Source of the DNA: Escherichia phage DCP548 | Strand: one strand, 5' to 3' | Sequence record: PQ671645.1 | DNA length: 64,000 bases | Made by a program: the position numbers and the translations under genes | In this document: positions 1-64,000 of the stretch, piece after piece | Position numbering within the stretch: the stretch's first letter is position 1 | How the letters are laid out: each line of letters opens with the position of its first letter | The notes under the pieces: model-generated | The model's input: the letters and a program-made list of their open reading frames with translations, nothing else | Databases searched by the model: none | Told to the model about the DNA's origin: nothing

Positions 1-764
1 ACATCTAAATCTATTGAGCCGCCTGTAATAGCGATTGCATTGGGTATGAATAAACTATCAATAGGGCCTTCCATTACCCAGACGTCCCCTTCCTTAACAC
101 GTTCAACACCATAAATTTTTGTTGCAGACTCAAACGCTTTAATAGTGATATATTTCTGAGGAGCATCTTTACGAAGTGCACGTCCTTGGAATGACTCGGC
201 CTTCCCATCTTTATTAAAAATAGGAATCACTAAACGTGGTTCGGGAATCTCTTTCTTATACGTACCAGGTTGAATCTTGTTGACCAATTTAGGCCATTCT
301 AATGTGAACCATAATCTGTTCCATGATTCTTTAGGAATACATCGAGACTTAACATATTTCACAATAGGATGCTCTTCAGGCAGCTTGTCCAGACGAGAAC
401 AAGACGGCAAAGAATTTATAGTCTTTTTCTCCGGTTCTGGTTTATGTTCAGGAACCTTTTCAATCTTTGGTTCCATTCTAGCTTTTTCTTTACGAACTTC
501 CATTAGATATTCGCGATAAAGCTCTTCATCATACTCTTTTAAGTACCCGGAAATTGTATTATGATATTGACAGTTATAGCAATGCACATTACCTGGAGTA
601 CCGCCATAATACCATCCGCGAGCTTTCATTGCATCTGTCTGGGAGTCGCCACAAACTGGACAACGAAATGTTAATTTAAATGTGCTTGAATTATTGATTT
701 GTCTAAAACGAGGTAGGTGAGAAAACGCACGATAAGCAAATTCATTATCTATCCATTCAGCCAT
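1..764 (-). CDS. 61: DNA primase gp61, N-terminal ~254 codons; 3' end lies beyond the window start
   Basis: Hand translation from ATG at 764: MAEWIDNEFAYRAF...FRCPVCGDS...CYNC zinc ribbon, colinear with remembered T4 gp61; absent from ORF track because no stop in window. Confidence 0.85.
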   Translation of the reverse strand, partial: MAEWIDNEFAYRAFSHLPRFRQINNSSTFKLTFRCPVCGDSQTDAMKARGWYYGGTPGNVHCYNCQYHNTISGYLKEYDEELYREYLMEVRKEKARMEPKIEKVPEHKPEPEKKTINSLPSCSRLDKLPEEHPIVKYVKSRCIPKESWNRLWFTLEWPKLVNKIQPGTYKKEIPEPRLVIPIFNKDGKAESFQGRALRKDAPQKYITIKAFESATKIYGVERVKEGDVWVMEGPIDSLFIPNAIAITGGSIDLD

Positions 765-803
765 AGTATTCTCCAGAGGCCTTAAATTAATAAGGCCATC
801 ATA

Positions 804-1298
804 TCACAACTTATTAATATTTACTTTAATTCGCTTTCTTTTCTTGGAAGGAATTTGTTCTGGACCTTTATTTACGACTGCACCTGTAGTTGTTCCTGAT
901 GCAATAGCTTGAGGACTACCGCCTGAATCACCAGCAACCATATCCTCAAATAAAGGGAGTTCTTTAAATATTTCTTTCTGTTGTTCTTCAGTAATGTTAT
1001 AGCGTGAAGCTACAGCACTCCAGGCAGACATCATTGAGGCCATTCCATTAAGACCTGGAACGGTGCTCATCATTCGCTTCATTGAACGAACTGAAGCATG
1101 AAAAGGTGTATACGCAGCTTTCTCTTCGGGAGTAGAAGGACGTTTAAGAACACTTCCACGTTCATCGATGATTTTGGCTTCGTATGCTTTCCATTCGGTA
1201 AAAGGTTTTTGCATTAGTCGAATAAACTTATATGCATAAACAGAATCTATTGCAGTGTTAATAATACCCATAGGTACCTCCTGAGTATATTTAATCAA
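804..1298 (-). CDS. hypothetical protein (61.1-position ORF)
   Basis: 164-aa minus ORF in the 61-41 interval; start uncertain. Confidence 0.5.
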   Translation of the reverse strand: MIKYTQEVPMGIINTAIDSVYAYKFIRLMQKPFTEWKAYEAKIIDERGSVLKRPSTPEEKAAYTPFHASVRSMKRMMSTVPGLNGMASMMSAWSAVASRYNITEEQQKEIFKELPLFEDMVAGDSGGSPQAIASGTTTGAVVNKGPEQIPSKKRKRIKVNINKL

Positions 1299-1488
1299 TT
1301 ACAAAGATTGCTTTGTCACCATTTATATCTGTGACTTCATATGTAGTGCCTTCATACTGTGGAATATTCCAAATTACGCCATCATTAGCTTTTACGCTAA
1401 TATGGTATTGGTGTTTTGAAACAACTTCATAATCTTCAAAACTTGTAAAAACACTAATTTTAGAACCAGTGCAAATTGCAGTAGTCAT
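1291..1488 (-). CDS. hypothetical small protein
   Basis: 65-aa minus ORF packed between neighbours. Confidence 0.4.
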   Translation of the reverse strand: MTTAICTGSKISVFTSFEDYEVVSKHQYHISVKANDGVIWNIPQYEGTTYEVTDINGDKAIFVID

Positions 1489-1489
1489 T

Positions 1490-2149
1490 TTAACCTCGAT
1501 TCATAAATGCATTAAATATTTGGTCATCAACAGAAATTTCTAATTCGACTTCAATTGCTTCAGCCTTTTCTTCAGGTGGTAATTCGTATCCACATACTAC
1601 AATTTTTTCATCAATATCAAAATATACAGAAGCAATATGATTAATGTTATTTTCGGTTAAGTCTAAATCAACATCAACATCTTTTTGACCTACACTTAAA
1701 GGATAACTAATACGGGTTATTTTATTATCTTTAACAAAGAGTCCACCGACATACTCTGTACTACGTTTGAAGTTTACACGTTTCCGAAATGAAAGATATG
1801 ATGCATCTTTACCGTGAGCTCGGCTCATAGGACATAATGAATAGCTAGAATAAGAGATGTCAAATCCTACACCTTCAATATGAGCCAACGTGTCATGAGT
1901 AAACCAATTATAATCATATGCCAAATCCATTAAATTATAATATGTGAAAGGCACCGGATTAACATCATATGTTGTACCTTTAAAATCTGCCCAGGCAACG
2001 ATTTCGTTATCTTTAACAATTACAAAAATTACACCAATATGATATCCTTTATTATTTTCATTCGGCGTTATATTATAACATTGTGCATTAGGAAATTTAC
2101 CATATTTAAATGGCGCATTTTTGTGCATATAATAAATCATATTATTCAC
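1490..2149 (-). CDS. hypothetical protein
   Basis: 219-aa minus ORF; no motif recognised. Confidence 0.5.
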   Translation of the reverse strand: MNNMIYYMHKNAPFKYGKFPNAQCYNITPNENNKGYHIGVIFVIVKDNEIVAWADFKGTTYDVNPVPFTYYNLMDLAYDYNWFTHDTLAHIEGVGFDISYSSYSLCPMSRAHGKDASYLSFRKRVNFKRSTEYVGGLFVKDNKITRISYPLSVGQKDVDVDLDLTENNINHIASVYFDIDEKIVVCGYELPPEEKAEAIEVELEISVDDQIFNAFMNRG

Positions 2150-2435
2150 CTGTGATTTCGGTTACGATATCTTTGTTATCGAAATTAGGGTCACAATACA
2201 AAACATAATTGTACTGCATGATACCACCGGACTTAAGTTGTTCAACAACTTTATTAACCATATTAGGACGGTCTCGTTTAGTGATGTTCATGATATCAGA
2301 GAAGATTTGTTGTTCAACATCTTCTTGATTTGCAGTCATTGACCACTCACAGAGGTCTTTATCATAACCTGCCGTAACTGGAGCTGGTGCACATGATACT
2401 GCAAGTAAGATTGCTGCCAATGATAACTTTTTCAT
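2142..2435 (-). CDS. sp: Spackle-like periplasmic superinfection-exclusion protein
   Basis: 97 aa with signal peptide MKKLSLAAILLAVSCAPAPVTA then GYDKDLCEWSMTA, matching remembered T4 Sp (61.3); same position between 61 and 41. Confidence 0.7.
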   Translation of the reverse strand: MKKLSLAAILLAVSCAPAPVTAGYDKDLCEWSMTANQEDVEQQIFSDIMNITKRDRPNMVNKVVEQLKSGGIMQYNYVLYCDPNFDNKDIVTEITGE

Positions 2436-2459
2436 TTTAACTCCTTAGTTGATTTGATA

Positions 2460-2494
2460 GGACTACTATACTATAGTCCATCTATAATGTAAAC
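2460..2494 (-). promoter_or_regulatory. early promoter with flanking inverted repeat, upstream of sp
   Basis: Minus GTTTAC, about 18 nt, TATAGT; inverted repeat GGACTA/TAGTCC around the -10. Confidence 0.5.
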
Positions 2495-2498
2495 AAGT

Positions 2499-2747
2499 TT
2501 ATTCTTTTTCGCGAATAATAATTACTTGTTGAGGCTGCTGAGCAGATTTCTTTTCGGCAACGATAGACCAAATTAAAGTTCCAATCCAACCAATCATCGT
2601 CCAGTTAAAGAGTAAAGATACAAAGAAGATTGCTGTTGTGCTTTTTGTGCCACGAATAAGCGCGATTACCCAAGGCAGCATGTAAATGATGATTGAACCA
2701 ATACCTGCGATTAAAACCGCTACTGAACTAGCTACGAATAATTCCAT
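2499..2747 (-). CDS. Imm-family superinfection immunity membrane protein
   Basis: 82 aa, two TM segments, YMLPWVIALIRG...NWTMIGWIGTLIWS resembles the Imm_superinfect family consensus. Confidence 0.55.
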   Translation of the reverse strand: MELFVASSVAVLIAGIGSIIIYMLPWVIALIRGTKSTTAIFFVSLLFNWTMIGWIGTLIWSIVAEKKSAQQPQQVIIIREKE

Positions 2748-2808
2748 GTTAATTTCCTCTTGATTTGTTATGTTTATAGTATCTTATTTTAACTTTGGTG
2801 TAAACCAA

Positions 2809-3177
2809 TTAATTAAATTTGTTTAAACGTTCAATACACTGGACGTAGTTATTTGCGATTTGTTTCTGGGTAGGCTCTTTACCAGTTGTTTCAACATAGC
2901 GAATGAATGCGATTTCAGTAGCCTGTAGACAATGTTCTTTAACGCGTTGTTCTTTTGACAATGCTACAGTATCAGAATCACGATAACGTTGAGCATGAGC
3001 ATCAGCTTGAATCATTCGATTACCTACAGTAACCGGGTCTTCCACTTCAACTTTAGGTTGGTTGTACTGTTTAACATTCGGGTTATAAATCAATTGGCCA
3101 ACATTATTAGGGATAAAGCCATGGGCACCACATCCGGTTAATCCAAATACCATTGCTAAAGCGATTAATTTTTTCAT
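2809..3177 (-). CDS. putative lipoprotein
   Basis: 122 aa; N-terminal MKKLIALAMVFGLTGC lipobox. Confidence 0.5.
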   Translation of the reverse strand: MKKLIALAMVFGLTGCGAHGFIPNNVGQLIYNPNVKQYNQPKVEVEDPVTVGNRMIQADAHAQRYRDSDTVALSKEQRVKEHCLQATEIAFIRYVETTGKEPTQKQIANNYVQCIERLNKFN

Positions 3178-3198
3178 TTCAATTTCCTCTGTAGTTGA

Positions 3199-3235
3199 TA
3201 GAAAGATAGTAACACATTATGTAGTGCTTGTAAAC
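3199..3235 (-). promoter_or_regulatory. early promoter upstream of lipoprotein gene
   Basis: Minus GTTTAC, about 18 nt, TACTAT. Confidence 0.4.
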
Positions 3236-3237
3236 AG

Positions 3238-3450
3238 CTATTTTAAACTTTTGCGAAATTTGCGTTTTTCTTGACGAATCTGTCGTTTAGTCGGACGTAC
3301 AGCAAATTTAACGAAGTCCACTTTGCCGTGTGGAAACTTTTCAGATGCTTCACAGTCCATCATTAGTTCCCATCCTTCCAGAATAAGAGCTTTCCATTGC
3401 GTAGTTGATGCAAATTCGTATGTCGATGGTTTAAACACAGTTGAATACAT
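3238..3450 (-). CDS. small basic protein, member of a three-copy paralog family
   Basis: 70 aa ending ...FAVRPTKRQIRQEKRKFRKSLK; same C-terminal motif as ORFs at 31248..31427 and 31852..32049. Confidence 0.5.
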   Translation of the reverse strand: MYSTVFKPSTYEFASTTQWKALILEGWELMMDCEASEKFPHGKVDFVKFAVRPTKRQIRQEKRKFRKSLK

Positions 3451-3451
3451 A

Positions 3452-3643
3452 TTATCCTCTTAAATCGGCTTCAAAAACTTTCTCGTCATTAACAAATGCT
3501 TTAACTAATGCTTTGTTCACTTCAGCAAGTTGTACCGCAACCCACTCGATTTCTTCGCGATCACCTGATAACATGATATCTTTAGTGAACATCTCGCCGC
3601 TTTTAAACCAACCGATAAAAGTAACTTTAGTTAATTTGCTCAT
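3452..3643 (-). CDS. dmd: Dmd-like antitoxin (discriminator of mRNA degradation)
   Basis: 63 aa, VTFIGWFK...AEVNKALVKAF resembles remembered T4 Dmd (61.5); position upstream of 61. Confidence 0.6.
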   Translation of the reverse strand: MSKLTKVTFIGWFKSGEMFTKDIMLSGDREEIEWVAVQLAEVNKALVKAFVNDEKVFEADLRG

Positions 3644-3957
3644 ATTTCCTCACAGAATGCCCATTCAGCATGATAAACTGTAGCACCTTTAGTATCATTC
3701 ATTTGAACTACATCTACCGGAGAAATTACTCGATAGAGTCGTGGTTCACCTCCATAAGAGCGTGCTGCTCGTCCTGCATAAATCTTTGCTAAACCGATAT
3801 CTTCAGTAAAGAATACACGATCCAAGTTTTTCTTACGTCCAGTTTCGGACAGAACTCCTGTTTCTTCAGGAGGACAAAGCATGTTTTCGATGTTAGCTGA
3901 ACTACTTGAACCGTGATAAAAAATCTTAAATTCTGCTTTACAATCGATGGTTTTCAT
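3640..3957 (-). CDS. Arr-like ADP-ribosyltransferase-fold protein
   Basis: 105 aa; FYHGS...RVFFT...YAGRAARSYGGEPRLYRV parallels rifampin-ADP-ribosyltransferase motifs (FYHGT ... IYFS ... YIYIVEP); own early promoter upstream. Confidence 0.45.
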   Translation of the reverse strand: MKTIDCKAEFKIFYHGSSSSANIENMLCPPEETGVLSETGRKKNLDRVFFTEDIGLAKIYAGRAARSYGGEPRLYRVISPVDVVQMNDTKGATVYHAEWAFCEEI

Positions 3958-3963
3958 TTTGTT

Positions 3964-4012
3964 CTCCAGTAGTTGATAGGTCTATAATAACACAACTACT
4001 GGAGAAGTAAAC
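3964..4012 (-). promoter_or_regulatory. early promoter with 12-bp inverted repeat, upstream of Arr-like gene
   Basis: Minus GTTTAC, 17 nt, TATTAT; perfect inverted repeat CTCCAGTAGTTG / CAACTACTGGAG flanks the -10. Confidence 0.55.
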
Positions 4013-4387
4013 TTAAAAATGTAATTTAGATACATCTGCGTTGATTTCACTTTGGTTTGCGTCATATGCAATTAAACGAACCGCTTTAGATGGGTCATTC
4101 AATGCATAGAAATGATGGAACATTGCTCGAACGATATCACCATTTACGAGTTCTACCTGGATAGGAGAACCTTTTTCGAGTTGGAAATGTTCATAAGCTT
4201 TGATGGTTCGCAGATAATCAAGTTTTTGATTTCCGGCTCCAACGATTTGTACGATACGTTTGCCCATGTTTTCCATACGAGATACAATAGTTTTAGGAGC
4301 AAGAATAACGTAGGTTGCCAGCGGAGAAACTACTTCAACAGTTGTGTTTTCGGTGATTGCAGTAAAAATTGCTTGAGACATATTCAT
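4013..4387 (-). CDS. hypothetical protein
   Basis: 124-aa minus ORF, ATG at 4387 with GAGAGG RBS; early promoter upstream. Confidence 0.5.
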   Translation of the reverse strand: MNMSQAIFTAITENTTVEVVSPLATYVILAPKTIVSRMENMGKRIVQIVGAGNQKLDYLRTIKAYEHFQLEKGSPIQVELVNGDIVRAMFHHFYALNDPSKAVRLIAYDANQSEINADVSKLHF

Positions 4388-4416
4388 AATGTTTTCCTCT
4401 CGGTTAGTGTAAGTAC

Positions 4417-4446
4417 ATCATATCATGCCTAGAGGGAGATGTAAAC
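4417..4446 (-). promoter_or_regulatory. early promoter upstream of ORF 4013..4387
   Basis: Minus GTTTAC, spacer, TGaTATGAT extended -10. Confidence 0.5.
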
Positions 4447-4453
4447 CCCGAAA

Positions 4454-4469
4454 GGAGACCGAAGTCTCC
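4454..4469 (-). other. intercistronic RNA hairpin with UUCG tetraloop
   Basis: GGAGAC-UUCG-GUCUCC on minus-strand RNA just after the gene 41 stop, directly upstream of an early promoter. Confidence 0.5.
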
Positions 4470-4475
4470 TTTTTA

Positions 4476-5918
4476 TTAAAATTTTAACTCATTGGCTAAG
4501 CTATCTAGGTCAGCACGTGTTGCTTTGGCTTTACCTACGCGTTCCGTACGATTCACCTCTGCCTGACGCATCTGAGCACCTGCGTTTTCATTTACTGTGT
4601 TAGGTGTGTTCATGCCTTCTTGCTCAATCTCAACCCATTTCTGATTGCCTTTACGTACACCCATCAGGAATTTATTCCACTTATTCTTATCACCATATCG
4701 TGATTTGATTTGTTTGATAAGTTGTTGTTCAGCTTGTGCAAGTTCTTCGGTTTCAATTACGGCCAACATGAAATCTGCCGTTGCTGGTAAACCTGCTGAT
4801 TCTGCAATATCGCTCATGTTCATATCCGAAGCATCCCATGCTGCACGTCCTACTTGAGCTGCAGTCCATAGAACTGTTTCAGATTCTACTGCTAATGCAC
4901 GAAGTTCTTCTGCGATAGCTTTAACTAATGTGTAACTATTTTCAGTGTAAACTCTGATGCGACAAGACCCACAAATACCTAAGTAATCAACCATGATTAC
5001 AGATGGCACAAAGTTCTTCTTGAGTTTCAATTCATTAAGCAATGCACGGAATGTATTAGCATTAGCTCCGCCAGTAGGATACTGTTTAACTACTAAACGT
5101 CCTAATGTGGATTTTGAACGCCATTTTTCCATCTTGGCTTTATATTCAGCATAAGATACGTTACCATCATCGATATCATCGAGCGATACGTCAAGCATAT
5201 TTGCATCTATACGCTTAGCACAAACTTCTTCAGCCATTTCCATGGAAATATAAAGAACATTATGTCCTGTTTGAAGATAATCTGCAGCAAGTGAACAAAG
5301 GCCTAAAGATTTACCAACGTTAACACCGGCCATTAAAACATTCAGTGTACCGGTTTCAGCACCACCTTTAGTGATTTTATTCAGAATGTTTAATTTGAAC
5401 GGGACCTTACGTGCTTTGTTCAGATAAGAAAGCCAGCGTGCTTCGTAGTCTTCCATCCAGTCGTGTCCAACATAACTATCAAACGAAATTGAAAGTGCTT
5501 GACGCATAATATCAGGAATAGCTCCTACGTCAGGCATTTTCTTGTTACGTTGTTCTGGAGGTAGTTCAGCATTAGACTGAATCTCAATGATTTTGGATGT
5601 AGCATTATACATCGCTTTTTGCTGGACATATTTCTCAGTTTCTTTAACCAACCATTCGTGGTCTTCAGGAGTATCAGCCAATTTTTCAATTAGGTCTGAA
5701 GTTCCTTTATATTCGGCTTCAGTTAAAGAACTGTTATCTAAAGCCACCTTTAATGCATTTATAGATGGCATTGCATTATATTCGTTAACGTGGCTCTTTA
5801 TAATTTTAAATACATTTTTTGCCGGTCCACGCTCAAAATACTCAGAATCCATATAAGGCCAGACCTTAGAAAAATAAGCCTGGTCATATACTAGATGAGA
5901 CAAAATAATTTCTACCAC
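4476..5918 (-). CDS. 41: replicative DNA helicase (DnaB-like) gp41
   Basis: 480 aa; Walker A GVNVGKS; size and synteny match T4 gp41. Confidence 0.93.
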   Translation of the reverse strand: MVEIILSHLVYDQAYFSKVWPYMDSEYFERGPAKNVFKIIKSHVNEYNAMPSINALKVALDNSSLTEAEYKGTSDLIEKLADTPEDHEWLVKETEKYVQQKAMYNATSKIIEIQSNAELPPEQRNKKMPDVGAIPDIMRQALSISFDSYVGHDWMEDYEARWLSYLNKARKVPFKLNILNKITKGGAETGTLNVLMAGVNVGKSLGLCSLAADYLQTGHNVLYISMEMAEEVCAKRIDANMLDVSLDDIDDGNVSYAEYKAKMEKWRSKSTLGRLVVKQYPTGGANANTFRALLNELKLKKNFVPSVIMVDYLGICGSCRIRVYTENSYTLVKAIAEELRALAVESETVLWTAAQVGRAAWDASDMNMSDIAESAGLPATADFMLAVIETEELAQAEQQLIKQIKSRYGDKNKWNKFLMGVRKGNQKWVEIEQEGMNTPNTVNENAGAQMRQAEVNRTERVGKAKATRADLDSLANELKF

Positions 5919-5927
5919 GATAACTCC

Positions 5928-6269
5928 TTAAAAGAATTTAAATTTTTTCTTGGTCCGTTCATTAAAAGCTTGTTGTACTTGCATTGTAACACATTTTTCA
6001 ACATGTGGTGCAAGTTCTGCTTTTCTGTCCTGGTCAAGAACTGCAAAGTCCATTACGATTTTACCATCAACCCAGTCTAGTTTTGTAATATAGACTATAT
6101 GATGAGAACCATCTTCAAGTGTAATCAGAATCTCTTGAATGACATTTTCCATTGCTGAACGGATAATTTTAAGAGATTCATTAAACACTCGTTCTTTGCG
6201 AATGTCTTCCCCTTCCGAAGAAGGGGATTCATCAACGATTTCTAGATTTAAATCATCGAGATTATTCAT
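5928..6269 (-). CDS. 40: gp40-like head vertex assembly chaperone
   Basis: ORF-track frame 5928..6413 trimmed to the ATG at 6269 (MNNLDDLN...), overlapping the uvsX stop by 8 nt; call is by synteny between uvsX and 41. Confidence 0.55.
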   Translation of the reverse strand: MNNLDDLNLEIVDESPSSEGEDIRKERVFNESLKIIRSAMENVIQEILITLEDGSHHIVYITKLDWVDGKIVMDFAVLDQDRKAELAPHVEKCVTMQVQQAFNERTKKKFKFF

Positions 6270-7434
6270 CGAAATCTTCCATTTCGTCAAGGTCGTTTTC
6301 AATATCTGCTGCAGACGGAGCATCAGAAGCTTTAACAGGAACTTTAGTTGTTGCTTTGCAATTAATAAGGTCGTTAACAGCGTCATCAACTTCTTTAATA
6401 GAAGAGATAGCACCTAGTTTATATTTAGCTTCAATTGCATCTCGGAAAGGTTTGTGTTTAAACAACGGTCCCCAGAATTCTACACAATCAGTAGCTTTAG
6501 CACGCCATGATTTTTCTTCACGAATCATTTCACCTGTTTCTTCGTCAAGGAATTCACGAGCATACCAACCGGCTTTAGGCTTAACAACAAATCCAATTTC
6601 AGTTGCCATTTCTAACAAGCCACTGAATGGATCGATACCGCCGTCAAAATTAACCGTGATTGGGAAAGTAGATTTCTCTTTAACTGTACGAGATTTTTCT
6701 GCTTTCAACGTGAAGTCATAACCGGTCAATTCTGTACCTTCTTTAACCTGACGTTTAGAGATAAAGAATACAGTGTTAGCAGAGTAAAGAATACCTGTAC
6801 CACCACCCATAATCTCTTTAGGATATAGTCCGCCGATTTCCATTGCTGTATGGTTGATTGCAACACACGGAATATCTTTAATAGTCAGATAAGGAGTCAC
6901 AATACGGAACAGAGATTTAAGTGCCTTAGCACGAGACATATCACCTACGACTTTCTCGTTCAATGCATCTTCGGTTTCTTTCTTAGATGCAGTATTACCG
7001 ATTGAATCGATAAAGATAATAACTTTATCACCGCGTTCAATAGCGTCAAGCTGATTAGTCATATCAACTTTAAGTTGTTCGACAGACTGAATTGGTGTAT
7101 GAACTACGCGGTCCAAATCAACACCCATTGAACGGAAGTAAGATTCCGAAGCACCAAATTCCGAGTCATAAAACAAACAGATTGCATCTTTATATTTCTT
7201 CATATACGCTGCAACCATGGTCAGTCCAAACAACGTTTTAAAGTGTTTAGAAGGAGCAGCAAAAATAGTTAAGCCTGATTGCAACCCGGCATTCAGTGCA
7301 CCACCTAATGCAATATTCAACATCGGAATACGAGTAGGGACTTCATCACGATTATTAAACAGCTTAGACTTAGTCAAGTCTGCAGTCATTTTAGAAGTAG
7401 AAGCTTTAATCAGACGAGATTTTAAATCAGACAT
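6262..7434 (-). CDS. uvsX: UvsX RecA-like recombinase
   Basis: 390 aa, MSDLKSRLIKASTSK... near-identical in outline to remembered T4 UvsX. Confidence 0.93.
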   Translation of the reverse strand: MSDLKSRLIKASTSKMTADLTKSKLFNNRDEVPTRIPMLNIALGGALNAGLQSGLTIFAAPSKHFKTLFGLTMVAAYMKKYKDAICLFYDSEFGASESYFRSMGVDLDRVVHTPIQSVEQLKVDMTNQLDAIERGDKVIIFIDSIGNTASKKETEDALNEKVVGDMSRAKALKSLFRIVTPYLTIKDIPCVAINHTAMEIGGLYPKEIMGGGTGILYSANTVFFISKRQVKEGTELTGYDFTLKAEKSRTVKEKSTFPITVNFDGGIDPFSGLLEMATEIGFVVKPKAGWYAREFLDEETGEMIREEKSWRAKATDCVEFWGPLFKHKPFRDAIEAKYKLGAISSIKEVDDAVNDLINCKATTKVPVKASDAPSAADIENDLDEMEDFDE

Positions 7435-7487
7435 TGTATTTTTCCATAGGCATCATTATATTTTACTCATGTTTAAAAGATAAGACG

Positions 7488-7514
7488 ATTATATACTAAG
7501 GGTTATACAGCATT
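7488..7514 (-). promoter_or_regulatory. middle-type promoter candidate upstream of uvsX
   Basis: Minus strand aaTGCTgtA, 12 nt, TATAAT; MotA-box-like with one mismatch. Confidence 0.4.
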
Positions 7515-7533
7515 TAAAACTTTAAACAGGCTC

Positions 7534-8082
7534 TTAACGAGCCCATTTGATAATTTCTGTAATCAAATTATTACGTTCGCTTGCATTAAATCCTATAACT
7601 TTGTTAGCACCATCATGATTAAGTAATTGATACGTTTGGATTTCGTTATGAATTGCAAACTCTTCAAAATATGAAATGACTGTATTAAAACCGAACGAAG
7701 ACAAAGTAATAAGGTCGTCTTCAAAACTTTCAGTCATTTCGTTACGTGTTAAAATAATTGTGAACACATCATGGTTTTGGCAAAGACGAACATAATCCTG
7801 TTCATAAACGTCAAGAACCGAGTCCGCATCTTGTCGAATACGTCCATAAACCCAGTTACTAATATATCCACGGTCTAACAGATAAATCTTAGTAGGGTCT
7901 AAATAATTCAACATCGTTTCGAAACAGCCAACTTCATTTCGAGACTTAACATCGAAACGTCCATCAACTGTTCGTTTAGGGAAATCAATCTTTACATATC
8001 TTTCACTAATTTCCATTATGTCATTAATGAAAGTTGTTTTACCAGCATTATCCGGGCCATCTACTAAAATAATTTTAGCCAT
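7534..8082 (-). CDS. P-loop kinase-like protein (dNMP/thymidylate-kinase-like fold)
   Basis: 182 aa; Walker A ILVDGPDNAGKTT and LLDRGYIS (DRY-like) motif; sits where T4 has beta-gt. Confidence 0.55.
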   Translation of the reverse strand: MAKIILVDGPDNAGKTTFINDIMEISERYVKIDFPKRTVDGRFDVKSRNEVGCFETMLNYLDPTKIYLLDRGYISNWVYGRIRQDADSVLDVYEQDYVRLCQNHDVFTIILTRNEMTESFEDDLITLSSFGFNTVISYFEEFAIHNEIQTYQLLNHDGANKVIGFNASERNNLITEIIKWAR

Positions 8083-8083
8083 T

Positions 8084-8983
8084 TTATTCCTCGATTACGA
8101 CATCTTCGTATTTAGGTATATTATACGGTGAAGAAATTAAAGCATTAAAGTAGATGAACTCACCAAGACCTGGATGGAATACTTCTTCAGGATTTTCGAA
8201 ATATTGAATCTTCGGACGTCCTTTAAGAATTTGATAGTACTCAGTTTTAGTTGGATTAAAAATTCGAATCAGCGCTTCTTCAGGATACTTATTTCTGTCG
8301 AAACTATTATTTGGATCAGTTATATAAAGCGGTTGACCTAATTGAATTGCGCATTCAACCACTTGTTCAAAACGATAGCATGGGTCACTAATTCGAAATG
8401 GATGAAAAATACCATCTAGATGAATAGGAGCCAAATCACCTACAAGACGCTGCATGACGGAAGGACGTATAACTTTCTGTGTTACGATAATCTTATTACC
8501 ATCCGCACCAGCGTTAACCAGCACTTCTTTTTGACGTTCATTCAACACAGTTGTTTGAAGTGAACGATTAACCGACAACATATCGGTTTTTAAGAATTCG
8601 TCAATATAAAAACGTGGTTTATTAGGGTCTGCGGTGATATTGAAATTGAATTCTACGTCAAAAGTGCCGTCATATCCAGTGATATCTGTGATTAGAAAAT
8701 CACAATCATAATAAGCAATTAATGAATCAACCACAAATTCATTTTCAGACCAGAAATATTTACGAGTGTTATACGCGTTATCTTTATACCATAATGGAAC
8801 AAACTTAAATTCCGGAAAAAGACGTTCACATTCTTTAATATCAGATGCATTACGTGGATATGTAATCACATCACCTGGATTAGCACGGTGCAAATGAAGT
8901 TGGAAGTTGCCATCCTTAAGGATAGCATACTGTCCAGTTTCATAAGACCGCATACTCAAGATAGGTACGCGGAAAATAGCCAT
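8084..8983 (-). CDS. hypothetical protein, candidate DNA sugar transferase (unsupported by motif)
   Basis: 299-aa ORF tightly coupled to gene 42 stop; no motif recognised; candidate role only by position in the glucosyltransferase slot. Confidence 0.45.
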   Translation of the reverse strand: MAIFRVPILSMRSYETGQYAILKDGNFQLHLHRANPGDVITYPRNASDIKECERLFPEFKFVPLWYKDNAYNTRKYFWSENEFVVDSLIAYYDCDFLITDITGYDGTFDVEFNFNITADPNKPRFYIDEFLKTDMLSVNRSLQTTVLNERQKEVLVNAGADGNKIIVTQKVIRPSVMQRLVGDLAPIHLDGIFHPFRISDPCYRFEQVVECAIQLGQPLYITDPNNSFDRNKYPEEALIRIFNPTKTEYYQILKGRPKIQYFENPEEVFHPGLGEFIYFNALISSPYNIPKYEDVVIEE

Positions 8984-9699
8984 TAGTCAAGGAATCCTTT
9001 AACATAATCAAAATCACGTTCAAACACATGGGCACTTACCATGGTATGAGTATAATCACCAACTTCTACACCGCATTCGTTAGCGATATAATGAAGTAAT
9101 TTTCCTTGGAGATAAAAATCCAACTGCATAACAACAGCACAGTTCTGAGAACGCATATGACAGTGGGTATAAAGCTTACCATCACGAATATAATAAGTCA
9201 CTGAGTCAGTACATGGATATTCAAGCGTTTCATCCGAATCAAGCAAAGCCTGATCTGAACTTTCAAGAATTTGAAACACAACTCTTCGTGAATTAGGTTT
9301 CTCTTTAAGTTCTTTGAGAAGAGCTGGTAACTGGGCCGCAATTCGTGGACCATAGAAAGTGTTGAAGTTCGCCGGCAAAACATCTGATTTTGGTTTAGAA
9401 ATAAATTTAGCGACATTAGGATACGCCTTAAACGCTTCTTCTGCGTTGGTACCACCAGAAATCATAAACTTCCAGAAATCTTCAGCATATTCATAAGAGA
9501 TGCGATTAATACGTGGGTCGGTCATTTTGAATGATGAAGGGGTATCAACAACTACTGTCATAGACCCAATTTCATTACAACGTCCAATACGAGAATCAGT
9601 TACGAATTCCGGGTTTTCTAAAATTTCACGATTGACAGCTTTAAATGCGGATTGAAAATCTGCGGCTTTAATATATTTCATTGTGTTATGTTTTCCCAT
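8983..9699 (-). CDS. 42: deoxycytidylate 5-hydroxymethyltransferase gp42 (thymidylate-synthase family)
   Basis: 238 aa; TS-family core RRVVFQ and catalytic Cys context YPCTDSVTYY; synteny. Confidence 0.8.
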   Translation of the reverse strand: MGKHNTMKYIKAADFQSAFKAVNREILENPEFVTDSRIGRCNEIGSMTVVVDTPSSFKMTDPRINRISYEYAEDFWKFMISGGTNAEEAFKAYPNVAKFISKPKSDVLPANFNTFYGPRIAAQLPALLKELKEKPNSRRVVFQILESSDQALLDSDETLEYPCTDSVTYYIRDGKLYTHCHMRSQNCAVVMQLDFYLQGKLLHYIANECGVEVGDYTHTMVSAHVFERDFDYVKGFLD

Positions 9700-9717
9700 G
9701 TTTACCTCAATACAGTT

Positions 9718-9741
9718 ATTATATACTCAATTCATAAAGCT
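9718..9741 (-). promoter_or_regulatory. middle-type promoter candidate upstream of gene 42
   Basis: Minus strand aAGCTTTA, 11 nt, TATAAT. Confidence 0.4.
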
Positions 9742-9880
9742 TATTTGAATTTCTTAGCGATGTTGATATAACGTAAAGCTTCAGCATCGATACTTCCAAG
9801 AACACTATGAAGAAATGCATCAGCGTAGTATTCTAGTTGAACAGGTTTCTTTAATCACTTTAGCCGCTTTAGTTTCAAAC

Positions 9881-9900
9881 AGGCCCATAAGGGCCTTTTT
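9881..9900 (+). terminator. terminator-like hairpin in plus-strand orientation (possibly bidirectional)
   Basis: AGGCCC-ATAA-GGGCCT followed by TTTTT on the plus strand, inside a 278-bp gap without a convincing ORF. Confidence 0.4.
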
Positions 9901-9977
9901 AAGAATTTGTTCGTTGCTGTTAATTTTCGTAGTCAAAATCTCTTCGTTAAGTTGGTGGTTAAAAGTTTTTCTAGAAA

Positions 9978-11138
9978 TCATTCTGGGTACCTCAAAGCGT
10001 CGTCAGAGTTAGTTATATCAATAATAGATATAGAATTTTCTGATAACCCATTTTTAGATAACTGACGTTTATAATATCTTTCACAATATGTACACGTCGT
10101 CCCGCAGATTTCATTAGCACAATCGAAATCTGGATGTTTGAACCACCTTTTTTCTAAAAAGCCATCTAACAAAGAGGTTTCAATATTTACCGTATGTGAA
10201 AACTCGGTCTCATTTTCAAGAGTGAAAATGGTCTCTAAAGGCTTCCACAATTCCAACAAATTACCTTCAAATTTTTCAGAAGCATAAGCTTCAAGAACTT
10301 TCAAAATGTAGTCTGTGCTACCTGTACGTCCTGAAACTTTGAATTGAGTGATACCAATATCATTATAAAGTTTCAAATCTTGAGGACGAACAAAACGAGT
10401 TCTCAACCAGTTAAATGGGTCTGTATCACGAGCTTTAATACAGTGCTGCATAGGATATCCGTTTAAGGATTTAGCATCATCAGCTGTAACATCAGTACTA
10501 TGGAAAATATAGCAAGAGTCACGATAGCTACAATGTGTTGTATACCCTTTACCAGCATTAGAACAGAACTCATTTACAAGAACTTCAAATATTATATTGT
10601 TCTTATTACAAAACTCTGCTGCACGCTTCAGGAAAGAAACTGAACGGTTCTTATGAATTCCACAGCAGACCTTTTTGATATTATATTGGTCGTGCAAGTA
10701 TTTGATTTGAGTTACAGCATCGACATGTAGAATTGTTGAAACTTCAATCTCAATGTCTTTATTGACTTCACGAACAATTTCCATAACAACAGGGTTAGCG
10801 ATAGTAATACGCCATACGCCTATTGACCAAAGATACTGAACATAATCCTGAATAGCTTTCTTCTTCCACTCAACTAGTTCTCTTTTTGAACCAGGATTTA
10901 TCGTGTTGAGTGTATAGTTAAAGCAAATACCTAATTCGTTACAACGTTTAACGTAATCTTCTAACATCTTTTTGTCAACGTCAGGAAGCCTAAAATCAGG
11001 TCTGGCTGCTACAAAAGCCATTTCTCTTGTAGAGCCGTATACTTCATTTATCAAGCTATTAGGATAAGTTTTATTGAGCTCTACGATTTTATCAAGAAGA
11101 GCTAAATCAAAATTCGTTCCGATTTTAAAGGTATTCAT
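9978..11138 (-). CDS. Cys-rich enzyme of unknown function (possible Fe-S protein)
   Basis: 386 aa; C-terminal FDCANEICGTTCTYC (C-x4-C-x3-C-x2-C) plus EFCSNAGKGYTTHCSYRDSC; first gene downstream of the sugar-pathway genes. Confidence 0.5.
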   Translation of the reverse strand: MNTFKIGTNFDLALLDKIVELNKTYPNSLINEVYGSTREMAFVAARPDFRLPDVDKKMLEDYVKRCNELGICFNYTLNTINPGSKRELVEWKKKAIQDYVQYLWSIGVWRITIANPVVMEIVREVNKDIEIEVSTILHVDAVTQIKYLHDQYNIKKVCCGIHKNRSVSFLKRAAEFCNKNNIIFEVLVNEFCSNAGKGYTTHCSYRDSCYIFHSTDVTADDAKSLNGYPMQHCIKARDTDPFNWLRTRFVRPQDLKLYNDIGITQFKVSGRTGSTDYILKVLEAYASEKFEGNLLELWKPLETIFTLENETEFSHTVNIETSLLDGFLEKRWFKHPDFDCANEICGTTCTYCERYYKRQLSKNGLSENSISIIDITNSDDALRYPE

Positions 11139-11192
11139 TTTTGCATCTCGCGTTAATTGTTGCGATGGTTTTTGCAGGTCTTACTTAAATTA

Positions 11193-11594
11193 TTATAGAT
11201 TCGGTTTATATGATTTAAATGTTTCGAATTCGCCTTTATTCATAAGAGCTTTGAATTCGTCAGGACGCATAGCTTTGTCGTCGATAATCCAATCATATAC
11301 TGGTTTATGTGTTAGCAAATTATGGTACTTCAAGCCAATGTTTGCCAAGTTCTGAATCAGACTTGGGAGAATGTCAATTGCTATACGGCCAGGACCTACT
11401 GACTTCATACCGCGAGCAGTGTAAAGCGTTATTGTATGCCCTGCATCATACAGGGCATTAATGGCAGACACCATTTCGACGTCTGGTTTGAAGTTCACGT
11501 AATCACGATTGTTATTCCACTCTGTTATACAATCATCGACATCAAAACAAAGATTAAGCATGTTTTCTACACGGTGCATTAGATTCGTTCCCAT
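11193..11594 (-). CDS. HAD-superfamily phosphatase, KdsC-like
   Basis: 133 aa; motif I FDVDDCI, later TARG and K...DD motifs. Confidence 0.6.
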   Translation of the reverse strand: MGTNLMHRVENMLNLCFDVDDCITEWNNNRDYVNFKPDVEMVSAINALYDAGHTITLYTARGMKSVGPGRIAIDILPSLIQNLANIGLKYHNLLTHKPVYDWIIDDKAMRPDEFKALMNKGEFETFKSYKPNL

Positions 11595-13264
11595 TGATGA
11601 GTGATATCGCCACCGATTGGACGATAGGAAACACCAGTTTCTTTATCAGTTAGTACCCATTTACCAGGATTTTTTGTAATCAGAGTAGCCGTTACAGGTT
11701 CTGCTACGTCATAACTAATAGAGCCGTCCTGAAGTACACGGCCCATGTTACGTAATTGCTTAGTCAGAAGTTCCATACCTTTATAATATGCGGCTACCGC
11801 TTTAAGTGGATTATTCTTGAAATAACCACCTAATGCAATCCAGATAATTGCCACTGCCAAATGATGATACTCGTTAAACGAACTCATCTTTCCATATTTG
11901 TAAACTAATGGATTGATGTTAATAGTCACATTACAAGTTGTTTCATCAATAGTAAATTGCCCCCAGGTCGGATTAGCATTGAATTCATCATAACCTGAAA
12001 CAGCATAAAGCACTTTAGCTTCATCATACAATTTTGGCCCATAAATCTTGGTTTCGCCAAAATATCCACGAGGGTCGATAAACTTGACTTCACCATTATC
12101 AGTAATCATAGTATTACTAAAGTTCGGGTCACCATGAATAACAGAGTACTGTCCCTGAGAACGGTTATGATAACGAATAAGGTGTTCTAAAGCTTGTTTC
12201 AGCATTGGCTTCAGACGCCCAATCTTAGTGTAGTTCACATGTGTGATTTTACCAAATGAATCAATCAATGGTTGAATACTTTCACAACGATCAATAACTT
12301 TCGTATAGAACTCTTTAGTGAAATCACGACGAACAGTTTCAGGACTTACAAAATAAGTGTCTGTGCTGAATTTCAGTGCGTCTAAAATTGCATCAACAAT
12401 TTGTGGACGAGCAAGACTTGATTTGGATTTAATATATTCAAATGCCGGCTTACCTTTAATGCGTTCCATTTCAAAGTTATTTTCATTAACAGAAACTAAC
12501 TGAGGAACTGAATCTGATTTCACTTTAAGATACCATGAAATCTCATCTTTCTGAAGAGCTCGGCCCTGTTCGGTTAATGCGAATTTAGTTACAGTTTCTT
12601 CACCGATTTCAACTGCATTAAAACTACGATTAAGTTCACGAACTTCATGAGCCTTTTCAAGTTTAGGCATATCACCTAAATCAATTAGATTCATAAGCTC
12701 TGATTTATTGAATGCGCTGCCGTAAAGGAATTCTACGAAATCACGTCCTTTGCAGTATTCATGAATTTCCTCATCAGTAGAACCCATATAGAATTCCCAG
12801 TCTTTGAACTGATAAATTCCTACAACATTACCACCTGTTGAACCTACGTTAGTGATATTTTCACCGTCGAAATTATATCGACATTCGTCACCCTTAACAT
12901 AGATTGCGTTAACATTCCAAGACCATGAACCAAAATCGGGAATAATATCACACCAGTTAACAATTACATTATGGCCGTCTAAATCTTTGTGCAATTTAGC
13001 AAGAGCATAAGCAGAACCATATGCTTCATCAACTGTACGAATAGTCACATTGAACCCTTCTTGCTCACAATAAGCTCGAACAGTTTCAGCAAATTTTGAA
13101 TGAACTACTACAATAATTTCGTCTGCGCCAAGGTCAGAATAAATTGTATACAAATTGCTCAGAATAGTGTCTTGTTTATAGTTAACAAGCACCTTAGGAA
13201 TATGATGCGTTATTGGATACAAACGAGTTGCCAGTCCAGCACCAAGAATAACAGCTTTTTTCAT
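11579..13264 (-). CDS. bifunctional sugar-1-phosphate nucleotidyltransferase / kinase (LicC-LicA-like fusion)
   Basis: 561 aa; N-terminal ILGAGLATRLYPIT...PK (GxGxRL nucleotidyltransferase signature); C-terminal HGDPNFSN and FIDPRG (Brenner and DFG-like kinase motifs). Confidence 0.65.
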   Translation of the reverse strand: MKKAVILGAGLATRLYPITHHIPKVLVNYKQDTILSNLYTIYSDLGADEIIVVVHSKFAETVRAYCEQEGFNVTIRTVDEAYGSAYALAKLHKDLDGHNVIVNWCDIIPDFGSWSWNVNAIYVKGDECRYNFDGENITNVGSTGGNVVGIYQFKDWEFYMGSTDEEIHEYCKGRDFVEFLYGSAFNKSELMNLIDLGDMPKLEKAHEVRELNRSFNAVEIGEETVTKFALTEQGRALQKDEISWYLKVKSDSVPQLVSVNENNFEMERIKGKPAFEYIKSKSSLARPQIVDAILDALKFSTDTYFVSPETVRRDFTKEFYTKVIDRCESIQPLIDSFGKITHVNYTKIGRLKPMLKQALEHLIRYHNRSQGQYSVIHGDPNFSNTMITDNGEVKFIDPRGYFGETKIYGPKLYDEAKVLYAVSGYDEFNANPTWGQFTIDETTCNVTININPLVYKYGKMSSFNEYHHLAVAIIWIALGGYFKNNPLKAVAAYYKGMELLTKQLRNMGRVLQDGSISYDVAEPVTATLITKNPGKWVLTDKETGVSYRPIGGDITHQWERI

Positions 13265-13305
13265 GTTGTGGTCCTCATTGGTAAGTAGGAGTATTGTACA
13301 CTATT

Positions 13306-13449
13306 CTAGTTAAAGCATTCATACTTTGCTTGTAGTCCAATCATAATCCATCCAATTACAAGTGTTGGAATCATTACCGGAGCCGTTAAGCTCCAGTAGA
13401 TAGTCATGACAAGCATCAATAGTAAAAGTCCTATTGTTATTGCTTTCAT
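13306..13449 (-). CDS. small hydrophobic peptide (47 aa)
   Basis: Hand-found: ATG overlaps the isomerase stop (ATGA); MKAITIGLLLLMLVMTIYWSLTAPVMIPTLVIGWIMIGLQ...; below ORF-track size cut-off. Confidence 0.35.
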   Translation of the reverse strand: MKAITIGLLLLMLVMTIYWSLTAPVMIPTLVIGWIMIGLQAKYECFN

Positions 13450-14081
13450 TGTTCGCCTCGTAACATGGCACCTAGTGCACCGCCAGGGTGGAACTTAAGG
13501 AAATCATTAGAGGTAAATCCACGTTCAGACGAAAGGTTGATAGCAAACGTATCGATAAGCGCTAACAACAATGTAGTGGACATTGTCGGAGCTAAAGAGT
13601 TCTCGTCAACTTCTACAGCGATACCGGTACAGAACGTATAATCAAAAAGAGCTTCGTATTCTTGTGGAATGTCAGGGTTACAATGCAACAGAATCTGTTT
13701 GACGTTCGGACGAATCATTTTAAGATGCTTAGCCACGCCTATCATTTCTTCAGTTTTACCAGAACGACTAATATGAATCAACACATCATTAGGCGCAATG
13801 AATCCTGCATCACCGTGAGAATAATGCCCGGTGTTCAAGTACATACTCGGGATACCGAGTGAAGCAAATGTCTCAGAAGCTTTAGTTGCGATATTAGCGT
13901 TCTTACCAACACCTGTAATAATTACACGACTTTCATAATTACTAAGTCCAGGGCGTCGAAGAGTTTCTAGAATAGCATTATAACGAGCAGGGTTTTGACT
14001 AATTACTTTGGCCATAGCGGCCAAAGAAGAAGCTTGTTTTATGATTGCGTCAATAGCGATAGTAATAGGAGTAGTTTTCAT
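13446..14081 (-). CDS. SIS-domain sugar-phosphate isomerase, arabinose-5-phosphate isomerase-like (KdsD/GutQ)
   Basis: 211 aa; GVGKNANIATK SIS motif and C-terminal FHPGGALG characteristic of KdsD/GutQ. Confidence 0.7.
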   Translation of the reverse strand: MKTTPITIAIDAIIKQASSLAAMAKVISQNPARYNAILETLRRPGLSNYESRVIITGVGKNANIATKASETFASLGIPSMYLNTGHYSHGDAGFIAPNDVLIHISRSGKTEEMIGVAKHLKMIRPNVKQILLHCNPDIPQEYEALFDYTFCTGIAVEVDENSLAPTMSTTLLLALIDTFAINLSSERGFTSNDFLKFHPGGALGAMLRGEQ

Positions 14082-14121
14082 ATTTCTCTCATTTAATTAG
14101 TTTACCGTCCATGTCATTATA

Positions 14122-16833
14122 TCAAAAATCGAACATATCGAATAGAGATGCTTTCTTCTCGTAATCGAGTTTCGCTGCTGATGTGAATCCTTCAAGTGGT
14201 TTAATAAATGTCTTCTCAAGGAGAACAGTGTAGTCCATCCAATGAAGTACGTCGTCTTTAATTAAATCTGTGATTTCAGTACCAGAAGGCCATGCGATAC
14301 ATTTATCACCGAATGGGTTTCCTTCGCGTAAAGGCAGAACATATACTTTTTCACCTTCTACAACTTGCGGTGCATCGATATTACCTTTGATAGCCCGGTT
14401 ATACGTCAGAATTCCACGAATATGGAACGGGCATTTGGGACCAGGGAATCCACCTACATCATATTTAGCAATGTTATTCGCAGAAGATACCGACGCGATG
14501 CTAATATAATTCAATTGACGGAATTCTTTTTCAAACTCTTTAAAATATTCTTGTAATGATTCTTCACCTTCTTGAAGCATACGACGAATACATTCTTTAA
14601 GAGCTTTCTGTACTGCTTTAGGAGTCGAAGATTTCTGAGTCTCTAGACCCATGATTTTGAGTTTAGGCTCAGCGTAACGAGTACCTTCCATATCCCACAC
14701 GTTTAATGCATAACGTTTCTTACCAGTCCAGAATCCACCAATACCTTTAGAACCGAGTGGAGGACCAGCGATAGCTTCTCGGTCCATGAACATTAAGTGT
14801 TGTTTATTGTTCATGTATTCACACATTTCACGGAAACCTCTATCAATAGCTGGTTCCATACGTTCACGTGCAAACTTATCTAAGAAGTCTACCCAATGGT
14901 TGGTATCACGGAATTTAGATTCACCAACCTTATCGATAATTTTATCAGCAGATACGTAAATAGAGTCTGTATCACCATAAAGAACGAAAGCTTCACCTTC
15001 TGTGCCACAAACTTCATTCAGATATTCATTAACTTTACGTTCAATCCACTGTAAAGCCATTTGACCAAATGTTGTGATTGCAGTAGCATTACGCAAATCA
15101 TAATAACGAAACCAAACGTTGCCAAGTGCACCATAAAGTGAGTTGATAAGCAATTTACGGTTAATTTGGGCAGTCATACCTGCAACTTCAGTACGTTGAG
15201 CTCTAAACAACATTTCATTAAGAGATTTAGCAGACAACTTTTTAATCTTTTCTTTAATCTCATCGCTGAAGTCGAAACGATAATCAACATCTAATGGTTC
15301 GTCAACAGAAAGATTAGGATTATGCAATGCCTCTTTAATTATTTCACCATTACGTTGAGCTGCAAGCATGTAACCTTTATGTTCTTTACGTTGATTAAAG
15401 ACCTTAGTGATTTCAGTTGGAACTACACCATCACGGTCTTTATAATACATCATGCCGTTAGGAGAACAACTGTACACATCAGAAGGACGTTCAGCAACAG
15501 CGTTAATATAATCATGCAATGGAGCTACTTTAAACGTTCCTGCTATTGTTTCTGGGCTAATATTCACTTGGCGAATAATACTTGGATACAGAGATGTAAG
15601 GTCGAAACTCATTACATATTTGTATCGATTTGGAATAGGTTCCTTAACAAAAGCGCCGGGATAAGGTTGAACCGGGTGAGAACGACCTTGTGGAATCACC
15701 TTGTTCTGCTCTTTAAGGCTATTAAAAATAATAGCATCCCATGTTTTAATTGGGCTAAACACAGATTGAATCTGTATCTTAGCATAATAACCCATGTCCA
15801 AACTCAAGTTGATGAACTGACGCTTAGCATCAATTTGCAATACACGATACACATCGATAATGTTATAAGAAATATATCGTTGGTGATTGCTTTCACGAAG
15901 CTTAGAAATAGGGCCGTCATATTTCAGTTTACCAACGTTCAATTCAAATTCTGAAATGTAATCCAGAGAATATGACGGCTGATTGGTAAAAGAGAATTTT
16001 TTGTAAAGGTCAATGTAATCAAGAACAGAGATACCGAATAATGTAATGATTTCACGAGAACCATACATGTTTTCGATAACTTTAACACGAGTTTTACGAT
16101 GTGGTGATAAACGTTTCGCAGTAGATTCGCCAAAAATATTCTTGATTCGGTTATACACATATGGAATATCAAATGACTCAACGTTCCATCCAGTCAAAAT
16201 GACAGGAGTTTTCTGTTGCCAGAAGTTGAGATATTCCATCAACAATTCTTTTTCGTTATCGAACGGCATATAAATGATTTTATCGATAATTTCGGATGGA
16301 ACTTCATCACCGCCTTGTTCTTGAAGCTTAGCAGCGATTTCAATAGACCATTCTTCTACATTACCATATGGAGAATTCAATAGATCAAATACGTAGAACC
16401 TGTCGTCAATTGAGTCATAATGGGTGATAGCATCAATCGGATGTTTTGCTTGTGACGGCTCAGGGAACCCATCTGGAGATGTTACTTCGATGTCGAAGTT
16501 AGCCACACGAATTTTTGTATGGTCGTATTTGATTTCATAGTTATAAGTGTCAGACAAATACGCCAATTTGAAATCGTCCATGCCAAGTGCTTCAAGTCCG
16601 ATATCTTCCATGCGTTTAATCCATTGTGAGGCATCACGCATATTGGCGAACAACTTACGAGTACACGGCTTACCGTAGATATCGAAATATTTCGTAGCCT
16701 GACTTTCTGGACAATGAGCAAACAGTGATGGTTTATATTCTACTTCACGAGTACGTTCACGGCCGTTAGAATCGATGTAACGTTCAAAAATTGAATCACC
16801 AATCTGTTCAACCGTTAAGTAAAATTCTTTCAT
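14122..16833 (-). CDS. 43: DNA polymerase gp43 (family B)
   Basis: 903 aa; MKEFYLTVEQIGDSIFERYIDSNGRE..., exo motif FDIEV, pol motifs YGDTDS and SLYPS; matches remembered RB69 gp43. Confidence 0.97.
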   Translation of the reverse strand: MKEFYLTVEQIGDSIFERYIDSNGRERTREVEYKPSLFAHCPESQATKYFDIYGKPCTRKLFANMRDASQWIKRMEDIGLEALGMDDFKLAYLSDTYNYEIKYDHTKIRVANFDIEVTSPDGFPEPSQAKHPIDAITHYDSIDDRFYVFDLLNSPYGNVEEWSIEIAAKLQEQGGDEVPSEIIDKIIYMPFDNEKELLMEYLNFWQQKTPVILTGWNVESFDIPYVYNRIKNIFGESTAKRLSPHRKTRVKVIENMYGSREIITLFGISVLDYIDLYKKFSFTNQPSYSLDYISEFELNVGKLKYDGPISKLRESNHQRYISYNIIDVYRVLQIDAKRQFINLSLDMGYYAKIQIQSVFSPIKTWDAIIFNSLKEQNKVIPQGRSHPVQPYPGAFVKEPIPNRYKYVMSFDLTSLYPSIIRQVNISPETIAGTFKVAPLHDYINAVAERPSDVYSCSPNGMMYYKDRDGVVPTEITKVFNQRKEHKGYMLAAQRNGEIIKEALHNPNLSVDEPLDVDYRFDFSDEIKEKIKKLSAKSLNEMLFRAQRTEVAGMTAQINRKLLINSLYGALGNVWFRYYDLRNATAITTFGQMALQWIERKVNEYLNEVCGTEGEAFVLYGDTDSIYVSADKIIDKVGESKFRDTNHWVDFLDKFARERMEPAIDRGFREMCEYMNNKQHLMFMDREAIAGPPLGSKGIGGFWTGKKRYALNVWDMEGTRYAEPKLKIMGLETQKSSTPKAVQKALKECIRRMLQEGEESLQEYFKEFEKEFRQLNYISIASVSSANNIAKYDVGGFPGPKCPFHIRGILTYNRAIKGNIDAPQVVEGEKVYVLPLREGNPFGDKCIAWPSGTEITDLIKDDVLHWMDYTVLLEKTFIKPLEGFTSAAKLDYEKKASLFDMFDF

Positions 16834-16845
16834 TTAATTTCCTTT

Positions 16846-16861
16846 AGACGAGTTATTGTCT
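16846..16861 (-). promoter_or_regulatory. candidate gene 43 translational operator hairpin
   Basis: AGAC-AAUAACUC-GUCU (4-bp stem, 8-nt loop) directly 5' of the AGGAA RBS of gene 43; resembles the remembered T4 gp43 autoregulatory operator. Confidence 0.4.
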
Positions 16862-16892
16862 TTTGTTTGTTGATGAACTTATTATACTCCAA

Positions 16893-16910
16893 ATGGGACC
16901 GAAGTCCCAT
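16893..16910 (-). other. intercistronic RNA hairpin with UUCG tetraloop
   Basis: AUGGGAC-UUCG-GUCCCAU 5 nt after the regA stop, followed by a TATAAT. Confidence 0.5.
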
Positions 16911-16914
16911 TGCT

Positions 16915-17292
16915 TTAATTACCAATTGTATATTTTGCTTTCAAAGTCCAGTCATCTTTCTGTTTAAAAGAGATAACACGGAAGTTATTAGTCAGGCCAA
17001 ACAGATCTTCACGAGCAGAGTCTTCAATAACAATCAATCCCCAGTCTTCAAGCAACTGAGCAATCGAATCACGTCGCTGATAGTCTTCACCATCAATATC
17101 AACCTGACGTCCGTCCATACGCAGCATTTCTTTAAAGTGGACGATATAGTACTTACCTTGCTTTTGGAGGATATGACAAGACTGGTAAAGGACTTTATCC
17201 TTGTTATTAGCGATGCCCATACGGGTCAAAGTCTCTTTGACTTTTAGAAAATCTTCAGGGTTCTTCAATTTAATTTCAATCATTTTTACCAT
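16915..17292 (-). CDS. regA: RegA translational repressor
   Basis: 125 aa; [29 protein letters not shown] and [11 protein letters not shown] match remembered T4 RegA. Confidence 0.9.
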
Positions 17293-17849
17293 TCCAATGC
17301 TAATTTTTTAAATTGTTTTTGTTCTTTCACATTTTTTGTAACTTCTTTGAGAAACTCATCAGTGACCATGGCCTTCAGTTCTTTAAGGACTATTGGCAAC
17401 TTGTTATTTTTTTCAAGGAGCCGCTTATACTCGGTAGCATCATTCATGTTGATTGTGTAATGTTTCATCAACAGTTTGATAACTAGTAACTCTGAAGTGT
17501 CTTCGACTAGTTTAGCCCATTTAGAGAATCGACGACCACGCGGAATTGCCGCCATCATATAGTTGAAGTGCGCTTCATCACTTAATTCAGAACCGACTAA
17601 GTTCATCATGTAAACAGCTGGCATACATTCTGGGAACTGGGATAATGAGTTCTCAACCATAAATTTTGAGTAGTCAACCTGAGCAATTGACATAGATTTC
17701 TTTTCATTAATAGCATTAATGATTTTAAAGAATTCATTCTCAGGTTTTTCTTTAAACATATCAGCACATTTTTGAATCGCATCAGCGTCATTAGACTTCC
17801 ATGCAATTTGGTGCTCGTTAAGCTGGACGTCATCATCGAATAAGTTCAT
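17286..17849 (-). CDS. 62: clamp loader subunit gp62
   Basis: 187 aa; synteny between regA and 44. Confidence 0.85.
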
Positions 17850-17850
17850 A

Positions 17851-18813
17851 TTATTTCCAAGTCAGTTCGCAGGTCAGTTGAAGAAGCATATACATAACAT
17901 GTAATTCAATATTACTTGCTAATCCATGAAACTTATTGTTTTCGCCTGCAATTTCATAAAGCGAAATAATACTTTTACCAGGTGCAACTTGGTCATAACA
18001 TTCTGAAACTAATTTATCGATGAACCATGAATAATCTGCGGCATATTTTGGAGCTAATGCACGAAGCTGTTTGATATCTTTGTTCTTCATTGCTTCTATG
18101 ACATCAGAGACTGTGCCACGGTCATTAGTTACGATAGACAAAATACCCGCATCAAGAACACCTTTAGACGAGTACTGGTCTAATTGACCGATTGTGCGAC
18201 GAAAGTCCGGGAAGTTCTTTTTAACAAGAGCTGCAACAACTTTCATATCAACGATTTCGATATTTTCGTTCTTACAGATTTCAACCATACGATGAATCAT
18301 TTTCTTCATCATCGAGATTTTATCTTCTTCGGTTGGACGTCCGAATTCGATAACTCGACAACGACTACGTAATGGTTCAATAATTCCATCGATGTTGTTA
18401 GCAGTAATAACAATAGAGCAGTTACTAGAGAATTCTTCCATAAACGTACGAAGGTGACGTTGTGATTCGGCGAGGCCACTACGGTCAAATTCATCAATAA
18501 CAATAACTTTAGGCTTGCCTTCCATTGAGACTGAACGAGCGAATGCGGTTAACGGACCACGCACAAAATCAATCTTACAATCAGAACCGTTGACAAACAT
18601 CATTTCGGCATTGATATCATTACATAATGCTTTTGCTACTGTTGTTTTACCTGTGCCAGGAGAAGGAGAGTGCAAAATAATATGAGGAAGTTTTCCTTTA
18701 GATACTAAAGACTTGAATGTTTCATGGTCATACGCAGGCAGAATACATTCGTCAATGGAAGAAGGACGATATTTCTGTTCTAGAATGTGTTCTTTGGAAT
18801 TGATAGTAATCAT
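17851..18813 (-). CDS. 44: clamp loader AAA+ ATPase gp44
   Basis: 320 aa; Walker [11 protein letters not shown], Walker [12 protein letters not shown] motif. Confidence 0.93.
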
Positions 18814-18839
18814 GTAATTTTCCTCATTATCATTAAACT

Positions 18840-18855
18840 GGAGGATTTCTCCTCC
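18840..18855 (-). other. RNA hairpin in the 45-44 intercistronic region
   Basis: GGAGGA-GAAA-UCCUCC on minus RNA, upstream of the gene 44 RBS. Confidence 0.4.
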
Positions 18856-18888
18856 ATAATAGTACTACATTAAACGTAAAGCTTTGAC

Positions 18889-19575
18889 TTAGAAGTCGTG
18901 AGTAGAATCGGCTTCCATCGCAATAACATAACTTACTTGAGGGCTTTCAAACTTGGCTGCAACTTTATCACCAGCTCCCCACAACATTACTTTATAGTTA
19001 CCTGGCTGGATTTTCATATTAGCCATATTGATTACGAAGTTAAAATTGTTAGAACCGTCATAATCGGTAAGAGTCAAAGAATACTTAGGACGGGTTAGTC
19101 CAGAATCTTCAACTTTATTATAGCCATTGATAACAATTTTACCATCTTTATTTGTAATAGCAATTGTATCAATCTGAAGACCACGTGAAACTCGAAGCAA
19201 TTGTTGAAGGTCTTCGGCTTTAATTTCAGTAATCACAGAAGCCACTGGGAATTGAATTGGCTTATTAGGAAAAACAATGGTGCTCTTGTCAGCGGCAGGC
19301 CAATAAACCGTGGAACGTGTATCTGCAATTTTAATATTGCCATCGGTGTGCATTGAAATTTCGGCATCATCAGACACTAGACTCAAAATGCTTAAGAAGC
19401 TATTCAAATCATAAAGTGCTACGTCAAAATCAATTTCATCAGAGATATTTGCTTCCGCATAAGTGGTGCCATTAACTGCACGAGTCATAATAAATTTACC
19501 TTGACTCAGCAGAATGCCGGAGTTAATAGAGGCAAAGTTTTTCAGAATAGCGATAGTATCTTTAGACAGTTTCAT
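18889..19575 (-). CDS. 45: sliding clamp gp45
   Basis: Track ORF begins at a TTG; trimmed to ATG at 19575 (MKLSKDT...) with AGGAA RBS, giving 228 aa as in T4 gp45. Confidence 0.9.
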   Translation of the reverse strand: MKLSKDTIAILKNFASINSGILLSQGKFIMTRAVNGTTYAEANISDEIDFDVALYDLNSFLSILSLVSDDAEISMHTDGNIKIADTRSTVYWPAADKSTIVFPNKPIQFPVASVITEIKAEDLQQLLRVSRGLQIDTIAITNKDGKIVINGYNKVEDSGLTRPKYSLTLTDYDGSNNFNFVINMANMKIQPGNYKVMLWGAGDKVAAKFESPQVSYVIAMEADSTHDF

Positions 19576-19617
19576 TTTATTTCCTTTCAAGACAATTCAA
19601 AGTTTATAACAAATTTA

Positions 19618-20034
19618 TTATGCAGCAACCATTTGCTTTTTAATAGCTTCAGGCAGTGATTCAATATATTCTGGAATTTTAGAAGCAACAATTTCGCCAG
19701 CTGCAATTAGCTGTTCGTCGGCATCAACACAGTAGAAATCTTCCAGACGCTCAGAACCATCTTTATCAAGAACGATTTTTCCGCCGGCTTCAATAGAATC
19801 TTTATAGTGCTTACGCATCAGATGAATCCACATAACAGATACATCGTTATCAATAAAACCATAAATCATAAAACGAGTTTCTTGTGGCAAAGATTGGAGT
19901 TTTTTAGCACTTACGTCATCACAATGCAGGACCCATGCTTTACGAACACGATTATGGTTATGTGGGTTAGCGTCAGTACGGATAGAAGTAACTTTCAGAT
20001 CAGCAGCAGTGAAACCTTTAGCAGTAGTAAACAT
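19618..20034 (-). CDS. rpbA: RpbA-like RNA polymerase-binding protein (by position)
   Basis: 138-aa ORF immediately downstream of gene 45 as in T4; sequence not independently recognised. Confidence 0.45.
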   Translation of the reverse strand: MFTTAKGFTAADLKVTSIRTDANPHNHNRVRKAWVLHCDDVSAKKLQSLPQETRFMIYGFIDNDVSVMWIHLMRKHYKDSIEAGGKIVLDKDGSERLEDFYCVDADEQLIAAGEIVASKIPEYIESLPEAIKKQMVAA

Positions 20035-20046
20035 ATTATTTCTCTC

Positions 20047-20247
20047 TTATTCGTAGAAGTCGGTAACTGTCCATGCGGAATTGCGATTAGACATTATTTT
20101 ATTATACTCATCTTTAAAAGCAGATTTGAGCATTTGTTCAGTAACAATATGTTCTTCACCTGAAAACGTATTGGTCAAAACATATTTTTTAATTTCAGGG
20201 ACAACGAGAAGATGTTGGCCAGTTGAATACTCCATGTTGTTCTCCAT
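20047..20247 (-). CDS. hypothetical small protein
   Basis: 66-aa minus ORF. Confidence 0.4.
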   Translation of the reverse strand: MENNMEYSTGQHLLVVPEIKKYVLTNTFSGEEHIVTEQMLKSAFKDEYNKIMSNRNSAWTVTDFYE

Positions 20248-20289
20248 TTAATTTGATGTGGTCATTATAACCACATCGTGTTAAAGCGT

Positions 20290-21978
20290 TTATGAAACAG
20301 TCATTACCGTAAATCGTCCAACTTTGCTCATTTGAAGATGTTGTCCATAAGCTTGTGGGTCATGGTCTCTATGACTAATTATAAACACGTTTGCATCGGT
20401 TAGAGAGTTAAGAATTGTTGAAATAGCTTTAATACCTTCAGAATCAGTCGCGGAATCCATGACTTCGTCCATAATTAATGTATTGATTCTAACACCAGAG
20501 ACCTTTTCAGCAATATCTCGCCATGTAAACAACAATGCGATATCGATACGTGCCTTTTCACCTTGACTAAATGAAGCATAACTGAACTCTTCACGGCCAC
20601 GTGATTTTATAGATTCATTGAATTCTTCGTCAATAGAAAACACGTAATCAGCTTCCATGATTTTAAGATAATGGTTAATCTGCTTGTTGAACAGAGGCAC
20701 ATATTTTTTAATGATAGCACCTTTAATACCAGAATCTTTTAACATATCTGTGATAATACCACGATGGTATTTTTCAAGAACGATATCAGATTTTGTTTTA
20801 ATGATTTTATCAAGTTCTTTTTGAAGCAAAGCTATCTCATCAGCATGGTCGATAAATTCAGCTGAGGCTTGTTCTATTGCAGCTTTAACTTTCTTAGCTT
20901 TATCAATAGTGGCAATCATTGCTTGTTTCTTGGTACGAATATCAGATGCAAGGTCCTGTTTAGTCTTAACATTAGCTCTATATTCGTCCACTAGGACACT
21001 CAGATTATCTCTGTGACATGTAAGTTGCTCGAATGAGTGATTACATTCATGAAGCTTATCGGTAATCTTAGAGACAATAGGATCACCCTGGTGCAACTGC
21101 GATGCACAAGTAGGACATGTACCACCATCATGATACATCTTAATAACTTTGTTATACGAGTCGATTTTAGATTTAATCAAGAATGCTTCTTGTCCTATCT
21201 TGTTGAATGCCTCAGTAGGGTCTTCGTCAAGAACGATATTAAGTAGTCGCTCATTAGCTTCTTCGATTTCTGCTTTTAATGAACGAGCTTCTTTGGCTAG
21301 GTCGTCATACATATTCTGTAGACGCGCTACATTATCACCAGATAATTTCTTTTGACGTTCGATATTCTCGTTATAAATCTTAATTTGTTGGATAACACCA
21401 TCTTTCTTGGCATCGAGAACTTGTCCCTGTGAATTAAGTTCTCGAACTTGAGACTTATTGATTTTATCCATTTCAGCGAGTGTGCCAACTTCTAAAAGGT
21501 CTTCGACAAGTTTTCTGCGAGCAGGGGTGCTAAGAGCCATGAAAGGGGTATACCCTGCCGTCCCAAGCACAACGATTTGTTTAAAAGACGCGTATGACAT
21601 TCCGATGCTACGTTCAAATTCTTCTTGGAAGTCACGACTGCTGGCAGATTCATCAAGACGAACACCGTCAACGGAGATTTCGAAAATATTGGGCTTTTGG
21701 CCACGTTTAATGAAGTATTTTTTACCATCGAATTCCATCCAAAGCTCAACTAAGAGCTCTTTCTTGTTCGTGCTATTAATGATTTGCCCTTTCTTAACAT
21801 CACGAAATGGTTTACCGAAAAGTCCGAAAGTAATGGCTTCTAACATCGTAGATTTACCACCACCATTTTTACCAGTGATTAATGTCTTTTGGACTTTATC
21901 TAATTGGATGTCAATAGGATTCCCACCTACCGACATGATGTTTTGATAACGAACACGATTTAATTTAAATGATTTCAT
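20290..21978 (-). CDS. 46: recombination nuclease subunit gp46 (Rad50/SbcC-like ATPase)
   Basis: 562 aa; Walker A GKNGGGKST, central coiled coil with CPTC zinc hook, C-terminal ABC signature/Walker B. Confidence 0.93.
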   Translation of the reverse strand: MKSFKLNRVRYQNIMSVGGNPIDIQLDKVQKTLITGKNGGGKSTMLEAITFGLFGKPFRDVKKGQIINSTNKKELLVELWMEFDGKKYFIKRGQKPNIFEISVDGVRLDESASSRDFQEEFERSIGMSYASFKQIVVLGTAGYTPFMALSTPARRKLVEDLLEVGTLAEMDKINKSQVRELNSQGQVLDAKKDGVIQQIKIYNENIERQKKLSGDNVARLQNMYDDLAKEARSLKAEIEEANERLLNIVLDEDPTEAFNKIGQEAFLIKSKIDSYNKVIKMYHDGGTCPTCASQLHQGDPIVSKITDKLHECNHSFEQLTCHRDNLSVLVDEYRANVKTKQDLASDIRTKKQAMIATIDKAKKVKAAIEQASAEFIDHADEIALLQKELDKIIKTKSDIVLEKYHRGIITDMLKDSGIKGAIIKKYVPLFNKQINHYLKIMEADYVFSIDEEFNESIKSRGREEFSYASFSQGEKARIDIALLFTWRDIAEKVSGVRINTLIMDEVMDSATDSEGIKAISTILNSLTDANVFIISHRDHDPQAYGQHLQMSKVGRFTVMTVS

Positions 21979-22241
21979 ATGTATTCTCTTCGAATGAAGT
22001 CCTCTACATATTTTAACATGTCATCTCTATCAGCAAAATATTCATCTAGTTCTGCATACATAACAACACCTGGTGCGTACTCACAGGTAACATACATTGT
22101 TCCAAAGAAACGAGGAGTTGATTCCTCGTAATTCTCAGTCCATTCAACGACACCAATATAACCGTCACCAATACTAAATTCATGACGATGGATTTCATAA
22201 TCAGTTTTCGTCATTATACGCATCCTTGATACATGCTTCAA
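21975..22241 (-). CDS. hypothetical protein
   Basis: 88-aa minus ORF; start may be internal. Confidence 0.4.
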   Translation of the reverse strand: MKHVSRMRIMTKTDYEIHRHEFSIGDGYIGVVEWTENYEESTPRFFGTMYVTCEYAPGVVMYAELDEYFADRDDMLKYVEDFIRREYI

Positions 22242-22458
22242 CCATTTTAAGAATAGAGCCAGGAGTATCGTTGTCCATTATATTAAAGCTAAATTCAATA
22301 GCCCAGTCGGTGCAGACATGAACTGCTTTAACTTCATTGCCTTCAACGCGTAATGGCTCAATCCAATACTTGATAGTGTTCTCGAATCCATCATCATCTT
22401 TAACGTCCATTTCAACTTCAAGCCTGAGTCCAGCATTGTTAAATTCATCTAAAGTCAT
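22201..22458 (-). CDS. hypothetical protein
   Basis: 85-aa minus ORF. Confidence 0.4.
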   Translation of the reverse strand: MTLDEFNNAGLRLEVEMDVKDDDGFENTIKYWIEPLRVEGNEVKAVHVCTDWAIEFSFNIMDNDTPGSILKMVEACIKDAYNDEN

Positions 22459-23474
22459 TGTGTTGCCTCAATATAAAGTTCGTTGGAATATTTGACCAGC
22501 GCTTCTCTGTCTTCGTCTGAGATATCTGGAATCGCGTCAATATATTCTTTAATGATATCTTGAAGTGATTTAATCTCGATTTCCTGGTCGTCATCAGATT
22601 CAACACTGTTATCAACTTTAGAAACCATACGAAGAGAGTGAACTACTTTTTCAAGTTCAGATTCAAACTTAGTCAACTCTGAATCAATTTCTGATACTAT
22701 AACACGTACGGCTAGATTAGTATAATCAGAATAATTGATTTTGCCTTTAAACGGATAAGTGATTCGTCGATGCCATGTTGTTTCATTAGGAATAAATTCC
22801 ATACGTTCAACATCGGTGTCAAATACCCAGAATCCGCGCGGGTCGTTTTCATCACCTGCAGTAAGGGTCCATGGTGTCCCAATATATTTGACGTTAGCAG
22901 CTTCAGAGATTGTGTGGAAGTGGCCAGACCAGACTTGTTTATAGGTCTTTAAGAAATCAGGTTCAAGCCCATGAGACTTCATTCCTTTATAGAAATAAAA
23001 ACCATTCAGTTCCCAGTGCCCAACACAAAAAGAAGCAGATGAAGTTTTGATATGTTCAAGAATTTCACCAGTATTTTCTTCGCACATCCAAGGAATTAAA
23101 TCAATCAAACATCCGTCAAAATCTACTGTAGTAGGCTTATCGTATACTTTAACATTAGGATATTTAGCTAAAAGCTCAGTAGAAGCGTTTGGAGTTAAAG
23201 TATTTTTAAAGTGCATATCATGGTTTCCTACAACAGTATGTAGGGTAATACCAGCATCATCAAGCATTTGAACTATTTCACGTGCGAACTCCATAGTTTT
23301 ATGCGTGATTGCTTTTCGCACATCAAAAATATCGCCGTATTGAATCCATGTAGTAATTCCATTTTTCTTAGAATATTCTATCGCCTGCTTAATTCCATCC
23401 AACTGAATGGATTGAACCCACTCATCATCGGCTTTAACACCTAAATGCCAATCACCTAAATTTAAAATTTTCAT
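22455..23474 (-). CDS. 47: recombination nuclease subunit gp47 (Mre11/SbcD-like)
   Basis: 339 aa; phosphoesterase motifs LGDWHLG, GDIFD, GNHD. Confidence 0.92.
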   Translation of the reverse strand: MKILNLGDWHLGVKADDEWVQSIQLDGIKQAIEYSKKNGITTWIQYGDIFDVRKAITHKTMEFAREIVQMLDDAGITLHTVVGNHDMHFKNTLTPNASTELLAKYPNVKVYDKPTTVDFDGCLIDLIPWMCEENTGEILEHIKTSSASFCVGHWELNGFYFYKGMKSHGLEPDFLKTYKQVWSGHFHTISEAANVKYIGTPWTLTAGDENDPRGFWVFDTDVERMEFIPNETTWHRRITYPFKGKINYSDYTNLAVRVIVSEIDSELTKFESELEKVVHSLRMVSKVDNSVESDDDQEIEIKSLQDIIKEYIDAIPDISDEDREALVKYSNELYIEATQ

Positions 23475-23520
23475 ATTATTTCCTCATTAGTTAATTCATT
23501 CTATCATCCGTTTATAAAGC

Positions 23521-23546
23521 AAAAAAAGGAACTCCGAAGAGTTCCT
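23521..23546 (-). terminator. rho-independent terminator
   Basis: Minus-strand RNA: AGGAACUC-UUCG-GAGUUCCU followed by UUUUUUU. Confidence 0.7.
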
Positions 23547-23718
23547 ATCCACATAGTACACCGTACAGAGGCTCATTTGAACTTTTAAATCGAATGGGCT
23601 TGTATGTAATAGTTCCTTCGGCTTTAGCTTTATCATAAGACTCTTTAAAACGTCTCATTCTTTCTGCTTTGCCTTTACGGATTTTATCGAAATTTTCAGA
23701 AGTCGGGATGTTCGTCAT
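23545..23718 (-). CDS. small basic ORF (57 aa)
   Basis: Hand-found; MTNIPTSENFDKIRKGKAERMRRF...; stop overlaps terminator stem. Confidence 0.3.
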   Translation of the reverse strand: MTNIPTSENFDKIRKGKAERMRRFKESYDKAKAEGTITYKPIRFKSSNEPLYGVLCG

Positions 23719-23757
23719 GCATAAGCACCTCTCAGAAAATGCCTAAATCGATTTCTC

Positions 23758-23979
23758 TCATCGTTTCCACCATTTCTTAACTTGAAATGAATCGACCCAC
23801 ACGAGTTGTTTTGGGTCTGCCTTTACAATAGGCGGACAAATTTCTGTAATAGAACCGTCGTGATATTCCTTTTCGGAAATTTTAACACAAAGAGGACCTC
23901 CCAATTTAAGGGTGAATCCTGCGTTCAGATTAAGACGTTTAAACTTTGTTTGAACTAGCGCCATTAATGATGTCCTCAA
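23758..23979 (-). CDS. hypothetical protein
   Basis: 73-aa minus ORF. Confidence 0.4.
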   Translation of the reverse strand: MRTSLMALVQTKFKRLNLNAGFTLKLGGPLCVKISEKEYHDGSITEICPPIVKADPKQLVWVDSFQVKKWWKR

Positions 23980-24262
23980 TAGCCTGACGAGTAGTAACCC
24001 ACTGGATTTTAATTAACTTGTCATTATATGGTTGTCGTAGAATATCCCGAGATTTCTTAATAGCATATTCGTAAGCTTCGAAGTTGTTTTGAATTGCTGC
24101 TTCTTGAGCATGAGCATAAAGACGGTTTAGCTCAAAACGATTCTTTTTAAGAATCTTTTCGGATTTTTTACGTGCTTCAGCTTCATTTTTCTTTTGGATT
24201 TCTTGTAGCATTTTAGCTACTGCATCTTCTGCTTCTTTATTTTCAATAATCTCGGTAGTCAT
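23939..24262 (-). CDS. hypothetical protein
   Basis: 107-aa minus ORF, charged/helical. Confidence 0.45.
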   Translation of the reverse strand: MTTEIIENKEAEDAVAKMLQEIQKKNEAEARKKSEKILKKNRFELNRLYAHAQEAAIQNNFEAYEYAIKKSRDILRQPYNDKLIKIQWVTTRQAIEDIINGASSNKV

Positions 24263-24263
24263 A

Positions 24264-24557
24264 TTATCTCATTAAATTAAAATAAAAACGTCCATCCTCT
24301 TCAATACAGAACTCATACTCAACCGGAGTCCCATTTATCGAAAATGACACGTCATGTGGGTTCAAAGGGTCGATGTCAAAATTAATTTTAAATTCACGAC
24401 CCAACAGTTTTACCAAATAAGGGATTGCTTCGTCAAAAGGTTCTTCTAAGTAGTTAGAGATGTCAATTGTCATCCTCATATAAAAAATCCAAACTAGGCG
24501 AATCGCTAACAACTTCCTTCTTTTCAGCCCCAGGAGCTTTATAAGCGGATTCTTCAT
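24264..24557 (-). CDS. hypothetical protein (start uncertain, probably internal near 24473)
   Basis: 97-aa track ORF overlaps the 3' end of gene 55. Confidence 0.4.
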
Positions 24558-25020
24558 AATGCGTCATTTTATCGTAGATGTCTTGAATAAACGTTTCATC
24601 TACCAACGCTACCATATCATCGTCATGACTGTCGTAGACGTTATGAACGAAGTAACTATATTTCTTTGCAACTTCCTTACGCTCTTTTTTGATACGTTGG
24701 ACAAAAGCATTAAAACAAGCTCGAGTTATGTATGCATGTGGGTTATTGTACTTAGTTTCGTCGAAATTATGAAGTCCCTTAATAGAGGCTTCAATCCCAT
24801 CTGCAATCATCTCCTGCTTCCAAGACTGGGTATATCCTGAAAAGTTGAAACGTTTGGACAGGCCTTCGGCGATAAGCATAATTGCTAAACCGATGGTATC
24901 ATTCTGACGAATAATTTTGTTTGGGTCTTTATTATTTAAGAGCTCCTTTTTCCACTCGATTATAGCGGCGAGAAGCTCTTTATTATTCACATAGTTATTT
25001 TTAGGTTTTTGTTCAGTCAT
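24463..25020 (-). CDS. 55: late sigma factor gp55
   Basis: 185 aa; [16 protein letters not shown] matches remembered T4 gp55. Confidence 0.9.
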
Positions 25021-25092
25021 AAGTACCTCTTAGCTCAATTCATAGGTCTATTATATCATAATATTTAGAGACCTATCTTAAAGCACGAGATA

Positions 25093-25362
25093 CTATCGGA
25101 GCAAACAATAAGCCTGAAACACTTTTTCCATTAAACGTTTGAACTCATGGATATCGATATAAAGCTCAGTAAGACCGGCATTATAAAGAAAATCTAAAAA
25201 GTTCTCATGTGTTTCGTTATAGTCGCCTTCGTTTAATTGAGATACATGAGTTTCCCAAAAACCAACACCTTTAACGAATGGAAAATACGTGACTTTCATA
25301 TATTCGTCAACATAAAATTCGCCCAGCTTTTCTTCAGTTATACTGATTCGAGTTAATTTCAT
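25093..25362 (-). CDS. hypothetical protein
   Basis: 89-aa minus ORF. Confidence 0.45.
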   Translation of the reverse strand: MKLTRISITEEKLGEFYVDEYMKVTYFPFVKGVGFWETHVSQLNEGDYNETHENFLDFLYNAGLTELYIDIHEFKRLMEKVFQAYCLLR

Positions 25363-25586
25363 TCTAGTTCCTTTGCTGCTTCAAGAGCATCATCCAACGA
25401 ATCAAATTGGTCAACGAAATCGATATTCAACGCATCGTCAGCCGTAGCATATAGCCACCATTGTTTGAATTCATATTCTAGGATAAATCCAAGCCCTTCA
25501 ATCTGAGAAAGACCTAGACTATTTGTACCAACTTCATAACCAGCTAGACGCAGGTCATTAATCAAAGTTTCTGTTAATACGCTCAT
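25359..25586 (-). CDS. hypothetical protein
   Basis: 75-aa acidic minus ORF. Confidence 0.45.
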   Translation of the reverse strand: MSVLTETLINDLRLAGYEVGTNSLGLSQIEGLGFILEYEFKQWWLYATADDALNIDFVDQFDSLDDALEAAKELE

Positions 25587-25915
25587 TTTACCGCCTTAAC
25601 AATTTTCAGGTCAACGAATTTTTTCTTACGTTGATTTTTCATACGACGGATAGTCTTTTCAGAGATTTCATGTTTCTGATAAGCTTTAGATTCAACACCA
25701 AATGCAGCAACGTCAAATTCAGAAAGAATATATTGTACTAGAATTTCACGAATAGAATTACGTCCAATTTTCTGGTCGTGTTTTTGCATAATTTCATAAA
25801 GACGGAATTCCCACGCGTCAAGGACTTGAGGAGTAACAATATTGCCGGATTCCAGAAGAGCAACAACTTTATCGAAAGCGAAAGAATTAACTACGTTTTT
25901 GATTTTAGTAGACAT
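25583..25915 (-). CDS. hypothetical protein
   Basis: Track ORF trimmed to ATG at 25915 (MSTKIKN...) with GAGGA RBS; upstream part overlaps the promoter cassette. Confidence 0.45.
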   Translation of the reverse strand: MSTKIKNVVNSFAFDKVVALLESGNIVTPQVLDAWEFRLYEIMQKHDQKIGRNSIREILVQYILSEFDVAAFGVESKAYQKHEISEKTIRRMKNQRKKKFVDLKIVKAVK

Positions 25916-25930
25916 ATTATTTTCCTCGGT

Positions 25931-25980
25931 TATTTTATTATCCAATGAGAGAATTATACTCTGCTCTCAAGAGTTTATAT
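25931..25980 (-). repeat. promoter cassette copy A (about 46 bp, near-identical to 56637..56684)
   Basis: ttattatccaatgagagaattatactctgctctcaagagttt; contains minus-strand TATAAT. Confidence 0.6.
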
Positions 25981-25981
25981 A

Positions 25982-26221
25982 CTATTTTTTAAGCATGAAA
26001 AGTAAGTAATTTGTATCACGTGGAGTAATATCAACACCCATATCAAAGATGCCTTTATAGATTGGGTATTTATTTTCGGTTGTATCGAAGCTGAAACTAT
26101 TTCCATCACAACTAACAGTAATAGCATCTGTTAAAATGTCATACTCAATCCTAACAATTGAATCCCCAATTTTAACGTCGAGGTGTTTTTTGAATTTGAT
26201 AAAATCTAATTCTTGGGCCAT
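25982..26221 (-). CDS. hypothetical protein
   Basis: 79-aa minus ORF. Confidence 0.45.
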   Translation of the reverse strand: MAQELDFIKFKKHLDVKIGDSIVRIEYDILTDAITVSCDGNSFSFDTTENKYPIYKGIFDMGVDITPRDTNYLLFMLKK

Positions 26222-26286
26222 GATATTTTCCTCATTTTAAGACGATAGGAAGATAATAACATTCGTCTTCCTATCGTTGTATATTA

Positions 26287-26499
26287 TTAACCGAACTTTT
26301 TAGCGCCTTTCCAGCCTTCGTACATAGTTGCGCAAGTCAATAGCACAGCATGTTGACATTCTTTGTATTTGTAAATCCAGAACCAACGTAAAAAGTCTTC
26401 ATCCTCAACGCCGTTGAGTTTCATATTGGCAAAGAATTCGGCACGTTCTTCACGAAGTTGCCATGACACAATATTTTCAGGATTCATTTTGTGTTCCAC
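26287..26499 (-). CDS. hypothetical protein
   Basis: 70-aa minus ORF. Confidence 0.4.
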   Translation of the reverse strand: MEHKMNPENIVSWQLREERAEFFANMKLNGVEDEDFLRWFWIYKYKECQHAVLLTCATMYEGWKGAKKFG

Positions 26500-26711
26500 G
26501 TCCCATTTTCATCGATGAACTTAATCCAGTCATTTACAGACCATTTAGTTGTATCACCCTTTGGATTAACATTTAAAGTATATAATCCCTGCTTAAAAAG
26601 CATTCGTTTGATATTCATAATTTCCTCAACTGTAACGATAACATTCGTTAGCTTTACGTTTGGCTTCAGTATGAGAAGTATTATAATCATAATCTTCTTT
26701 ACTGTAAACAT
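26484..26711 (-). CDS. hypothetical protein
   Basis: 75-aa minus ORF. Confidence 0.4.
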   Translation of the reverse strand: MFTVKKIMIIILLILKPNVKLTNVIVTVEEIMNIKRMLFKQGLYTLNVNPKGDTTKWSVNDWIKFIDENGTWNTK

Positions 26712-26946
26712 CTTTTTTCAACTTACGAACTTCTTTGCGAAGTTGTCGATTCATTTCGTTCTTGACTTCGGAATCAACGCCTTTCATACGTTTCCATTTA
26801 TCTGAGCGGAAAATGTTTTCAACCATGTCTTTGTGGCTAACACCGTCAGGAGCTTTACGTTTACCAAAATAGTCGTAATCACGAACTTTCAAATCTTTAC
26901 GACGATACGTTTTACCCATAAGTACCTCAGAGGTTGATTGATACAA
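26626..26946 (-). CDS. hypothetical basic protein
   Basis: 106-aa Lys/Arg-rich minus ORF; start uncertain. Confidence 0.4.
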   Translation of the reverse strand: MYQSTSEVLMGKTYRRKDLKVRDYDYFGKRKAPDGVSHKDMVENIFRSDKWKRMKGVDSEVKNEMNRQLRKEVRKLKKDVYSKEDYDYNTSHTEAKRKANECYRYS

Positions 26947-27175
26947 TGCGTTTGATAAAATTCACTTCACTTACTGAAAGGTCTTTAAGACCGATTGATT
27001 CTAAACGCTGAGTAAGCGTCAACATTGGGATATAGTCCCAATGTGTTTTAGACGTTTGATAAGTATGGACGCCATTAGCAATTTCAACATGCAAATCGGA
27101 AATGGTAACGAATACTGGACGCTCATCATTAACTTTAAGGGTTAGAACAACTTTCTTTGAATCTAAACTAATCAT
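26927..27175 (-). CDS. hypothetical protein
   Basis: 82-aa minus ORF. Confidence 0.4.
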   Translation of the reverse strand: MISLDSKKVVLTLKVNDERPVFVTISDLHVEIANGVHTYQTSKTHWDYIPMLTLTQRLESIGLKDLSVSEVNFIKRIVSINL

Positions 27176-27474
27176 GGCTTAATTTCCTTCGCAATTGAAC
27201 AGAAGATACCACGGTCACAAAGCATTTCACCAATTTCTGGATATTTGATCGAACGGTACCAAACATCCAGGCTTGAAACTCTGGTTATCTGTACTGCATT
27301 ACCATTGACAGAATAGTACTGGTCAACCTTAATTTCTTTATCTTCAATTGTCATTTTATTTTCCTCTATAGTGGATGGTTTAATCTTAACACATCTATTG
27401 AGGATGTAAACTGTTTTATGAAAATATTTTCGATTTGAGAGGGGCACAAGGAGATAGTGAAGTGAAGATTCCAA
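27172..27474 (-). CDS. hypothetical protein
   Basis: 100-aa minus ORF. Confidence 0.4.
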   Translation of the reverse strand: MESSLHYLLVPLSNRKYFHKTVYILNRCVKIKPSTIEENKMTIEDKEIKVDQYYSVNGNAVQITRVSSLDVWYRSIKYPEIGEMLCDRGIFCSIAKEIKP

Positions 27475-27519
27475 TGGATTATATTAGAAATGAGATAAAG
27501 AAGACCAGGCGGCACCTGG

Positions 27520-27972
27520 TCAATCTTCTATGATATCGGAGTCATATCCTAATGAAATCAAGGACTTTTTAAACTCTGCAATATTCTTTTGTTTCTTATC
27601 ATTTAAAAATATGACAGGATAACGAATATTAAGTGAAGTGAATCCTGCACGTTTAGCAAGAGATACGATTAAAGGACGGTCATATTCAATCTTACCATTA
27701 TTAGTGAGGACTTTATAAAATGTATAAGGAGCATTGAGCTCCTTTAAAAGTTTTGTAACAGTATAACATCCCGGACAACGTCCTACTTCTTCAGGGATGC
27801 CATAAATTTCAATCTTGTTCTTTAAGTTCGAGTTTTGTTCCACGAGAAATAATTCCTTGGTAAGCCCAATAAGGAGGATTAACAGAATCCTCGCCAGAGT
27901 TTTCTTCAGGAAAATAAACCTGGATAACAAATCCAGATTCATCAAAGGTAAAATAAACTGTAGGCAGTTCAC
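27520..27972 (-). CDS. nrdH: NrdH-like glutaredoxin; true start unresolved
   Basis: Glutaredoxin core IEIYGIPEEVGRCPGCY is in the 3' two-thirds; N-terminal 50 codons of the track ORF overlap the upstream gene and no ATG/GTG/TTG lies just before the redoxin core. Confidence 0.5.
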   Translation of the reverse strand: MNCLQFILPLMNLDLLSRFIFLKKTLARILLILLIGLTKELFLVEQNSNLKNKIEIYGIPEEVGRCPGCYTVTKLLKELNAPYTFYKVLTNNGKIEYDRPLIVSLAKRAGFTSLNIRYPVIFLNDKKQKNIAEFKKSLISLGYDSDIIED

Positions 27973-28126
27973 CTAACAATTCGGCACGAGCATTAATTTC
28001 TTCGAGATCTCGTTCACGTCCAGCCCAAAAACTAGGATTTAGATTACATTCGTAAAAATAATAGTCATTACCGAACATATCAAAACCTTTCCAACTCTCT
28101 ACCACATACCGCTCAAAACTAATCAT
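27809..28126 (-). CDS. hypothetical protein
   Basis: 105-aa minus ORF overlapping the nrdH-like frame. Confidence 0.45.
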   Translation of the reverse strand: MISFERYVVESWKGFDMFGNDYYFYECNLNPSFWAGRERDLEEINARAELLGELPTVYFTFDESGFVIQVYFPEENSGEDSVNPPYWAYQGIISRGTKLELKEQD

Positions 28127-28128
28127 AA

Positions 28129-28344
28129 TTAAGCCTTTTTATCAAGAACAGAATTCAGTTTATTAGTAATTTTGTCCAAACGTTCATTGAATTCGCTGGA
28201 GGATAAACCCTTTTCCGGAGAAATTAAACTAATCAAGAAAAATACAACAGTAAAAGGAATAAGAAAAATAGCTCCAACTGCCATAAACAAAAAGAACGTT
28301 ACAGTTGTAAGAAAATCAGCTAAACCTTTACGAAATTTATACAT
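28129..28344 (-). CDS. small membrane protein
   Basis: 71 aa with a long hydrophobic segment. Confidence 0.45.
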   Translation of the reverse strand: MYKFRKGLADFLTTVTFFLFMAVGAIFLIPFTVVFFLISLISPEKGLSSSEFNERLDKITNKLNSVLDKKA

Positions 28345-28454
28345 ATTTACCCTTAATTAACTAAGCATTGATAAACACCAAACTATACTGCGAATAAAAT
28401 TCTGGACCAAAACGAAAAATCATATCATTTATAGTATCCATAATGTAATTCAAT

Positions 28455-28925
28455 TTAATCATGTTTCCACACCCCATCGGTATTTGACCAAAGTCGCTGA
28501 TTATCTGATCCTCGCCACAGTTTTTTGGTCGGAAGATTTTTCTCATACTTCCCATCAATAATAACATCAACATATTTAAGCATTTCTAGTTGTTTAATAT
28601 CTTCAAACTTATATCCTGTCCACAACCAAATGCTTTTATTGGGATAAAGATTTTTTACTGTTTGAGCAATGCAATGAACAACATCTCTGTTATCGGGATA
28701 GAGAGGGTCTCCTCCAGTTATAGTTAATCCTTCTATATAATCATTATTCAAACATTCAATTAATTGCTCTAGTGTTTCACCCGTGAATGGAATACCATTT
28801 CTAGCGTTCCATGTTGATTTATTATAACACCCTTCGCATTTATGCAAACAACCTGTAACGAAAAGAACGACCCTGCAACCAGGGCCATTCACAAAATCGC
28901 AAGGATAAAATCTATCATAATTCAT
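28455..28925 (-). CDS. nrdG: anaerobic ribonucleotide reductase activating protein NrdG (radical SAM)
   Basis: 156 aa; CDFVNGPGCR...GCLHKCEGCYN cysteine motifs. Confidence 0.9.
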   Translation of the reverse strand: MNYDRFYPCDFVNGPGCRVVLFVTGCLHKCEGCYNKSTWNARNGIPFTGETLEQLIECLNNDYIEGLTITGGDPLYPDNRDVVHCIAQTVKNLYPNKSIWLWTGYKFEDIKQLEMLKYVDVIIDGKYEKNLPTKKLWRGSDNQRLWSNTDGVWKHD

Positions 28926-30739
28926 TGGTGTTTAACCCTATGCATGATTTCTTTATTTTTGCCGAGATTAAATCCGCGTTCGTTAGGATTTCCAAGATAA
29001 CCGCATGTTCTTCTTATGGTGTTCATCTTTTTAGGGTCAGTTTCTCCACAAATAGAACAAACAAATCCGGTTTCAGTAGGAGTCATTTCATGAGTACTTC
29101 CACATGTAAAACATTTATCTACTGGCATATTAACACCAAAATAATCTAAATGTTGTGCAGCATAATCCCATACAGCCTCAAGACCTTTTAGGTTATTTTT
29201 CATATCAGGAAGTTCAACATAAGAAATATGTCCGCCAGTCGCAATGAAATGATATGGGGCTTCGCGAGAAATCTTTTCAAACGGAGTGATATTTTCTTCT
29301 ACTGAAACATGGAAACTATTAGTGTACCAGCCTTTATCAGTAACATCTTTTACACTTCCATATTTCTCGGTATCAAGTTTACAGAAGCGATAGCACAGGT
29401 TTTCAGCAGGAGTAGAATACAAGCTAAAAGCAAAACCGGTTCTTTCAGTCCACTGCTTAAGACGAGCATTCATTTTGGTCAAAATTTCCTGTCCAATATC
29501 ACGTCCGACAAGAATATTCAATTCGTGAATACCAATGTATCCTAAAGACACTGAACTTCTACCGTTTTTAAATAACTCAATTATATCGTCATCAGGTTTA
29601 AGACGAACCCCAAATGCACCTTCTTGGTAAAGAATAGGAGCAACTGTTGCTTTAACACCTTTTAAAGAACTAATTCTACACATCAAGGCTTCAAAACACA
29701 GATCCATTCGTTCATTAAATAGCTCATCAAATTTCTGTTCATTGAATTGTGTTCCAATATAAGAATCTAACGCAATACGAGGAAGATTCAGTGTTACAAC
29801 ACCAAGATTATTACGTCCATCAAGAATTTCATTTCCAGTCGAATCTTTCCATACACTCAAGAAACTACGACAACCCATTGGAGAAACAGGAATAGATGAA
29901 CCAGTGATAGCTTTATTGTTCTTAACTGAAATAATATCAGGATACATTCTTTTGCTTGCACACTCTAGAGCAAGCTGCTTAATATCATAGTTCGGGTCGT
30001 CTTTATAAAGATTGACACCCTCTTCAATGAACATAACAAGTTTAGGGAAAATAGGAGTTATTCCATCACGACCAAGGCCTTTAATGCGGTTTTTAAGAAT
30101 TGCTTTCTGAATAATTCGTTCAGTCCAGTCAGTTCCAGTACCAAATGTAATTGTTACAAAAGGCGTTTGACCGTTTGAGCTAAAAAGAGTATTTACTTCA
30201 TACTCATAAGCTTGAAATGCATCGTATACGTCTTTTTCTGTTTTAGATTGGGCGTAATTCAACGCATCAGCGATTTGCCATTTTTCTGCATCCTCAATAT
30301 GTTTTGCATAGGTGCGTTTAACATAAGGAGAAAGTACTTTATCTACATTAGCAAAAGTCGTTCCGCCGTACTGATGTGAAGCAACCTGTGCGGTAATTTG
30401 TGCCATAATTGCAGTAGCAACACCAATCGATTTAGGCGTTTCAATTTGAGCATTGCCTAATTTAAATCCATTCTCAAGCATCCCCTTTAAATCGACTAAA
30501 CAGCAATTAGTAAATGGAAGAGCAGGGGAATAATCAATATCATGGAAATGGATAATTCCGCTTTCATGTGCTTTCATAATAAAAGACGGGACCATATTTT
30601 TGGCAATGTGCTTAGACACAATACCAGCCATAAGGTCCCGTTGAGTTGGAAAAACACGAGAATCTTTATTAGCATTCTCGTTCAAAAGATCTTTATTAGT
30701 TTTATGAATTAATCCTTCAATTTCTTTTTCAATTTTCAT
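28922..30739 (-). CDS. nrdD: anaerobic ribonucleoside-triphosphate reductase NrdD
   Basis: 605 aa; C-terminal zinc site CFTCGS...CSICG and glycyl-radical motif RRTCGYLG; uninterrupted. Confidence 0.93.
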   Translation of the reverse strand: MKIEKEIEGLIHKTNKDLLNENANKDSRVFPTQRDLMAGIVSKHIAKNMVPSFIMKAHESGIIHFHDIDYSPALPFTNCCLVDLKGMLENGFKLGNAQIETPKSIGVATAIMAQITAQVASHQYGGTTFANVDKVLSPYVKRTYAKHIEDAEKWQIADALNYAQSKTEKDVYDAFQAYEYEVNTLFSSNGQTPFVTITFGTGTDWTERIIQKAILKNRIKGLGRDGITPIFPKLVMFIEEGVNLYKDDPNYDIKQLALECASKRMYPDIISVKNNKAITGSSIPVSPMGCRSFLSVWKDSTGNEILDGRNNLGVVTLNLPRIALDSYIGTQFNEQKFDELFNERMDLCFEALMCRISSLKGVKATVAPILYQEGAFGVRLKPDDDIIELFKNGRSSVSLGYIGIHELNILVGRDIGQEILTKMNARLKQWTERTGFAFSLYSTPAENLCYRFCKLDTEKYGSVKDVTDKGWYTNSFHVSVEENITPFEKISREAPYHFIATGGHISYVELPDMKNNLKGLEAVWDYAAQHLDYFGVNMPVDKCFTCGSTHEMTPTETGFVCSICGETDPKKMNTIRRTCGYLGNPNERGFNLGKNKEIMHRVKHQ

Positions 30740-31209
30740 TTTAAACTCTTTCTAAGCTGCTTTTTGAATGAAGCTATTAATTGTGTTTTGGTATCAGATT
30801 CATTATATTCAAATCCTCTTTGAAGCATCTCAGCCATCATTTCCTCTTTACCTAGTCTTGAGAACTCTTTAGTTTTGTCTGGAACAAAATTAGGATGGAT
30901 ATTATTATCAGAATAATCTTGTTTCAAATAAGCAAGAAGAGCTTCAAGCCATTCGAGGTAGTCGACATCACGTCCTTTAAGACCGGAACGGTTGAACTTA
31001 TGCTTCATTTGGCCTTCTGCTGCGTTGCACAGATTACAGAGTAATCCACGAACTCTACCGGCTTTTGGCCCGTTTAATTCATGGTCGTGGTCAAGATGGT
31101 TACCTTGAACATCAGGGTCTAATTCACGGTGGCAAATAGGACACTTACCATTCTGTGCATCATAAAATTTTTGTTTTTCTTCTTTGTATAATTTGCCAGA
31201 TAATAACAT
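30736..31209 (-). CDS. 49: endonuclease VII (Holliday-junction resolvase) gp49
   Basis: 157 aa; MLLSGKLYKEEKQKFYDAQNGKCPIC...HLDHDHELNGPKAG matches remembered T4 endo VII. Confidence 0.93.
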   Translation of the reverse strand: MLLSGKLYKEEKQKFYDAQNGKCPICHRELDPDVQGNHLDHDHELNGPKAGRVRGLLCNLCNAAEGQMKHKFNRSGLKGRDVDYLEWLEALLAYLKQDYSDNNIHPNFVPDKTKEFSRLGKEEMMAEMLQRGFEYNESDTKTQLIASFKKQLRKSLK

Positions 31210-31215
31210 AATAAA

Positions 31216-31245
31216 CCCTTACCATATTAGATAAGGGTATTTATA
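31216..31245 (-). promoter_or_regulatory. gene 49 leader hairpin overlapping a late-promoter-like TATAAATA
   Basis: Stem CCCTTA...TAAGGG at 31216..31237 next to the RBS; minus-strand TATAAATA at 31245..31238. Confidence 0.5.
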
Positions 31246-31247
31246 AT

Positions 31248-31427
31248 TTAATAAATGTTATAAAAGTCACGATGGAAACGTTTGTATTGGCGAATCATTC
31301 TTTTAGTAGGACGTGTTACCGAAATGATTGAAGTCCTCATGTTCGGATTGTTTGGAGCACCAATTATAACAAATTTCCAAGATTTTTGACCGTTTGTTCT
31401 TTCGCCAAAAAATAATGCAGTTTTCAT
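31248..31427 (-). CDS. small basic protein, paralog-family member (59 aa)
   Basis: Hand-found; ...VTRPTKRMIRQYKRFHRDFYNIY; below track cut-off. Confidence 0.4.
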   Translation of the reverse strand: MKTALFFGERTNGQKSWKFVIIGAPNNPNMRTSIISVTRPTKRMIRQYKRFHRDFYNIY

Positions 31428-31436
31428 AATAAGCCC

Positions 31437-31850
31437 TTAACTTAAACGTCTTTCTAAATATTCAATGTATTCCGCTGCGGCTTGCATCAGATTACCTTCA
31501 TAACCGTCATTATTTTCTTGGGCGGCTAATTTAGCTAAAGCATAAGAAATACGTTCACCTTCGAATTCGCCAAGTCCACCATCACAAACTACTTGGTCAA
31601 TTTCTTCGAGTTCATCTATTGAATGGGATTCCCAGAAGCACCAAAGAGAAGTATCACGGTCATAGATGCAAAGTTTCTCACCTGTGTTCAACATCACTTC
31701 GATAATGCCATGGTCGCCATAACCATCTTCGGTAGTAGTACCAATTACCTTGATGATCGTATCTTTCTTTAATTCAGGAAACTTATCTTGGAGTTCTTCG
31801 TCTTCTTTAACAATCTTGAACCATTTACCGCGAGTTTCAGAAATATTCAT
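31437..31850 (-). CDS. hypothetical acidic protein
   Basis: Track ORF trimmed to ATG at 31850 (MNISETRGKW...) because the upstream part overlaps ORF 31852..32049. Confidence 0.45.
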   Translation of the reverse strand: MNISETRGKWFKIVKEDEELQDKFPELKKDTIIKVIGTTTEDGYGDHGIIEVMLNTGEKLCIYDRDTSLWCFWESHSIDELEEIDQVVCDGGLGEFEGERISYALAKLAAQENNDGYEGNLMQAAAEYIEYLERRLS

Positions 31851-31851
31851 A

Positions 31852-32049
31852 TCAATATTCTCTATAAAAGTTACGATGGGAACGTTTAGCTTTGCGAAGC
31901 TGACGTTTAGTAGGACGAACTGTAAATGGTTGTCCAGAGAAAAAATTCGGATCGGTTTTAATAAGCAAATACCAATCATGCTTGCCATTTTTTAATAAAC
32001 GGTACAATAATTTAACTTGCATAATAATCTCTTCCCATTTCCATATCAA
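31852..32049 (-). CDS. small basic protein, paralog-family member
   Basis: 65 aa ending ...FTVRPTKRQLRKAKRSHRNFYREY. Confidence 0.45.
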   Translation of the reverse strand: MIWKWEEIIMQVKLLYRLLKNGKHDWYLLIKTDPNFFSGQPFTVRPTKRQLRKAKRSHRNFYREY

Positions 32050-32150
32050 TTAATTCATTTATTGAAGGTTCATCATAACACGTTTCTTCGTCATTGTAAA
32101 CTGTTTCGACGTCTGGCTCGACTGTCTCCCATCGAGCCGAATACCACGGT

Positions 32151-32507
32151 TTAACCCCGGAGTTTATTGAGCTCTTCATAATCAATCCAGGATTCTAGTC
32201 CGGATGGCAGGTCACATTCAATGTTCCACAGAAGCTCTTCAATGGCTTGCAGGCGATTATATTCTTCAACGGTAATGGTAACCATTGGTGCAACCGGTTC
32301 TGCCTTTTTAACCATCATATCGTTCATCAGGACGTAAAGGTCATCACGAACGACAGTGTCGTTCCAACCCCATGATTTGGCTTCGTAAGCTAATGATGAA
32401 GGGAGCACATTTAAAACTTCAATAATAGTTGGAGCATCAGGACCAAGTTCATTGGCACAAACTTCGTATACATCTTGGAAATCTTTAAGATTTAATGAAT
32501 ATGTCAT
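32151..32507 (-). CDS. hypothetical acidic protein
   Basis: 118-aa minus ORF. Confidence 0.45.
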   Translation of the reverse strand: MTYSLNLKDFQDVYEVCANELGPDAPTIIEVLNVLPSSLAYEAKSWGWNDTVVRDDLYVLMNDMMVKKAEPVAPMVTITVEEYNRLQAIEELLWNIECDLPSGLESWIDYEELNKLRG

Positions 32508-32782
32508 TTAAAATATTCTCGTAGTTGGTCAAATCCACCAATGTGACTTCCGTCAGGAGCAAACACTTGAGGCATAGTCAATCCGACTTGTGATTCACGT
32601 CCAAGCTTAACCAGAAGCTCAGCAATTTTCTCATCGTCAAACACACCTTTTTCTGGCATAACATTAATGAATTCAAATGGCTGTTTCTTAACAGTCAGCA
32701 ATCGTTTCGCATTATCACAATAAATGCATTTATGAATAGTAGAGTCATACCCGTACACTTTAAACATTATTTTTCCTTTCAT
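32504..32782 (-). CDS. nrdC: thioredoxin/glutaredoxin NrdC
   Basis: FKVYGYDSTIHKCIYCDNAKRLL...GGFDQLREYFK matches remembered T4 NrdC; track start likely a few codons too long. Confidence 0.88.
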   Translation of the reverse strand: MKGKIMFKVYGYDSTIHKCIYCDNAKRLLTVKKQPFEFINVMPEKGVFDDEKIAELLVKLGRESQVGLTMPQVFAPDGSHIGGFDQLREYFK

Positions 32783-33173
32783 CGATTAAATATGCAACGC
32801 CAAATACAATACATGTAATAAAACCTGTGATACAGATAGAAACCAACAACACTGTACCAAAGAACCAAATCAAGTTATCTTTAGTAGTTTGTTTGATATC
32901 CATCTCACGAATTTCTATAGCTATCGTATCACCTTTATTCAGAAGCGTATAAAACGATGGCGATACACGCCTGTCAAAAACTCGTCCTTGCTCATCTTTA
33001 TAGACTGCAATAAATTCTAATTTAGAATATTTTCCTGTAGATTGGCCTGAGATTAATTCCACTACCTCCACAGGAATTACTTTAGTTTCCATGTAAGTAT
33101 TCTGGCTGTTCCAAATGAATGGAATAATAGTAAAAACTAAAGCTGCGATAAAACAACGAAGGCTATATCTCAT
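32760..33173 (-). CDS. membrane protein
   Basis: 137 aa with N- and C-terminal TM segments. Confidence 0.45.
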   Translation of the reverse strand: MRYSLRCFIAALVFTIIPFIWNSQNTYMETKVIPVEVVELISGQSTGKYSKLEFIAVYKDEQGRVFDRRVSPSFYTLLNKGDTIAIEIREMDIKQTTKDNLIWFFGTVLLVSICITGFITCIVFGVAYLIDERKNNV

Positions 33174-33478
33174 TATAATGTTCTCTCAAATTTGTGGAAG
33201 CATTTACGGCATTTCAATTTCAAGTTATCAGTGGTCCAGTTAACCAGTTGGACTTGGATAGTTCCACATTCCGGGCACGGATGTTTTGCTGCCGATTTGG
33301 CAGCATTTTCACGTCGTTCAACCATTTTCATTATTTCGTTCCATGCCGGAGGAACGAACTCTTCTTCAACGTGGATTTTATCTCGCTGAACAAATTCAAT
33401 CTTTGAACTATCGTCAATAAACTTAACCAAACCGTGATTAGTGTTCATATCAATATCCTCTAAAAGACGTAGTTTCAT
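33173..33478 (-). CDS. putative zinc-ribbon protein
   Basis: 101 aa; CPECG...CRKC pair. Confidence 0.45.
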   Translation of the reverse strand: MKLRLLEDIDMNTNHGLVKFIDDSSKIEFVQRDKIHVEEEFVPPAWNEIMKMVERRENAAKSAAKHPCPECGTIQVQLVNWTTDNLKLKCRKCFHKFERTL

Positions 33479-34422
33479 TATAAAACCTCAATGGCATTTC
33501 GTAAACCATCAGCTTTTGCATTCAGAGCTTTTAATGATTTAGTTTGTTCTGCAATCTGGGCTTCGACTTCTTTCAGGCGAGATTTGAGATATTCGCGTTC
33601 TTCTCTTAAGTTATCAACTTTTTCTGCTTTAGGCTCTTTAATAGGCTTATACTCGTTAGGGTTCTTCAACTTAATTTGAATGCGAGAACTGTATAACATT
33701 GAACCATTATCTTCGGTTTCATCATACATTTCTACCACGTCCATGATTCTTAACATCATGCGAAGTTTATAAGACAGCGAACGAATGGTTTTGTTGTGCT
33801 TATTAATTTCTTCGGCTTTCATGGTACCGAGATTACGTGAGTAGTAATAAGGAACCTGGATATCAATTGATAACGATGCGGTACCATTACCTGTTGGTTT
33901 GAACACTGCAGTAACCCAATCTTTAGCATGAACTGTATTTGTACGATCATCGCCACCTGTGAATAATTTACGTGAATGTTTAAAAAGCATATTCACTTGG
34001 TTATTGAATTCACAAGCAAATTTATCAGCAAATTTAGTTTCAGGAATGGTAGATAACCAATCAGCCAAATGAGTCTTTTTAACATCATTAACAATAGTGA
34101 ATTCAACCAAATCGGTTTTAGATGTCACAGATTTAATAAAGCTCGGCTTCATAAAGTTTTTAATGTTATCGCGAGCTACAGTAGAAGATAATAAACGAGA
34201 ACGTTTGAACCATTGAAGCAGTGTCCCTAATGAATGAGAATATGCATTCTGAGTATCTTTACAGATATGATTTTCTTGGCCTGTGTATGTACCAAAATCG
34301 CGAAGAATACCACTTACTACAACTCGGTGTGGAACATCAAATCCTAATGAACCAGAAGCACGTTGGGCATGAACGTTAGCGATAAGACCTGCAAAATAAT
34401 CAATGTAATGTGAACGTGTCAT
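33478..34422 (-). CDS. hypothetical protein with C-terminal coiled coil
   Basis: 314 aa; heptad-rich C-terminus; own promoter upstream. Confidence 0.5.
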   Translation of the reverse strand: MTRSHYIDYFAGLIANVHAQRASGSLGFDVPHRVVVSGILRDFGTYTGQENHICKDTQNAYSHSLGTLLQWFKRSRLLSSTVARDNIKNFMKPSFIKSVTSKTDLVEFTIVNDVKKTHLADWLSTIPETKFADKFACEFNNQVNMLFKHSRKLFTGGDDRTNTVHAKDWVTAVFKPTGNGTASLSIDIQVPYYYSRNLGTMKAEEINKHNKTIRSLSYKLRMMLRIMDVVEMYDETEDNGSMLYSSRIQIKLKNPNEYKPIKEPKAEKVDNLREEREYLKSRLKEVEAQIAEQTKSLKALNAKADGLRNAIEVL

Positions 34423-34450
34423 AATATTTTCCTCTCGTTAAGATAGAAAG

Positions 34451-34480
34451 ATTATACTCCAACCATCCTTGGTTGTAAAC
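34451..34480 (-). promoter_or_regulatory. early promoter with palindromic spacer
   Basis: Minus GTTTAC, aaCCAAGGATGGTTGGag, TATAAT. Confidence 0.55.
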
Positions 34481-34484
34481 TGAT

Positions 34485-35420
34485 TTATGATTTTAATGCA
34501 TTCATTGCGTTAAAAAGTTTAGAGTACTGCAACTGGAGCTTGGTAACTACTTGTTGAGCATCACGAAGCTTAGCTTGTGCTTTGTCAAGTTCAACAGACA
34601 GTTGGTCCACAGTGGCTTTGATTTGATTATAATAGTAATCTTCGGCAGGAAGAAGACCGTTAGAGATTTCCAGTTTAGTCGACGGTGAAGTGTATATAGA
34701 TGGAGCAGTAAAATATGCACCTTGAACTTCAGCATTGCCAATTGGGGTTGTAGTAATTGACGCTTCGAACGTTGCATTTTCCTTTTTAAGATTTTGATAG
34801 TATTCAGAGTCTTTGTGCCACCATGGCGCAGGAACCTTTTTACCAATAGATACACGAGCCTGGATAGCGATATGACCCTTATTCTTGATAGGGTTGATAA
34901 TATTAAGCTCACGAGAATAAATTGCTTTAATCTGGTGGATATTATCACCTAACACTTCCAACGCTTGGTGGAATACACGAGCAACGTTATCATTCTTAGG
35001 TTTATACGTAAGAGTGAACTCGTTCTCACTGATAACCATGATTTCTAACTTATCGTAAGTATATTTCAAATGTTTCATGTTAATTGCTTGAGGACGAATA
35101 CGAGAAGCAATGGCCATCAGATTGTTAAGGTTATTCCTGAACTGCTTAGCGAAATATTGTCCTTCACCGCCAATACAAAAATTACGAAGTTTCTGTTTGG
35201 CTAATAAACGGCTGAACTCACCATTTTTAATGAACTCTTTAACGGGTGTGTTAGTAACGCATTCAAATTGAGTAAACTTACGAGAATTAATCCCATAATA
35301 TGAACAGATTTCCTCAATCTCTTCAGGAGTCTTTACAGGCATACGGATAGGATTAGGTCCTGGGGTATATGCGTTCGAGGTAAATTCTTTGATAAGTTCT
35401 CTACGTGTAATAGAAGCCAT
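34485..35420 (-). CDS. hypothetical protein with C-terminal coiled coil
   Basis: 311 aa; own promoter upstream. Confidence 0.5.
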   Translation of the reverse strand: MASITRRELIKEFTSNAYTPGPNPIRMPVKTPEEIEEICSYYGINSRKFTQFECVTNTPVKEFIKNGEFSRLLAKQKLRNFCIGGEGQYFAKQFRNNLNNLMAIASRIRPQAINMKHLKYTYDKLEIMVISENEFTLTYKPKNDNVARVFHQALEVLGDNIHQIKAIYSRELNIINPIKNKGHIAIQARVSIGKKVPAPWWHKDSEYYQNLKKENATFEASITTTPIGNAEVQGAYFTAPSIYTSPSTKLEISNGLLPAEDYYYNQIKATVDQLSVELDKAQAKLRDAQQVVTKLQLQYSKLFNAMNALKS

Positions 35421-35446
35421 TTTATATTCCTCATGTTGAAAAATTT

Positions 35447-35476
35447 ATTATACTCCAACCATCCTTGGTTGTACAT
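35447..35476 (-). promoter_or_regulatory. early promoter with palindromic spacer
   Basis: Minus ATGTAC, aaCCAAGGATGGTTGGag, TATAAT; near-copy of the 34451..34480 element. Confidence 0.5.
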
Positions 35477-36471
35477 CATTCCTTAAGAAGTTTTACTACC
35501 TGAATAAGATTAGCTCGTTCTGTTTTATTTTTACTGTTTAAGCCTGCTAATCGTGAGATTTCATCGTCAGTCTGTTGAATAGTTACATTAAGTTCGTTAA
35601 TCAAAGCTTCAAAGTATTTGATTTGCTCAGCATGTTTTGATTCGAATTTCTGAACCGGAATAACGTCTTGGTTTAGTTCATCAATAAGGTCTTTAAGAGC
35701 ATCTTCTTGGTTGATATCATATTCAACTTCTTTTATTTCTTCAACGAGCTCGTCTTTATATCTAACGTCTTTTAGTCCTGGTGCTGGTCCTGAAATCTCT
35801 TCTTTAAGAGTACAAACATATCCAATACGGTATCCAATGCTGTCTCGCTTGATATCAACTTCGTCAATAAATCCACAATGTTTAAGACCAGAGCCGATTA
35901 GGTCAAAATATCCTTGACGTCGTCCTTCAAACGTTACACGAACTACTAAGACAGTTTTACCTGCGACCTTTTGAAGCTCACATTTATAAAAGTCTGTTGA
36001 ACCTGAATAACGTGGATGAGTTTTAAAGTTCATCTGACGATCTAGGCCCATTTGTAAGCGTGCTGATACGGCCATAAAACGTGTTTGATTCTCGTTAAGA
36101 TGAGCAACAATCCATTTCAAAGGCATTTTACACTGTTCACGACCGAACAAATCAGTACGTCCTAGATTACGCAGGATGTTGTTAGAGTTAATCATCGACA
36201 GAACGTTAAGTTTATTCAGCGCGCTGAAGATTCCATCGGCCATTGATTTTCCGTAACCTTTACACGCTTTAATAAGCGCTCGTGGTAGGTTAGTATAGAT
36301 TTCAGACGGCATATGAAAATCAAATTTACTAGTCAGTAATTGATGAACTTGGATAGCAATTTGCTCATAATTAAGTGCTCTGCGATCATTATGGTCTTTA
36401 AACCACACTTTAATCTGTGAAGCACATAAACCGTTAATTTCATGTTTTACCGCATCAGATGTAATGCTCAT
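35476..36471 (-). CDS. hypothetical protein with C-terminal coiled coil
   Basis: 331 aa; own promoter-like element upstream. Confidence 0.5.
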   Translation of the reverse strand: MSITSDAVKHEINGLCASQIKVWFKDHNDRRALNYEQIAIQVHQLLTSKFDFHMPSEIYTNLPRALIKACKGYGKSMADGIFSALNKLNVLSMINSNNILRNLGRTDLFGREQCKMPLKWIVAHLNENQTRFMAVSARLQMGLDRQMNFKTHPRYSGSTDFYKCELQKVAGKTVLVVRVTFEGRRQGYFDLIGSGLKHCGFIDEVDIKRDSIGYRIGYVCTLKEEISGPAPGLKDVRYKDELVEEIKEVEYDINQEDALKDLIDELNQDVIPVQKFESKHAEQIKYFEALINELNVTIQQTDDEISRLAGLNSKNKTERANLIQVVKLLKE

Positions 36472-36533
36472 AACTATTTCCTCAGATTGAATTGGAACTC
36501 AAAACCATTATAACCCGTCCTTGGGTAAAGCGT

Positions 36534-37061
36534 TTATGCGTGAACCGTCTTTAAACGTTCTTCAAATTTCCGAAGAGTACTAATACGTTCTGCTTTCTGT
36601 TTTGTATAGTTTGCAATACGTTCTGAAGTGAGAGCGTATCGTTCATTTACTGTTTCTTTCATGAAGTCAGGGATTTCACGAGAAGCTTTAATTTCGTCAA
36701 ACTTGTCGAGTACTGCCTGGTCTTCAGCGATTAAATTTTCGTACATCTCGATATCTTTCTTGATAAACTCGATATCTTCCTGGGTTACTTTGGATAAACG
36801 AGATGCTTTATCCTTTTTGTACTGCTCGTTAGTTTCACGAGACCAGAATAATGTACGTTTTTTGTTAGTGTTTTTGTAGACTTCCACAATTCCAACTGAA
36901 TCGATGATAGCAATCCAATTCCAGCGAGATTTGAAAATCTGACCTCCGTCCACGGTAATCTCGTTACCATAAGCAACGTCATTAAAGAACTTGCTTTGTG
37001 CTTCAGATTTAAATTTACCGTCGTTATAATTTACCAGGTTGAAAATATCTTTAGCGTTCAT
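36534..37061 (-). CDS. hypothetical protein
   Basis: 175-aa minus ORF; early promoter upstream. Confidence 0.5.
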   Translation of the reverse strand: MNAKDIFNLVNYNDGKFKSEAQSKFFNDVAYGNEITVDGGQIFKSRWNWIAIIDSVGIVEVYKNTNKKRTLFWSRETNEQYKKDKASRLSKVTQEDIEFIKKDIEMYENLIAEDQAVLDKFDEIKASREIPDFMKETVNERYALTSERIANYTKQKAERISTLRKFEERLKTVHA

Positions 37062-37084
37062 GTTTTACCTCCAGTAGTTGATAG

Positions 37085-37117
37085 GTCTATAATAACATAA
37101 CTATAGACCTTGTAAAC
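37085..37117 (-). promoter_or_regulatory. early promoter with inverted repeat
   Basis: Minus GTTTAC, spacer, TATTAT; inverted repeat GGTCTATA/TATAGACC. Confidence 0.5.
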
Positions 37118-37119
37118 AA

Positions 37120-37407
37120 CTAAAAGAAACTTTTTTCGGTATTTTTTCCACTGAACCAAACAGACTTCGGGATTTTTTGTAATTTTTCAGATTTAAGTTT
37201 CTCTTCCTGTTCTTTCTTATATACACCCTTGTCGTACTGGAGCATCTCTATGGCATTCTTTTGCAAATGATCTAAGGTAATTAAGGCTTTAGTTTTTCCT
37301 TTCAAGGAAGAGTCCTGGCGAACCTCCTCGCTATATTGCATCGTAGAACTAATCATACGATGAGCATAGAGTTCAACTGCGGCTTTAATTTTTTGCATAA
37401 AATCCAT
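37120..37407 (-). CDS. hypothetical protein
   Basis: 95-aa Lys/Glu-rich minus ORF. Confidence 0.4.
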   Translation of the reverse strand: MDFMQKIKAAVELYAHRMISSTMQYSEEVRQDSSLKGKTKALITLDHLQKNAIEMLQYDKGVYKKEQEEKLKSEKLQKIPKSVWFSGKNTEKSFF

Positions 37408-37545
37408 AACATATCCTCTTTGATTTGTACATCATTATTTTTAAATATTTCTATGCCCTCAGTAGGTTCCTAGTGTCCTTCTTTGAGGTAAGCCATATGA
37501 TTATTCATCTTTATGGCTTTTGTTACCTCAGAACTTCCTATAAGC

Positions 37546-38547
37546 TTATTTCAGTAAAGTTACTTCAGAGATTTCCTCCCAACCATCTTTATCAGTTGAA
37601 ATAAAATCTGCTACATAAAGAGCCGTACGTAATGATACATTGCGAAGACGAGATACGTTAGCCTTCATCCAGGACAATGCTTTATACGTTTCTGCATCCG
37701 TCAGACCACGTTTCTGCATCATGTCAGTAGATAATATTACGTCTTCAACTCGAACCATAATCTCTTCATTAGAGTGTACTCCAAGATCGAGATACACTGA
37801 ACGAGATACTAAAGCTTGAAGGTGTGGGGCAAGTTTCGAACCGCGTTCTAACTCTTTATCGATATCAACGTTTGTAATGAAAACGATAGTACCTTCAAAC
37901 TCAAATTCTTTATCAATACCCTTATCATCGAGATAAGATGACGCAGTGCTCCAACAAACTTTGCGTTTATCTCCAGTATCTAATGCTGCTTTAAGAAGGT
38001 TCAAGATGTCCATATCTGAGAATACGTCAACGTCGTCGATTAAGAGAACGCTGTCTGCATCACGGTTGAGCCAAAGTTGTTCGTAAAGGCCAATACCAGA
38101 GATTTTACCATTAATGCTTTTGTATTTGATGAAACCATTATCATTAGCATTATTAAGTGCTTTATCCAGAGAATACGTCTTACCAATACCAGCTGCACCT
38201 GAAATAATGAGTGAACGAATTTTGCCATCGATAATGCCATTCGTCATCATGTTCATTACTTTAAAGCGTTTGTTGATACGAGTTTTCATATCTTCAGTGC
38301 TTTCAACAACTGCAACTGGTGACGTCTCAACTCCTTCCATTACGATGTCTGATTTGAAGACCCATACTCCACGTTCAGAACCATCAATCATAACGAAAAT
38401 TTTACCATCACCTAAGTGGGAACATTCAGGATTAAGCTTTGCCGGGAACCAGGTCTTTGTGGCAACATAAGAACCAGAGATTTCGTTATTACGATAGATA
38501 CCTTTTTTGATTTGAACGTTGAACATTTTATTCTCCAATTTACTCAT
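37546..38547 (-). CDS. P-loop ATPase (AAA-like)
   Basis: 333 aa; Walker A GAAGIGKT, Walker B LLIDDVD. Confidence 0.6.
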   Translation of the reverse strand: MSKLENKMFNVQIKKGIYRNNEISGSYVATKTWFPAKLNPECSHLGDGKIFVMIDGSERGVWVFKSDIVMEGVETSPVAVVESTEDMKTRINKRFKVMNMMTNGIIDGKIRSLIISGAAGIGKTYSLDKALNNANDNGFIKYKSINGKISGIGLYEQLWLNRDADSVLLIDDVDVFSDMDILNLLKAALDTGDKRKVCWSTASSYLDDKGIDKEFEFEGTIVFITNVDIDKELERGSKLAPHLQALVSRSVYLDLGVHSNEEIMVRVEDVILSTDMMQKRGLTDAETYKALSWMKANVSRLRNVSLRTALYVADFISTDKDGWEEISEVTLLK

Positions 38548-38564
38548 TTCGTTTCGATAGGTCT

Positions 38565-38593
38565 ATAATAACATATCCTAAAAGCATGTACAC
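38565..38593 (-). promoter_or_regulatory. early promoter upstream of ATPase gene
   Basis: Minus GTGTAC, 17 nt, TATTAT. Confidence 0.45.
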
Positions 38594-38623
38594 CACTTTT
38601 TTAAATATTTTAACCCCCTAAAG

Positions 38624-38639
38624 GGACCCGAAGGTCCCC
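38624..38639 (-). other. intercistronic RNA hairpin with UUCG tetraloop
   Basis: GGGACC-UUCG-GGUCCC 4 nt after the stop of ORF 38644..38910, upstream of an early promoter. Confidence 0.5.
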
Positions 38640-38643
38640 ACAT

Positions 38644-38910
38644 TTACTTATCGCACTTAGCAACATAATTAGGCATATCACAGAATACGGAGCGAGTAAC
38701 TACTCGGCCCTTTGACCATGCTTCAGTTGCTTGTCCGGCGGTGCTATTAATATAGCTTGATCTAATGTTCTCAATACCCTGAGAATGTGATGCATTTACC
38801 GAACCATTAGAAGGCCCAGAAGACTGGTTACCACCAGCTCCTGCACCCGTGGTAGCACCAACAGAGAATGCCATCATTACTGCGAATAAACCAATTACTA
38901 ATTTTTTCAT
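38644..38910 (-). CDS. secreted small protein
   Basis: 88 aa; signal peptide then Gly/Ser/Asn-rich region, two C-terminal Cys. Confidence 0.45.
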   Translation of the reverse strand: MKKLVIGLFAVMMAFSVGATTGAGAGGNQSSGPSNGSVNASHSQGIENIRSSYINSTAGQATEAWSKGRVVTRSVFCDMPNYVAKCDK

Positions 38911-38941
38911 ATTTACCTCAAGTTAATGGTTATTTATCTAC

Positions 38942-39931
38942 TTATTTATAGTAAGAATTATGATTTTCGAGATAGACTTGTTCAAGGAAATCATCCCAGA
39001 AACTCATATCTACTTTTTGTTGCATACCGTTCTTGGCAGCTTGTTCTGACGCATGTTCAACTTGGTCGACGATATCTTCTAGGAATTCTTGTACAGTTTT
39101 AAACGTATGTTTACCGAGCTTAACATCGAGAATAAATGGAGCATCCTGAAGTGGGTAAACCAGGTCGCCGGTTTTATAAATTTCTAATAGTTGAAGTCCA
39201 CCACGACATGCATGACTCAATGCTTTCCAATCAATACCTTCGTTAGCTTCTGCCTTACGAGCACGTTCGCCATAGTTCTCTTCTAGTTTAACCAGGATGG
39301 CATTGAACTCTTTATTGGTTAATGTGTCTTGGAATTTACGGTCTAACAGATTATAGAATGTTTGCTTACCTGTTTTCTCGTTTTCGGTTTCAACCCATGA
39401 AGCAAATTCACCTACAGGCAGAACATTCTTCATATGTGATAAACGAATTACTGCACCATTATCAAAGTATTGTCCCCATTCATTAGAACGTTTAAGGGCT
39501 TGACGAAGAACAGCCAGTCGAGAACCCTTGACACCGTATTTAGAAGCTTGCTTACGGACATACCCTAAATAAGATTTCATGTTAGTGGTATAGAAACGAG
39601 ACCTGTTATCTTGAATATACTTCCATACATCAGGCAAATCAGATTTAACTACTAAACTTGGTGGAGTGTGAAGCATATCTAATGCGACGGTTTCACCATC
39701 TGCAGCTAATTTAAAGAAATATTTGAGACTATACAACTCGTGGTCCACGTCGTCTTTTGTATTCTTAGAAGATGTGTTATTCGTGTTCTTGCTCATATGT
39801 TCTTTAACGTTACCGGTCAAAATATCACGAGCATGAGGGACATAAATTTCTTTAAAATCGACGTCAGATTCAGGAGTAGACGTTCCATAAAGGTGGCTAC
39901 CAAAGTAGCCTTTCATAATTGTTTTCATCAT
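38942..39931 (-). CDS. pol-beta-superfamily nucleotidyltransferase-fold protein
   Basis: 329 aa; N-terminal GYFGSHLYGTSTPESDVDF (GS ... DxD signature). Confidence 0.5.
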   Translation of the reverse strand: MMKTIMKGYFGSHLYGTSTPESDVDFKEIYVPHARDILTGNVKEHMSKNTNNTSSKNTKDDVDHELYSLKYFFKLAADGETVALDMLHTPPSLVVKSDLPDVWKYIQDNRSRFYTTNMKSYLGYVRKQASKYGVKGSRLAVLRQALKRSNEWGQYFDNGAVIRLSHMKNVLPVGEFASWVETENEKTGKQTFYNLLDRKFQDTLTNKEFNAILVKLEENYGERARKAEANEGIDWKALSHACRGGLQLLEIYKTGDLVYPLQDAPFILDVKLGKHTFKTVQEFLEDIVDQVEHASEQAAKNGMQQKVDMSFWDDFLEQVYLENHNSYYK

Positions 39932-40401
39932 TTAGCCTTATATTCAAGAGTAGGACAGACTTTTTCTTTACGAGCTTTAAGGTATTCGCCTATTAATGAT
40001 TTCTTACGTTCAATAGGTTCAAGTCCATTTTTAATTCGTTCTTGGTTTTGTGCAATGAGCTCAATTTCTTTATAATATTTTCTGTCGTTATATTTGTCTA
40101 ACAACCAAGACGGACCAATTACCAACCCGGTAGCAATAAAAGCCATGACTGCTACCATTAAAATGCCTACGCCAATTGAGGCCGGAACTAATGTCCATAG
40201 ACTACTAAAAACAAAGAATTTAGTTAAAATTTCCTGGCCAATGATTGTGACTGCTGCTAAAATCGCAAATCCAATAATTGAAACAGCCAATACCGGGATT
40301 AGCGTTTTCCAAAAATAAGCACACAACGTTTTCGGACGATTCCATGTACTATTGAACGCGGCATAAATTTTAAAGTGCCAAGAGTTTTCATTGATAATCA
40401 T
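39928..40401 (-). CDS. membrane protein
   Basis: 157 aa with three to four TM segments. Confidence 0.45.
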   Translation of the reverse strand: MIINENSWHFKIYAAFNSTWNRPKTLCAYFWKTLIPVLAVSIIGFAILAAVTIIGQEILTKFFVFSSLWTLVPASIGVGILMVAVMAFIATGLVIGPSWLLDKYNDRKYYKEIELIAQNQERIKNGLEPIERKKSLIGEYLKARKEKVCPTLEYKAK

Positions 40402-40410
40402 AATAATTCC

Positions 40411-40941
40411 TTATTTCAAAGTCGGGATAATAGAATCAAGATAAGCTTTAAGAGCAACTGCTTCATCTTTGTCTAATGTAACGATATGTTGACGAAGGTC
40501 ATCAATTTGACGAATAACTACGACATCACCATCTTCATAAGAAGGATTAACGCCTAGGACTGTTGTATAGTTAGGGCGGTCCTGATTTGTAATAAAAGCA
40601 TTACGGCATTTAGCCCATTGAAGTTTGGCCTTTTTGGCTGTTTCAGATTCCATTAATTCTTTCACCTTAGTGACGAATGTTTTCCAATTATTAATAGAAA
40701 AACATTCGTCTTCAGTTTCGATATTAACCCCACTATAAAGTCCATGATAAAAACGAACTTGAAGGTCTTCGTTAATGTTAATTACAGATGCATGACCCGG
40801 TGGATTGAGTTTCAAAATCTTGTCCAGTTCCATAGGAAGAATAGTAGCAGCATCATCTTCTTGTGTCAGAACATACACATAACCACGTTTTTCAATACAT
40901 AAATCACCAAACAACTCGGTTGTTTCAATTACAGTTTTCAT
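40411..40941 (-). CDS. hypothetical protein
   Basis: Track ORF starts at TTG; trimmed to ATG at 40941 (MKTVIETTEL...). Confidence 0.45.
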   Translation of the reverse strand: MKTVIETTELFGDLCIEKRGYVYVLTQEDDAATILPMELDKILKLNPPGHASVININEDLQVRFYHGLYSGVNIETEDECFSINNWKTFVTKVKELMESETAKKAKLQWAKCRNAFITNQDRPNYTTVLGVNPSYEDGDVVVIRQIDDLRQHIVTLDKDEAVALKAYLDSIIPTLK

Positions 40942-40942
40942 A

Positions 40943-41122
40943 TTATTCACCAATTAAAGTTTCAACAAAATTCACCAAAGCATTCTGGCAAGCATCAACC
41001 TGATTTTCATAAAAGTCTTCGTTATCATTTACCGCATGATAAGCTACATCATTCAAATCTGAATCGGCTTCACGTAAGTCACGGATAAGGTCCATCAATT
41101 TATTAGCTTGTTCACGGGTCAT
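40943..41122 (-). CDS. small acidic ORF (59 aa)
   Basis: Hand-found; start overlaps the stop of the upstream peptide (ATGA). Confidence 0.3.
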   Translation of the reverse strand: MTREQANKLMDLIRDLREADSDLNDVAYHAVNDNEDFYENQVDACQNALVNFVETLIGE

Positions 41123-41229
41123 TTTACCATACTCGTTTCAATAAGATTCACTATGCCGTTTACCATGTTATAAGTAAACATCGGATAATTGTATTGTACT
41201 ACAACATAAGCGATAAGCAAAAGTTTCAT
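41119..41229 (-). CDS. small hydrophobic peptide (36 aa)
   Basis: Hand-found; GGAGAA RBS before ATG at 41229; early promoter upstream. Confidence 0.3.
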   Translation of the reverse strand: MKLLLIAYVVVQYNYPMFTYNMVNGIVNLIETSMVK

Positions 41230-41248
41230 TTTGTTCTCCATTTGTTTT

Positions 41249-41287
41249 GGTAGGATTACTATATCATAGTCCTACCAAGACGTAAAC
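41249..41287 (-). promoter_or_regulatory. early promoter with inverted repeat
   Basis: Minus GTTTAC, 18 nt, TATAGT; inverted repeat GGTAGGA/TCCTACC. Confidence 0.5.
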
Positions 41288-41577
41288 TACCGATTATGTT
41301 TTAAAATACTATAAAGAGCTTCTACTTGGCTTGCATCCAGGTAAATAACATCATCATCTTGCTCAATGGAAATTCCGCCAGTATTACCTTCAACGAAATT
41401 ACATTCGCATACTTCAACGGTGCGATATACATCACCAACTGGATGCTCAGGCTCCAGAACAATCACACCATCTTCAGAACAACCGCTTGGGTCATATAAC
41501 ATTACAGTTTCCTCGCCAACCATGAAAAGAATAAACCAATTAAAACAGGTCCTACAGCCATTGTTAACCAAGCCCAA
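41287..41577 (-). CDS. small Cys-containing protein, paralog of 41594..41812
   Basis: Shared MLYD..G.SEDGV..L.PE motif and CxxC pairs. Confidence 0.4.
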   Translation of the reverse strand: MGLVNNGCRTCFNWFILFMVGEETVMLYDPSGCSEDGVIVLEPEHPVGDVYRTVEVCECNFVEGNTGGISIEQDDDVIYLDASQVEALYSILKHNR

Positions 41578-41593
41578 GGTTCAAGATAATAAA

Positions 41594-41812
41594 TCATCTC
41601 ATGCTCCTGTGCCAACAGTTTCTTGGTTCACGTTTAAAAATTTCATCATGCATTGATTGACAACCAACACAATATATCACCACCATATCATCATCTTCAG
41701 CGCTTTCAGGTAAAAGTTCAAGTACACCGTCTTCAGATTTTCCAGTATAATCGTAAAGCATAATATCCTCACATAATCTCGTTAACATACATTTGCAATT
41801 CGGTGTGGGCAT
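41594..41812 (-). CDS. small Cys-containing protein, paralog of 41287..41577
   Basis: 72 aa; MLYDYTGKSEDGVLELLPE..., CVGC. Confidence 0.4.
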   Translation of the reverse strand: MPTPNCKCMLTRLCEDIMLYDYTGKSEDGVLELLPESAEDDDMVVIYCVGCQSMHDEIFKREPRNCWHRSMR

Positions 41813-41948
41813 CTGCCATCTTTTTCATAGCTCTGTTAATGTCGATGTCTCCATCTTCGCAACCATGAGCATTTTCCCAATCAGATACCGCATTAGCGTA
41901 CTCTTCAATCAAAAACATTAACTTAGAAATTTTTTCTTTACGTGACAT
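41769..41948 (-). CDS. hypothetical small protein
   Basis: Trimmed to ATG at 41948 (MSRKEKISKL...) with GAGGAG RBS; the longer track frame runs into the terminator. Confidence 0.4.
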   Translation of the reverse strand: MSRKEKISKLMFLIEEYANAVSDWENAHGCEDGDIDINRAMKKMADAHTELQMYVNEIM

Positions 41949-42015
41949 AACGTTCTCCTCTAGTAAGTAAGGACTACTATAACACAACCTAAGGAAAAGT
42001 AAACTGATAGATGCC

Positions 42016-42043
42016 AAAAAGCCCCAACCTTTCGGAAGGGGCT
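42016..42043 (-). terminator. rho-independent terminator
   Basis: Minus-strand GC-rich stem (GCCCC...GGGGC) with GAAA loop then UUUUU; downstream of ORF 42050..42352. Confidence 0.6.
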
Positions 42044-42049
42044 AGTAAA

Positions 42050-42352
42050 TTAGATAGATGTAGGCTCTAATTTTATTTTCATGAACTCGGCAAATTGTCT
42101 GGCAGTTTTTATGCCTTGTTCATGACATTCAAATGCATCATCACAGGGGCTATTTTTGTAATGCTTTGCCATATACTTATAGAATTTTTCAGAATTCTCT
42201 ACATTTTGAATTTCAAACAAAGTATATACGTTTTTAATCCCTGATTCCATAAAGTTATCAAAATATGGGTCGGTGTACGCAGTACCAACGATAGGAGTTG
42301 TTGCTGCAAAAAACCCCAGCATCGCCATGACAGCTATCGCTCTTAAGGCCAT
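42050..42352 (-). CDS. secreted protein
   Basis: 100 aa with N-terminal signal peptide. Confidence 0.45.
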   Translation of the reverse strand: MALRAIAVMAMLGFFAATTPIVGTAYTDPYFDNFMESGIKNVYTLFEIQNVENSEKFYKYMAKHYKNSPCDDAFECHEQGIKTARQFAEFMKIKLEPTSI

Positions 42353-42364
42353 ATAGGCCTCCTG

Positions 42365-42577
42365 TTAATTTTGGCCAGTATTTATTTTTCGCCTTTGGAC
42401 GGCCTTAACATCTGTGAGGTATTTTTCCAGCTTGCGCTTGCGTGTATAATCAGCTTTAGAACCAGTTTGACGGATATCCTCGTTTAAATGAGAAATAGAA
42501 TGTCCTAATTCTCTTCGGATTTCATCCAATTGGGCTACAGTAAGATTACGAAGTTGTCTTTCGTTTAATTGCTGCAT
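42365..42577 (-). CDS. hypothetical basic protein
   Basis: 70-aa minus ORF. Confidence 0.4.
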
Positions 42578-42604
42578 ATATACCTCTTGGTTAGATATTA
42601 GTAT

Positions 42605-43186
42605 TTATAACAACCCTGTCAAATCATTCCAATGCTTCCGGCATAATGACACATATCTATCAGTATCACCAATTTCAATTTGACTGCCATCTGTAATTGG
42701 AAGTCCGTCTTCCGTGACTCTAGCTACCATTGTGGCCTTTTTACCACAATGACAGACACCTTTAAGTTCAACAAGCTTATCGGCAATAGCCATTAATGCT
42801 TGAGAACCTTCAAATAGATTACCTTTAAAATCTGTTCGTAGTCCATATGCCATTACCGGCACATTGTATACGTCAACAATACGACTAAGTTGATACACCT
42901 TTTCAGTAGTTAAGAATTGAGCTTCGTCAACAAATACACAATGAATATCCTTTTGTGCTGCAGCCCATTTATAGAATTCAAAGATATCCATGTCTTTTGT
43001 AATTATATTGGCGTCCTGACGAATACCAATACGAGAGACTATTTCACCTTTTGAATCGCGAGTATCAATAGCCGGTTTAAGAACTAATACACCCATGCCA
43101 CGTTCTTTATAGTTATGTGCGGCAGTAAGTAATGAAGCAGACTTACCAGCGTTCATAGCGGCATATGTAAAAATTAAACTAGCCAT
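42605..43186 (-). CDS. tk: thymidine kinase
   Basis: 193 aa; MASLIFTYAAMNAGKSASLL..., VFVDEAQF, CHCGKKA zinc motif; matches remembered T4 Tk. Confidence 0.93.
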   Translation of the reverse strand: MASLIFTYAAMNAGKSASLLTAAHNYKERGMGVLVLKPAIDTRDSKGEIVSRIGIRQDANIITKDMDIFEFYKWAAAQKDIHCVFVDEAQFLTTEKVYQLSRIVDVYNVPVMAYGLRTDFKGNLFEGSQALMAIADKLVELKGVCHCGKKATMVARVTEDGLPITDGSQIEIGDTDRYVSLCRKHWNDLTGLL

Positions 43187-43195
43187 AAGAGTCCC

Positions 43196-43378
43196 TTATA
43201 GTGAATTCACGTAGTCAATGAGTTCTTGTTCTTTCCTGTCAAATGATTCCAACAATGTTTGATATTCTTCATCCGTCAAAGGAGCATATTCATCGTACGC
43301 ATTGGTGGCTGCTTGCTCATCCAATAGGTCATGGATAAGTTCGAACAGTTTAGCTTTCTCTTCTTTAGTTAATTTCAT
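43196..43378 (-). CDS. hypothetical small acidic protein
   Basis: 60-aa minus ORF. Confidence 0.4.
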   Translation of the reverse strand: MKLTKEEKAKLFELIHDLLDEQAATNAYDEYAPLTDEEYQTLLESFDRKEQELIDYVNSL

Positions 43379-43587
43379 TTAGGTTCACCTTCTTTAACGA
43401 AATCCGGGTAAGGGTAAAATCCTGAGTAAAACCCTTCACCTTTATGATTGCTACAACCTTTGTTCGAACAGTAACACCAATAATCAAAATCACAAGCCAT
43501 TTCGTCATTGCATAAAGCAAAAACTACAGGCCATTCGCATTTTTCGCATTTAGCACCTGTAAGAATTTTTGTTTGACTCATAACCAT
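43375..43587 (-). CDS. small Cys-rich protein
   Basis: 70 aa with 8 Cys. Confidence 0.4.
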   Translation of the reverse strand: MVMSQTKILTGAKCEKCEWPVVFALCNDEMACDFDYWCYCSNKGCSNHKGEGFYSGFYPYPDFVKEGEPK

Positions 43588-43805
43588 GTCACCTTTAAGC
43601 AGTATTCTTCTACATGCTGTTTACGACCTTTCTTATCAATAAAGGTATATTCAACGAATGTTCCGATGTAGTCTTTATCTACATCATGTGGACTATTAAT
43701 TGGACATTTGGTACGACAAATGCGTTCCCATTGACGAATAATTACTACCTTATTCTTTGGGTCATATGGATGTGGATAATGTATATTCATAATAACGGTT
43801 CCCAA
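43578..43805 (-). CDS. hypothetical protein
   Basis: 75-aa minus ORF. Confidence 0.4.
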   Translation of the reverse strand: MGTVIMNIHYPHPYDPKNKVVIIRQWERICRTKCPINSPHDVDKDYIGTFVEYTFIDKKGRKQHVEEYCLKVTWL

Positions 43806-44284
43806 TCAACAATCACAATTTCTAGTTTAGTGGAATACGTATCTAAAATCTCTTCGATGACATCCCAGTTTCCACCACCGATACCTGCACCAATTCTTGG
43901 CATATAAATTACAGGCTTTGTTATCTTATTCTTTCCGAATTCATTTAATTCTATTATACAATTCATTAAAGCAGAGTACTCAAAATTAGGTCCCGGCTCA
44001 AACTGCGTATAAAGATTAAAGCAATAAGCTTTATGGGTCTTAAAATATTTTTCATAAACCGAATAAGTCCCGAGTTTAGACTTGTCTCCGAATTCGGTTT
44101 GAAGTTTATCGGCTTCTAAAATTTTTGGATAAGCCTTTGCTAATTGTCCTGCCACACCAGCGCCCATTGTATGAAAACAATTACACCCATGAGCAATATT
44201 ATTACCTTTAGAAAACAGGGCGACAATATCGCCCTTGATATAGTTTTTAATCACTTGCTGCAAGTCCTCTATTATAAGAGTCAA
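43787..44284 (-). CDS. macro-domain protein (ADP-ribose binding/processing fold)
   Basis: 165 aa; NIAHGCNCFHTMGAGVAGQLAKAY and IGAGIGGGNW glycine-rich loops. Confidence 0.6.
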   Translation of the reverse strand: MTLIIEDLQQVIKNYIKGDIVALFSKGNNIAHGCNCFHTMGAGVAGQLAKAYPKILEADKLQTEFGDKSKLGTYSVYEKYFKTHKAYCFNLYTQFEPGPNFEYSALMNCIIELNEFGKNKITKPVIYMPRIGAGIGGGNWDVIEEILDTYSTKLEIVIVDWEPLL

Positions 44285-44594
44285 CTAGACGGTCCACCAT
44301 AGAATTGCATGCTGCCTTATCTTTAGGTTCCGCCACCGAGCATTCTAATATTTGCCATTTTTTATAGTATCTTTTAATTAAGGTAGACGCCTTGAACCTA
44401 CTAGACGCCCCATCTTTTTCTCCGTCTTTATACGCATATAACAATTTTTGTGAAAAATCTACTTTACACTCTTGACTTTTACCACAATAATCAGACGCCG
44501 TTCTGTTTGTATACTCCGTTACATCAGTATATGTAGTATTAGCAAGAGCGTTAAATGAAACCAAGCTAACTATTAAAGCCAACATTTTGGTCAT
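44247..44594 (-). CDS. secreted protein
   Basis: 115 aa with signal peptide MTKMLALIVSLVSFNALA. Confidence 0.45.
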   Translation of the reverse strand: MTKMLALIVSLVSFNALANTTYTDVTEYTNRTASDYCGKSQECKVDFSQKLLYAYKDGEKDGASSRFKASTLIKRYYKKWQILECSVAEPKDKAACNSMVDRLVDSYNRGLAASD

Positions 44595-45133
44595 TCTTTT
44601 ATTTCCAGTAGTTTATTTGATTTAAGGTAATTAGCCTTTTCTAGGACTTCAGAAGCATATTTACTTCCAGCACTTGTCTTCCATCCCGCATTATATGAGG
44701 ATATAGCTTTTCTTATATCCCCGTTATGTATATTTAACCAATAAGAAAATTCGATATAAGCCCATCTGGCTGAATTAGACCGCTTAGATAGCATTTTCTT
44801 AATTTGGGCATCAGTCATATTGTAACCAAGCTGGTTAATTCTTGCCCTCATTGTTGGTAGATAATTTTGGAACATTCCATACGCATGGTGACCTTTCTTA
44901 TCTTTAAGATTAATACCGGCAGATGATTCTTGCCATAGTATTGCGGCCATTATGTATCCAAGTCCTTTCTTATGCATATTTTCATGCGTTTTAAATTTTC
45001 CATCCTTAGAAAACTGTTCCCCAAACTGATAAGCATAATTCAAGTTATCGAGTTGGACATTACTAAAAGTATGCTCGGAGCTATGTGCTGATAATGAAAG
45101 AGCAAATAGACCAGCGAGTAGTGCTTTTCTCAT
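44591..45133 (-). CDS. secreted lysozyme-like / lytic transglycosylase-like protein
   Basis: 180 aa; signal peptide then ...ILWQESSAG... (SLT-type E-S motif). Confidence 0.45.
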   Translation of the reverse strand: MRKALLAGLFALSLSAHSSEHTFSNVQLDNLNYAYQFGEQFSKDGKFKTHENMHKKGLGYIMAAILWQESSAGINLKDKKGHHAYGMFQNYLPTMRARINQLGYNMTDAQIKKMLSKRSNSARWAYIEFSYWLNIHNGDIRKAISSYNAGWKTSAGSKYASEVLEKANYLKSNKLLEIKE

Positions 45134-45141
45134 GTTTACCT

Positions 45142-45600
45142 CTAGATTTTAATCACTGCTTTAGAAGCTTTTCCGGGTAGTCGTTTACTGTTAATAATAG
45201 CCATTCTGCATTGAAGAGTCTTCATTTTGAATGCTGGATTTTCGCGACAAACTGTAAGTCCTAACCAAAGATTTCCATCAGTTATTTCTAAACGGCCTGG
45301 GCGATATTCGACACCTTCGACAAAATCTTCATCAACATCTGGACGTGCTGGCATTGATAAAAATTCTGCAACTTCTTTAACATGATTTTTTACTTTACGA
45401 AATAATTCAAAAACGTAATTCTCATCTATTTCTCTCTGGATGGCACGATCTAAGAGATGTTGAGAATACTTGATATGAAAGCCTGGTAGTCCAAGAGACT
45501 TTGCAGCATCTTTTATACTGGCATTTATTTTGCGGAACTCCGTTTCAAAGATTCGACGGAGTTTATTACGGCGGATAAAAACGTCTGAATTGATAGTCAT
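45142..45600 (-). CDS. regB: RegB endoribonuclease
   Basis: 152 aa; MTINSDVFIRRNKLRR...GVEYRPGRLEITDGNLWLG...QCRMAIINSKRLPGKASKAVIK matches remembered T4 RegB. Confidence 0.85.
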   Translation of the reverse strand: MTINSDVFIRRNKLRRIFETEFRKINASIKDAAKSLGLPGFHIKYSQHLLDRAIQREIDENYVFELFRKVKNHVKEVAEFLSMPARPDVDEDFVEGVEYRPGRLEITDGNLWLGLTVCRENPAFKMKTLQCRMAIINSKRLPGKASKAVIKI

Positions 45601-45608
45601 TTTGATTT

Positions 45609-45657
45609 CTCCTCTAGTTGACAGGTCTATAGTAACACAACTAGAGGAGAAGTAAAC
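45609..45657 (-). promoter_or_regulatory. early promoter with 12-bp inverted repeat, upstream of regB
   Basis: Minus GTTTAC then -10 region; perfect inverted repeat CTCCTCTAGTTG / CAACTAGAGGAG. Confidence 0.55.
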
Positions 45658-45956
45658 TACTCTTTGAAAGGAATTAACTTTTTAACTGCTTTAGATACTT
45701 CGTCACGAACCTGATGGAAGTTCTTGAGCTGTTCAAGGCGTTGTTCGTAATACGCAATCTCATCTTCTTCAAGACAATCGTCAGCGTCTTCTTTCAGATA
45801 TGCCTTGTACTCATTAAAGAGGGCCCATAGGCGGTTCTCAAAGTCATCAAGGCTTTGAATTTTCTTGTGCTTCGGAACAAGGCCAAAAGGATTGCTTTCA
45901 GTTATGCGTCTAGATGATTCATAATGAGTTCCAAAGCCTGATAGGATTTGAGCCAT
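45657..45956 (-). CDS. hypothetical protein
   Basis: 99-aa minus ORF. Confidence 0.45.
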
Positions 45957-46222
45957 TAGTATTTTTCCTCAGGTCGAAATACTGCACGACAGGCCCACAT
46001 GCTGGCTTCTTTTAGATGTTGCTTAGCATACTTAAGAGCCTGCACTGCATCCATATCTTCTTTGGTTTGTTGCTCTGATTCATTTTCTTTCAAGATATAT
46101 GCTTCTTCAATCAGAGCATCAAACATCAATCCAAGACGGACTTCTGCGTCTTTAATAGCGTTCACTTTACTGATTTTATCATCGGTATGTGGCTTGTAGC
46201 CTTTGATGTCTTCAATCGACAT
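45956..46222 (-). CDS. hypothetical protein
   Basis: Track ORF trimmed to ATG at 46222 ([10 protein letters not shown]...) with GAGGAA RBS. Confidence 0.4.
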
Positions 46223-46436
46223 AAGGAATTTCCTCATAGGTGGCAAGGTCATATTCGACCAATTGGATAGGCTCATTAATACCATATCCGCGTACAGTGA
46301 TATCGGTTGACGGATATTTTCCAGTAATATCACCCGTTCTAAATGCTTCAATGAATGATTGCTCGCCTGAGCAACCAAACCAGGCGGCAAAACATTTTAA
46401 AACATCTTCAGACCCTTCTATAATCAATTTAGCCAT
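46212..46436 (-). CDS. hypothetical protein
   Basis: 74-aa minus ORF. Confidence 0.4.
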   Translation of the reverse strand: MAKLIIEGSEDVLKCFAAWFGCSGEQSFIEAFRTGDITGKYPSTDITVRGYGINEPIQLVEYDLATYEEIPYVD

Positions 46437-46798
46437 TATAGACTCTCAGTAAAGGTACGAGCGATAACGTCGCGCTGCTGTTCCGGAGTCAGAGAGTTAA
46501 AGCGAACTGCATAACCGGATACACGGATGGTCAGCTGCGGATATTTTTCCGGATGCTTAACTGCATCTTCCAGAGTTTCGCGACGCAGAACGTTAACGTT
46601 CAGGTGTTGACCACCTTCAATTTTAACTTTAGGTTGATGTTCAATTTCAATTTCACGAGCATGCAAACCGTAGAAAATTTCCGGGTCTACAATAGCATCT
46701 TCTTTAAAAGTCTTAGAGACAATAATCCGGGCTTGAGTACCGTCTTCAAAATAAATAGTGCCTTTATGTGCACCTTCAAGAATTTGATATGCTTTCAT
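46436..46798 (-). CDS. autonomous glycyl-radical cofactor (GrcA/YfiD-like)
   Basis: 120 aa; C-terminal RVSGYAVRF glycyl-radical motif. Confidence 0.8.
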
Positions 46799-46804
46799 AT
46801 AACC

Positions 46805-47176
46805 TCAATTAGAAAATAAATTTATCCAAGATTTTTCTTTAATCAAAAATGGGTCGGAATTAAACGCCATTAAACTTTGAGTGATTAATCCCTTAAATGG
46901 CCCATCAATAAATTCCATTTTGAAATGCGGAATACTAGTCATCAACTGTGCATTAGGAGCGGTACAAAGAACCTGCTGCCCTGCGAACGGACCTTTAGTC
47001 AAACGATATCGTTTAGGTTTAAAATGGTAAATCTCATAATTTTCTACAAGAGCCCTTTTATTGCATACTGGGCTGCTATAACAATACTCAAAAACTTCAA
47101 TAGTTGTCATCATTGCATTCCAATCACAAAAAATTGAGGACGAGCAATACCACCGATGCAATATTTGCTTTTGCAA
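46805..47176 (-). CDS. hypothetical protein (start probably internal near 47113)
   Basis: 123-aa track ORF overlaps the upstream gene by 67 nt. Confidence 0.4.
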   Translation of the reverse strand: MQKQILHRWYCSSSIFCDWNAMMTTIEVFEYCYSSPVCNKRALVENYEIYHFKPKRYRLTKGPFAGQQVLCTAPNAQLMTSIPHFKMEFIDGPFKGLITQSLMAFNSDPFLIKEKSWINLFSN

Positions 47177-47685
47177 CAGTGTTGGACTGTTTTAATATGG
47201 ATGTCGTAAATCTTATCCATATCAGGAGCTTTAATAGGCTCGTCAATTATGTACAGAATACGAGAAAGTGTTAATCCACGGAATTTATGTCCTTCATTAC
47301 CAATAAAACTACGGACAGAATCAGTAAATAAACGGAATCGAATATCATCGCTAGAATATCGAGAAAATTCTTTTTCAATGTTGCCAGCAGAAATTTTAGC
47401 ATAAGCTGAAGTATTAGAAAGAACAATAACCGTTCCGCCATCATACAACCAATTAGCAGCAAAATTAGTCACAGCAATTGATTTACCGGATTGTCTGCCA
47501 CCGTCTAAACGAAGTGTACAGTACTGCTTGAGTACGTCTTCAAATGGTGGGGCATAACCGTTCTTACAAATTTCTTCTACTCTAGCATCAGAATGGTGTG
47601 TAAAAGCATTCATCAGGGATAGATAAGGTCCAGTTAAAAATGTTCTCATATTATTTCTCTTAAGGTTTGGGCCATTCCGTGGCAC
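47110..47685 (-). CDS. P-loop NTPase-like protein
   Basis: 191 aa; Walker A LDGGRQSGKS, Walker B-like YIIDEP. Confidence 0.5.
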   Translation of the reverse strand: MPRNGPNLKRNNMRTFLTGPYLSLMNAFTHHSDARVEEICKNGYAPPFEDVLKQYCTLRLDGGRQSGKSIAVTNFAANWLYDGGTVIVLSNTSAYAKISAGNIEKEFSRYSSDDIRFRLFTDSVRSFIGNEGHKFRGLTLSRILYIIDEPIKAPDMDKIYDIHIKTVQHCCKSKYCIGGIARPQFFVIGMQ

Positions 47686-47821
47686 ATGTTAGGTCCTTCG
47701 ACTCGCTATGTAAACCCATTACCGCATTGCGCTCGACCTTATTACAGGTTGGAAAAGGTACATCACTCAGAGGACTCGACGTTCATAAGGAGAGGTTGCG
47801 TTTCCCTTTATTAGGCAAGAA

Positions 47822-48151
47822 TTATACTCTAGGCTTTTGAGCTTGTTTGGTATTGGATTCCCATGCGGCTTTGGTAATTTTGTTAGCGGCATAACCAAAG
47901 GCATTAGATAGAACACCTTTAGAGTTGAATACATCCAATCCAATAAGTACACCGGCCGCGTTAAATTTAGGAGCAAAGTATGCATTAGTTTTAGAAAGAG
48001 CTTTTTTCAATTCAGGGTCTTGAACCAAACCATCAAAAACGCCTTTACTATTTACTTTATATGTTACTTTGGGATTTTTACCTTCTTCGATAGCAGCTTT
48101 CTGTTCCGCAGATAATGTAACTTCAGTGATAAACTCTTGATACGTTTTCAT
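47822..48151 (-). CDS. internal head protein (capsid-targeted)
   Basis: N-terminal MKTYQEFITE capsid-targeting leader. Confidence 0.7.
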   Translation of the reverse strand: MKTYQEFITEVTLSAEQKAAIEEGKNPKVTYKVNSKGVFDGLVQDPELKKALSKTNAYFAPKFNAAGVLIGLDVFNSKGVLSNAFGYAANKITKAAWESNTKQAQKPRV

Positions 48152-48176
48152 TTTGTTCCTATTGTTTTAATTTATG

Positions 48177-48491
48177 TTATTCTTTAGGGAAGTTTTTAGA
48201 GTATGCATCATAAAGTTTATTACCAATACGGCGGAAGACTTTAGCTGCAAAACGGTTTTCAGGGTTTTTAATCATGATTTGCATCATGTAAGTTCCTGCA
48301 TCCGAAAGAGCTTCTTCATAGTACCCATTAATTTCTTTAAGAGTCCTACGTTTACCACCAGGACCATCAACAGTAATTTTCCATTTACCTGTAGAAGTGC
48401 GGCTCGGTGGCTCAACTTGTTCAATCCAAATATAACCACCTTCAACGCGTTGGTTGGCGGATTCTGCAATAAATTCTTTATACGTTTTCAT
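48177..48491 (-). CDS. internal head protein (capsid-targeted)
   Basis: N-terminal MKTYKEFIAE leader. Confidence 0.7.
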   Translation of the reverse strand: MKTYKEFIAESANQRVEGGYIWIEQVEPPSRTSTGKWKITVDGPGGKRRTLKEINGYYEEALSDAGTYMMQIMIKNPENRFAAKVFRRIGNKLYDAYSKNFPKE

Positions 48492-48555
48492 TTTTTGTTT
48501 CCTTGTTTGTTTTGATAGAGTAATTATACCATATTAATACTTAAGCGTAAACAAT

Positions 48556-48816
48556 TTAAGCTTTACCGCCAGAAATAATTCCGAAGTTGTTAAAATCGTA
48601 TCCAATATCGTCAACATCTACTTTAGGACTTACTACAACATAAGCAATTTCACTACGTTTTGCATAGGTGTTGATTTCTTTACCATCGCCACCTAAGAAA
48701 GAATACCCATTACGTTTTAATGAGCCAAAGTCTTCCGCATCACCAATGAAAGCTTTAACTTTAAATTTGGGGTCTTTGGCATCTGCTTCAGTGATAAATT
48801 CTTGATACATTTTCAT
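48556..48816 (-). CDS. internal head protein (capsid-targeted)
   Basis: N-terminal MKMYQEFITE leader. Confidence 0.65.
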   Translation of the reverse strand: MKMYQEFITEADAKDPKFKVKAFIGDAEDFGSLKRNGYSFLGGDGKEINTYAKRSEIAYVVVSPKVDVDDIGYDFNNFGIISGGKA

Positions 48817-48822
48817 TTTTCC

Positions 48823-49236
48823 TTAGTAAATTGATTTACCATAGTATTTGTACCAAGTCGGACGTTGAGCAATTTTTTCGTCTAAGCGTGCTTGACTTAT
48901 CGCAATGGACGCTTCGGACGGGACATAATTATTACGAAATTCGGCAGGGATGTCGGAAATATCCTGGACAGTCGTGTCCTTGATTTTGAAACCACGTTTC
49001 AAGCATTCGGCGATTAGCTCGATTTGACGTAAACGTAAAAATTCGAGTTTGTCGTAAAAGAATGTTACGTGACCTGTGCCTAAGATAAATGTTGGAGAGA
49101 TTTTAAAATCCTTGACACGTTTACCATTTTGAACATGTTTACGGACTGCACCAAATACGCGTGGTAATTCACGATACTCGGCCATAAGATGTTGGTCAGT
49201 CAGTTCAGAAACAAGTGTTAAATTGATACGAGTCAT
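48823..49236 (-). CDS. denV: endonuclease V (pyrimidine-dimer DNA glycosylase) DenV
   Basis: Trimmed to ATG at 49236 ([12 protein letters not shown]...[19 protein letters not shown]) with GGAGGA RBS; matches remembered T4 DenV. Confidence 0.92.
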
Positions 49237-49242
49237 AATTTC

Positions 49243-49293
49243 CTCCAAGTAGTTGATGAATGTATAGTATCAAAACCCTTGGAGGAAGTAAAC
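49243..49293 (-). promoter_or_regulatory. early promoter with inverted repeat, upstream of denV
   Basis: Minus GTTTAC at 49293..49288; inverted repeat CTCCAAG/CTTGGAG. Confidence 0.5.
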
Positions 49294-49294
49294 A

Positions 49295-49576
49295 CTATTT
49301 TTCTGAAGCGCCTGAAATATATTTTTCAAGACGTTGTTTCATCAGCGAGCCGTTCTTAGCGATTTCTTCCGGTTTATCGCACATACGTAACAAGGCTTCA
49401 AGCTTAGCGATATCGCTGGTACGTTCAAATTTGCGAGTATCTATCTTACTAGCAAGTTCAGAAATACGTGCTAATAGACTTTCGGCTTCAACCAAAGCTG
49501 CACCTAACTTAGTTGCAAATGTGTCAGTAGCTTCGTTAAGAATAGATTCTGATAAAAATTCACTATATGTTTTCAT
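49295..49576 (-). CDS. internal head protein (capsid-targeted)
   Basis: Trimmed to ATG at 49576 giving [10 protein letters not shown] leader; start overlaps the lysozyme stop. Confidence 0.6.
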
Positions 49577-50061
49577 ATATACGCTTTCCAAGTTCCTGTT
49601 TTAAATGTTGAGATTACGCGTTTCGCGCGATTAGGTGTCTGACGATACCATTTAGATTGTGCTAGATTTACTGCCGCTTCATCCCAACGTTTCTGTTGAA
49701 GCATACGAAGAGAATTAGTAAAACCAGCGACGCCTGCTACACCCATTTGGAAGACCATATTGACCAATGCACATCGACGAACCGCATCTAAAGAATCATA
49801 TACCGGTTTAAGTTTAACATTACCCAAGATTCCGCGAACAGCTTTATCAACGTCTTCGTTAAATAACTTTTCAGCCTCATCAAGGGTAATTGTACCGTTG
49901 CATTTACGCCCGATCATTCTGTCAAGTTCAGCTTTAGCTACAGCTAAAGACGGGTTCTTTGTTACTAAATGACCTATGCCAATTGTCCAAAAGCCTTCAG
50001 TGTCTTTGTATAAAGTCAGTCTAAGACCTTCGTCATTACGAAGCATTTCAAATATATTCAT
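49573..50061 (-). CDS. e: lysozyme (endolysin), T4 e-type
   Basis: Trimmed to ATG at 50061 ([31 protein letters not shown]...) with GGGAGG RBS; matches remembered T4 lysozyme. Confidence 0.95.
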
Positions 50062-50095
50062 AATACCTCCCACGTTTATAGGAGGTATTTATTAC

Positions 50096-50554
50096 TTATA
50101 GGATGGTAGTGAGCACCTTATATAATGATTTGCCCATTACATATTCCCACTGAGAAGGTTTAATTAAAGCGAATGCATCAAATTCAGGAATCTGTCGTCC
50201 GTCTGGGAACGTATGATAGGAATTACAAACACTGTTTCTGAATTGCTCGTGCTCTACAGGGATGGTATATAGGAACAGATGAATATTCTTATTGTCTGAG
50301 TAATGATGTTCACCTAGGTCTTTCAGGAAGGCGGGGTCATATTGTGTAAACCCAGTTTCTTCTTCGCATTCACGAATAGCGGCTTCGATAGGAGATTCAC
50401 CGGGCTCGACACGACCTTTAGGAATATCCCAGCGATGAGCTAATGCACCTTTAGGACGAGAACCAGTTACACGCCCCATGAATAATTCTTTATCTTCGGT
50501 AAGGAAAATAATACCAGCTGATAATTCTTTCACTTTATTTTTCTTACTCATCAT
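50096..50554 (-). CDS. nudE: Nudix hydrolase
   Basis: 152 aa; Nudix box GRVEPGESPIEAAIRECEEETGF. Confidence 0.85.
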   Translation of the reverse strand: MMSKKNKVKELSAGIIFLTEDKELFMGRVTGSRPKGALAHRWDIPKGRVEPGESPIEAAIRECEEETGFTQYDPAFLKDLGEHHYSDNKNIHLFLYTIPVEHEQFRNSVCNSYHTFPDGRQIPEFDAFALIKPSQWEYVMGKSLYKVLTTIL

Positions 50555-50795
50555 CTCGGTCCCATGATTTGGCCATTAATTCGGACATAAATTCTTCAAT
50601 GCGCGTTTCTTTAGATGGACTTTCACTATTAGAGACCGCAAGTTTGTAATCTGCAATAGGACAGAACATATCAAGGTCCATATTAAGGTCGTCTTTGATT
50701 TTTTCTTCTGACACATCTTTATCGTATGTGTACAGATAACTATCACATGATTCTGATTTAATGTAAATTGCTATACTCATCTCAAATTCCTGCAT
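50544..50795 (-). CDS. hypothetical acidic protein
   Basis: 83-aa minus ORF. Confidence 0.4.
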   Translation of the reverse strand: MQEFEMSIAIYIKSESCDSYLYTYDKDVSEEKIKDDLNMDLDMFCPIADYKLAVSNSESPSKETRIEEFMSELMAKSWDRDDE

Positions 50796-51268
50796 TCGGT
50801 AATAAAACGTTCAACTTCATTATTCTTGGCTTTTATCTTGTCTTTATGTTCTTGTAAACTACTTTTAATAAGATTAATAATGATGCCTACAGTACCTCCA
50901 CCAATTATACCGCCAATTATACTTACGATAGTAGATGCTAATAAGATAGCAATAATATCAACAAAACCGAAAGAACTCACCTTAGTACTAAAAAACCACA
51001 CTGATGGTACAAATATAATCCATCCTGTTATCCATTGACACTTATTGAAAAACTTTTCAAGCTCAGCTTGAGTTGTTCGTATTACTTCATCGATAGGTTG
51101 ATAACCATTAATATGTCTGTTCACGATAATACCTGCTGGCTGGTCGATTTTAAATTCTTGGCAAATACGTTTCACTAAGTAGGATGGACATCCTGTCCAA
51201 TCCACTGAATAGTACGAAATACCTTCATTGCCGTCGTCAATATTAGACCAATATGTTTTGTTAATCAT
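50777..51268 (-). CDS. membrane protein
   Basis: 163 aa; Gly/Ile-rich TM segments near C-terminus. Confidence 0.45.
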   Translation of the reverse strand: MINKTYWSNIDDGNEGISYYSVDWTGCPSYLVKRICQEFKIDQPAGIIVNRHINGYQPIDEVIRTTQAELEKFFNKCQWITGWIIFVPSVWFFSTKVSSFGFVDIIAILLASTIVSIIGGIIGGGTVGIIINLIKSSLQEHKDKIKAKNNEVERFITECRNLR

Positions 51269-51981
51269 TACCAGCCTTCCATAGGGAATTCCAGATAAAC
51301 TTGAGCGTTGACACGAATTTCGTTGGTAATCTTTTTAACTCGGTCTGTATTACGAGATACACGTCCGAACCAACGCCATCCATTACTAATTGCACGAGAA
51401 CCAGTGTGCCATGTTTGCCAATCAAACTGAAGAAGAGTACGGTCTGGAGCTTCCCATTTCTCTAGTTCGCCTTTTTCGATTTTTTCGAGGACTTCTTTGT
51501 GCCACTGGCGATAGATAAGTTCGCCATCAGGAATCTGACTGAACTCTGCAGTTCCTGTTGCAAAATGAGTAGGACACACATCAGCGTTAACAAGACCAAG
51601 AATATGTTCAGAATGGTAACGAGGGTTGTCATAATCAGGTTGTCCTGCAGTAATAAAGTGTTGACCAACCGGAATATCCGGGCGTGGTACATCATCATGG
51701 TGATAACCTGGGATAGCAGGGTACCAACCGGGCATCAGCATGTGGACTCGTGAATCAAATACAACCTGGTCGGTGTTCCAATCATCAGGCAAGTTCATGA
51801 TGAAGCTGCGAGTAATAGGACCACCGTTATTATAAGCAAATTCTAAACTACAGTTGAAGAACATAGGCTCGTTTTTAATCTGGTCATTTTTAATCGCATG
51901 AGCAAAACCACCTACTGCACGAGCTTGACTATTAAACACTTTAGAACTATTCATATTATTTTCCTCGACATTCTTTAACAA
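51268..51981 (-). CDS. hypothetical protein
   Basis: 237-aa minus ORF; His/Asp-rich stretch GYHHDDVP. Confidence 0.45.
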   Translation of the reverse strand: MLKNVEENNMNSSKVFNSQARAVGGFAHAIKNDQIKNEPMFFNCSLEFAYNNGGPITRSFIMNLPDDWNTDQVVFDSRVHMLMPGWYPAIPGYHHDDVPRPDIPVGQHFITAGQPDYDNPRYHSEHILGLVNADVCPTHFATGTAEFSQIPDGELIYRQWHKEVLEKIEKGELEKWEAPDRTLLQFDWQTWHTGSRAISNGWRWFGRVSRNTDRVKKITNEIRVNAQVYLEFPMEGW

Positions 51982-52261
51982 AATTTTCTAAATCTGTTGA
52001 TTCAATAGCTTTTTTACGAGCTTCAGCGTGTTCTTCTTCAGTTAATCTACGTTTAAACTTGACCCAAACATTATGGTCGAAACCTGTTGTCGCGTATAAT
52101 AACAGAGCACCAACGAATAACAAAAACGGTGATAAAAATACACAACCAGGAACACCGTCCATGCCATAGGCCTTTTGTAATACTGCAACAGAAAGCACAG
52201 CATAAAAAGGTGATGTAAGTATCGTTAAAAGGCCAATTCGGTTGGTTTCGGATAATTTCAT
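51956..52261 (-). CDS. membrane protein
   Basis: Track ORF starts at GTG inside the promoter; trimmed to ATG at 52261 (MKLSETNRIG...) with GGAG RBS. Confidence 0.45.
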   Translation of the reverse strand: MKLSETNRIGLLTILTSPFYAVLSVAVLQKAYGMDGVPGCVFLSPFLLFVGALLLYATTGFDHNVWVKFKRRLTEEEHAEARKKAIESTDLENFVKECRGK

Positions 52262-52280
52262 AATATTCTCCTCATGTTTA

Positions 52281-52318
52281 ATAGGACTACTATAACATAG
52301 TCCTATCAGTTTGTACAC
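52281..52318 (-). promoter_or_regulatory. early promoter with inverted repeat
   Basis: Minus GTGTAC, spacer, TATAGT; inverted repeat ATAGGACTA/TAGTCCTAT. Confidence 0.5.
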
Positions 52319-52519
52319 TTATTTTGACATTTCTTCGATGTCACGACGATACCCATCACGAACTTCACGAAGAGCTTCAAGGCCACACATAGGCTCGATA
52401 CCAGTAATGTGAACTTGATTAATCTGATACTCTACATCTTCTAACTGAGCGAAAACATAACGACGTTCTGCTTCACAACCAGGTTTAGCTTTACCGAAAC
52501 GTTTATTCAAAGTAGTCAT
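52319..52519 (-). CDS. hypothetical small protein
   Basis: Track ORF starts at GTG; trimmed to ATG at 52519 (MTTLNKRF...) with GGAG RBS. Confidence 0.4.
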   Translation of the reverse strand: MTTLNKRFGKAKPGCEAERRYVFAQLEDVEYQINQVHITGIEPMCGLEALREVRDGYRRDIEEMSK

Positions 52520-52547
52520 TTTTATATCTCCATTCACTCATTTGTTT

Positions 52548-52587
52548 TGATAGGTCTATAGTATCAACAACTACAGACCTTGTAAAC
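52548..52587 (-). promoter_or_regulatory. early promoter with inverted repeat
   Basis: Minus GTTTAC at 52587..52582; inverted repeat GGTCTATAGT/ACTACAGACC. Confidence 0.5.
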
Positions 52588-52599
52588 TGTTTTGTGAAA

Positions 52600-53556
52600 T
52601 TATTTGAAAGGTTTTACCATATGAAAGTTTTGTTTGAAACGCTTGACGTAATCGTCGTGTCCTAAGCTTTGGTACATACTTACTACTTTGCTATAATTTT
52701 CCCAAGCGAACTCACGGAACCATCCTGATGTGATTGATGTACAGACCTTTTCAAGGGCCATCATAAAACTATCACGTGGATGGATTTTAAAGTCGTTAGG
52801 AATCTGTGAACGTTCAAGAGCTAATACACAAGCTTCTTCATATACACCGGCTAATTTGACCATTTCTGGTAACGATTCGAACTTCTCGCGTGAGGTCATG
52901 ACTTCAGAACCGTCTTTCATATAAAATGTATACGCTGGACGGTCTGTTAGTGCAATGGCTTCATGAATAGTATCATGGTCATACGTATAGATGTCATCTT
53001 TAAAGAACGCACTTTTAGAAGTGTCAAGAACTGGGTGAGCATAGTTCAAGGTTTCTTTCTGGCGTTTTAGCATAATTTCAGTAAGTTCATCGTTCAGTGT
53101 AACACCTTTACCACGAAGATACTGAATATGGTTCATAGTCTTTAAAAAGAATGGATTATTTTTCTTGAAACGATGAGACATCTTAATTGCAAGACATATC
53201 TCAGGAGTTGCCCAATAAAACCCGTTCAAACGGTCTTTAGACAAATTTTTCTTGGCGTATTTTAAAAGGTCATAAGAAGACGTGAAATCTTCAGGAGTGA
53301 GTTCACCGACTAATTCACGGACATTAGTGATTGCCGGAACAATATATGCTTCAAAATGAGTTTCGCGTCCATTATGGAAGCATTTGAAAACTTGGACATC
53401 AGGGTTATCTTGATGAACATATACACCCATCATTTGATTTTTGAATGCATTCCAAGAACCTTGGTCCGCAATAAAGTCCCAATCGCTATTTTTGATAGCG
53501 CTAGAATCAATAAGACCATGATAGTGAAGTGCACGAGAACCAATAACTAACATCAT
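52600..53556 (-). CDS. hypothetical protein, possible nucleotidyltransferase fold
   Basis: 318 aa; N-terminal LVIGSRALHYHG...SDWDF resembles GS ... DxD. Confidence 0.4.
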   Translation of the reverse strand: MMLVIGSRALHYHGLIDSSAIKNSDWDFIADQGSWNAFKNQMMGVYVHQDNPDVQVFKCFHNGRETHFEAYIVPAITNVRELVGELTPEDFTSSYDLLKYAKKNLSKDRLNGFYWATPEICLAIKMSHRFKKNNPFFLKTMNHIQYLRGKGVTLNDELTEIMLKRQKETLNYAHPVLDTSKSAFFKDDIYTYDHDTIHEAIALTDRPAYTFYMKDGSEVMTSREKFESLPEMVKLAGVYEEACVLALERSQIPNDFKIHPRDSFMMALEKVCTSITSGWFREFAWENYSKVVSMYQSLGHDDYVKRFKQNFHMVKPFK

Positions 53557-53580
53557 AATATTTTCCTCGGATTAATTAAC

Positions 53581-53832
53581 TTAAATTTCACGACATGCGA
53601 TATTATATTCATCCCAGAGGTCGTCATGTGAAGCCTCTACCAATGGAACGATTGTACCGTTTATGTCTTCATTATAAGGGCAAATTGTACAGTGCGCATC
53701 TTCGAATCGGATGCCTTTGTGTTCAGATTTTTTATAACGCATATCAAATATCTTTGCAAACTTTTCACGAGTAATAGTTTTAGCAACTACTTCGGTTCCG
53801 ATACTTTCGTAATAAATCATTGTAGACTCCAT
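53581..53832 (-). CDS. hypothetical protein
   Basis: 83-aa minus ORF; early promoter upstream. Confidence 0.45.
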   Translation of the reverse strand: MESTMIYYESIGTEVVAKTITREKFAKIFDMRYKKSEHKGIRFEDAHCTICPYNEDINGTIVPLVEASHDDLWDEYNIACREI

Positions 53833-53842
53833 TTAATTTGAT

Positions 53843-53878
53843 AGGGCTACTATAACATAGCCCTATCTTGTTGTAAAC
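53843..53878 (-). promoter_or_regulatory. early promoter with inverted repeat
   Basis: Minus GTTTAC at 53878..53873; inverted repeat ATAGGGCT/AGCCCTAT. Confidence 0.5.
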
Positions 53879-53882
53879 TGTT

Positions 53883-54080
53883 TTAGCAAGAATAACTAGA
53901 TGATACCCAGCCTTGAACAGTAATACTATTATTTGATAACGAGATTGCGTCCTGGAGATTCAGACCCGCATTATCTTCAATCCACAATGTAACTTCTTCA
54001 CGCTCTTCGGTTGCAATCTGGAACAGGTTTTCCAGGGCAGCTACTGCCGTACGTACAGCACAATCTAATTCACGAGACAT
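53883..54080 (-). CDS. small protein, WVSSSxxC-terminus family
   Basis: 65 aa ending ...QGWVSSSYSC. Confidence 0.45.
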   Translation of the reverse strand: MSRELDCAVRTAVAALENLFQIATEEREEVTLWIEDNAGLNLQDAISLSNNSITVQGWVSSSYSC

Positions 54081-54089
54081 ATGATTTCC

Positions 54090-54362
54090 TTAACAAGTGT
54101 GAGAAGATGCAACCCAACCACCATCTTCAAGGCTCAAGTTGTAGTCGTATTGGTAAACGTCAGCCCATTCAGCATAACCGTTTTTTGTACAACGTTCAAG
54201 ATCGGCTTTAAGATGTCCTGGTGAATGATAGGTTCCACCCATGCCATAAGCTGGATACAAGTCGAATGTTGTGTTTTGTTTATCAGCAATTTCTTTGGCA
54301 GCCTCAATAGCTGCATAGATTTTTGCTACGGCTTCAGCCAGTTCGGTTTGTTCTTTAGACAT
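54090..54362 (-). CDS. small protein, WVSSSxxC-terminus family
   Basis: 90 aa ending ...DGGWVASSHTC. Confidence 0.45.
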   Translation of the reverse strand: MSKEQTELAEAVAKIYAAIEAAKEIADKQNTTFDLYPAYGMGGTYHSPGHLKADLERCTKNGYAEWADVYQYDYNLSLEDGGWVASSHTC

Positions 54363-54371
54363 AATGATTCC

Positions 54372-54677
54372 TTAGCACAACGCAGAAGACGAAACCCAAG
54401 CACCTTCAGTAATAATGTAACCATTACCTTCACGCTTAACATCGCCACCATTATTTTCAATTTCATCTTTCATCCACTGGGATACGATTTCACCCTTAGG
54501 ATAATAAGTACGACCACTACCATAATCACCTACAGAAAATGATACGGCATATTGGTCTGCGATCTTTGTTGCTTCTTCTTCGATACGTTCAGCTTGATTC
54601 AGAAGTTTATAAATTGCATCTGAAGCGGATTTGGCATCATTAAACTCTGGTACTTTAATTTCAATAATCTTACTCAT
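54372..54677 (-). CDS. small protein, WVSSSxxC-terminus family
   Basis: Ends ...EGAWVSSSALC; trimmed to ATG at 54677 (MSKIIEIK...), matching the MS(K/R) starts of its two paralogs. Confidence 0.45.
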   Translation of the reverse strand: MSKIIEIKVPEFNDAKSASDAIYKLLNQAERIEEEATKIADQYAVSFSVGDYGSGRTYYPKGEIVSQWMKDEIENNGGDVKREGNGYIITEGAWVSSSALC

Positions 54678-55032
54678 TTCTACATTCCTTAATAAAGTTT
54701 TCGATTGTTTCATTTTCACGTCTAGCTAGGAGTTCATTATAACTAATCATTTGAGAAGCGTAAACCTTTTTATTTTTCTTGTTATGGTTTATAAAATCGT
54801 AGTAAAAATAGACTACAGTACAAAAGGATGCGATGGATGCAAAGGCTTGGGTATACCTTAAGTCCTGCCATTGGTCTGTGAATCCACCAGTGTTCCCTAT
54901 AAATCCTAACACAACGCCGTCAATAAGAAATCCAACTAATCCAAAGGCAAATCCCATGCCAATACTCATAATAAAAATTAGAATGTTCTCACCAAGAGAA
55001 GGCCATACGGTTAAGAGTTGAGGCTTTTGCAT
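54670..55032 (-). CDS. membrane protein
   Basis: 120 aa; two TM segments; C-terminal ...FIKECRNE. Confidence 0.45.
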   Translation of the reverse strand: MQKPQLLTVWPSLGENILIFIMSIGMGFAFGLVGFLIDGVVLGFIGNTGGFTDQWQDLRYTQAFASIASFCTVVYFYYDFINHNKKNKKVYASQMISYNELLARRENETIENFIKECRNE

Positions 55033-55436
55033 CTTATTTCCTTAACAAATTCCATAGCTTCTTCATATTCATACTTTTTAACAGCTTCATCATACTGAGC
55101 TTGGGCTTTTGCGCACTGAACTTTCCATTCTCTTAATCGGGCTCTGTGATGACGTCCTTGGTACCAATATCCCACCCAGTTAATAGGCATTAATAAAAAC
55201 GGTACAATAAGTGGTGCGACGAACATTAATGAAAATGCTGCATCAGACGATATAACTTTATTGGAATCTAAAATAGCTCCTATAATCATAAAGATTAAAA
55301 ATGCTAAAGCTAAAATAGGACCAAACAACACTTCATTAGGAATTAATTTACGTTTGTATTCGTATGCCCAGGGCTTAATTGGCATGTATAGGGTTGGCTT
55401 TGACATATTCTCTACATTCCATAATAAATTGCTCAA
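55011..55436 (-). CDS. membrane protein (start uncertain)
   Basis: 141-aa track ORF; N-terminus overlaps upstream gene; C-terminal ...FVKEIRCKS resembles neighbours ending FIKECRNE and FVKECRGK. Confidence 0.4.
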   Translation of the reverse strand: MSNLLWNVENMSKPTLYMPIKPWAYEYKRKLIPNEVLFGPILALAFLIFMIIGAILDSNKVISSDAAFSLMFVAPLIVPFLLMPINWVGYWYQGRHHRARLREWKVQCAKAQAQYDEAVKKYEYEEAMEFVKEIRCKSLNS

Positions 55437-55992
55437 GGATTAAATTGTTAGTGAAATTAGGACTAACAACCATGGTTTCATAAAGCGCATCAATAGCACT
55501 TAAAGCATCAACTCTCTTAAGCAAAGGCTTGCCTTCATACATAGTTTCAGAATCGACGATTAAAGTGAAGTAGTATTTTTTATTATTGACCAGAACTTCT
55601 GTATCAATATAAAACATGTTAGACCTTAAAAGCTTGTCTCTAAAGCCTACGTAATCATCTGAACGTTCACTGATATAGTCCCATTCAGTGTTTAAACAAC
55701 AAACAGACCATGTAGGAGCAACGAAATCAGTGAATCTAATATCATGGTCTGCAACTAGTTTAGCAATAGCTCCGATATCATGAATCATAATACCTGGGGC
55801 TAATAAAGATTTTCGGTTATTTGCATATTCAGTTGTCTCATAAGAAGACGACCAGTACCATTTACGTCCAGTTGCAACATATCGTAATGAATCAACTAAA
55901 GACGTAGGTGGATTTACCTTATCTCGGAACTCTTCGAACATTGAGTCAATATCATTATTTTGGTTTCGCATGTTAACTCCTTTATTATCCAA
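55375..55992 (-). CDS. hypothetical protein
   Basis: 205-aa minus ORF ending ...FIMECREY. Confidence 0.45.
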   Translation of the reverse strand: MDNKGVNMRNQNNDIDSMFEEFRDKVNPPTSLVDSLRYVATGRKWYWSSSYETTEYANNRKSLLAPGIMIHDIGAIAKLVADHDIRFTDFVAPTWSVCCLNTEWDYISERSDDYVGFRDKLLRSNMFYIDTEVLVNNKKYYFTLIVDSETMYEGKPLLKRVDALSAIDALYETMVVSPNFTNNLILEQFIMECREYVKANPIHAN

Positions 55993-56020
55993 AAGGAGGA
56001 CCGGAGTCCTCCGTATTATT

Positions 56021-56614
56021 TTATTTCAAAGAGTTAATATATTCTTGTACATCAGCAGAAGTGGTTTCGACACCAGCCGGAGTGCCATTGAACGTTTCAA
56101 CACGAGTCAGAGTGTCTTCGATATCAACCTTAGTCAGTGCAGCGATTTCAATTACATCATCAGCCGTAGAGATACCAAGGGCATTGGCTGCTCGAGTTTC
56201 ACGAATGTATTCGAGTTTGATTGCCAGATTCTGACGAGCATCATCAAGTTCAACCACCTTACGAGCAATTTCAATTCGCATAGCGGCATACCCGTCAGCT
56301 TTTGTATTAAGTTGTTCGGCAGTTCGACGATACAGAAGACCAAGCTTAGCATGCATGGTAACATCTTGTCCTTCAGCCAGGAGCTTACGAATTTCACGTT
56401 CCTTAGAAGCGGCTTGCTTGTTCTTTTCATTAACAAGTTCGCGAATACGTTTTTCTTCATTAATAGATTTAACAGAAGCCGTTTTTAGTTCTTTGATTTG
56501 GGTAATCAACTTATCTGCAGCTGCGTTATACTGTTCTTCGACAGTCAGATTTTTAGCCATAGCAGTACCCAGTTTAGTGCGGATGAATTCAACAAGTTTT
56601 TTCAGTGTGTTCAT
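56021..56614 (-). CDS. hypothetical coiled-coil protein
   Basis: Track ORF trimmed to ATG at 56614 ([10 protein letters not shown]...); promoter cassette copy B upstream. Confidence 0.45.
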
Positions 56615-56636
56615 ATTATTACCTTTCAATTGGTGG

Positions 56637-56684
56637 TTTATTATCCAATGAGAGCATTATACTCTGCTCTCAAGAGTTTGTAAA
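56637..56684 (-). repeat. promoter cassette copy B (about 46 bp, near-identical to 25931..25980)
   Basis: ttattatccaatgagagcattatactctgctctcaagagttt; minus ATTTAC, 18 nt, TATAAT. Confidence 0.6.
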
Positions 56685-56912
56685 TTATTTTTTAATCAAA
56701 TTGACATAAAACTCGGCGTCTTCCGGGTGCATGCCTTCACAGTATTCTTCAACCATGAACTTCTTAACAGCTTCATAAGGACCACTCAGATTAAGCTCAG
56801 TTGTCCAGAACTTGGAATCTTGGACTGAATCGATACGAACTTCAGGGTGTCGGTTGCGAATAACTTCTTCGGTGTATTCATAATCAACGACATCAATACT
56901 AACTTTAGCCAT
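56685..56912 (-). CDS. hypothetical protein
   Basis: 75-aa minus ORF. Confidence 0.45.
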   Translation of the reverse strand: MAKVSIDVVDYEYTEEVIRNRHPEVRIDSVQDSKFWTTELNLSGPYEAVKKFMVEEYCEGMHPEDAEFYVNLIKK

Positions 56913-56924
56913 TTTGTTTTCCTC

Positions 56925-56970
56925 TTGATTTGATAGGACTACTATAACATAAACTTACTTAGATGTAAAT
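56925..56970 (-). promoter_or_regulatory. early promoter
   Basis: Minus ATTTAC, 18 nt, TATAGT. Confidence 0.4.
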
Positions 56971-57123
56971 TATTTCAACGTCACCTTTAGCTGCTTTATA
57001 ACCTTCAGCCCAAGATACAACAGAGTTTTTATCTGAGGATTCAAATTCAGGCATTGGACTTTCACCAATATTCACACAGTATGTTTCTTCATTTTCATCG
57101 AACCAAATAATTAAAGTAGTCAT
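56959..57123 (-). CDS. hypothetical small protein
   Basis: Track ORF trimmed to ATG at 57123 (MTTLIIWFDENEE...) with GGAG RBS; upstream part of the track frame covers the promoter. Confidence 0.4.
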   Translation of the reverse strand: MTTLIIWFDENEETYCVNIGESPMPEFESSDKNSVVSWAEGYKAAKGDVEIIYI

Positions 57124-57140
57124 TTTGTTTACTCCTCTGT

Positions 57141-57180
57141 AGTTGATAAGTCTATAGTAACACCGTCCTTGGCGTTTGTA
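57141..57180 (-). promoter_or_regulatory. early promoter variant
   Basis: Minus ATGTAC, spacer, TACTAT; shares CCTTGG core with the 34451 and 35447 elements. Confidence 0.4.
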
Positions 57181-57182
57181 CA

Positions 57183-57686
57183 TCATTTATTTTTAATTTT
57201 GCAAATTTTTTCTGCTTCAGCAATTGCAGCGTCAATGATGCTTTGTGCAATTTTATTACTAGTTGACCTGGCAATCACACTAAGAACAATTTCTTTTTCT
57301 TCACCACCCCAACCCCAAGTCCTTTGTTCGTGGGTACCTTTAACTACAGCTGAAACTTCAACAGAACGTCCACCATCAGAAGTTTTAACATCTACAACCC
57401 AATCACCATCTTTCTCTTCTACCCTTGATTTATCCCAAGAAATACTAATATATGATTCACTGTCAATAGAAGTCGCCGGGTTTTTCTCTACCGTAAGACC
57501 TTCACTTTCCAGCCATTCAATAGTATTTGCGCATAAATCAGAAGAACACCTCATCGGAAACCGGCAAGATTTTTCACCTTTAGATGCTGCATCGTACATC
57601 TTTTCTAAAATACGCTTTTGCACGTTTTTAAAAATAGTTTCAGCGGATTCTTCGGATTTTTTATTCAGTTCAGTATAAAGACTCAT
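57183..57686 (-). CDS. hypothetical protein
   Basis: 167-aa minus ORF; early promoter upstream. Confidence 0.45.
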   Translation of the reverse strand: MSLYTELNKKSEESAETIFKNVQKRILEKMYDAASKGEKSCRFPMRCSSDLCANTIEWLESEGLTVEKNPATSIDSESYISISWDKSRVEEKDGDWVVDVKTSDGGRSVEVSAVVKGTHEQRTWGWGGEEKEIVLSVIARSTSNKIAQSIIDAAIAEAEKICKIKNK

Positions 57687-57700
57687 AACATTTTCCTCTG

Positions 57701-57743
57701 TGGTTGATAAGTCTATAGTATCATGTTCTTAGAAGAAGTAAAC
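57701..57743 (-). promoter_or_regulatory. early promoter
   Basis: Minus GTTTAC at 57743..57738 with TATAGA/TACTAT -10 region. Confidence 0.45.
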
Positions 57744-57776
57744 ATCTTTATGAAATATTTTTATGCCCTAGATACC

Positions 57777-57803
57777 AAAAAGCCCCAACCGTAAGGAAGG
57801 GGC
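57777..57803 (-). terminator. rho-independent terminator
   Basis: Minus-strand GCCCCUUCC-UUAC-GGUUGGGGC then UUUUU; downstream of internal-protein gene 57810..58274. Confidence 0.6.
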
Positions 57804-57809
57804 ATTCTA

Positions 57810-58274
57810 TTATTTAATTTGTTTAGCAGACCAGATACGGTCTTTAATAAGTTTTTGGATATCTTCAACATACTCAAGGCTATGAGCGTGAGGATTATCT
57901 TTGAAGCTATGTGCTCGGGCCAGTTTCTGGCCTTCTGTTTTGATTACTAAAAGCTCTTTAAGAATTGCTTCATACTTAGAAATAATTCCTTTGGCGATAT
58001 TTTTTTCTTGAGCGGCTTTAGGGTCCGCTTTTGGCGCAGGTGCTTTACCTGTAGCTTTCTGGAACAATTCACCTGATGCAGCTAGGCTTTTAAAAACTCG
58101 GCTAACAGTATTAGCATTAGTAAAACCTTCGGCTTTAAAATCTCTAATAAAACGGAAACGTTCTTCATCAGAGGCGTCTTTGTAAGAATATTTACCTGCT
58201 TGAATTGCTGCAATCGCAGCGGCTTTTACATCTGAACTAGATTGTTCAGTCAAAAATTCAGCGTATGATTTCAT
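57810..58274 (-). CDS. internal head protein (capsid-targeted)
   Basis: N-terminal MKSYAEFLTE leader; terminator just downstream. Confidence 0.6.
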   Translation of the reverse strand: MKSYAEFLTEQSSSDVKAAAIAAIQAGKYSYKDASDEERFRFIRDFKAEGFTNANTVSRVFKSLAASGELFQKATGKAPAPKADPKAAQEKNIAKGIISKYEAILKELLVIKTEGQKLARAHSFKDNPHAHSLEYVEDIQKLIKDRIWSAKQIK

Positions 58275-58320
58275 GTTGCTTTTCCTAAGTTAATTAACTT
58301 ATCTATTTATTATTATGCAA

Positions 58321-58348
58321 AAAAAGCCCCAACCTTTCGGAAGGGGCT
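58321..58348 (-). terminator. rho-independent terminator
   Basis: Minus-strand AGCCCCUUCC-GAAA-GGUUGGGGCU then UUUUU; closes the 58349..58659 non-coding region. Confidence 0.65.
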
Positions 58349-58659
58349 ATGCCTTGCGGCAACCTTGTCGGGGTTCCACCTGCTAAGGCAAGTGTTTGTA
58401 CGAAACGCCGGGATTCGAACCCGGTTATTAAGCAGTTGACGCTACTCAATATTTTTAAAAGGCCATATCTCGACCATATCCGAACGTTCCGTCAAAAACG
58501 CTACTCGGCTTACGGCAAAGATATTTCCTCGAATCGATAATTCTGTGCGCCGTTTCTGCTGTGATGTAAGGGGATATTAACAAATCGTAAAGATTTATTA
58601 AGACCAGTCCTTACGCAGGGAACATCAGTCCGACGACTTACCGGTAGCGACCCGGCTTC
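58349..58659 (-). ncRNA. candidate structured RNA region with a tRNA-like T-arm and acceptor
   Basis: 310 bp with no ORF, bracketed by a CDS stop and a terminator; minus strand contains CCGGG-TTCGAAT-CCCGG plus a 7-bp acceptor pairing (plus-strand 58400..58491), but I could not fold a canonical D arm or anticodon arm. Confidence 0.3.
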
Positions 58660-59052
58660 TTATTTTGGCATATCATCAATTTGCTCTCGACGCCGACGCC
58701 ATAGATTAATCGCTTCATAAACACATTCTGCGTTTGGTATATGACGGCAATAATATAATGATTCGCGTTTCTGGAACCGATGTTGTAATGGAATTTCGTT
58801 TAAAAGGTCTTTACGATCAAAGTATTCAAAACTAGTTAACCCAGAACGATTTTTAAGGAACTTCCAATGGCCAAATTCATTTTGGAAATAAACGTAATCA
58901 GCGTGTTGATATAACGAATTAATCAACCGGTCGGAAATAACTGTATCCTGTTCATTAAAATAAAACGTTAAATCATGAACTACCAGATAAATATTACCTT
59001 TCATATTTTCCTCACTTAAAGTTGGTCGAGACAGAAGGATTCTAACCTTCAC
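58660..59052 (-). CDS. hypothetical protein
   Basis: 130-aa minus ORF next to the homing-endonuclease-like gene. Confidence 0.4.
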   Translation of the reverse strand: MKVRILLSRPTLSEENMKGNIYLVVHDLTFYFNEQDTVISDRLINSLYQHADYVYFQNEFGHWKFLKNRSGLTSFEYFDRKDLLNEIPLQHRFQKRESLYYCRHIPNAECVYEAINLWRRRREQIDDMPK

Positions 59053-59083
59053 CTTTAACCTTAGAATGATTATATGCTATCCA

Positions 59084-59752
59084 TTACACTATAGAAGCAA
59101 TTAAATTGTTTACTTTATCATCTTTATAAACTTCAGAATAGTGGAGTTCATAAATTTCCCAGCCCAGGGATTTTATAATATCATGTCTTTCCTGATAATA
59201 TGGGGCCAGAATTTTCTTGTTATGATCGGAGTAATGTTGGTTACCGTTAACTTCAATAATTATTTTCTTATCCATCAAAGCAATGTCACAGGAATATGCT
59301 CTATTTTTAACAGGTTGATATTCCTCAACAAATTGTATATTTGCTTCTATTAATTTATTTTTCAAAAATTCGCACGGAACAGATTTGAATTTTGAATTCT
59401 TTTTCCAAGGGTGTTTATCTGGATTTTCCTTTAACCAGGTCTTCCGGGCTGCTGATATCTTTTGTTTGGATTCAGACGAATGCTTTCGTCCTGTGCCTGC
59501 AGCAGACAATTTTTCTCTTGTTTCTTCAGAAACAACTAAAGAAATGCCCTTCTTTTTGGCAACCATGAATTGATTTAAATTACCAGATTCTTTGCGTGCT
59601 TTATTCATAGCAGCGACTGCATTTTTAGAACCCTCTTTATAAGAGGCGAGTTTTGGATTTTCAGAACACCATCTGGTATGACTTGCCATCCATCCCTTTG
59701 GTTTATCAGAAATATCAAATTCTTTATTGCAGTGTTTGCAGATGCTCATCAA
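59084..59752 (-). CDS. homing-endonuclease-like protein (zinc finger + NUMOD3-like repeats + DUF559/PD-(D/E)xK-like C-terminus)
   Basis: 222 aa; N-terminal CKHC...HTRWC; SEETREKLSAAGTGRK and SESKQKISAARK NUMOD3-like repeats; C-terminal YSCDIALMDKKIIIEVNGNQHY. Confidence 0.5.
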   Translation of the reverse strand: MMSICKHCNKEFDISDKPKGWMASHTRWCSENPKLASYKEGSKNAVAAMNKARKESGNLNQFMVAKKKGISLVVSEETREKLSAAGTGRKHSSESKQKISAARKTWLKENPDKHPWKKNSKFKSVPCEFLKNKLIEANIQFVEEYQPVKNRAYSCDIALMDKKIIIEVNGNQHYSDHNKKILAPYYQERHDIIKSLGWEIYELHYSEVYKDDKVNNLIASIV

Positions 59753-59776
59753 AATACTCCTATTATATTATAAGAG

Positions 59777-59784
59777 TATTTATA
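59777..59784 (-). promoter_or_regulatory. late-promoter-like TATAAATA
   Basis: Exact TATAAATA on minus strand about 25 nt upstream of the homing-endonuclease-like ORF. Confidence 0.35.
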
Positions 59785-59808
59785 ATTGAATAGAGCACCG
59801 TTCTAAGT

Positions 59809-59883
59809 TGGTGACCCTGGCTGGTTTCGATCCAGCTACCTATCAGTTATGAGCTGACAGCTCTCCCATTGAGCTACAGGGCC
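59809..59883 (-). tRNA. tRNA, anticodon CAU (Met or Ile2), with encoded CCA
   Basis: Hand-folded cloverleaf on minus strand: acceptor GGCCCTG/CAGGGTC, D-arm GCTC-AATGGGA-GAGC, anticodon loop CTCATAA, T-arm GCTGG-ATCGAAA-CCAGC, 3' ACCA. Confidence 0.7.
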
Positions 59884-59962
59884 TAAATAACTTTCTATTA
59901 TGAAAGGCACTTTAGAGCACCTTTGGTAATAGAGGGTATGAATTAATAATAACACATAATTC

Positions 59963-60478
59963 TTAAAGCAAATCAATCATTTTAACAGTTGGCAAAACGA
60001 TTTCTTCTTCAATATAAGCAAATTCAACACGTTCAACTACACGCAAGAAATCATAATCATAATATTCAGAAGCATGGCCGAGAATATCAATAAGGCCTTG
60101 GGATACCTCATCACCTTTCACAAAGAACAGGTCGAATACGCGGGCTTCGTCTTCTTCGGATTTATTACCGAGGTCGACTTCAATATCAAAGACCTTTTTA
60201 ATGAATTCTGGATAAAGCTGGTCTGAGAACAGCCCTTCAACCAAGTATTCATAGATTAAAAGCGAGCAATCACTGAATGGTGTATTACCACAATAACGTT
60301 CGGCTTTGGTGCTAGAATGACGGCTCTTAAATTTCTTCAAGAGATATTTAAACTGTTGGAGCTCATGCTCTTCCACTTCAAACAATGTTTTGGTTTTATA
60401 GTTGTCACCATCATTTTCATAGGTAGTGACATCAATTACGTAGCCCTTAGGAATTGTACTGCCTAAACGAATATTCAT
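59963..60478 (-). CDS. hypothetical acidic protein
   Basis: 171-aa minus ORF. Confidence 0.45.
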   Translation of the reverse strand: MNIRLGSTIPKGYVIDVTTYENDGDNYKTKTLFEVEEHELQQFKYLLKKFKSRHSSTKAERYCGNTPFSDCSLLIYEYLVEGLFSDQLYPEFIKKVFDIEVDLGNKSEEDEARVFDLFFVKGDEVSQGLIDILGHASEYYDYDFLRVVERVEFAYIEEEIVLPTVKMIDLL

Positions 60479-60482
60479 TTAC

Positions 60483-60773
60483 TCACCGTACCATATTAAT
60501 GTAGTTATATTCAATGCAACGTAATTTCAAAGGGTTCTTGAAAATATCATATTCAAGAGGACCTTTTTCTGTTTCAATAAAGAAATCAAAGTTCACACTA
60601 TTAAATTTGCGGTCTTCCCAAAGTAATTTAACCTGTGAAGATGAACGGTCGACGTAAACCTTTTCAACTTCAAAGTGGGTCAAAATACCATAGTAATCGA
60701 CTAGTGCTTTAGCTGCAGCTCGGTCGCTTTCATATCCATTCTCAACGGATTTTACCTTAGCATAAAGAATCAT
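60483..60773 (-). CDS. hypothetical protein
   Basis: 96-aa minus ORF. Confidence 0.45.
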   Translation of the reverse strand: MILYAKVKSVENGYESDRAAAKALVDYYGILTHFEVEKVYVDRSSSQVKLLWEDRKFNSVNFDFFIETEKGPLEYDIFKNPLKLRCIEYNYINMVR

Positions 60774-61150
60774 GAATGTTCCACCATTTCAAAGGTATGA
60801 GCATCAACAATATGATACCAGTCAAAATTTTCTTCTGCGTTTTTATAAATTTCGCGAAGAGCCTCAACAGTTTTTCCTGTAGCAACAAGGTCGTCAATAC
60901 CACCAAGAGGATAACAGTCATAACCAGCAAACAGAAGGAAATTAATAGTTTCTGTAGGTTCTGGATGCAGAACTCCGTTATCGTCTACCACTTCAAAGAA
61001 AGTGTAAGAAGGAGTACAAGTTTTAATCCAGGCCCATGCTTGAGCTGCTGAATCAAATGGCCTGCGTATCAAACGACAATCAGGGTCTTTAGAAGGATTT
61101 GCTTCAAAATCAGCATATACGTGATATTTCATTTTACTCACCTTTTGCAA
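60770..61150 (-). CDS. hypothetical protein
   Basis: 126-aa minus ORF. Confidence 0.45.
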   Translation of the reverse strand: MQKVSKMKYHVYADFEANPSKDPDCRLIRRPFDSAAQAWAWIKTCTPSYTFFEVVDDNGVLHPEPTETINFLLFAGYDCYPLGGIDDLVATGKTVEALREIYKNAEENFDWYHIVDAHTFEMVEHS

Positions 61151-61319
61151 TTTTATCCATAACGATAGCGATTAAGCCGATTAGAAATGCTACTACCAAT
61201 GAGATAGAGTTTTCAGTTGTTGTCAGTAGTCCACAAATGAATCCTACAAACATCGAAAAACTAAAAGCCATTGAAGCAATTACTACAGCAACATTACGAA
61301 TCAGTTCAGCGCGTTTCAT
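61134..61319 (-). CDS. small membrane protein
   Basis: Track ORF trimmed to ATG at 61319 (MKRAEL...) with GGAG RBS; two TM segments. Confidence 0.4.
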   Translation of the reverse strand: MKRAELIRNVAVVIASMAFSFSMFVGFICGLLTTTENSISLVVAFLIGLIAIVMDKIAKGE

Positions 61320-61339
61320 TTTATTCTCCATTTACTCAT

Positions 61340-61385
61340 TTGTTTTGATAGGACTACTATAACATAGTCCTATCATCATGTAAAC
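61340..61385 (-). promoter_or_regulatory. early promoter with inverted repeat
   Basis: Minus GTTTAC at 61385..61380; inverted repeat GATAGGACTA/TAGTCCTATC. Confidence 0.5.
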
Positions 61386-61387
61386 TA

Positions 61388-61651
61388 TTAAATACCAGCT
61401 TCGCGTTTAACATAATCGACGTAAGCTTGGATAGCTTTCTTGCTGGTAATTTTTACCTGACCACGACCATTGCCTTCTTTAGAGTTTTTCTTAACAACTA
61501 CATTACCATCTTTAACACCCCATACATGGACGTAAGTACCGATGTTTCGGTCGTAGAACATTGCATGGTCGTTGTTGTAAGAGAATGATTCGTAGTTCTC
61601 TGTCAGAGTAGAAGATTGAGATTCGGCGATAAATTCTTTATAGGTTTTCAT
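61388..61651 (-). CDS. internal head protein (capsid-targeted), ipI-position
   Basis: N-terminal MKTYKEFIAE leader; sits next to 57B where T4 has ipI. Confidence 0.65.
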   Translation of the reverse strand: MKTYKEFIAESQSSTLTENYESFSYNNDHAMFYDRNIGTYVHVWGVKDGNVVVKKNSKEGNGRGQVKITSKKAIQAYVDYVKREAGI

Positions 61652-61676
61652 TTTATTTCCTTGAGGCTGTTTATTT

Positions 61677-61715
61677 GATAGGATGATAGTAACACACCAT
61701 CATCCTTATGTAAAC
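61677..61715 (-). promoter_or_regulatory. early promoter with inverted repeat, upstream of ipI-position gene
   Basis: Minus GTTTAC at 61715..61710; inverted repeat AGGATGAT/ATCATCCT. Confidence 0.5.
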
Positions 61716-61728
61716 TGTTTTGTGAAAA

Positions 61729-62414
<686 letters not shown>

Positions 62415-62418
62415 TTTA

Positions 62419-63153
62419 TTACCTTAAGATTGTTTCAATTTTAGAATAAAGCTCTTCTAAAGAGCCGTCGTTTGTAATAACTAAATCGCCTTCTTCAATA
62501 GGCAACCCAGCTTCTGTAATATGTTTATCAACGGATTCCGTACCAGAGCGAACCACATGAATAACTGTAGCACCCATCGCTCTAGCGGTTTCCATTTCAT
62601 GGACTTGGCGTGTATCGGTTACAACATAGTAATCGAAATCACTTCCAATATAATCCATATAGTTTAATGCAAAAAGTTTAACCCAATACATACGGTCAAA
62701 TAAATTAACGACAACATCCGTACCGAGGGCTTGCATAAGACGGCGGATTGACCATGTGTCGTTGATATTATTTATAGCTTCACGCAGGGCTTCGTATGGT
62801 TTAATATCTAGATATGAATATCCACCTTCTAACGATGATAATACTTTAACATTATTAATTGGTAAATATTGACTTTGTAAATAAATTAGCGCTTCTTCCA
62901 ATAATTCAATAACATCCAACTTATTGAGATTTAATGGCGTTTCACGGTCGTATCCAATGCCTTCAAAGTATTCGTATTTCAACTCTGTGAATACATCAGG
63001 ATTTTCAGCATGCCTACGTCCCCAGGCTATTGCTAGAGCGTCTTTAATTGGATATGCTAATTGGTATTTTACGGATTTAAAGTTTGAATTGATGTAATCA
63101 GCAGTAGTGTCTTTACCACTACGTTTGATGCCACTTAAAAAGATTAGCTCCAT
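62419..63153 (-). CDS. 1: deoxynucleoside monophosphate kinase gp1
   Basis: 244 aa; MELIFLSGIKRSGKDTTADY..., RRLMQALGTD, VIHVVR, LVITNDGSLEEL match remembered T4 gp1. Confidence 0.93.
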   Translation of the reverse strand: MELIFLSGIKRSGKDTTADYINSNFKSVKYQLAYPIKDALAIAWGRRHAENPDVFTELKYEYFEGIGYDRETPLNLNKLDVIELLEEALIYLQSQYLPINNVKVLSSLEGGYSYLDIKPYEALREAINNINDTWSIRRLMQALGTDVVVNLFDRMYWVKLFALNYMDYIGSDFDYYVVTDTRQVHEMETARAMGATVIHVVRSGTESVDKHITEAGLPIEEGDLVITNDGSLEELYSKIETILR

Positions 63154-63206
63154 AGGTTTTCCTCATATAATTTATGAGTGATTATAACATACGGAGCTAG
63201 AAGCGA

Positions 63207-63791
63207 TTAACGCAAGGAAGGGTGTCTAGAAATGGATTTAGATTCGACCGCTTGACGTGGTTGTTGAGATACAATGACTTCACCATCCTTTTCTATCGTC
63301 ATATACGCGTAGTGAATAGTTGCTACGCACGTAACGGCAGGGTCAGAGTCTTCGGTGTAACTAAATTCGATTTCACTCAAATCAGAAATCCATGGTTTAT
63401 AGAAATTCGCCGTCAAAACTACTTCTGTCTTATTGTTGTTTAAAATGTGCAAAGTAACAAACTCAGGACCATCGGAGTGGGCCGTATTATGTCCGGTTAT
63501 ATAGTTATTAGTGCTGAGCATCCATTTATACATGTTCATCCAGGACGTCATGTCTTCATCAACTATAAATCGTACAACAAAAGGGTCGTATTCAAATGTG
63601 GTGCCTGCACGCATTGCACGTCCTAACCCCATTGTGCCTGTCACAGTTTCAACAACAGGAATTCTCACACCTGGCAATGGAGCCGTTTGGGCATTGAGCA
63701 CAAAACCTGACGTTCGTGTACTATCCGGGATATCCACAACAAAGTTTGTTATATTTGTTTGGTTAAAAATCTGTCTCGCTGGACGAGTCAT
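63207..63791 (-). CDS. 3: gp3-like tail completion / sheath stabiliser protein (by synteny)
   Basis: Track ORF trimmed to ATG at 63791 (MTRPARQ...) with GAGGT RBS; position upstream of gene 1 as in T4. Confidence 0.6.
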   Translation of the reverse strand: MTRPARQIFNQTNITNFVVDIPDSTRTSGFVLNAQTAPLPGVRIPVVETVTGTMGLGRAMRAGTTFEYDPFVVRFIVDEDMTSWMNMYKWMLSTNNYITGHNTAHSDGPEFVTLHILNNNKTEVVLTANFYKPWISDLSEIEFSYTEDSDPAVTCVATIHYAYMTIEKDGEVIVSQQPRQAVESKSISRHPSLR

Positions 63792-63893
63792 AAGCACCTC
63801 AAAAACGCTTTAATAAAAATGCAGTATAATGGTTTTAGGTCTCTTCCATTAATCTGGTTCAACAGAATATCAGAAGAACGGAAGAGAATAGAA

Positions 63894-64000
63894 TTAAGAT
63901 TTCCAAACAGTATTCGCAGAGAAACGTTTTCCTTTTGACATAAACTGCTGAGTAGGTAACATGATTATGTTAGCCCAGTCTTTAGGAGCTATTTCTGTTA
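63894..64000 (-). CDS. 3' end of an upstream late gene (gp2-position), truncated by window end
   Basis: Open minus frame running into the window end and stopping at 63894; gp2 assignment is by synteny only. Confidence 0.3.

Follow-up and report, generated by a model that had tools for sequence, protein, structure and literature searches.

A probable T4-type control module for the DNA polymerase gene between regA and gene 43 of Escherichia phage DCP548

The 81-nt spacer that separates regA from gene 43 in Escherichia phage DCP548 is very probably the conserved control module of a T4-type DNA polymerase gene, consisting of three adjoining parts: a hairpin, a promoter and an operator. The window analyzed here is the whole 64,000-nt stretch taken from sequence record PQ671645.1, and all coordinates refer to it. 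The mRNA sense of regA and gene 43 is the minus strand, on which the genes are ordered gene 43, regA and then 62, 44 and 45. Read as mRNA, the spacer together with its bordering stop and start codons is UAA-AGC-AAUGGGAC-UUCG-GUCCCAUU-U-GGAG-UAUAAU-AAGUUCAUCAACAAACAAA-AGAC-AAUAACUC-GUCU-A-AAGGA-AAUUAA-AUG.

Gene 43 (14122..16833, minus strand; AUG at 16831..16833) encodes the 903-residue DNA polymerase gp43. The translational repressor gene regA (16915..17292, minus strand; Pfam Translat_reg, E = 4.9e-60) ends in a UAA stop codon at 16915..16917, and it is the gene whose transcripts enter the UUCG hairpin from upstream. Every base of the spacer is the same as in phage RB69 (NC_004928), and gp43 matches RB69 gp43 at 903 of 903 residues and T4 gp43 with 62% identity. 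Compared with the RB69-like phages (Mosigvirus), the regA-43 region is 95-100% identical. Among Mosigvirus records, 144 of 157 share the spacer alone at 99% identity or more, whereas for an 801-nt region that includes the coding flanks only 20 of 170 records reach the same level. A spacer that is more conserved than the genes beside it bears the signature of a constrained non-coding element.

Both hairpins of the spacer are contained in the RNAfold minimum free energy (MFE) structure of the region. Taken as a whole, the 101-nt region folds no better than its shuffles (z = -1.28), a comparison that is uninformative. At gathering thresholds, Rfam returns no family over the spacer, and its only matches in the window are two tRNA genes located elsewhere (59032..59093 and 59812..59883, minus strand). 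Sub-threshold matches over the spacer, among them preQ1-II (21.7 bits, cutoff 47), are rejected as noise. None of the operator, the UUCG hairpin and the promoter elements is represented by an Rfam family.

The part of the module next to gene 43 is the operator. Its hairpin (16846..16861, minus strand) is identical to that of RB69 and consists of a 4-bp stem and an 8-nt loop, with AGAC at 16861-16858, AAUAACUC at 16857-16850 and GUCU at 16849-16846. The 3' part of the operator is an A-rich single strand (16834..16845, minus strand) that is unpaired in the MFE fold and holds the Shine-Dalgarno sequence AAGGA (16840..16844, minus strand) one base past the hairpin. From the end of the hairpin to the AUG of gene 43 the distance is 12 nt. 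On its own, the hairpin is weak at -2.2 kcal/mol, with 12 of 200 shuffles equally good, and the bare octamer AATAACTC is not enriched in the window (3 found, 4.2 expected). The 16-mer that makes up the entire operator hairpin occurs once in the window. Thermodynamics alone is insufficient to call an operator here; since the lone hairpin is weak and the octamer is not enriched, the significance of the element rests on homology.

The primary work on the RB69 operator is said to be that of Wang, Pavlov & Karam 1997 and of Petrov & Karam 2002. A 2010 review (PMC3014915) describes gp43 as an autogenous translational repressor whose target combines a hairpin with a sequence overlapping the ribosome binding site (RBS). 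By its account the hairpin is 18 nt long in T4 and 16 nt in RB69, the loop is common to both phages, and the loop core -UAAC- was also picked by the first SELEX experiment. These lengths fit the sequences, with 18 nt for AGCCU-AAUAACUC-GGGCU of T4 and 16 nt for AGAC-AAUAACUC-GUCU of the window. The same review reports that RB69 gp43 binds the operator RNA, with crosslinks located to the palm domain; a gel shift of gp43 with leader RNA, as proposed in the preliminary description, would address a binding event that has already been reported (PMC3014915). The T4 and RB69 polymerases are both RNA-binding autogenous repressors that differ in RNA specificity, and their binding of specific RNA and of DNA is mutually exclusive (PMC535899).

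The features of this operator family are present in the window, namely a leader hairpin directly 5' of the Shine-Dalgarno sequence, a AAUAACUC loop with a UAAC core and a cognate RNA-binding family B DNA polymerase of the T4/RB69 lineage. Judged by every sequence feature compared, the window hairpin is the RB69 gp43 translational operator itself. For RB69 and T4, published experiments have established that gp43 represses its own translation through this operator. Because the leader RNA and the gp43 protein are both identical to those of RB69, the RB69 findings should apply directly to the window. The preliminary description had taken the AGAC-AAUAACUC-GUCU hairpin abutting the gene 43 RBS for a candidate gp43 operator, a reading borne out by the identity of both RNA and protein to RB69 and by the agreement with the published account (PMC3014915). 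At this locus the spacer, the 16-nt hairpin, the Shine-Dalgarno spacing and gp43 are the same as in RB69 and no difference is detectable; elsewhere the window is that of another Mosigvirus isolate, and its hairpin at 38622 has no exact match in RB69. The likeness to the T4 operator extends to the AAUAACUC loop, the place before the gene 43 RBS, the upstream UUCG hairpin and the decamer GGAGTATAAT. In contrast, the stem is longer by one pair in T4 (5 bp, AGCCU/GGGCU, closed by U-G) than in the window (4 bp), the hairpin lies 18 nt from the AUG in T4 and 12 nt from it in the window, and TATAAT and the operator hairpin are 8 nt apart in T4 and 19 nt apart in the window.

At the regA end of the spacer lies a C(UUCG)G hairpin, AAUGGGAC-UUCG-GUCCCAUU (16892..16911, minus strand; loop at 16900..16903), which begins 3 nt past the regA stop codon. 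The preliminary description had the place right but ended the hairpin at 16910, whereas its GC-rich stem comprises 8 bp and reaches 16911. The hairpin is strong at -11.1 kcal/mol (z = -4.3), and none of 200 shuffles is as stable. Its T4 counterpart at the regA-43 junction is AAGGGGC-UUCG-GCCCCUU. According to PMC4371310, which recounts Tuerk et al. 1988, it was in T4 mRNA that the UUCG tetraloop first came to notice, and Durand et al. (PMC1702504) remark that UUCG is frequent in the intergenic stem-loops of T4, terminators for example. The regA-43 hairpin is a member of this T4 C(UUCG)G class. It shares the UUCG loop, the C-G closure, the GC-rich stem, the sense-strand orientation and the placement after a stop codon with the intercistronic hairpins of T4, and there is no difference in kind, although the U tail of the window member is short.

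The U tract 3' of the regA-43 hairpin is AUUUGGAG, and the tails of its relatives are UUUU or longer. A simple terminator scan makes no call for the hairpin on the sense strand; the palindrome does score as terminator-like on the plus strand in the same kind of scan. In the record of a nearly identical phage (OL960576), a rho-independent terminator assigned by TransTermHP/WebGeSTer overlaps a middle-type promoter, whereas at the regA-43 position of RB69 the supplements of Nolan et al. 2006 show no terminator and no middle promoter. Because the U run is short and the public calls disagree, the strength of the hairpin as a terminator is uncertain. From its sequence, the hairpin probably fits a transcript-end element that acts as a leaky terminator, as a block to 3'-exonucleases, or as both.

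Hairpins of this class recur. Counting stems of at least 7 bp, the window holds five C(UUCG)G hairpins, every one of them on the sense strand; the opposite strand has none, and dinucleotide shuffles yield a mean of 0.03. Four of the five stand after a stop codon and ahead of a promoter-like sequence. Besides the regA-43 hairpin, one at 4451..4472 (minus strand) comes right after the gene 41 stop codon and is followed by the early-type promoter-like sequence GTTTAC-N18-TATGAT. Another at 38622..38639 (minus strand) follows the stop codon of an 88-aa ORF, with ATGCTTTTA and TATTAT about 40 nt further on. These two places correspond to those where the pattern of a UUCG hairpin and then a promoter had already been pointed out (after gene 41 and at 38624..38639), and the repeat is indeed seen there. 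Two hairpins add to that earlier list. The first (23527..23546, minus strand) lies after a-gt.2, carries a U7 tail and precedes a MotA box and -10 of the form TTTGCTTTA-N11-TAGAAT upstream of gene 47; the second, UCCCCUUC-UUCG-GAAGGGGA (6208..6227, minus strand; -13.5 kcal/mol), is inside the coding sequence of gene 40. In the first 50 kb of T4 there are nine such hairpins, again all on the sense strand, four of which stand directly before a MotA box or a -10. The succession of a UUCG hairpin and a promoter is a classic, known phenomenon of T4.

The hairpin within gene 40 lies 35 nt past the uvsX stop codon, and T4 carries UCCCCCUC-UUCG-GAGGGGGA at the same place of its gene 40 (NC_000866, 22329..22348, minus strand; locus L137). 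Both hairpins encode S-P-S-S-E-G-E. They differ by CCC to CCU and GAG to GAA, changes that are synonymous and also compensatory, converting a C-G pair to U-A. This comparison suggests selection on RNA structure within the ORF, and the hairpin may perhaps represent the 3' end of the uvsX message.

To place the spacer in a wider context, upstream regions of gene 43 were gathered from annotated phage records and from viral contigs, the latter with a pattern that itself contained GGAGTATAAT. The contig scan gave at least 120 stretches, and a stem of at least 4 bp surrounds the loop motif in 30 among the matches listed. Matches that have no gene 43-like start downstream are set aside as chance; in two of the rejected loci (L064 and L101) an unrelated 134-aa ORF has the GGAG as its ribosome site. 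The cassette is found in seven genera: Tequatro-, Mosig-, Dhaka-, Marfa-, Jiaoda-, Karam- and Kanagawavirus. Its order is a UNCG hairpin with a U run, GGAGTATAAT, a spacer of 8-19 nt, the operator hairpin AGNC(N)-AAUNACUC-G(N)NCU, an A-rich Shine-Dalgarno stretch and the AUG of gene 43. GGAGTATAAT is invariant in every true copy, with the qualification that the contig pattern contained this 10-mer. The sequence AAGCAA is conserved 5' of the UUCG hairpin in five of the seven genera, which is explained by shared ancestry of the cassette with nothing further needed.

Both stems are maintained across these copies. In the UNCG stem 99% of cells are paired, changes on both sides occur in 4 of 7 pairs, slid controls reach at most 71%, and the covariation score is matched by none of 500 shuffles. 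The operator stem, based on 7 distinct sequences, is paired in 91% of cells, against no more than 40% for slid controls, and both partners have changed in 3 of its 5 pairs. Natural operator loops, compared among loci L004, L005, L010, L011, L021 and others, vary only at position 4, which is A, C or U. The loop is AAUAACUC in Tequatro-, Mosig- and Jiaodavirus, AAUCACUC in Dhaka-, Karam- and Kanagawavirus, and AAUUACUC in Marfavirus and contig L021. The SELEX variant loop raised in the 2010 review is absent among the natural gene 43 leaders compared. In the Bragavirus phiP4-3, AUUCU-AAUCACUU-GGAAU stands ahead of gene 43 without GGAGTATAAT. Within the window, GUUAU-AAUCACUC-AUAA forms a 4-bp stem at 63176..63207 (minus strand), in a MotA-type promoter-like context of ATCGCTTCT-N12-TATAAT; here the octamer overlaps the TATAAT, so the resemblance to the operator loop is most likely due to chance.

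In phages with an additional ORF, 43.1 (among them RB32, IME08, PG7, PKO111 and Kosakonia 305), the cassette lies 3' of 43.1 and beside gene 43. Because it adjoins gene 43 despite the inserted ORF, the cassette belongs to gene 43 and not to regA. The preliminary description had placed the UUCG hairpin and TATAAT after the regA stop codon; this holds for the window, but the attachment of the module to regA does not hold for the 43.1 phages. ORF 43.1 itself is about 55-105 aa long and occurs in several genera, with a start codon that abuts the regA stop (UAAUAUG); its loci are L013 (RB32), L004 (IME08), L011 (PG7), L012 (PKO111), L010 (Kosakonia 305) and L015. In the IME08 record, the annotated start of gene 43 appears too far upstream, ahead of the cassette.

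Between the two hairpins is the third part of the module, GGAGTATAAT (16881..16890, minus strand), in which TATAAT (16881..16886) is a predicted -10 and GGAG (16887..16890) its conserved 5' context. TATAAT satisfies the -10 form TAnnnT and is unchanged across the seven genera. Conservation, public annotations and knowledge of T4 together point to this sequence as the gene 43 promoter. Two public records annotate a site resembling a T4 middle promoter at regA-43. By RNA-seq of T4, the region from gene 43 to 45 is strongly MotA-dependent, as a region in which individual promoters are not separated (PMC6024815). A possible -30 element is found in the DNA of the hairpin loop, gACTTCg, which places an ACTT core 15 bp 5' of TATAAT. 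Like a T4 middle promoter, the site has a TAnnnT -10 and a CTT-bearing element about 30 bp upstream of the start. The differences are that its core is ACTT rather than GCTT, lies inside a palindrome, and stands at 15 bp from the -10 rather than at the 14 bp of canonical middle promoters in the window and in T4. The gene 43 promoter region of T4 has GCTT 17 bp from TATAAT, and Kanagawavirus has no recognizable MotA box, the loop being UACG without CTT. Set against the MotA box (a/t)(a/t)TGCTT(t/c)A at 11-13 bp from the -10, the window offers only the ACTT core followed by C (gGACTTCGg), and the flanking positions depart from the T4 middle-promoter consensus. A MotA-type -30 element at the gene 43 promoter is plausible on this comparison, but it would be non-canonical.

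These observations raise the question of whether the UUCG hairpin is mainly a DNA element whose loop (gACTTCg in the window, gGCTTCg in T4) is the MotA box, with the palindrome secondary. Conservation would then reflect the binding of an activator and not RNA folding. The ACTT-TATAAT distance is one base off the canonical 14 bp, an ACTT core is in use at P46 of T4 (PMC2988021), and one of the two public records annotates exactly ACTT-N15-TATAAT as middle-promoter-like. However, the stem covaries to preserve its pairing, which recognition of DNA by MotA does not need, and the C(UUCG)G hairpins are all strand-specific. In Jiaoda- and Karamvirus the hairpin is 26-28 bp from TATAAT and a separate ACTT or GCTA is found at 14 bp, so that hairpin and MotA box are separable, and the UACG loop of Kanagawavirus dispenses with CTT altogether. 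We consider it somewhat unlikely that the DNA role is the main one. Since the RNA and MotA-box roles can coexist, the MotA-box reading adds to that of an RNA hairpin and does not replace it.

A candidate promoter on the plus strand, ATTGCTTTA-N13-TATTTT (16909..16935), would direct antisense transcription into regA. It is probably no promoter: it overlaps C-terminal codons of regA, and its -10 is not conserved where ORF 43.1 replaces that flank. Its MotA-like box, ATTGCTTTA, corresponds on the opposite strand to the conserved AAGCAA that precedes the UUCG hairpin.

For the GGAG of GGAGTATAAT, a role in RNA may be considered as well. In this alternative, the invariant GGAG is kept as a site for the RegB/S1 endonuclease, and read-through RNA is cut between the hairpin and the operator, leaving a hairpin-capped regA mRNA and inactivating or trimming the polycistronic gene 43 leader. 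The sequence GGAGUAUAAUA fits the 11-nt RegB/S1 target consensus GGAGAAUAAAA (PMC1702504): positions 6, 8 and 11 are A, position 7 is U, and C is absent. The regB gene is encoded within the window, and GGAG is unusual as the -16..-13 context of the MotA-type promoters of the window. Against this, a less favored base, U, stands at positions 5 and 10, and of 68 T4 intergenic GGAG motifs Durand et al. (PMC1702504) report 42 as resistant, with 26 sites cleaved by RegB. Copies of GGAGTATAAT are also found elsewhere, namely in a pair of early-type promoters of the window and, in T4, behind a different UUCG hairpin where the setting is that of a middle-type promoter; because of this recurrence, promoter function alone can explain the conservation of GGAG. 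Maintenance of the GGAG as a RegB/S1 site is accordingly judged improbable. The two early-type promoters are identical over 29 nt (TTTACAACCAAGGATGGTTGGAGTATAAT; 35456..35447 and 34460..34451, minus strand), stand before adjacent ORFs of about 311-314 aa and, like the gene 43 promoter, contain the GGAGTATAAT decamer.

That the hairpins are functionless chance palindromes of an AT-rich spacer is almost certainly wrong and already refuted by the comparative data, for although the operator stem has just 4 bp at -2.2 kcal/mol and the 101-nt region folds like its shuffles (z = -1.28), the sequence is the same as that of an experimentally characterized operator, both stems carry compensatory changes, the spacer is better conserved than the neighboring genes, and C(UUCG)G hairpins are enriched and strand-biased.

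Returning to the conserved control module, its parts suggest how transcription and translation of gene 43 may be arranged. The UUCG hairpin may mark and protect the 3' end of 45-44-62-regA transcripts, probably by combining a leaky intrinsic terminator with a block to 3'-exonucleases. Transcription would restart about 7 nt past the TATAAT of GGAGTATAAT, giving a polymerase mRNA whose 5' end lies a few bases before the operator. These transcription steps lean on secondary sources and on results attributed to Hsu & Karam 1990 and Yeh et al. 1998. A transcript initiated from the TATAAT would carry the operator hairpin only, and both hairpins share one RNA only on read-through transcripts from upstream. 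On the polymerase mRNA, free gp43 would bind the operator, that is, the hairpin and the A-rich strand into the Shine-Dalgarno sequence, and stop ribosomes from loading. Because RNA and DNA binding are exclusive, translation would be repressed only when polymerase exceeds its DNA substrates.

A more far-reaching proposal is that one 30-bp stretch serves three uses jointly: as an RNA hairpin by which regA transcripts are ended or protected, as DNA whose loop (A/G)CTTC is the core of a MotA box for renewed initiation of gene 43 transcription, and, through GGAGUAUAAUA, as a RegB/S1 site at which any read-through RNA is cut just before the operator. We regard the joint use as unlikely. If true, there would be three levels at which polymerase synthesis is uncoupled from the genes for the clamp and the clamp loader.

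The operator and the UUCG hairpin are textbook parts of T4-type phages and nothing new, and the significance of finding them here is slight beyond correct annotation. The gp43 operator is the classic case of an enzyme that senses its own excess by an RNA decoy, and the T4 version was the RNA target in the first SELEX experiment. What the comparison adds is descriptive, namely a single cassette that travels with gene 43 and an operator loop that varies at position 4. Both could guide the annotation of gene 43 in T4-like phages.

Follow-up and report, generated by a model that had tools for sequence, protein, structure and literature searches.

What is a near-identical stretch of non-coding DNA doing at two loci some 30 kb apart in Escherichia phage DCP548 (PQ671645.1), and how long has it been there? 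The window, by which we mean the whole stretch of 64,000 nucleotides analysed, is that of a Mosigvirus, a T4-like coliphage of the RB69/JS09/ST0 group, and is 96–99.5% identical to many genome records. The genes around both copies of the repeat lie on the minus strand, and by RB69 annotation the first copy (A) falls between ORF075c and 55.2 and the second (B) between frd.3 and e.6. We propose, at a probability of about 0.88, that both copies are T4-type early promoters residing in repeated cassettes whose similarity is old and maintained.

Results

An Intergenic Repeat at Two Loci

The initial annotation of this DNA had described a near-identical non-coding repeat at two loci about 30 kb apart, and exact alignment bears this out, as a repeat finder and pairwise alignment give 57 of 62 positions identical (92% over 62 nt) between 25934–25995 and 56637–56698, with the two copies in identical orientation at a spacing of 30,703 bp. 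The coordinates first assigned were about right, although the left end was out of register by 3 nt, 25934 being the partner of 56637, and the right end ~15 nt short, and the "about two" differences counted by eye come to 3 within the span then given. Within a core of 43 nt (25934–25976 and 56637–56679) there is a single difference, A/C at 25952/56655, and the longest exact block common to the copies is 24 nt. When up to 3 mismatches are allowed, this core matches the window at copies A and B alone, and 100 dinucleotide-preserving shuffles yielded 0 matches. The latter result, together with the recurrence of the element in hundreds of phage records, disposes of a chance likeness between two AT-rich intergenic regions, a reading that has only the AT-richness of the genome in its favour. 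A segment at 47818–47854 was considered as a third copy in the window and rejected, having just 13 nt in common (AGAGTATAATTCT); it does not constitute a cassette.

Read on the minus strand, copy A begins at the ..KK-TAG end of its upstream ORF (stop 25984–25982) and copy B at the ..KK-TAA end of its own (stop 56687–56685), while each ends 20–25 nt 5′ of the next ATG (25915–25913 and 56614–56612). The Shine-Dalgarno regions of 55.2 and e.6 differ and lie outside the repeat, and AATAATATG at the start codon is common to both loci. A larger duplicated unit that takes in flanking genes was rejected, as the upstream ORFs are of different families with only a weak 15-aa tail in common (E 0.12) and the downstream genes are unrelated. 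Because the flanking proteins are non-homologous between the two loci, what is repeated is no more than the intergenic cassette.

Table 1. Features of the two loci in window coordinates; the start sites of both copies are predicted from the usual 7-nt distance
Feature	Coordinates	Strand	Remarks
Copy A, 62-nt repeat	25934..25995	-	Intergenic, ORF075c-like ORF to gene 55.2; RB69 orthologue Pe:42515
Copy B, 62-nt repeat	56637..56698	-	Intergenic, Frd3-like ORF to gene e.6; RB69 orthologue Pe:72069
gp55.2 homologue, downstream of copy A	25583..25915	-	110 aa, DUF7570
e.6 homologue, downstream of copy B	56021..56614	-	197 aa, phrog_1203
RB69 ORF075c-like ORF, upstream of copy A	25982..26221	-	79 aa; present, absent or replaced in relatives
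Frd3-family ORF, upstream of copy B	56685..56912	-	75 aa, PF05798; own early promoter 56969-56941
Copy A -35 position, TATATA	25976..25981	-	3/6 to TTGACA
Copy A -10, TATAAT	25953..25958	-	17-nt spacer 25975-25959; predicted start A ~25946
Copy B -35, TTTACA	56679..56684	-	Adjoins TAA stop (56687-56685) of Frd3-like ORF
Copy B -10, TATAAT	56656..56661	-	17-nt spacer 56678-56662; predicted start A ~56649
Copy A inverted repeat, TGAGAGcA..TtCTCTCA	25946..25969	-	One mismatch, C.T (C.U in RNA)
Copy B inverted repeat, TGAGAGCA-gagtataa-TGCTCTCA	56649..56672	-	8-bp stem, 8-nt loop (GAGTATAA) with most of the -10

Layout of the Predicted Promoters

On the minus strand copy B reads AAAAAATAA-TTTACA-(17 nt)-TATAAT-GCTCTC-A, and a consensus scan placed it on the coding strand with a match of 11/12 to the sigma-70 consensus at 17-nt spacing; judged by these features it is presumably a textbook T4-type sigma-70 early promoter and predicted to be strong. 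The layout of spacer, -10, and leader is identical in copy A, and it is the -35 that differs, being degraded there to TATATA; copy A gave no hit in the standard sigma-70 consensus scan. The same -35 reads TATACA, TGTACA, TGCACA, or TTTACA at site A in relatives. With its -35 changed from TATACA to TATATA (C to T) and one pair of the stem considered below mismatched, copy A is probably a weaker promoter than copy B, and it may contribute little transcription. An A-rich, UP-like tract, AAAAAATA, lies 5′ of the -35 in both copies, where it overlaps the end of the upstream ORF; the copies also share a leader of ~13 nt (AUUGGAUAAUAAA), and the predicted start is 33–37 nt from the ATG of 55.2 or e.6 on the minus strand.

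The RB69 genome carries 58 predicted early promoters (Nolan et al. 2006, PMC1524935), and in the published list (Additional file 3) Pe:42515, score 8.9, is the orthologue of A and Pe:72069, score 25.3, that of B, so both were already known in RB69 as predicted early promoters in 2006. The low HMM score is that of the copy A orthologue. Two further entries of that list (PMC1524935), Pe:136687 (26.9) before ORF231c and Pe:165022 (18.2) before ndd, belong to the same family as A and B. RB69 early promoters are A-rich at -40..-44 and prefer C at -3..-1 (PMC1524935), and both copies fit these preferences. The term "promoter cassette" used in the initial annotation is therefore well chosen, given the 11/12 match of B and the presence of the RB69 orthologues of both copies among the published early promoters. 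In the GenBank record of ATK47 the B site is annotated as "similar to consensus host promoter."

A MotA-dependent middle promoter (box (a/t)(a/t)(a/t)TGCTTtA, 11–13 nt, TAnnnT) was rejected at both copies. No TGCTT occurs at copy B, and the TGCTTAA-N11-TAAACT found upstream of the copy A cassette has CAAACT in RB69, the -10-like hexamer not being conserved. The T4 late promoter TATAAATA (-13..-6) is absent from both strands of both intergenic regions. In T4 itself, the e.7/e.6 junction has an early-type promoter, TTTACA-17-TATTAT, of a sequence unrelated to copy B, and the 55.3/55.2 junction, where the genes are 13 nt apart, has no early-type promoter. The leader TTGGATAATAAAAT of copy A (25931–25945) is also found in T4 (40770–40830), inside the 3′ end of gene 55.3 and upstream of 55.2, and because of this presence part of the site A leader may be ancestral local sequence.

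Two sequences near the start codons may have a separate role. The SELEX motif of RB69 RegA is AAUAAUAAUAA (PMC3014915). The minus strand has AAUAAUAUG at 25916–25921 and 56615–56620, that is, AAUAAU directly before the AUG of both downstream genes, and the shared leader has AUAAUAAA, which likewise resembles the RegA motif. Both may be candidate sites for this translational repressor; the RegA-like motif is lacking in family copies C and D.

An Old Family of Predicted Promoter Cassettes

The initial annotation took the repeat to suggest recent duplication or cassette movement. A recent duplication is not supported, nor is the repeat confined to two copies. RB69 has four members of the family, before 55.2, e.6, ndd, and ORF231c, and 281 phage records contain the element at up to 4 places each, most Mosigvirus records at 4. 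In the present phage the counterparts of the ndd and ORF231c copies would lie outside the window. The A–B pair of RB69, with 86% identity over 50 nt, ranks only 6th of 1653 early-promoter pairs, and other far-apart pairs in that genome are 88–90% identical. The window gives the same picture as RB69, with several sub-families of near-identical early promoters. One of these, (G)TTTACAACCAAGGATGGTTGGAGTATAAT, has its -10 at 34456 and 35452 of the window, on the minus strand and ~1 kb apart; in RB69 it comprises Pe:8947, 51019, 52042, and 8387, with further copies ~40 kb away.

A and B are both found at orthologous positions in RB69, ST0, G2469, ATK47, O157 typing phage 3, LF82-4, pEK20, and G2285, as well as in three long metagenomic or IMG/VR contigs. 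Other IMG/VR and metagenome contigs yield further copies, some of them from more distant T4-like phages. The pattern scans of IMG/VR and metagenomes gave only 15 and 12 loci, useful for breakpoints and too few for statistics. A recent duplication or transposition of a non-coding segment in this phage would agree with 92% identity over 62 nt between two sites 30.7 kb apart in identical orientation. It is hard to reconcile, however, with the orthology of both copies in the eight named phages and three long contigs, or in at least 10 Mosigvirus genomes when counted as such, and with the related copies in more distant T4-like phages; moreover, the flanking ORFs are unrelated, and there are neither target-site duplications nor nearby mobile-element genes. 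We regard such an event as very improbable.

Phage SQ17 (MW882907.1, 66500–75500) is without the e.3-e.8/frd.3/e.6 block, and hence without copy B, and has kept copy A; the loss of this block is an example of the plasticity of the region. Throughout the family the 17-nt spacer is near-invariant across the four sites and across genera. This conservation exceeds the needs of sigma-70 recognition, and a promoter reading alone leaves part of it unexplained.

Cassette Borders as Points of Gene Exchange

Comparison of relatives places gene gains and losses at the edges of the cassette. In one contig (L017) an extra promoter with an 83-aa ORF has entered precisely where the Frd3 stop codon meets the B cassette, and the joints of this insertion fall within the -35 (..AAAAAATAA|TGCACAAAC.. 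and ..TAAGTGTACAAACTCTTGAGAGC). Upstream of site A three kinds of neighbour are found, namely an ORF075c-like ORF, an ORF ending ..HYLITK/E, or none, the last seen in G2285, where 55.3 is directly upstream with no intervening ORF; with all three kinds the junction is at the -35. Several contigs have the upstream gene and the cassette in common and differ in the downstream genes.

Two unrelated ORFs of RB69, frd.3 and ndd.1, lie between the same pair of promoter types, the cassette studied here being the one that follows each of them. The promoters upstream of these two ORFs (RB69 72304–72354 and 165233–165283; window 56941–56969) are 90% identical, and the identity takes in the Shine-Dalgarno sequence and first codons (ATGGCTAA). 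To judge from this arrangement, frd.3 and ndd.1 appear as interchangeable ORFs held in a two-cassette frame.

The core itself also varies. At site A it exists in two versions, GAGAGATGAGTATAATTCTCTC and a "B-type" GAGAGCAGAGTATAATGCTCTC, and copy A of the window combines them (CAG...T); as 5 records are 100% identical to this hybrid, it is not a sequencing error. Taken in an evolutionary sense, the earlier proposal that such repeats are substrates for recombination and cassette movement is upheld, both by cassette borders that are points of gene insertion, deletion, and replacement and by the alternative and hybrid core versions at site A. A more specific form of exchange, concerted evolution or gene conversion between A and B themselves, gained no significant support. 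When the A/G state at the predicted start was scored for (site A, site B), 7 genomes were (G,G), while (A,A) and (A,G) accounted for 2 each, a concordance of 9/11 that is not significant in a sample of 11 genomes that are not phylogenetically independent. Deletions between the copies, for which the initial annotation had suggested looking, were not seen in relatives. An A × B deletion would lose ~30 kb, genes 49 and e among it, and from what is known of T4 genetics should not be viable.

An Inverted Repeat around the -10

In both copies an inverted repeat brackets the -10 (Table 1). In copy B the 3′ arm ends at the predicted start, and the fold has an MFE of -15.6 kcal/mol with a z of -2.8 against shuffles. 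The stem of copy A joins a "B-type" 5′ arm to an "A-type" 3′ arm, both known from relatives, and its fold does not surpass that of shuffles (z -0.5). In 19 distinct copies taken together 95.4% of cells pair, as against 89.7% in shuffles, with 0 of 500 reaching the observed value, and compensatory double changes are seen at two pairs (A-U to G-C and C-G to A-U). The feature extends beyond this family, since in RB69 a stem with a score of at least 7 spans the -10 in 26/58 early promoters (~45%) compared with 7.4% of shuffled controls. The paper in which those promoters were predicted leaves near-identical sub-families and inverted repeats around the -10 unmentioned, with "palindrom", "hairpin", and "stem-loop" each appearing 0 times in its text (PMC1524935).

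The transcript that the cassette itself gives rise to is predicted to begin within the 3′ arm, so that the A/B stem could be present only in read-through RNA or in DNA. In an alternative reading the core is primarily a structured RNA, a hairpin UGAGAGCA-loop-UGCUCUCA in polycistronic read-through RNA through which the downstream gene would be affected in its processing, stability, or translational coupling, with the promoter secondary. The compensatory changes and the better-than-shuffled fold of copy B are in its favour, as is the predicted start of the cassette's own transcript within the 3′ arm. The transition mismatches in RB69 promoter stems, with G.T 8 times and A.C once on the sense strand, fit RNA pairing as well, but within the A/B family wobble and A.C events stand at ~3–4 to 2. 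In several RB69 promoters the spacer contains a 5′ arm whose partner is the Shine-Dalgarno region of the gene that follows, which resembles the arrangement of T4 e/soc/49, yet the stem of the A/B family falls short of the Shine-Dalgarno sequence. The mismatched stem of copy A, with a fold indistinguishable from shuffles, also speaks against a primary RNA role, and comparison with Rfam covariance models gave no family match, the two sub-threshold chance hits being at neither element. We rejected a terminator function for the stem, since it is followed by UUGGAUAAUAAA with no U-tract and 0 terminator-like sites lie within ±300 nt of either copy. A small alternative stem, ACTCT/AGAGT in the spacer, was also rejected, all of its positions being invariant and so free of covariation. 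An RNA with a secondary promoter is thus a tentative reading that we consider unlikely, though worth keeping in view, and it would complement the early-promoter reading and not exclude it.

Could the conserved core instead be recognized as DNA? An operator (ACTCT-TGRGAGC-N10-GCTCYCA) for a phage or host DNA-binding protein, with 55.2, e.6, ndd, and ORF231c as its regulon and early shut-off as one possible use, would account for a spacer that is near-invariant across four sites and genera, including the ACTCT outside the stem, and for an inverted repeat centred on the -10; the shut-off of T4 early promoters is itself "not completely understood" (review, PMC3014915). The co-variation of stem positions (A-U to G-C, C-G to A-U) argues for pairing over base-specific protein contacts, however, and the stems of other sub-families differ in sequence at the same place, so that the common denominator is structure and not sequence. 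We found no candidate regulator, and an operator appears improbable to us.

Stems of other sub-families illustrate the range of layouts. In the window, many early promoters, such as those of sub-family D1 (e.g. 53830–53882, 61337–61389, 52270–52322, and 2446–2498; minus strand), have a 10-bp perfect inverted repeat tightly around the -10, GATAGGACTA-tgttatag-TAGTCCTATC, and other promoters have different but self-complementary arms. A second layout (window 3964–4027, 37069–37132, and 45609–45672) has its 5′ arm right after the -35, e.g. TTCTCCTCTAGTTG, and this arm pairs with the downstream Shine-Dalgarno region CAACTAGAGGAGAA; the RB69 counterparts are Pe:7443, 20537, 58138, 61376, and 64934. 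In this second layout the ribosome-binding site would be sequestered only in read-through transcripts, an arrangement that from these pairings is apparently used systematically.

Discussion

The interpretation that we favour is that host sigma-70 RNA polymerase would read both copies on the minus strand in the first minutes of infection, copy A driving 55.2 and copy B driving e.6. Each cassette would present to the polymerase, in order, an A-rich UP-like tract, the -35, the 17-nt spacer, TATAAT, a C-rich stretch at -6..-1, a purine start ~7 nt on, and the leader. A and B would be a sub-family of one promoter "model" in a phage whose promoters fall into several such near-identical sub-families. 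Their similarity would be kept by selection on the promoter sequence and on the 8-bp inverted repeat around the -10, and refreshed through homologous exchange between cassettes. The cassettes would thereby serve as homology patches at which modules of a promoter plus a small ORF are inserted, deleted, and swapped, a modular shuffling of the PeSL type. As for the stem, our best guess is that it folds as an RNA hairpin only when transcription from promoters further upstream reads through the cassette.

A bolder extension of the early-promoter reading is that the stem around the -10 is a dedicated device of about half of the RB69-group early promoters, either a hairpin in RNA by which read-through transcripts would be marked, insulated, or silenced or a DNA structure that presents the -10 single-stranded, and that the four-copy "CTCTTGAGAGCAGAGTATAATGCTCTC" family is a co-regulated set (55.2, e.6, ndd, and ORF231c) read by a specific factor. 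We offer this as speculation that is more probably wrong than right by a wide margin. In its RNA-hairpin form, the expression of each small gene would depend chiefly on that gene's own promoter.

The analysis confirms that early promoters of the RB69 group are a few near-identical "models" scattered over the genome. It also confirms that gains, losses, and exchanges of small accessory genes fall exactly at these short promoter homologies, which is of use in annotating transcription units and in predicting sites of natural or engineered rearrangement, and the -10 stems may bear on how dozens of tiny early genes stay independently expressed.

Comparison with Known Systems

Measured against T4-type early promoters, the two copies have a -35 that is GTTTAC-like in B and marginally so in A, a 17-nt spacer, a TATAAT-like -10, an A-rich upstream tract, and a C-rich -3..-1, and both stand 5′ of an early gene on the strand that is transcribed early. 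The difference is that the -35 of copy A is further degraded here.

The T4-like phages also have PeSL (promoter-early stem-loop) cassettes, described in RB49/phi1, T4/PST, and KVP40/nt-1 (Arbiol 2010, PMC2839356; Comeau 2014, PMC4122927). As in those systems, the module at A and B is a conserved composite intergenic element with a sigma-70-like early promoter at its centre. It recurs many times between genes of the hyperplastic early regions, where it flanks small ORFs, and it coincides with breakpoints at which close relatives differ by indels and replacements of small ORFs; copy B also conforms to the T4/PST consensus TTTACW-N17-TAYWAT. The stem-loop of a PeSL, in contrast, is a terminator just upstream of the promoter, whereas the A/B stem brackets the -10 and has no U-tract, and neither A nor B has a terminator in the PeSL position. 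There is no room for one, because the stop codon abuts the -35. Elsewhere in the window a three-copy family, GCCCCTTCCGAAAGGTTGGGGCTTTTT on the minus strand (plus coordinates 42008–42042, 57769–57803, and 58313–58347), forms G+C-rich hairpins with a T-run, that is, intrinsic terminators. At least one of these GCCCCTTCCGAAAGGTTGGGGCTTTTT terminators is followed directly by an early promoter (41981), a classical PeSL-like terminator-plus-promoter unit.

A second precedent is provided by T4 e, soc, 49, and I-TevI, in which a hairpin sequesters the ribosome-binding site in long transcripts and an internal promoter gives rise to a translatable short transcript. A and B are alike in having the promoter between two stem arms and a stem that would be confined to read-through RNA, and many other early promoters of RB69 and the window resemble these genes further in pairing the spacer with the downstream Shine-Dalgarno sequence. 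At A and B, by contrast, the 3′ arm reaches no further than the predicted start, and because this leaves the Shine-Dalgarno sequence uncovered the T4 e/soc/49 mechanism is not directly applicable to them. Set beside both precedents, repeated promoter modules are an ordinary, already described feature of T4-like phages, and it is the stem around the -10 that is the less ordinary part.

Follow-up and report, generated by a model that had tools for sequence, protein, structure and literature searches.

The gene 49 leader of Escherichia phage DCP548 is very probably an orthologue of the T4 promoter-switch translational gate and keeps a conserved register between late promoter box and hairpin

Introduction

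Immediately upstream of gene 49, which encodes endonuclease VII, Escherichia phage DCP548 carries a short spacer in which a T4-type late promoter box runs directly into an inverted repeat. The question that this locus raises is whether the two elements together form a translational switch, whether the repeat serves another purpose, such as transcription termination, or whether it has no regulatory role. In T4, the Shine-Dalgarno sequence (SD) and/or the AUG of e, soc, 49 and I-TevI are buried within an RNA helix on transcripts that come from upstream promoters (PMC3014915), and the genes so gated are late genes that lie on long early or middle polycistronic transcripts (PMC2988022). For the gene 49 mechanism, the passage in Edgell et al. 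(PMC2988022) cites Barth et al. 1988 (Genetics 120:329; Powell, Trupin & Mosig). A preliminary description of the present sequence had stated that the same logic is reported for T4 gene 49, and both sources bear this out (PMC3014915, PMC2988022).

The timing of gene 49 expression is of consequence, as endonuclease VII cuts branched DNA and its early synthesis could harm replicating or recombining phage DNA. Premature enzyme being possibly harmful, a delay until packaging would be biologically sensible. Additionally, the locus illustrates that a single segment of ~30 nt can carry a promoter, an anti-RBS strand and the RBS itself, with the choice of promoter setting translatability. It also bears on annotation, since many T4-like genomes carry the label 'terminator' at this stem, and others the label 'late promoter'. 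Here, we analysed the gene 49 leader within a stretch of 64,000 nt (64 kb) of the phage genome, hereafter the window, and compared it with its orthologues across the T4-like phages.

Results

Gene 49 and its neighbours

The product of gene 49 matches Endonuclease_7 (PF02945, 5.5e-20) and Endonuc-dimeris (PF09124, the dimerisation domain of T4 endonuclease VII, 1.2e-32) in Pfam, and the gene order is that of T4, with pin upstream and nrdD downstream; the domains and the synteny with T4 gene 49 thus confirm that the ORF downstream of the hairpin is endonuclease VII, as had been proposed (Table 1). The coding strand at the locus is the minus strand, and nrdD overlaps gene 49 on its downstream side. 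On the upstream side, pin, an ORF of 59 aa belonging to DUF7279 and gene 49 are co-oriented and contiguous. The stop codon of the 59-aa ORF (31250-31248) lies 2 nt ahead of the late box, and read-through transcripts would enter the hairpin from this ORF. A second DUF7279 paralogue, of 65 aa, is located beyond pin, and the C-termini of the two paralogues are alike.

Table 1. Features of the gene 49 locus and of two further gated or putatively gated loci in the window (positions in the 64-kb window)
Feature	Position	Strand	Basis or remark
Gene 49, endonuclease VII, 157 aa	30736..31209	-	Pfam and annotation of homologous records
Candidate MotA-type middle promoter, GCTT-N15-TATAAT, for nrdD	30802..30826	-	Inside gene 49; annotated in SA79RD
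Hairpin 3' arm, GGUAAGGGU	31215..31223	-	
Gene 49 Shine-Dalgarno sequence, UAAGG	31217..31221	-	Wholly in the 3' arm; distance to the AUG 7 nt
Hairpin loop, UAAUAU	31224..31229	-	Variable among phages
Predicted late start, +1 ~31232 +/-2	31230..31234	-	Box position and the -13 to -6 rule; within the 5' arm
Hairpin 5' arm, ACCCUUAUC	31230..31238	-	Begins with the last A of the box
T4-type late promoter box, TATAAATA, positions -13 to -6	31238..31245	-	Exact match
59-aa ORF, DUF7279, RB69ORF087c-like	31248..31427	-	Upstream of gene 49
pin	31437-31850	-	Upstream of the 59-aa DUF7279 ORF
Second DUF7279 paralogue, 65 aa	31852-32049	-	
Candidate early sigma-70-type promoter, TTTACA-17-TATGAT with upstream TG	32072..32100	-	Sequence scan
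Lysozyme gene e module, ATG 50061	50093-50047	-	Pfam Phage_lysozyme
221-aa ORF, ATG 59749	59084-59749	-	NUMOD3 and DUF559/Vsr-like nuclease matches (E ~1e-5)

A candidate early promoter of the sigma-70 type, for which the SA79RD record gives a T4-early-like promoter at the homologous site, could supply transcripts that read through pin and the 59-aa ORF and on to the hairpin, and a terminator scan found no other terminator-like site between this promoter (32100-32072) and the hairpin. We infer that read-through transcripts exist in this phage. Inside gene 49, the candidate middle promoter for nrdD is composed of GCTT (30826-30823) and TATAAT (30807-30802); its T4 counterpart is PnrdD (P49.1), which is credited to Barth 1988. 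Genes of the late transcription machinery are present in the window as well, namely those for gp55 (25020-24463, 100% identical to JS09) and gp45 (19575-18889), with gp33 lying outside it.

The 801 nt around gene 49 are 100% identical to Escherichia phage vB_EcoM_JS09 (Mosigvirus, RB69 group), and the window as a whole is ~97-98% identical to its nearest records, PNJ-6, JS09 and ST0. The identity is 97-98% over 1-25 kb, and the part from 39 to 64 kb aligns in 7-8 pieces with 92-94% coverage, which indicates a mosaic Mosigvirus genome, mosaic in its right-hand part.

The late promoter box and the hairpin

From the stop codon of the 59-aa ORF to gene 49, the spacer on the minus strand reads AT TATAAATA CCCTTATC TAATAT GGTAAGGGT TTATT ATG. 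A T4 late promoter is defined by an 8-bp box at positions -13 to -6, with A or T at -13 and no -35 element required, and the box in this spacer is an exact match. Placing it at -13 to -6 puts the predicted late +1 of this phage at ~31232, which falls within the hairpin's 5' arm, and the predicted late RNA would retain at most three of the nine bases of that arm. The homologous site in SA79RD, with the same box, is annotated as a late promoter. The number of occurrences of TATAAATA is evidence neither way, as the 64-kb window holds five exact copies against 7.5 expected, that is, no over-representation, with all five on the coding strand. On its 3' side the box is followed by CCCTTATCTAATAT, namely CCC and then A/T-rich sequence. 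T4 late promoters tend to have an A/T-rich segment just downstream of the box, and the CCC, which contrasts with this usual richness, counts against a late promoter. The T4 gene 49 promoter shares the CCC and is identical over this segment.

The hairpin into which the box runs has nine base pairs, four of them G-C, and a folding energy of -12.7 kcal/mol (z = -3.83), which none of 200 dinucleotide-shuffled sequences equalled. The preliminary description had placed a stem CCCTTA/TAAGGG beside the RBS of gene 49. This stem (31237-31232 / 31221-31216) is real and is located at the RBS, but it is only the core of the longer 9-bp stem, and the SD, UAAGG, actually lies inside the 3' arm rather than beside it. 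The start codon itself had been thought to be embedded in the hairpin, which does not hold, as the ATG (31209-31207) sits 5 nt past the stem. The late promoter that had been said to overlap one arm is present as an exact box, but its overlap amounts to A31238 alone; what counts is that the predicted +1 (~31232) falls within the 5' arm, rather than the overlap of box and arm. The Rfam search placed no family at the gene 49 leader, its three matches all being far under the gathering scores.

Energetics of the ribosome-binding site

The cost of opening the RBS was calculated as the energy required to keep positions -14 to +3 unpaired, both in a long RNA spanning -120 to +40 and in a late RNA starting from -23. 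For gene 49, this cost is 14.69 kcal/mol in the read-through RNA and 6.15 kcal/mol in the RNA from the predicted late +1. Gene 49 thereby ranks fourth among the 95 genes in the window both for the cost and for the relief, the medians being 5.0 kcal/mol (sd 3.0) and 0.7 kcal/mol, respectively; the top of the 95 for opening cost is the lysozyme gene e, with 17.4 kcal/mol. Thermodynamic modelling thus supports the earlier proposal in both its parts, namely that transcripts from upstream would fold and occlude initiation, the opening cost being 14.7 kcal/mol, and that late transcripts starting inside the stem would be translatable, the cost dropping to 6.2 kcal/mol. The late RNA of gene 49 can form a weak alternative helix of -6 kcal/mol, which is not significant (z = -0.4), and therefore the unmasking of the RBS would be relative, not absolute. 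The computed switch recurs in 19 of 19 reference phages, in which the opening cost is 11.2-18.1 kcal/mol in the long RNA and 3.0-6.2 kcal/mol in the late RNA.

Conservation of the pairing and of the box-to-stem register

The stem and the spacer of T4 are identical to those described here, and its loop and box differ. Among T4, SA79RD and JS98, the loops differ and the stem is identical. The arrangement is also found, with differing stem sequences, in 22 reference phages that span many genera, and in 17 of 18 reference phages the stem opens exactly at the last A of the box.

Covariation was assessed in 11 distinct sequences, using an alignment of the segment from the box to the 3' arm in which the stems are in register. 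In this alignment, 97.2% of the cells are paired, vs 39-55% in controls with the partner shifted by 1-3 columns. Both partners have changed in four of the ten pairs (17 cells), one U.G pair never varies, and the covariation score is 0.385 vs 0.118 in shuffles, with 0 of 500 shuffles reaching 0.385.

Additionally, IMG/VR was scanned with a gp49 alignment, which yielded 78 loci with 59 distinct upstream regions. A TAAATA box is located 17-33 nt from the ATG in all of these 59 regions, and in 55 of them a stem of -7 kcal/mol or lower starts exactly at the last A of the box, with 25 different 5' arms being represented. The gene starts of the window served as control: a TAAATA box occurs 10-45 nt upstream of four of the 95, and the box-stem register over an RBS is found at two, those of gene 49 and lysozyme gene e only. 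The orthologous hairpins carry an SD-like GAGG, AAGG or GGAG in the 3' arm or the loop, and in the Aeh1-type phages the box is CTAAATA, which is the reported late consensus of the Aeh1 lineage. The box and the hairpin are each unremarkable alone, and their combination is rare. Comparison of the leaders shows selection on the pairing and on the register between box and stem. We found no prior documentation of the conserved box-stem register at gene 49, the comparable comparisons in the reviews covering only genes e and 25.

These data bear directly on whether an A/T-rich spacer has acquired TATAAATA and an inverted repeat by chance, with no regulatory role. Such a coincidence could draw on the box being found five times where 7.5 are expected, and on the ~28 loci on the minus strand of the 64-kb window that form equally stable hairpins in a 28-nt fold. 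It is nonetheless exceedingly improbable, since compensatory changes preserve the stem across genera, the box in 59 of 59 regions and the register in 55 of 59, with 25 arms, stand against two of 95 genes in the window, and the T4 stem is identical despite a rearranged neighbouring gene.

The strand on which the fold is stable addresses a different kind of explanation. The inverted repeat exists in the DNA, where it might form a cruciform recognised by endonuclease VII, or the plus strand might carry a sigma-70-like promoter that drives an RNA antisense to the 59-aa ORF and pin, as suggested by a 10/12 match, TTACCA-17-TATAAT (31219-31247), that overlaps the hairpin and the late box. We hold a DNA-level or opposite-strand element of this sort to be very unlikely. 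Promoter-like matches were found at chance level (14 vs 11.8 expected), for which reason the plus-strand promoter was rejected, and this match probably stems from the A/T richness of the box. With an arm of 9 bp and a loop of 6 nt, the repeat is poorly suited to cruciform extrusion. The conserved U.G pair turns into an A.C mismatch on the other strand, the antisense fold has -8.5 kcal/mol vs -12.7 kcal/mol for the sense fold, and the sense fold is the more stable one in 55 of the 59 loci. This excess stability of the sense strand points to an mRNA structure rather than to a DNA cruciform or an antisense RNA, and both of the latter readings were rejected on the strand asymmetry.

An mRNA structure could also be an element for processing or stability, such as a protective stem at a 3'-end or an RNase target, instead of a translational gate. 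Stable 3'-end stems shield messages from exonucleases, and the paper on T4 gene 49 is said to mention possible processing near the hairpin. Such a role, which we rate as highly improbable, leaves unexplained that the SD always lies within the stem and that the late box always opens the stem; moreover, a reading of the sequence of the gene 49 stem and loop revealed no GGAG RegB motif in either.

A possible terminator role of the stem

The only serious rival to a translational gate is that the hairpin is mainly an intrinsic (Rho-independent) terminator, which would close an early operon of 49.1, pin and the 59-aa ORF, thereby shielding gene 49 and nrdD from early transcription, the occlusion of the RBS being incidental. 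The stem together with UUUAUUAU does pass a lenient terminator scan (9 pairs, 4 G-C, tail TTATTATGTT), the RB69 orthologue '49<--RB69ORF087c, 9 bp' has a TransTerm confidence of 98 (PMC1524935), several GenBank records annotate a terminator at this stem, and termination would be tolerable as nrdD can draw on the candidate middle promoter within gene 49. However, the U-tract is interrupted, just 5 nt ahead of the ATG, and in most genera the tract is merely the ATG followed by conserved Leu-Leu codons. In PS2, in the Miller/KP15-type phages, in Aeromonas 25 and 44RR and in the Aeh1-type phages, all of which keep box, stem and SD, no more than 1-2 of 8 tail positions are T, and the traits that are conserved, namely that the stem encloses the SD and stays in register with the late box, are not needed for termination. 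The stem is also poor in G+C (4/9) by comparison with the terminator family of the window, AGCCCCTT...GGGGCT, which reaches -14 to -16 kcal/mol, and T4 reviews describe read-through transcripts that bear the structure (PMC3014915). Termination as the main function of the hairpin is thus improbable. In a milder form, it may be a partial terminator as well as a translational gate, which is compatible with the best explanation. The comparative evidence says that the stem would be better read as a late promoter with a translational gate.

Other putatively gated or hairpin-bearing sites in the window

At lysozyme gene e, the textbook T4 case, a stem ACCUCCUAU/GUGGGAGGU of ~-13 kcal/mol starts at the last A of the box AATAAATA (50093-50086) and covers the SD. 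A further site belongs to the 221-aa ORF located directly downstream of tRNA-Met (59809-59883), at which TATAAATA (59784-59777) abuts a hairpin ACUCUUAU/AUAGGAGU that buries an AGGAG SD. Homologues of this ORF occur in only 36 phage records, with a best identity of 80%; they are often unannotated or stand under a tRNA-Arg label, and the distant ones are named homing endonucleases. The ORF is probably a free-standing homing endonuclease, gated like gene 49.

The RBSs of denV (ATG 49236; 49306-49222, minus strand), gene 1 (ATG 63153; 63223-63139, minus strand) and gene 55 (ATG 25020; 25090-25006, minus strand) have opening costs of 13.8-16.5 kcal/mol, and in all three the arm that pairs with the SD or AUG lies in or just upstream of a promoter of the sigma-70/MotA type, the arrangement at denV being GTTTAC-ttcctccaag...-TACTAT...cttggaggaa. 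Transcripts from these proximal promoters would be without that arm, and therefore the promoter-switch logic may extend beyond late promoters to non-late ones. At another site, AATAAATA (42386-42379) is followed by a hairpin GGAGGCC/GGCCUU of -12.1 kcal/mol (42386-42340, minus strand) in which the SD pairs with the beginning of the coding sequence; the predicted late +1 precedes both arms, and this hairpin would therefore persist in RNA from a late start.

Repeated hairpin loci of two families lie on the minus strand at 61374-61347, 53867-53840 and 52307-52280, and also at 58351-58324, 57808-57781 and 42046-42019. One family is a near-perfect 28-nt palindrome, GATAGG(A/G)CTATGTTATAGTAG(T/C)CCTAT(C/T), with TGTTATAGT resembling an extended -10 element, and the other is a terminator-like stem, AGCCCCTTCCGAAAGGTTGGGGCT.

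Discussion

Based on the sequence anatomy, the thermodynamics, the stem covariation and the box-stem register established in this work, the leader of gene 49 is very probably the orthologue of the promoter-switch translational gate of T4 gene 49. By analogy with the T4 literature, the gate would operate as follows. Early and middle transcripts would begin upstream, for example at 32100-32072, cross pin and the 59-aa ORF and reach gene 49. Both arms would be present in this read-through RNA, and the hairpin would hide UAAGG and lead to poor initiation by the 30S subunit, with little full-length endonuclease VII being made before replication. After the onset of replication, the RNA polymerase modified by gp55, gp33 and gp45 would use TATAAATA (31245-31238) and start at ~31232, producing a late mRNA without six of the nine arm bases, in which no hairpin would form and the RBS would be open. 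The junction-resolving nuclease would thus be made when it is needed for the debranching of DNA at packaging.

The feature is already known in T4 and is annotated in silico in RB69, the nearest model phage. The new content is modest and consists of the breadth and exact register of its conservation, and of the finding that the internal start of T4 is not conserved; otherwise, the analysis confirms textbook T4 biology in a relative. A broader picture, which we offer tentatively and as one possibility, combines these elements. The leader could be an ancient composite element with a near-invariant register, in which pairing in the anti-SD arm starts at the last A of the late box, in essentially every T4-like phage that encodes gp49, including the Aeh1-type, despite full turnover of the stem sequence. 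The T4 and RB69 lineages may have gained a partial-terminator role that insulates the pin operon from gene 49 and nrdD, and the nested 12-kDa gp49 could be a T4/T2-specific novelty, in which case most relatives would be without any endonuclease VII-derived protein from early transcripts.

Among the known systems, RB69 belongs to the same genus-level group and has a late promoter and a 9-bp stem at the orthologous position: Nolan et al. 2006 (PMC1524935, Additional files 5, 6) list a predicted late promoter, Pl:47792, and a 9-bp stem at 47738-47760, '49<--RB69ORF087c'. The difference is that this earlier work took the stem, by TransTerm score, for a terminator unconnected to the late promoter or to the RBS.

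The lysozyme gene e of T4 shares the principle that the late promoter encodes the 5' strand of a helix sequestering the RBS; its late promoters are located just upstream and give transcripts without the 5' part of the structure (PMC3014915, there with reference to McPheeters et al. 1986). In contrast, e and 49 are different genes, their stem sequences are unrelated, gene e has two late promoters in T4, and the ~100-fold effect is a measurement on gene e. The homing endonuclease genes I-TevI, I-TevII, I-TevIII, segB and mobE (PMC2988022) likewise have their RBS sequestered on read-through transcripts and produce late RNA without the 5' strand. They are mobile and selfish, whereas gene 49 is a core phage gene, and I-TevI autorepresses its promoter; at gene 49 we saw nothing suggesting an operator-type autoregulation.

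T4 gene 49 itself differs from the gene described here in several details. Its box is AATAAATA instead of the consensus TATAAATA, A at -13 being the commonest variant of T4 late boxes, and its loop is UAUUUAA instead of UAAUAU. Here, a separate and intact 59-aa DUF7279 ORF lies between pin and the box, whereas in T4 its last ~17 codons are fused to pin: residues 3-142 of T4 pin (L003 2898-3383) match the pin of this phage, and residues 144-160 correspond to the C-terminal end of the 59-aa ORF (65% identity, E 8e-7). T4 pin thus appears to be a pin::DUF7279 deletion-fusion that has retained the sequence just upstream of the late box. Additionally, the abstract of Barth and co-workers from 1988 reportedly speaks of an 18-kDa and a 12-kDa product and of a hairpin in early transcripts. 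In T4, the internal start is a GTG at codon 53 with the SD GGAAAG, giving a nested product of 105 aa. The corresponding sequences here are GTT (31053-31051) and GGTAGA, so the short isoform is probably not made in the T4 way, and the two-isoform arrangement of T4, with its short gp49, is probably not shared by this phage. Among 19 phages, a GTG with the GGAAAG SD is found in T4 and T2 only, KpnBM7 having the GTG without that SD, and T2 annotates a product from Met68, the next in-frame start of gene 49.

The likeness to T4 gene 49 extends over the whole leader. The two genes are orthologues in the same synteny, with an identical 9-bp stem, ACCCUUAUC/GGUAAGGGU, and the same spacer to the ATG; in both, the late box abuts the stem, the SD lies in the 3' arm, and the middle promoter of nrdD is located inside gene 49.

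Follow-up and report, generated by a model that had tools for sequence, protein, structure and literature searches.

T-even phages are the main model of phage counter-defence, and within four years, four anti-defence genes have come out of the island around nrdC. In T4, nrdC.5 supplied in trans restores the plating of a deletion mutant on cells that carry Dsr1, a sirtuin defence of E. coli ECOR17; the phage from which the gene was lost by deletion is viable and shows no growth cost on K-12 (Srikant, Guegler & Laub 2022, PMC9391042). In addition, nrdC.1 inhibits Septu, gp49.2 inhibits OLD (PMC13096335) and bas37_0203 inhibits Druantia III (bioRxiv 10.1101/2025.11.20.689424). In the papers searched, neither nrdC.3 nor nrdC.4 nor nrdC.6 is credited with an anti-defence phenotype, and a biochemical mechanism for T4 nrdC.5 has not been published. 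As for transcription signals, the T4 middle promoter PnrdC.7 has a mapped start at 53325 (PMC2988021 Table 1), and PeSLs are intergenic repeats that combine a TTTACW-N17-TAYWAT promoter, a short stem-loop and a Shine-Dalgarno sequence (PMC2839356, PMC4122927).

The window analyzed here, 64,000 nucleotides of Escherichia phage DCP548 (PQ671645.1), is a Mosigvirus (RB69-like) genome, with its best DNA matches to Mosigvirus at 96-99%. Positions 33478 to 36471 are filled by three tandem minus-strand ORFs of 331, 311 and 314 aa, referred to here as g1, g2 and g3 (Table 1), each with a GAGG-type Shine-Dalgarno sequence 7-9 nt ahead of its ATG. All three have long been catalogued: they correspond to nrdC.6, nrdC.5 and nrdC.3 of an RB69-like T4-type coliphage. 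RB69's own annotation lists the equivalents in the same order, and the three genes are annotated in hundreds of Tequatro-, Mosig-, Dhaka- and Gaprivervirus genomes, so that they are not orphan ORFs. The locus is interesting yet largely known, the T4 version of one of its genes being already published as a blocker of an immune protein.

Table 1. Features of the nrdC.6-nrdC.5-nrdC.3 locus of DCP548 (positions in the window; promoters and their starts are predicted).
Feature	Coordinates	Strand	Details
NrdC.8 homologue, 175 aa	36534..37061	-	Directly upstream of g1; 83% identical to bas37_0203 of MZ501089
g1 promoter	36507..36535	-	aaaCGCTTTA 36535-26, 13-nt spacer, -10 TATAAT 36512-07; predicted start ~36500; 4-bp spacer hairpin ACCC/GGGT at 36526-13
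g1, 331-aa NrdC.6 homologue	35476..36471	-	PF26899 Phage_T4_Y05B; phrog_2257 E 2e-127
g1 C-terminal helical tail, aa 279-331	35479..35637	-	Helices 281-308 and 315-330, break at AGLNSK
g2 promoter	35447..35475	-	TGTACA-17-TATAAT, 10/12 match; predicted start ~35440; spacer hairpin CAACCA-AGGA-TGGTTG, 35471-35456
g2, 311-aa NrdC.5 homologue	34485..35420	-	DUF7235 PF23882; phrog_2351
g2 C-terminal coiled-coil tail, aa 260-311	34488..34643	-	Helix 259-310, pLDDT 70-84
g3 promoter	34451..34480	-	GTTTACA-17-TATAAT; TTTACA-17-TATAAT 34479-34451, 11/12; predicted start ~34444; same spacer hairpin as g2 promoter, at 34475-34460
g3, 314-aa NrdC.3 homologue	33478..34422	-	phrog_1435 E 8e-105; PF26897 Phage_T4_Y04OP
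g3 C-terminal coiled-coil tail, aa 267-314	33481..33624	-	a/d hydrophobic fraction 0.86, 0/2000 shuffles

The three proteins belong to three distinct Pfam and PHROG families. The g1 family, PF26899, is precomputed on an identical 331-aa product and 107 relatives, and g1 is 37% identical to NrdC.6 of RB6. The DUF7235 HMM matches g2 at 376.8 bits (cut-off 30) over profile positions 1-307 of 307, and T4 NrdC.5 at 420.6 bits (5e-126). The g2 protein is 96% identical to RB69 nrdC.5, and its placement between nrdC.6 and nrdC.4/nrdC.3 agrees with the synteny of T4-type genomes. A phmmer comparison in a local set linked g2 to T4 NrdC.5 (E 3e-8); tblastn and library-scale phmmer gave no connection between these two. 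When g2 alone was used in a word-indexed homologue search, all relatives returned were at least 84% identical, and exhaustive phmmer against 1.84 billion representatives gave only three matches, one of them a 3071-aa repetitive protein that was regarded as spurious. For g3, which is 58-59% identical to T4 NrdC.3, phrog_1435 holds both T4 NrdC.3 and T4 NrdC.4; PF26897, which also holds NrdC.4, has been assigned to the 316-aa homologues from HX01 and SQ17. A related-locus search with the NrdC.3 alignment found seven loci only.

An earlier note on this DNA had described three proteins of about 320 aa that share an architecture and end in coiled coils, with little obvious sequence identity, and this description agrees well with our results. 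The AlphaFold model of g1 has a pLDDT of 69.8, with values above 80 in the N-domain (residues 1-145); that of g2, from a 35-sequence alignment, is poor (pLDDT 47), so that fold-search matches of g2 weigh little as support. Both models present the same order of secondary-structure elements, namely an N-terminal helical region, followed by a β-β-α-β-β unit and, beyond a disordered linker, a C-terminal helix. The heptad pattern of the tail is strong in g2, where 93% of the a/d positions are hydrophobic (reached by 0 of 2000 shuffles), and in g3. It is weaker in the two-helix tail of g1, whose single-register score is reached by 151 of 2000 shuffles.

Pairwise BLASTP among the three proteins revealed no significant similarity (E 0.18-2.8), and coiled coils arise easily by convergence. 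Together with the three separate families, this would be expected of unrelated adjoining ORFs that are alike merely in size and in a generic coiled coil at the C-terminus, but in neither ancestry nor mode of action. We nevertheless consider such a coincidence unlikely. Profile comparison with hhalign links NrdC.3 to NrdC.4 (97.8%, E 1e-12, 210 columns) and NrdC.4 to NrdC.5 (88-91%, E 1e-6 to 4e-6), and both matches fall in the N-terminal domain, not in the tail. Related promoter cassettes also precede each gene, and the order of structural elements is the same in g1 and g2. For NrdC.6 the sequence link is weak, in favour of the unrelated-ORF account: its profile gave E-values of 0.012-0.23 and probabilities of 4% or less against the others. 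Here a bridge is offered by gp080 of Klebsiella phage Mineola, which lies at the nrdC.3 position and is picked up by the merged NrdC.3/4/5 profile (E 6.5e-16 with hmmsearch, 95% with hhalign). A 326-aa Mineola entry of BFVD, a viral predicted-structure library, is matched by the g1 model (E 1.2e-4) and the g2 model (E 1.4e-3); the TM-scores from Foldseek are low (0.26-0.40), and BFVD entries were equated with Mineola gp080 and with Acj9p122 by organism and length only. A colinear motif, 'LSxxxAxxxLxNxG ... helix ending A-x-R-L/I', is shared. Acj9p122 is alike in architecture and position; it gave no detectable sequence signal, and so only its Foldseek match was taken to speak for homology. PDB sequence searches with all three families and with T4 NrdC.5 were empty. 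Thus NrdC.3, NrdC.4 and NrdC.5 are linked by profile comparison, and NrdC.6 may be tied to them less firmly, through the Mineola protein, predicted structure and the order of secondary-structure elements.

The repertoire varies among related phages, with four copies in T4, three in DCP548, RB69, VR7 and JS10, two in ESCO47, and one plus remnants in ACG-C40; these are not universal core genes. The locus had been called a diversifying accessory one: its accessory character stands, given this variation and the viability of the T4 nrdC.5 deletion, whereas pervasive, gene-wide positive selection is unsupported, dN/dS within Mosigvirus being 0.06-0.27, like that of neighbour genes. At this short range, values below 0.3 do not directly point to an arms race. 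Between DCP548 and T4 the three genes are 32-58% identical, against 78-92% for the flanking genes, a divergence that looks like allele replacement and mosaicism. The tails are better conserved than the N-domains: that of g1 is 61% identical to Tequatrovirus NrdC.6 (N-domain 32%), and that of g3 is 70-85% identical to the T4 and RB6 tails. From the broken tails of laboratory strains (T4 NrdC.6 by truncation, RB69 NrdC.5 by a frameshift) it follows only that laboratory growth does not require the tail.

Conservation in most Tequatro- and Mosigvirus genomes under purifying selection, a setting among the nucleotide-metabolism genes nrdC, nrdD/G and tk, and a Dsr1 rescue demonstrated by genetics only would also suit factors of host takeover or physiology. 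They might, for instance, act as oligomeric scaffolds with an influence on host nucleotide or NAD metabolism, on the nucleoid or on transcription, and what is seen with Dsr1 would then be an indirect, metabolic outcome. This is rather improbable, since the genes are non-essential and were lost in laboratory evolution at no cost, several immediate neighbours have defence-specific phenotypes, divergence between genera is extreme compared with the metabolic neighbours, and no enzyme or DNA-binding domain was detected in the three proteins. Presence or absence and allele replacement would likewise be expected if some of the proteins were triggers sensed by host defences, their variability and occasional loss being escape from recognition, and the broken tails of laboratory strains could be escape mutations. 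That seems very improbable to us: T4 nrdC.5 helps the phage on Dsr1 hosts and does not harm it, and three to four copies would hardly have been kept for so long, in hundreds of genomes, without some benefit.

A promoter-like site of its own was found ahead of each gene, and the palindromic spacers pointed out previously are present, with a hairpin core CCA-AGGA-TGG between the upstream element and the -10. The sites are not all of one type, however; two are early sigma-70-like (g2 and g3) and one is MotA-middle-like (g1). T4 early promoters are characterized by a GTTTAC-type -35, a 17-nt spacer, a TATAAT -10 and an intergenic position before a gene, and the g2 and g3 sites are predicted from their sequence to be of this kind. 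Their 29-nt stretches are one base apart and absent elsewhere in the window (0 expected), so that the two were correctly called near-copies. Within the window, CCAAGGAYGG was observed four times (0.07 expected) and GTTTAC-N16-19-TATAAT five times (0.06 expected). The third site, ahead of 36471, lacks a sigma-70 -35 hexamer and fits the T4 middle-promoter pattern, a MotA box (a/t)(a/t)(a/t)TGCTTtA followed at 12 +/- 1 bp by a TAtaaT -10, except for a C in place of T at one position. The element aligns with copies in T4, VR7, JS10 and ESCO47, and the start computed from the T4 copy is 53325, equal to the mapped start of PnrdC.7. The g1 promoter is, judging by its sequence, a homologue of the MotA-dependent PnrdC.7 and a predicted middle promoter. 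Compared with T4, nrdC.7 is relocated beside nrdC in DCP548, so that a promoter of the PnrdC.7 type would directly drive nrdC.6.

The spacer hairpin carries an AGGA loop at all three promoters and covaries across phages of four genera. As RNA it has a folding energy of -6.9 kcal/mol (z -0.5 to -1.5). A role as intrinsic terminator was rejected, the stem being short, devoid of a U-tract and at only -6.9 kcal/mol, and an operator for a dimeric protein is unlikely because the flanking positions covary between paralogous promoters in one genome. An Rfam search returned nothing. This covarying, promoter-embedded hairpin poses a small regulatory puzzle that can be put to a direct test, in a transcription system that has been studied in great depth.

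Taken together, these observations are best explained if the locus belongs to an anti-defence island, its proteins joining a variable, putatively target-binding N-terminal domain to a better-conserved coiled-coil tail. A PADLOC search returned nothing. We regard it as fairly probable that NrdC.3, NrdC.4, NrdC.5 and NrdC.6 form an anciently duplicated, divergent superfamily, expressed early to middle, dispensable in the laboratory and binding host immune proteins. Each protein would be expressed from its own promoter in the early to middle phase of infection and would act as a soluble binder, not as an enzyme. The variable N-terminal domain would recognize a host immune protein, and the C-terminal coiled coil would oligomerize the protein or dock a shared partner, which would raise its avidity towards defence proteins that are themselves oligomeric. 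Dsr1, a SIR2-type NAD-degrading defence, would be neutralized by the NrdC.5 member (g2 in DCP548), and other defences by NrdC.6 and NrdC.3 (g1 and g3). If these genes are paralogues on one scaffold, the nrdC.5-Dsr1 phenotype provides a concrete hypothesis for at least three otherwise orphan genes that occur in hundreds of therapeutic-candidate coliphages, and the paralogues would supply naturally occurring specificity variants with which the disarming of a sirtuin defence could be dissected. More tentatively, and with considerable doubt, these proteins and the structurally similar proteins of about 300-350 aa at the same locus of Klebsiella and probably Acinetobacter T4-type phages might make up a single family of immune antagonists, ancient, modular and hyper-divergent. 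Its conserved tail would oligomerize or dock, its swappable N-domains would disarm different defences, and the AGGA-loop promoter hairpin would be a functional cassette (a 3'-end or processing signal of read-through RNA, or a recombination site) for the exchange, duplication and deletion of paralogues as units.

Several known systems resemble this locus in part. PeSLs of T4-type phages (Arbiol 2010, Comeau 2014) also lie in a hyperplastic region beside phage-variable genes, but their stem-loop is just upstream of the early promoter (PMC4122927 Fig. 3 legend), whereas that of DCP548 sits within the spacer, flanked by the -10 on one side and by the -35 or MotA box on the other, and has a fixed AGGA loop; in this respect the cassettes of DCP548 depart from the PeSL definition. 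By family match, synteny and RB69 annotation, g1 and g3 are orthologues of the uncharacterised T-even ORFs NrdC.6 (PF26899) and NrdC.3/NrdC.4 (PF26897), respectively. Compared with T4 NrdC.6, g1 has a 36-residue acidic insert ahead of a full-length tail, while the T4 copy is truncated and has lost its tail; DCP548 also lacks nrdC.4. The T-even cluster around nrdC, which comprises gp49.2, NrdC.1, the NrdC.8 orthologue and the Lon inhibitor Pin, lies in the same island and has the same early/middle expression. Its members are small and non-essential, with host-dependent phenotypes, and are unrelated in sequence to g1, g2 and g3; bas37_0203 is an orthologue of the 175-aa NrdC.8 and was ruled out as a member of the three families. 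Among the ~300-aa group only NrdC.5 has a phenotype so far. DSAD1, a protein of SPbeta-group phages, reportedly inhibits DSR2, a SIR2-domain NAD-depleting defence (Garb et al. 2022); coming from a different phage group, it is a functional analogy only for NrdC.5. The counterpart of g2 with a published function is T4 NrdC.5 (UniProt Y05A), which belongs end to end to the same Pfam and PHROG families and has in common with g2 its position and its plan of N-domain plus coiled coil. The two are 32% identical overall and 30% in the N-domain, and g2 is 29 residues shorter, without two insertions. Given its distance from the T4 allele, g2 may differ in target range, a point that matters for the prediction of host range.

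The three tandem ORFs under study (g1, g2 and g3), all with a GAGG-type ribosome-binding site ahead of them, are already known in T-even-type phages and bear names there. The surrounding genes (for endonuclease VII, the thioredoxin NrdC, the nucleotidyltransferase NrdC.11 and an NrdC.10 of AAA type) and the G+C content of 36-38% indicate a T4-type phage. A megablast search with 33000-37100 matched 636 phage records, the top ones being Mosigvirus (RB69-like) coliphages at 96-99% identity, and the collinear genes are named nrdC.6, nrdC.5 and nrdC.3 in the RB69 annotation. Both g1 and T4 NrdC.6 fall in phrog_2257 and in PF26899 ('Phage_T4_Y05B'), one of the newer Pfam families, and g2 matches Pfam DUF7235 (376.8 bits) and phrog_2351, as does T4 NrdC.5. 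The third protein, g3, falls in phrog_1435 and PF26897 ('Phage_T4_Y04OP'), whose members include T4 NrdC.3 and also T4 NrdC.4. A protein identical to g2 (P0001) is filed under Shigella sonnei as 'hypothetical protein' on a 68-kb contig, so that a bacterial assembly includes DNA of this phage, perhaps as a contaminant or because of a carrier state.

Features of the nrdC.6-nrdC.3 region and related elements (window coordinates, except T4 nrdC.7)
Feature	Coordinates	Strand	Description
g1	35476-36471	minus	331-aa ORF
g2	34485-35420	minus	311-aa ORF
g3	33478-34422	minus	314-aa ORF
Near-copy promoter of g3	34451-34479	minus	(G)TTTACA, 17 nt, TATAAT
Near-copy promoter of g2	35447-35475	minus	TGTACA, 17 nt, TATAAT
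Spacer hairpin, g3 promoter	34460-34475	minus
Spacer hairpin, g2 promoter	35456-35471	minus
Spacer hairpin, g1 promoter	36513-36526	minus
NrdC.8 orthologue	36534-37061	minus	175 aa, just upstream of g1, 83% identical to bas37_0203
NrdC.7 membrane-protein gene	32760-33173	minus	between nrdC and nrdC.2, also in RB69
T4 nrdC.7	L001 (T4 locus) 10902-11303		between nrdC.8 and nrdC.6
Fourth promoter-plus-hairpin copy	57122-57186	minus	TGTACAaacgCCAAGGACGGtgttacTATAGA, ahead of an unrelated small ORF

The C-terminal coiled coils noticed earlier are seen in g2 and g3, whose tails carry unbroken heptads and are predicted to form long helices. The hydrophobic fraction at positions a and d is 0.93 in g2 and 0.86 in g3, values reached in 0 of 2000 shuffles in each case. 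The g1 tail forms two helices, split by AGLNSK in the AlphaFold model. This model is usable (pLDDT 69.8, above 80 in the N-domain). The earlier note proposed a common architecture; the order of elements is the same in the g1 and g2 models (6-7 helices, beta-beta-alpha-beta-beta, a disordered linker and a C-terminal helix), the g2 model being poor (pLDDT 46.9).

The earlier note saw little sequence identity among the three proteins, and pairwise BLASTP indeed detected no similarity among them. We compared family profiles, built from 9-114 members each, using hhalign. NrdC.3 and NrdC.4 match over 210 N-domain columns (97.8% probability, E 1e-12), and NrdC.4 matches NrdC.5 (88-91%, E 1e-6 to 4e-6). 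The NrdC.6 profile has no significant match to NrdC.3, NrdC.4 or NrdC.5 (E 0.012-0.23), the profiles being colinear on 'LSxxNxxxILxNxG ... helix ending A-x-R-L' in alignments that are themselves not significant. A Foldseek search of the viral predicted-structure library BFVD with the g1 model returned NrdC.6 proteins first. Next came uncharacterised 300-346-aa proteins from other T4-type genera (E 1e-7 to 5e-4), in Enterobacter phage IME523, Klebsiella phage Mineola, Serratia phage CBH8 and the Acinetobacter phages fHyAci03, Acj9, 133 and Acj61. The Mineola entry (326 aa) is matched by the g2 model as well. By organism and length only, it corresponds to gp080, the sole 326-aa gene nearby in the Mineola genome, which occupies the nrdC.3 position and adjoins an nrdC.2-like gene. 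A merged NrdC.3/4/5 profile matches gp080 (hmmsearch E 6.5e-16; hhalign 95%, E 2.7e-8). The Mineola protein thus forms a bridge, to NrdC.6 by predicted structure and to NrdC.3/4/5 by sequence. Between gene 49 and nrdC.10, Acj9 encodes a 325-aa protein whose architecture is the same; a search for sequence-level signal in this protein gave none. Common ancestry of NrdC.3, NrdC.4 and NrdC.5 is well supported, and NrdC.6 probably shares it. New here is the case for uniting NrdC.3/4/5(/6) in one superfamily whose tail is conserved and which, as judged from predicted structures, may extend to other T4-type genera. Residues 223-283 of g2 also matched a 3071-aa protein (P0021) in 16 stretches (E 1e-18), presumably a low-complexity or repeat artefact.

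Copy number at the locus differs among related phages. T4 carries four such genes consecutively (nrdC.3 to nrdC.6), VR7 and JS10 carry three (nrdC.4, nrdC.5 and nrdC.6), the Mosigvirus ESCO47 two, and ACG-C40 one plus remnants, namely nrdC.6, a stub of nrdC.5 (71 aa) and a piece of nrdC.3 that codes for its C-terminal tail. The ACG-C40 deletion (L012, its locus, 5805-6213) took the whole of nrdC.4 and the greater part of both nrdC.5 and nrdC.3, leaving the nrdC.5 N-terminal stub and the coding sequence for the last 70 NrdC.3 residues. The flanking proteins are 78-92% identical to those of T4 (gp49 90, NrdC 92, NrdC.8 83, NrdC.10 78), whereas NrdC.3, NrdC.5 and NrdC.6 show 58%, 32% and 37% identity. 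Tails are better conserved than N-domains (NrdC.6, 61 and 32%; NrdC.3, 70 and 58%; NrdC.5, 40 and 30%). NrdC.3 alleles of Tequatro- and Mosigviruses form three classes, with about at least 90%, 78% and 56% identity to g3. The g2-type NrdC.5 was found only in Mosigvirus (132 records); the T4 type is a separate class, to which tblastn does not connect it, and an exhaustive phmmer search with g2 of 1.84 billion representatives gave only three matches. ESCO47, which lacks NrdC.5 and has NrdC.6 and NrdC.8 at 70% and 79% identity with dS saturated, is an example of apparent replacement of whole alleles.

The earlier note's description of the locus is confirmed, and its interpretation is partly right. 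Copy number and alleles do vary, but within Mosigvirus the dN/dS of g1-g3 is 0.06-0.27, similar to that of the neighbours, and the genes are kept by purifying selection. The large differences between phages look like the result of whole-allele replacement. In HX01 (L021, JX536493, 3999-5500), nrdC.6/5/3 are of Mosigvirus type, identical or near-identical to the window, and are followed by T4-type nrdC.2/nrdC.1 instead of nrdC.2/nrdC.7, which places a mosaic junction exactly at the end of nrdC.3. The C-terminal tail is damaged in two classic laboratory phages: T4 NrdC.6 (L001 10067-10894) is truncated, with 275 aa versus 295 aa in other Tequatroviruses, and RB69 NrdC.5 (L011 7001-7903) has a frameshift ahead of the coiled coil. 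Thus, the reference strains give a false picture of NrdC.6 and NrdC.5.

The neighbourhood of g1-g3 is rich in counter-defence genes. OLD is inhibited by gp49.2 (PMC13096335), Septu by nrdC.1 (bioRxiv 10.1101/2025.11.20.689424) and Druantia III by bas37_0203 (same preprint). The last is the NrdC.8 orthologue by its locus tag in MZ501089, the name nrdC.8 being absent from the preprint. A T4 clone that had deleted accessory DNA lost plating on ECOR17, and nrdC.5 supplied in trans let a deletion mutant plate again on cells with the Dsr1 defence (Srikant, Guegler and Laub, eLife 2022, PMC9391042). The T4 nrdC.5 phenotype of that study is the sole experimental datum for the NrdC.3/4/5/6 group. A published anti-defence role exists for one family of the three, NrdC.5, and for neither of the other two. 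Apart from this phenotype, we infer that the most economical mechanism is that of a soluble oligomeric binder. Binding of a defence protein would fall to the variable N-domain, while oligomerisation or a shared docking function would be provided by the conserved coiled coil.

Each gene had been credited with its own promoter, and predicted sites do precede all three, that of g1 being of a different type. The near-copy promoters of g2 and g3 differ by a single mismatch in 29 nt, where none would be expected by chance, and agree with the T-even early consensus TTTACW-N17-TAYWAT (PMC4122927). The g1 promoter (aaaCGCTTTA, 13 nt, TATAAT) has no -35 hexamer and fits the MotA-box rule of PMC2988021, (a/t)3TGCTTtA with a distance of 12 +/- 1 bp to the -10. 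Its T4 counterpart lies upstream of nrdC.7-nrdC.6, and the start computed from its coordinates, T4 position 53325, is the mapped start of the middle promoter PnrdC.7 (PMC2988021, Table 1). In this phage nrdC.7 is relocated beside nrdC, so that the PnrdC.7-type middle promoter stands immediately ahead of nrdC.6 and, judging by sequence, would drive it.

The palindromic spacers first noticed in these promoters correspond to a hairpin in the stretch that separates the -10 from the -35 or MotA box, with a 4-8 bp stem and an invariant AGGA loop. It occurs upstream of nrdC.3, nrdC.4, nrdC.5 and nrdC.6 (nrdC.7) in four genera, at the related loci L001, L009, L010, L014-L016 and L018 besides the window. 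Around the core CCA-AGGA-TGG, complementary flanking bases vary in compensating pairs: AACCA/TGGTT here, AGCCA/TGGCT and CCACA/TGTGG in T4, TATACCA/TGGTATA at T4 PnrdC.7, ATCCA/TGGAT in JS10 and ACCCA/TGGGT in ESCO47. Among 13 distinct variants, which are related by descent, 91% of cells pair versus 63% after shuffling (0/500), and slid controls give 19-42%. The covariation score is 0.64 versus 0.16 (0/500), for a structure derived from the same 13 sequences, and one stem pair shows four Watson-Crick types. Stability is modest (-6.9 kcal/mol), and the hairpins have no Rfam match. They start 5-10 nt past the upstream stop codon and would thus be carried in read-through transcripts. Because a fourth copy stands ahead of a small ORF with no relation to g1-g3 (probable start 57122), the cassette is not confined to this gene family and represents a general repeated regulatory module of the phage. 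The hairpin may act as a signal for an RNA 3' end or RNA processing, in recombination or in regulation. The covarying hairpin inside these promoters is a new observation. In the published promoter-early stem-loop (PeSL) cassette of T4-type phages the stem-loop lies upstream of the promoter, whereas the hairpin described here lies within the spacer and is thus not a PeSL as defined.
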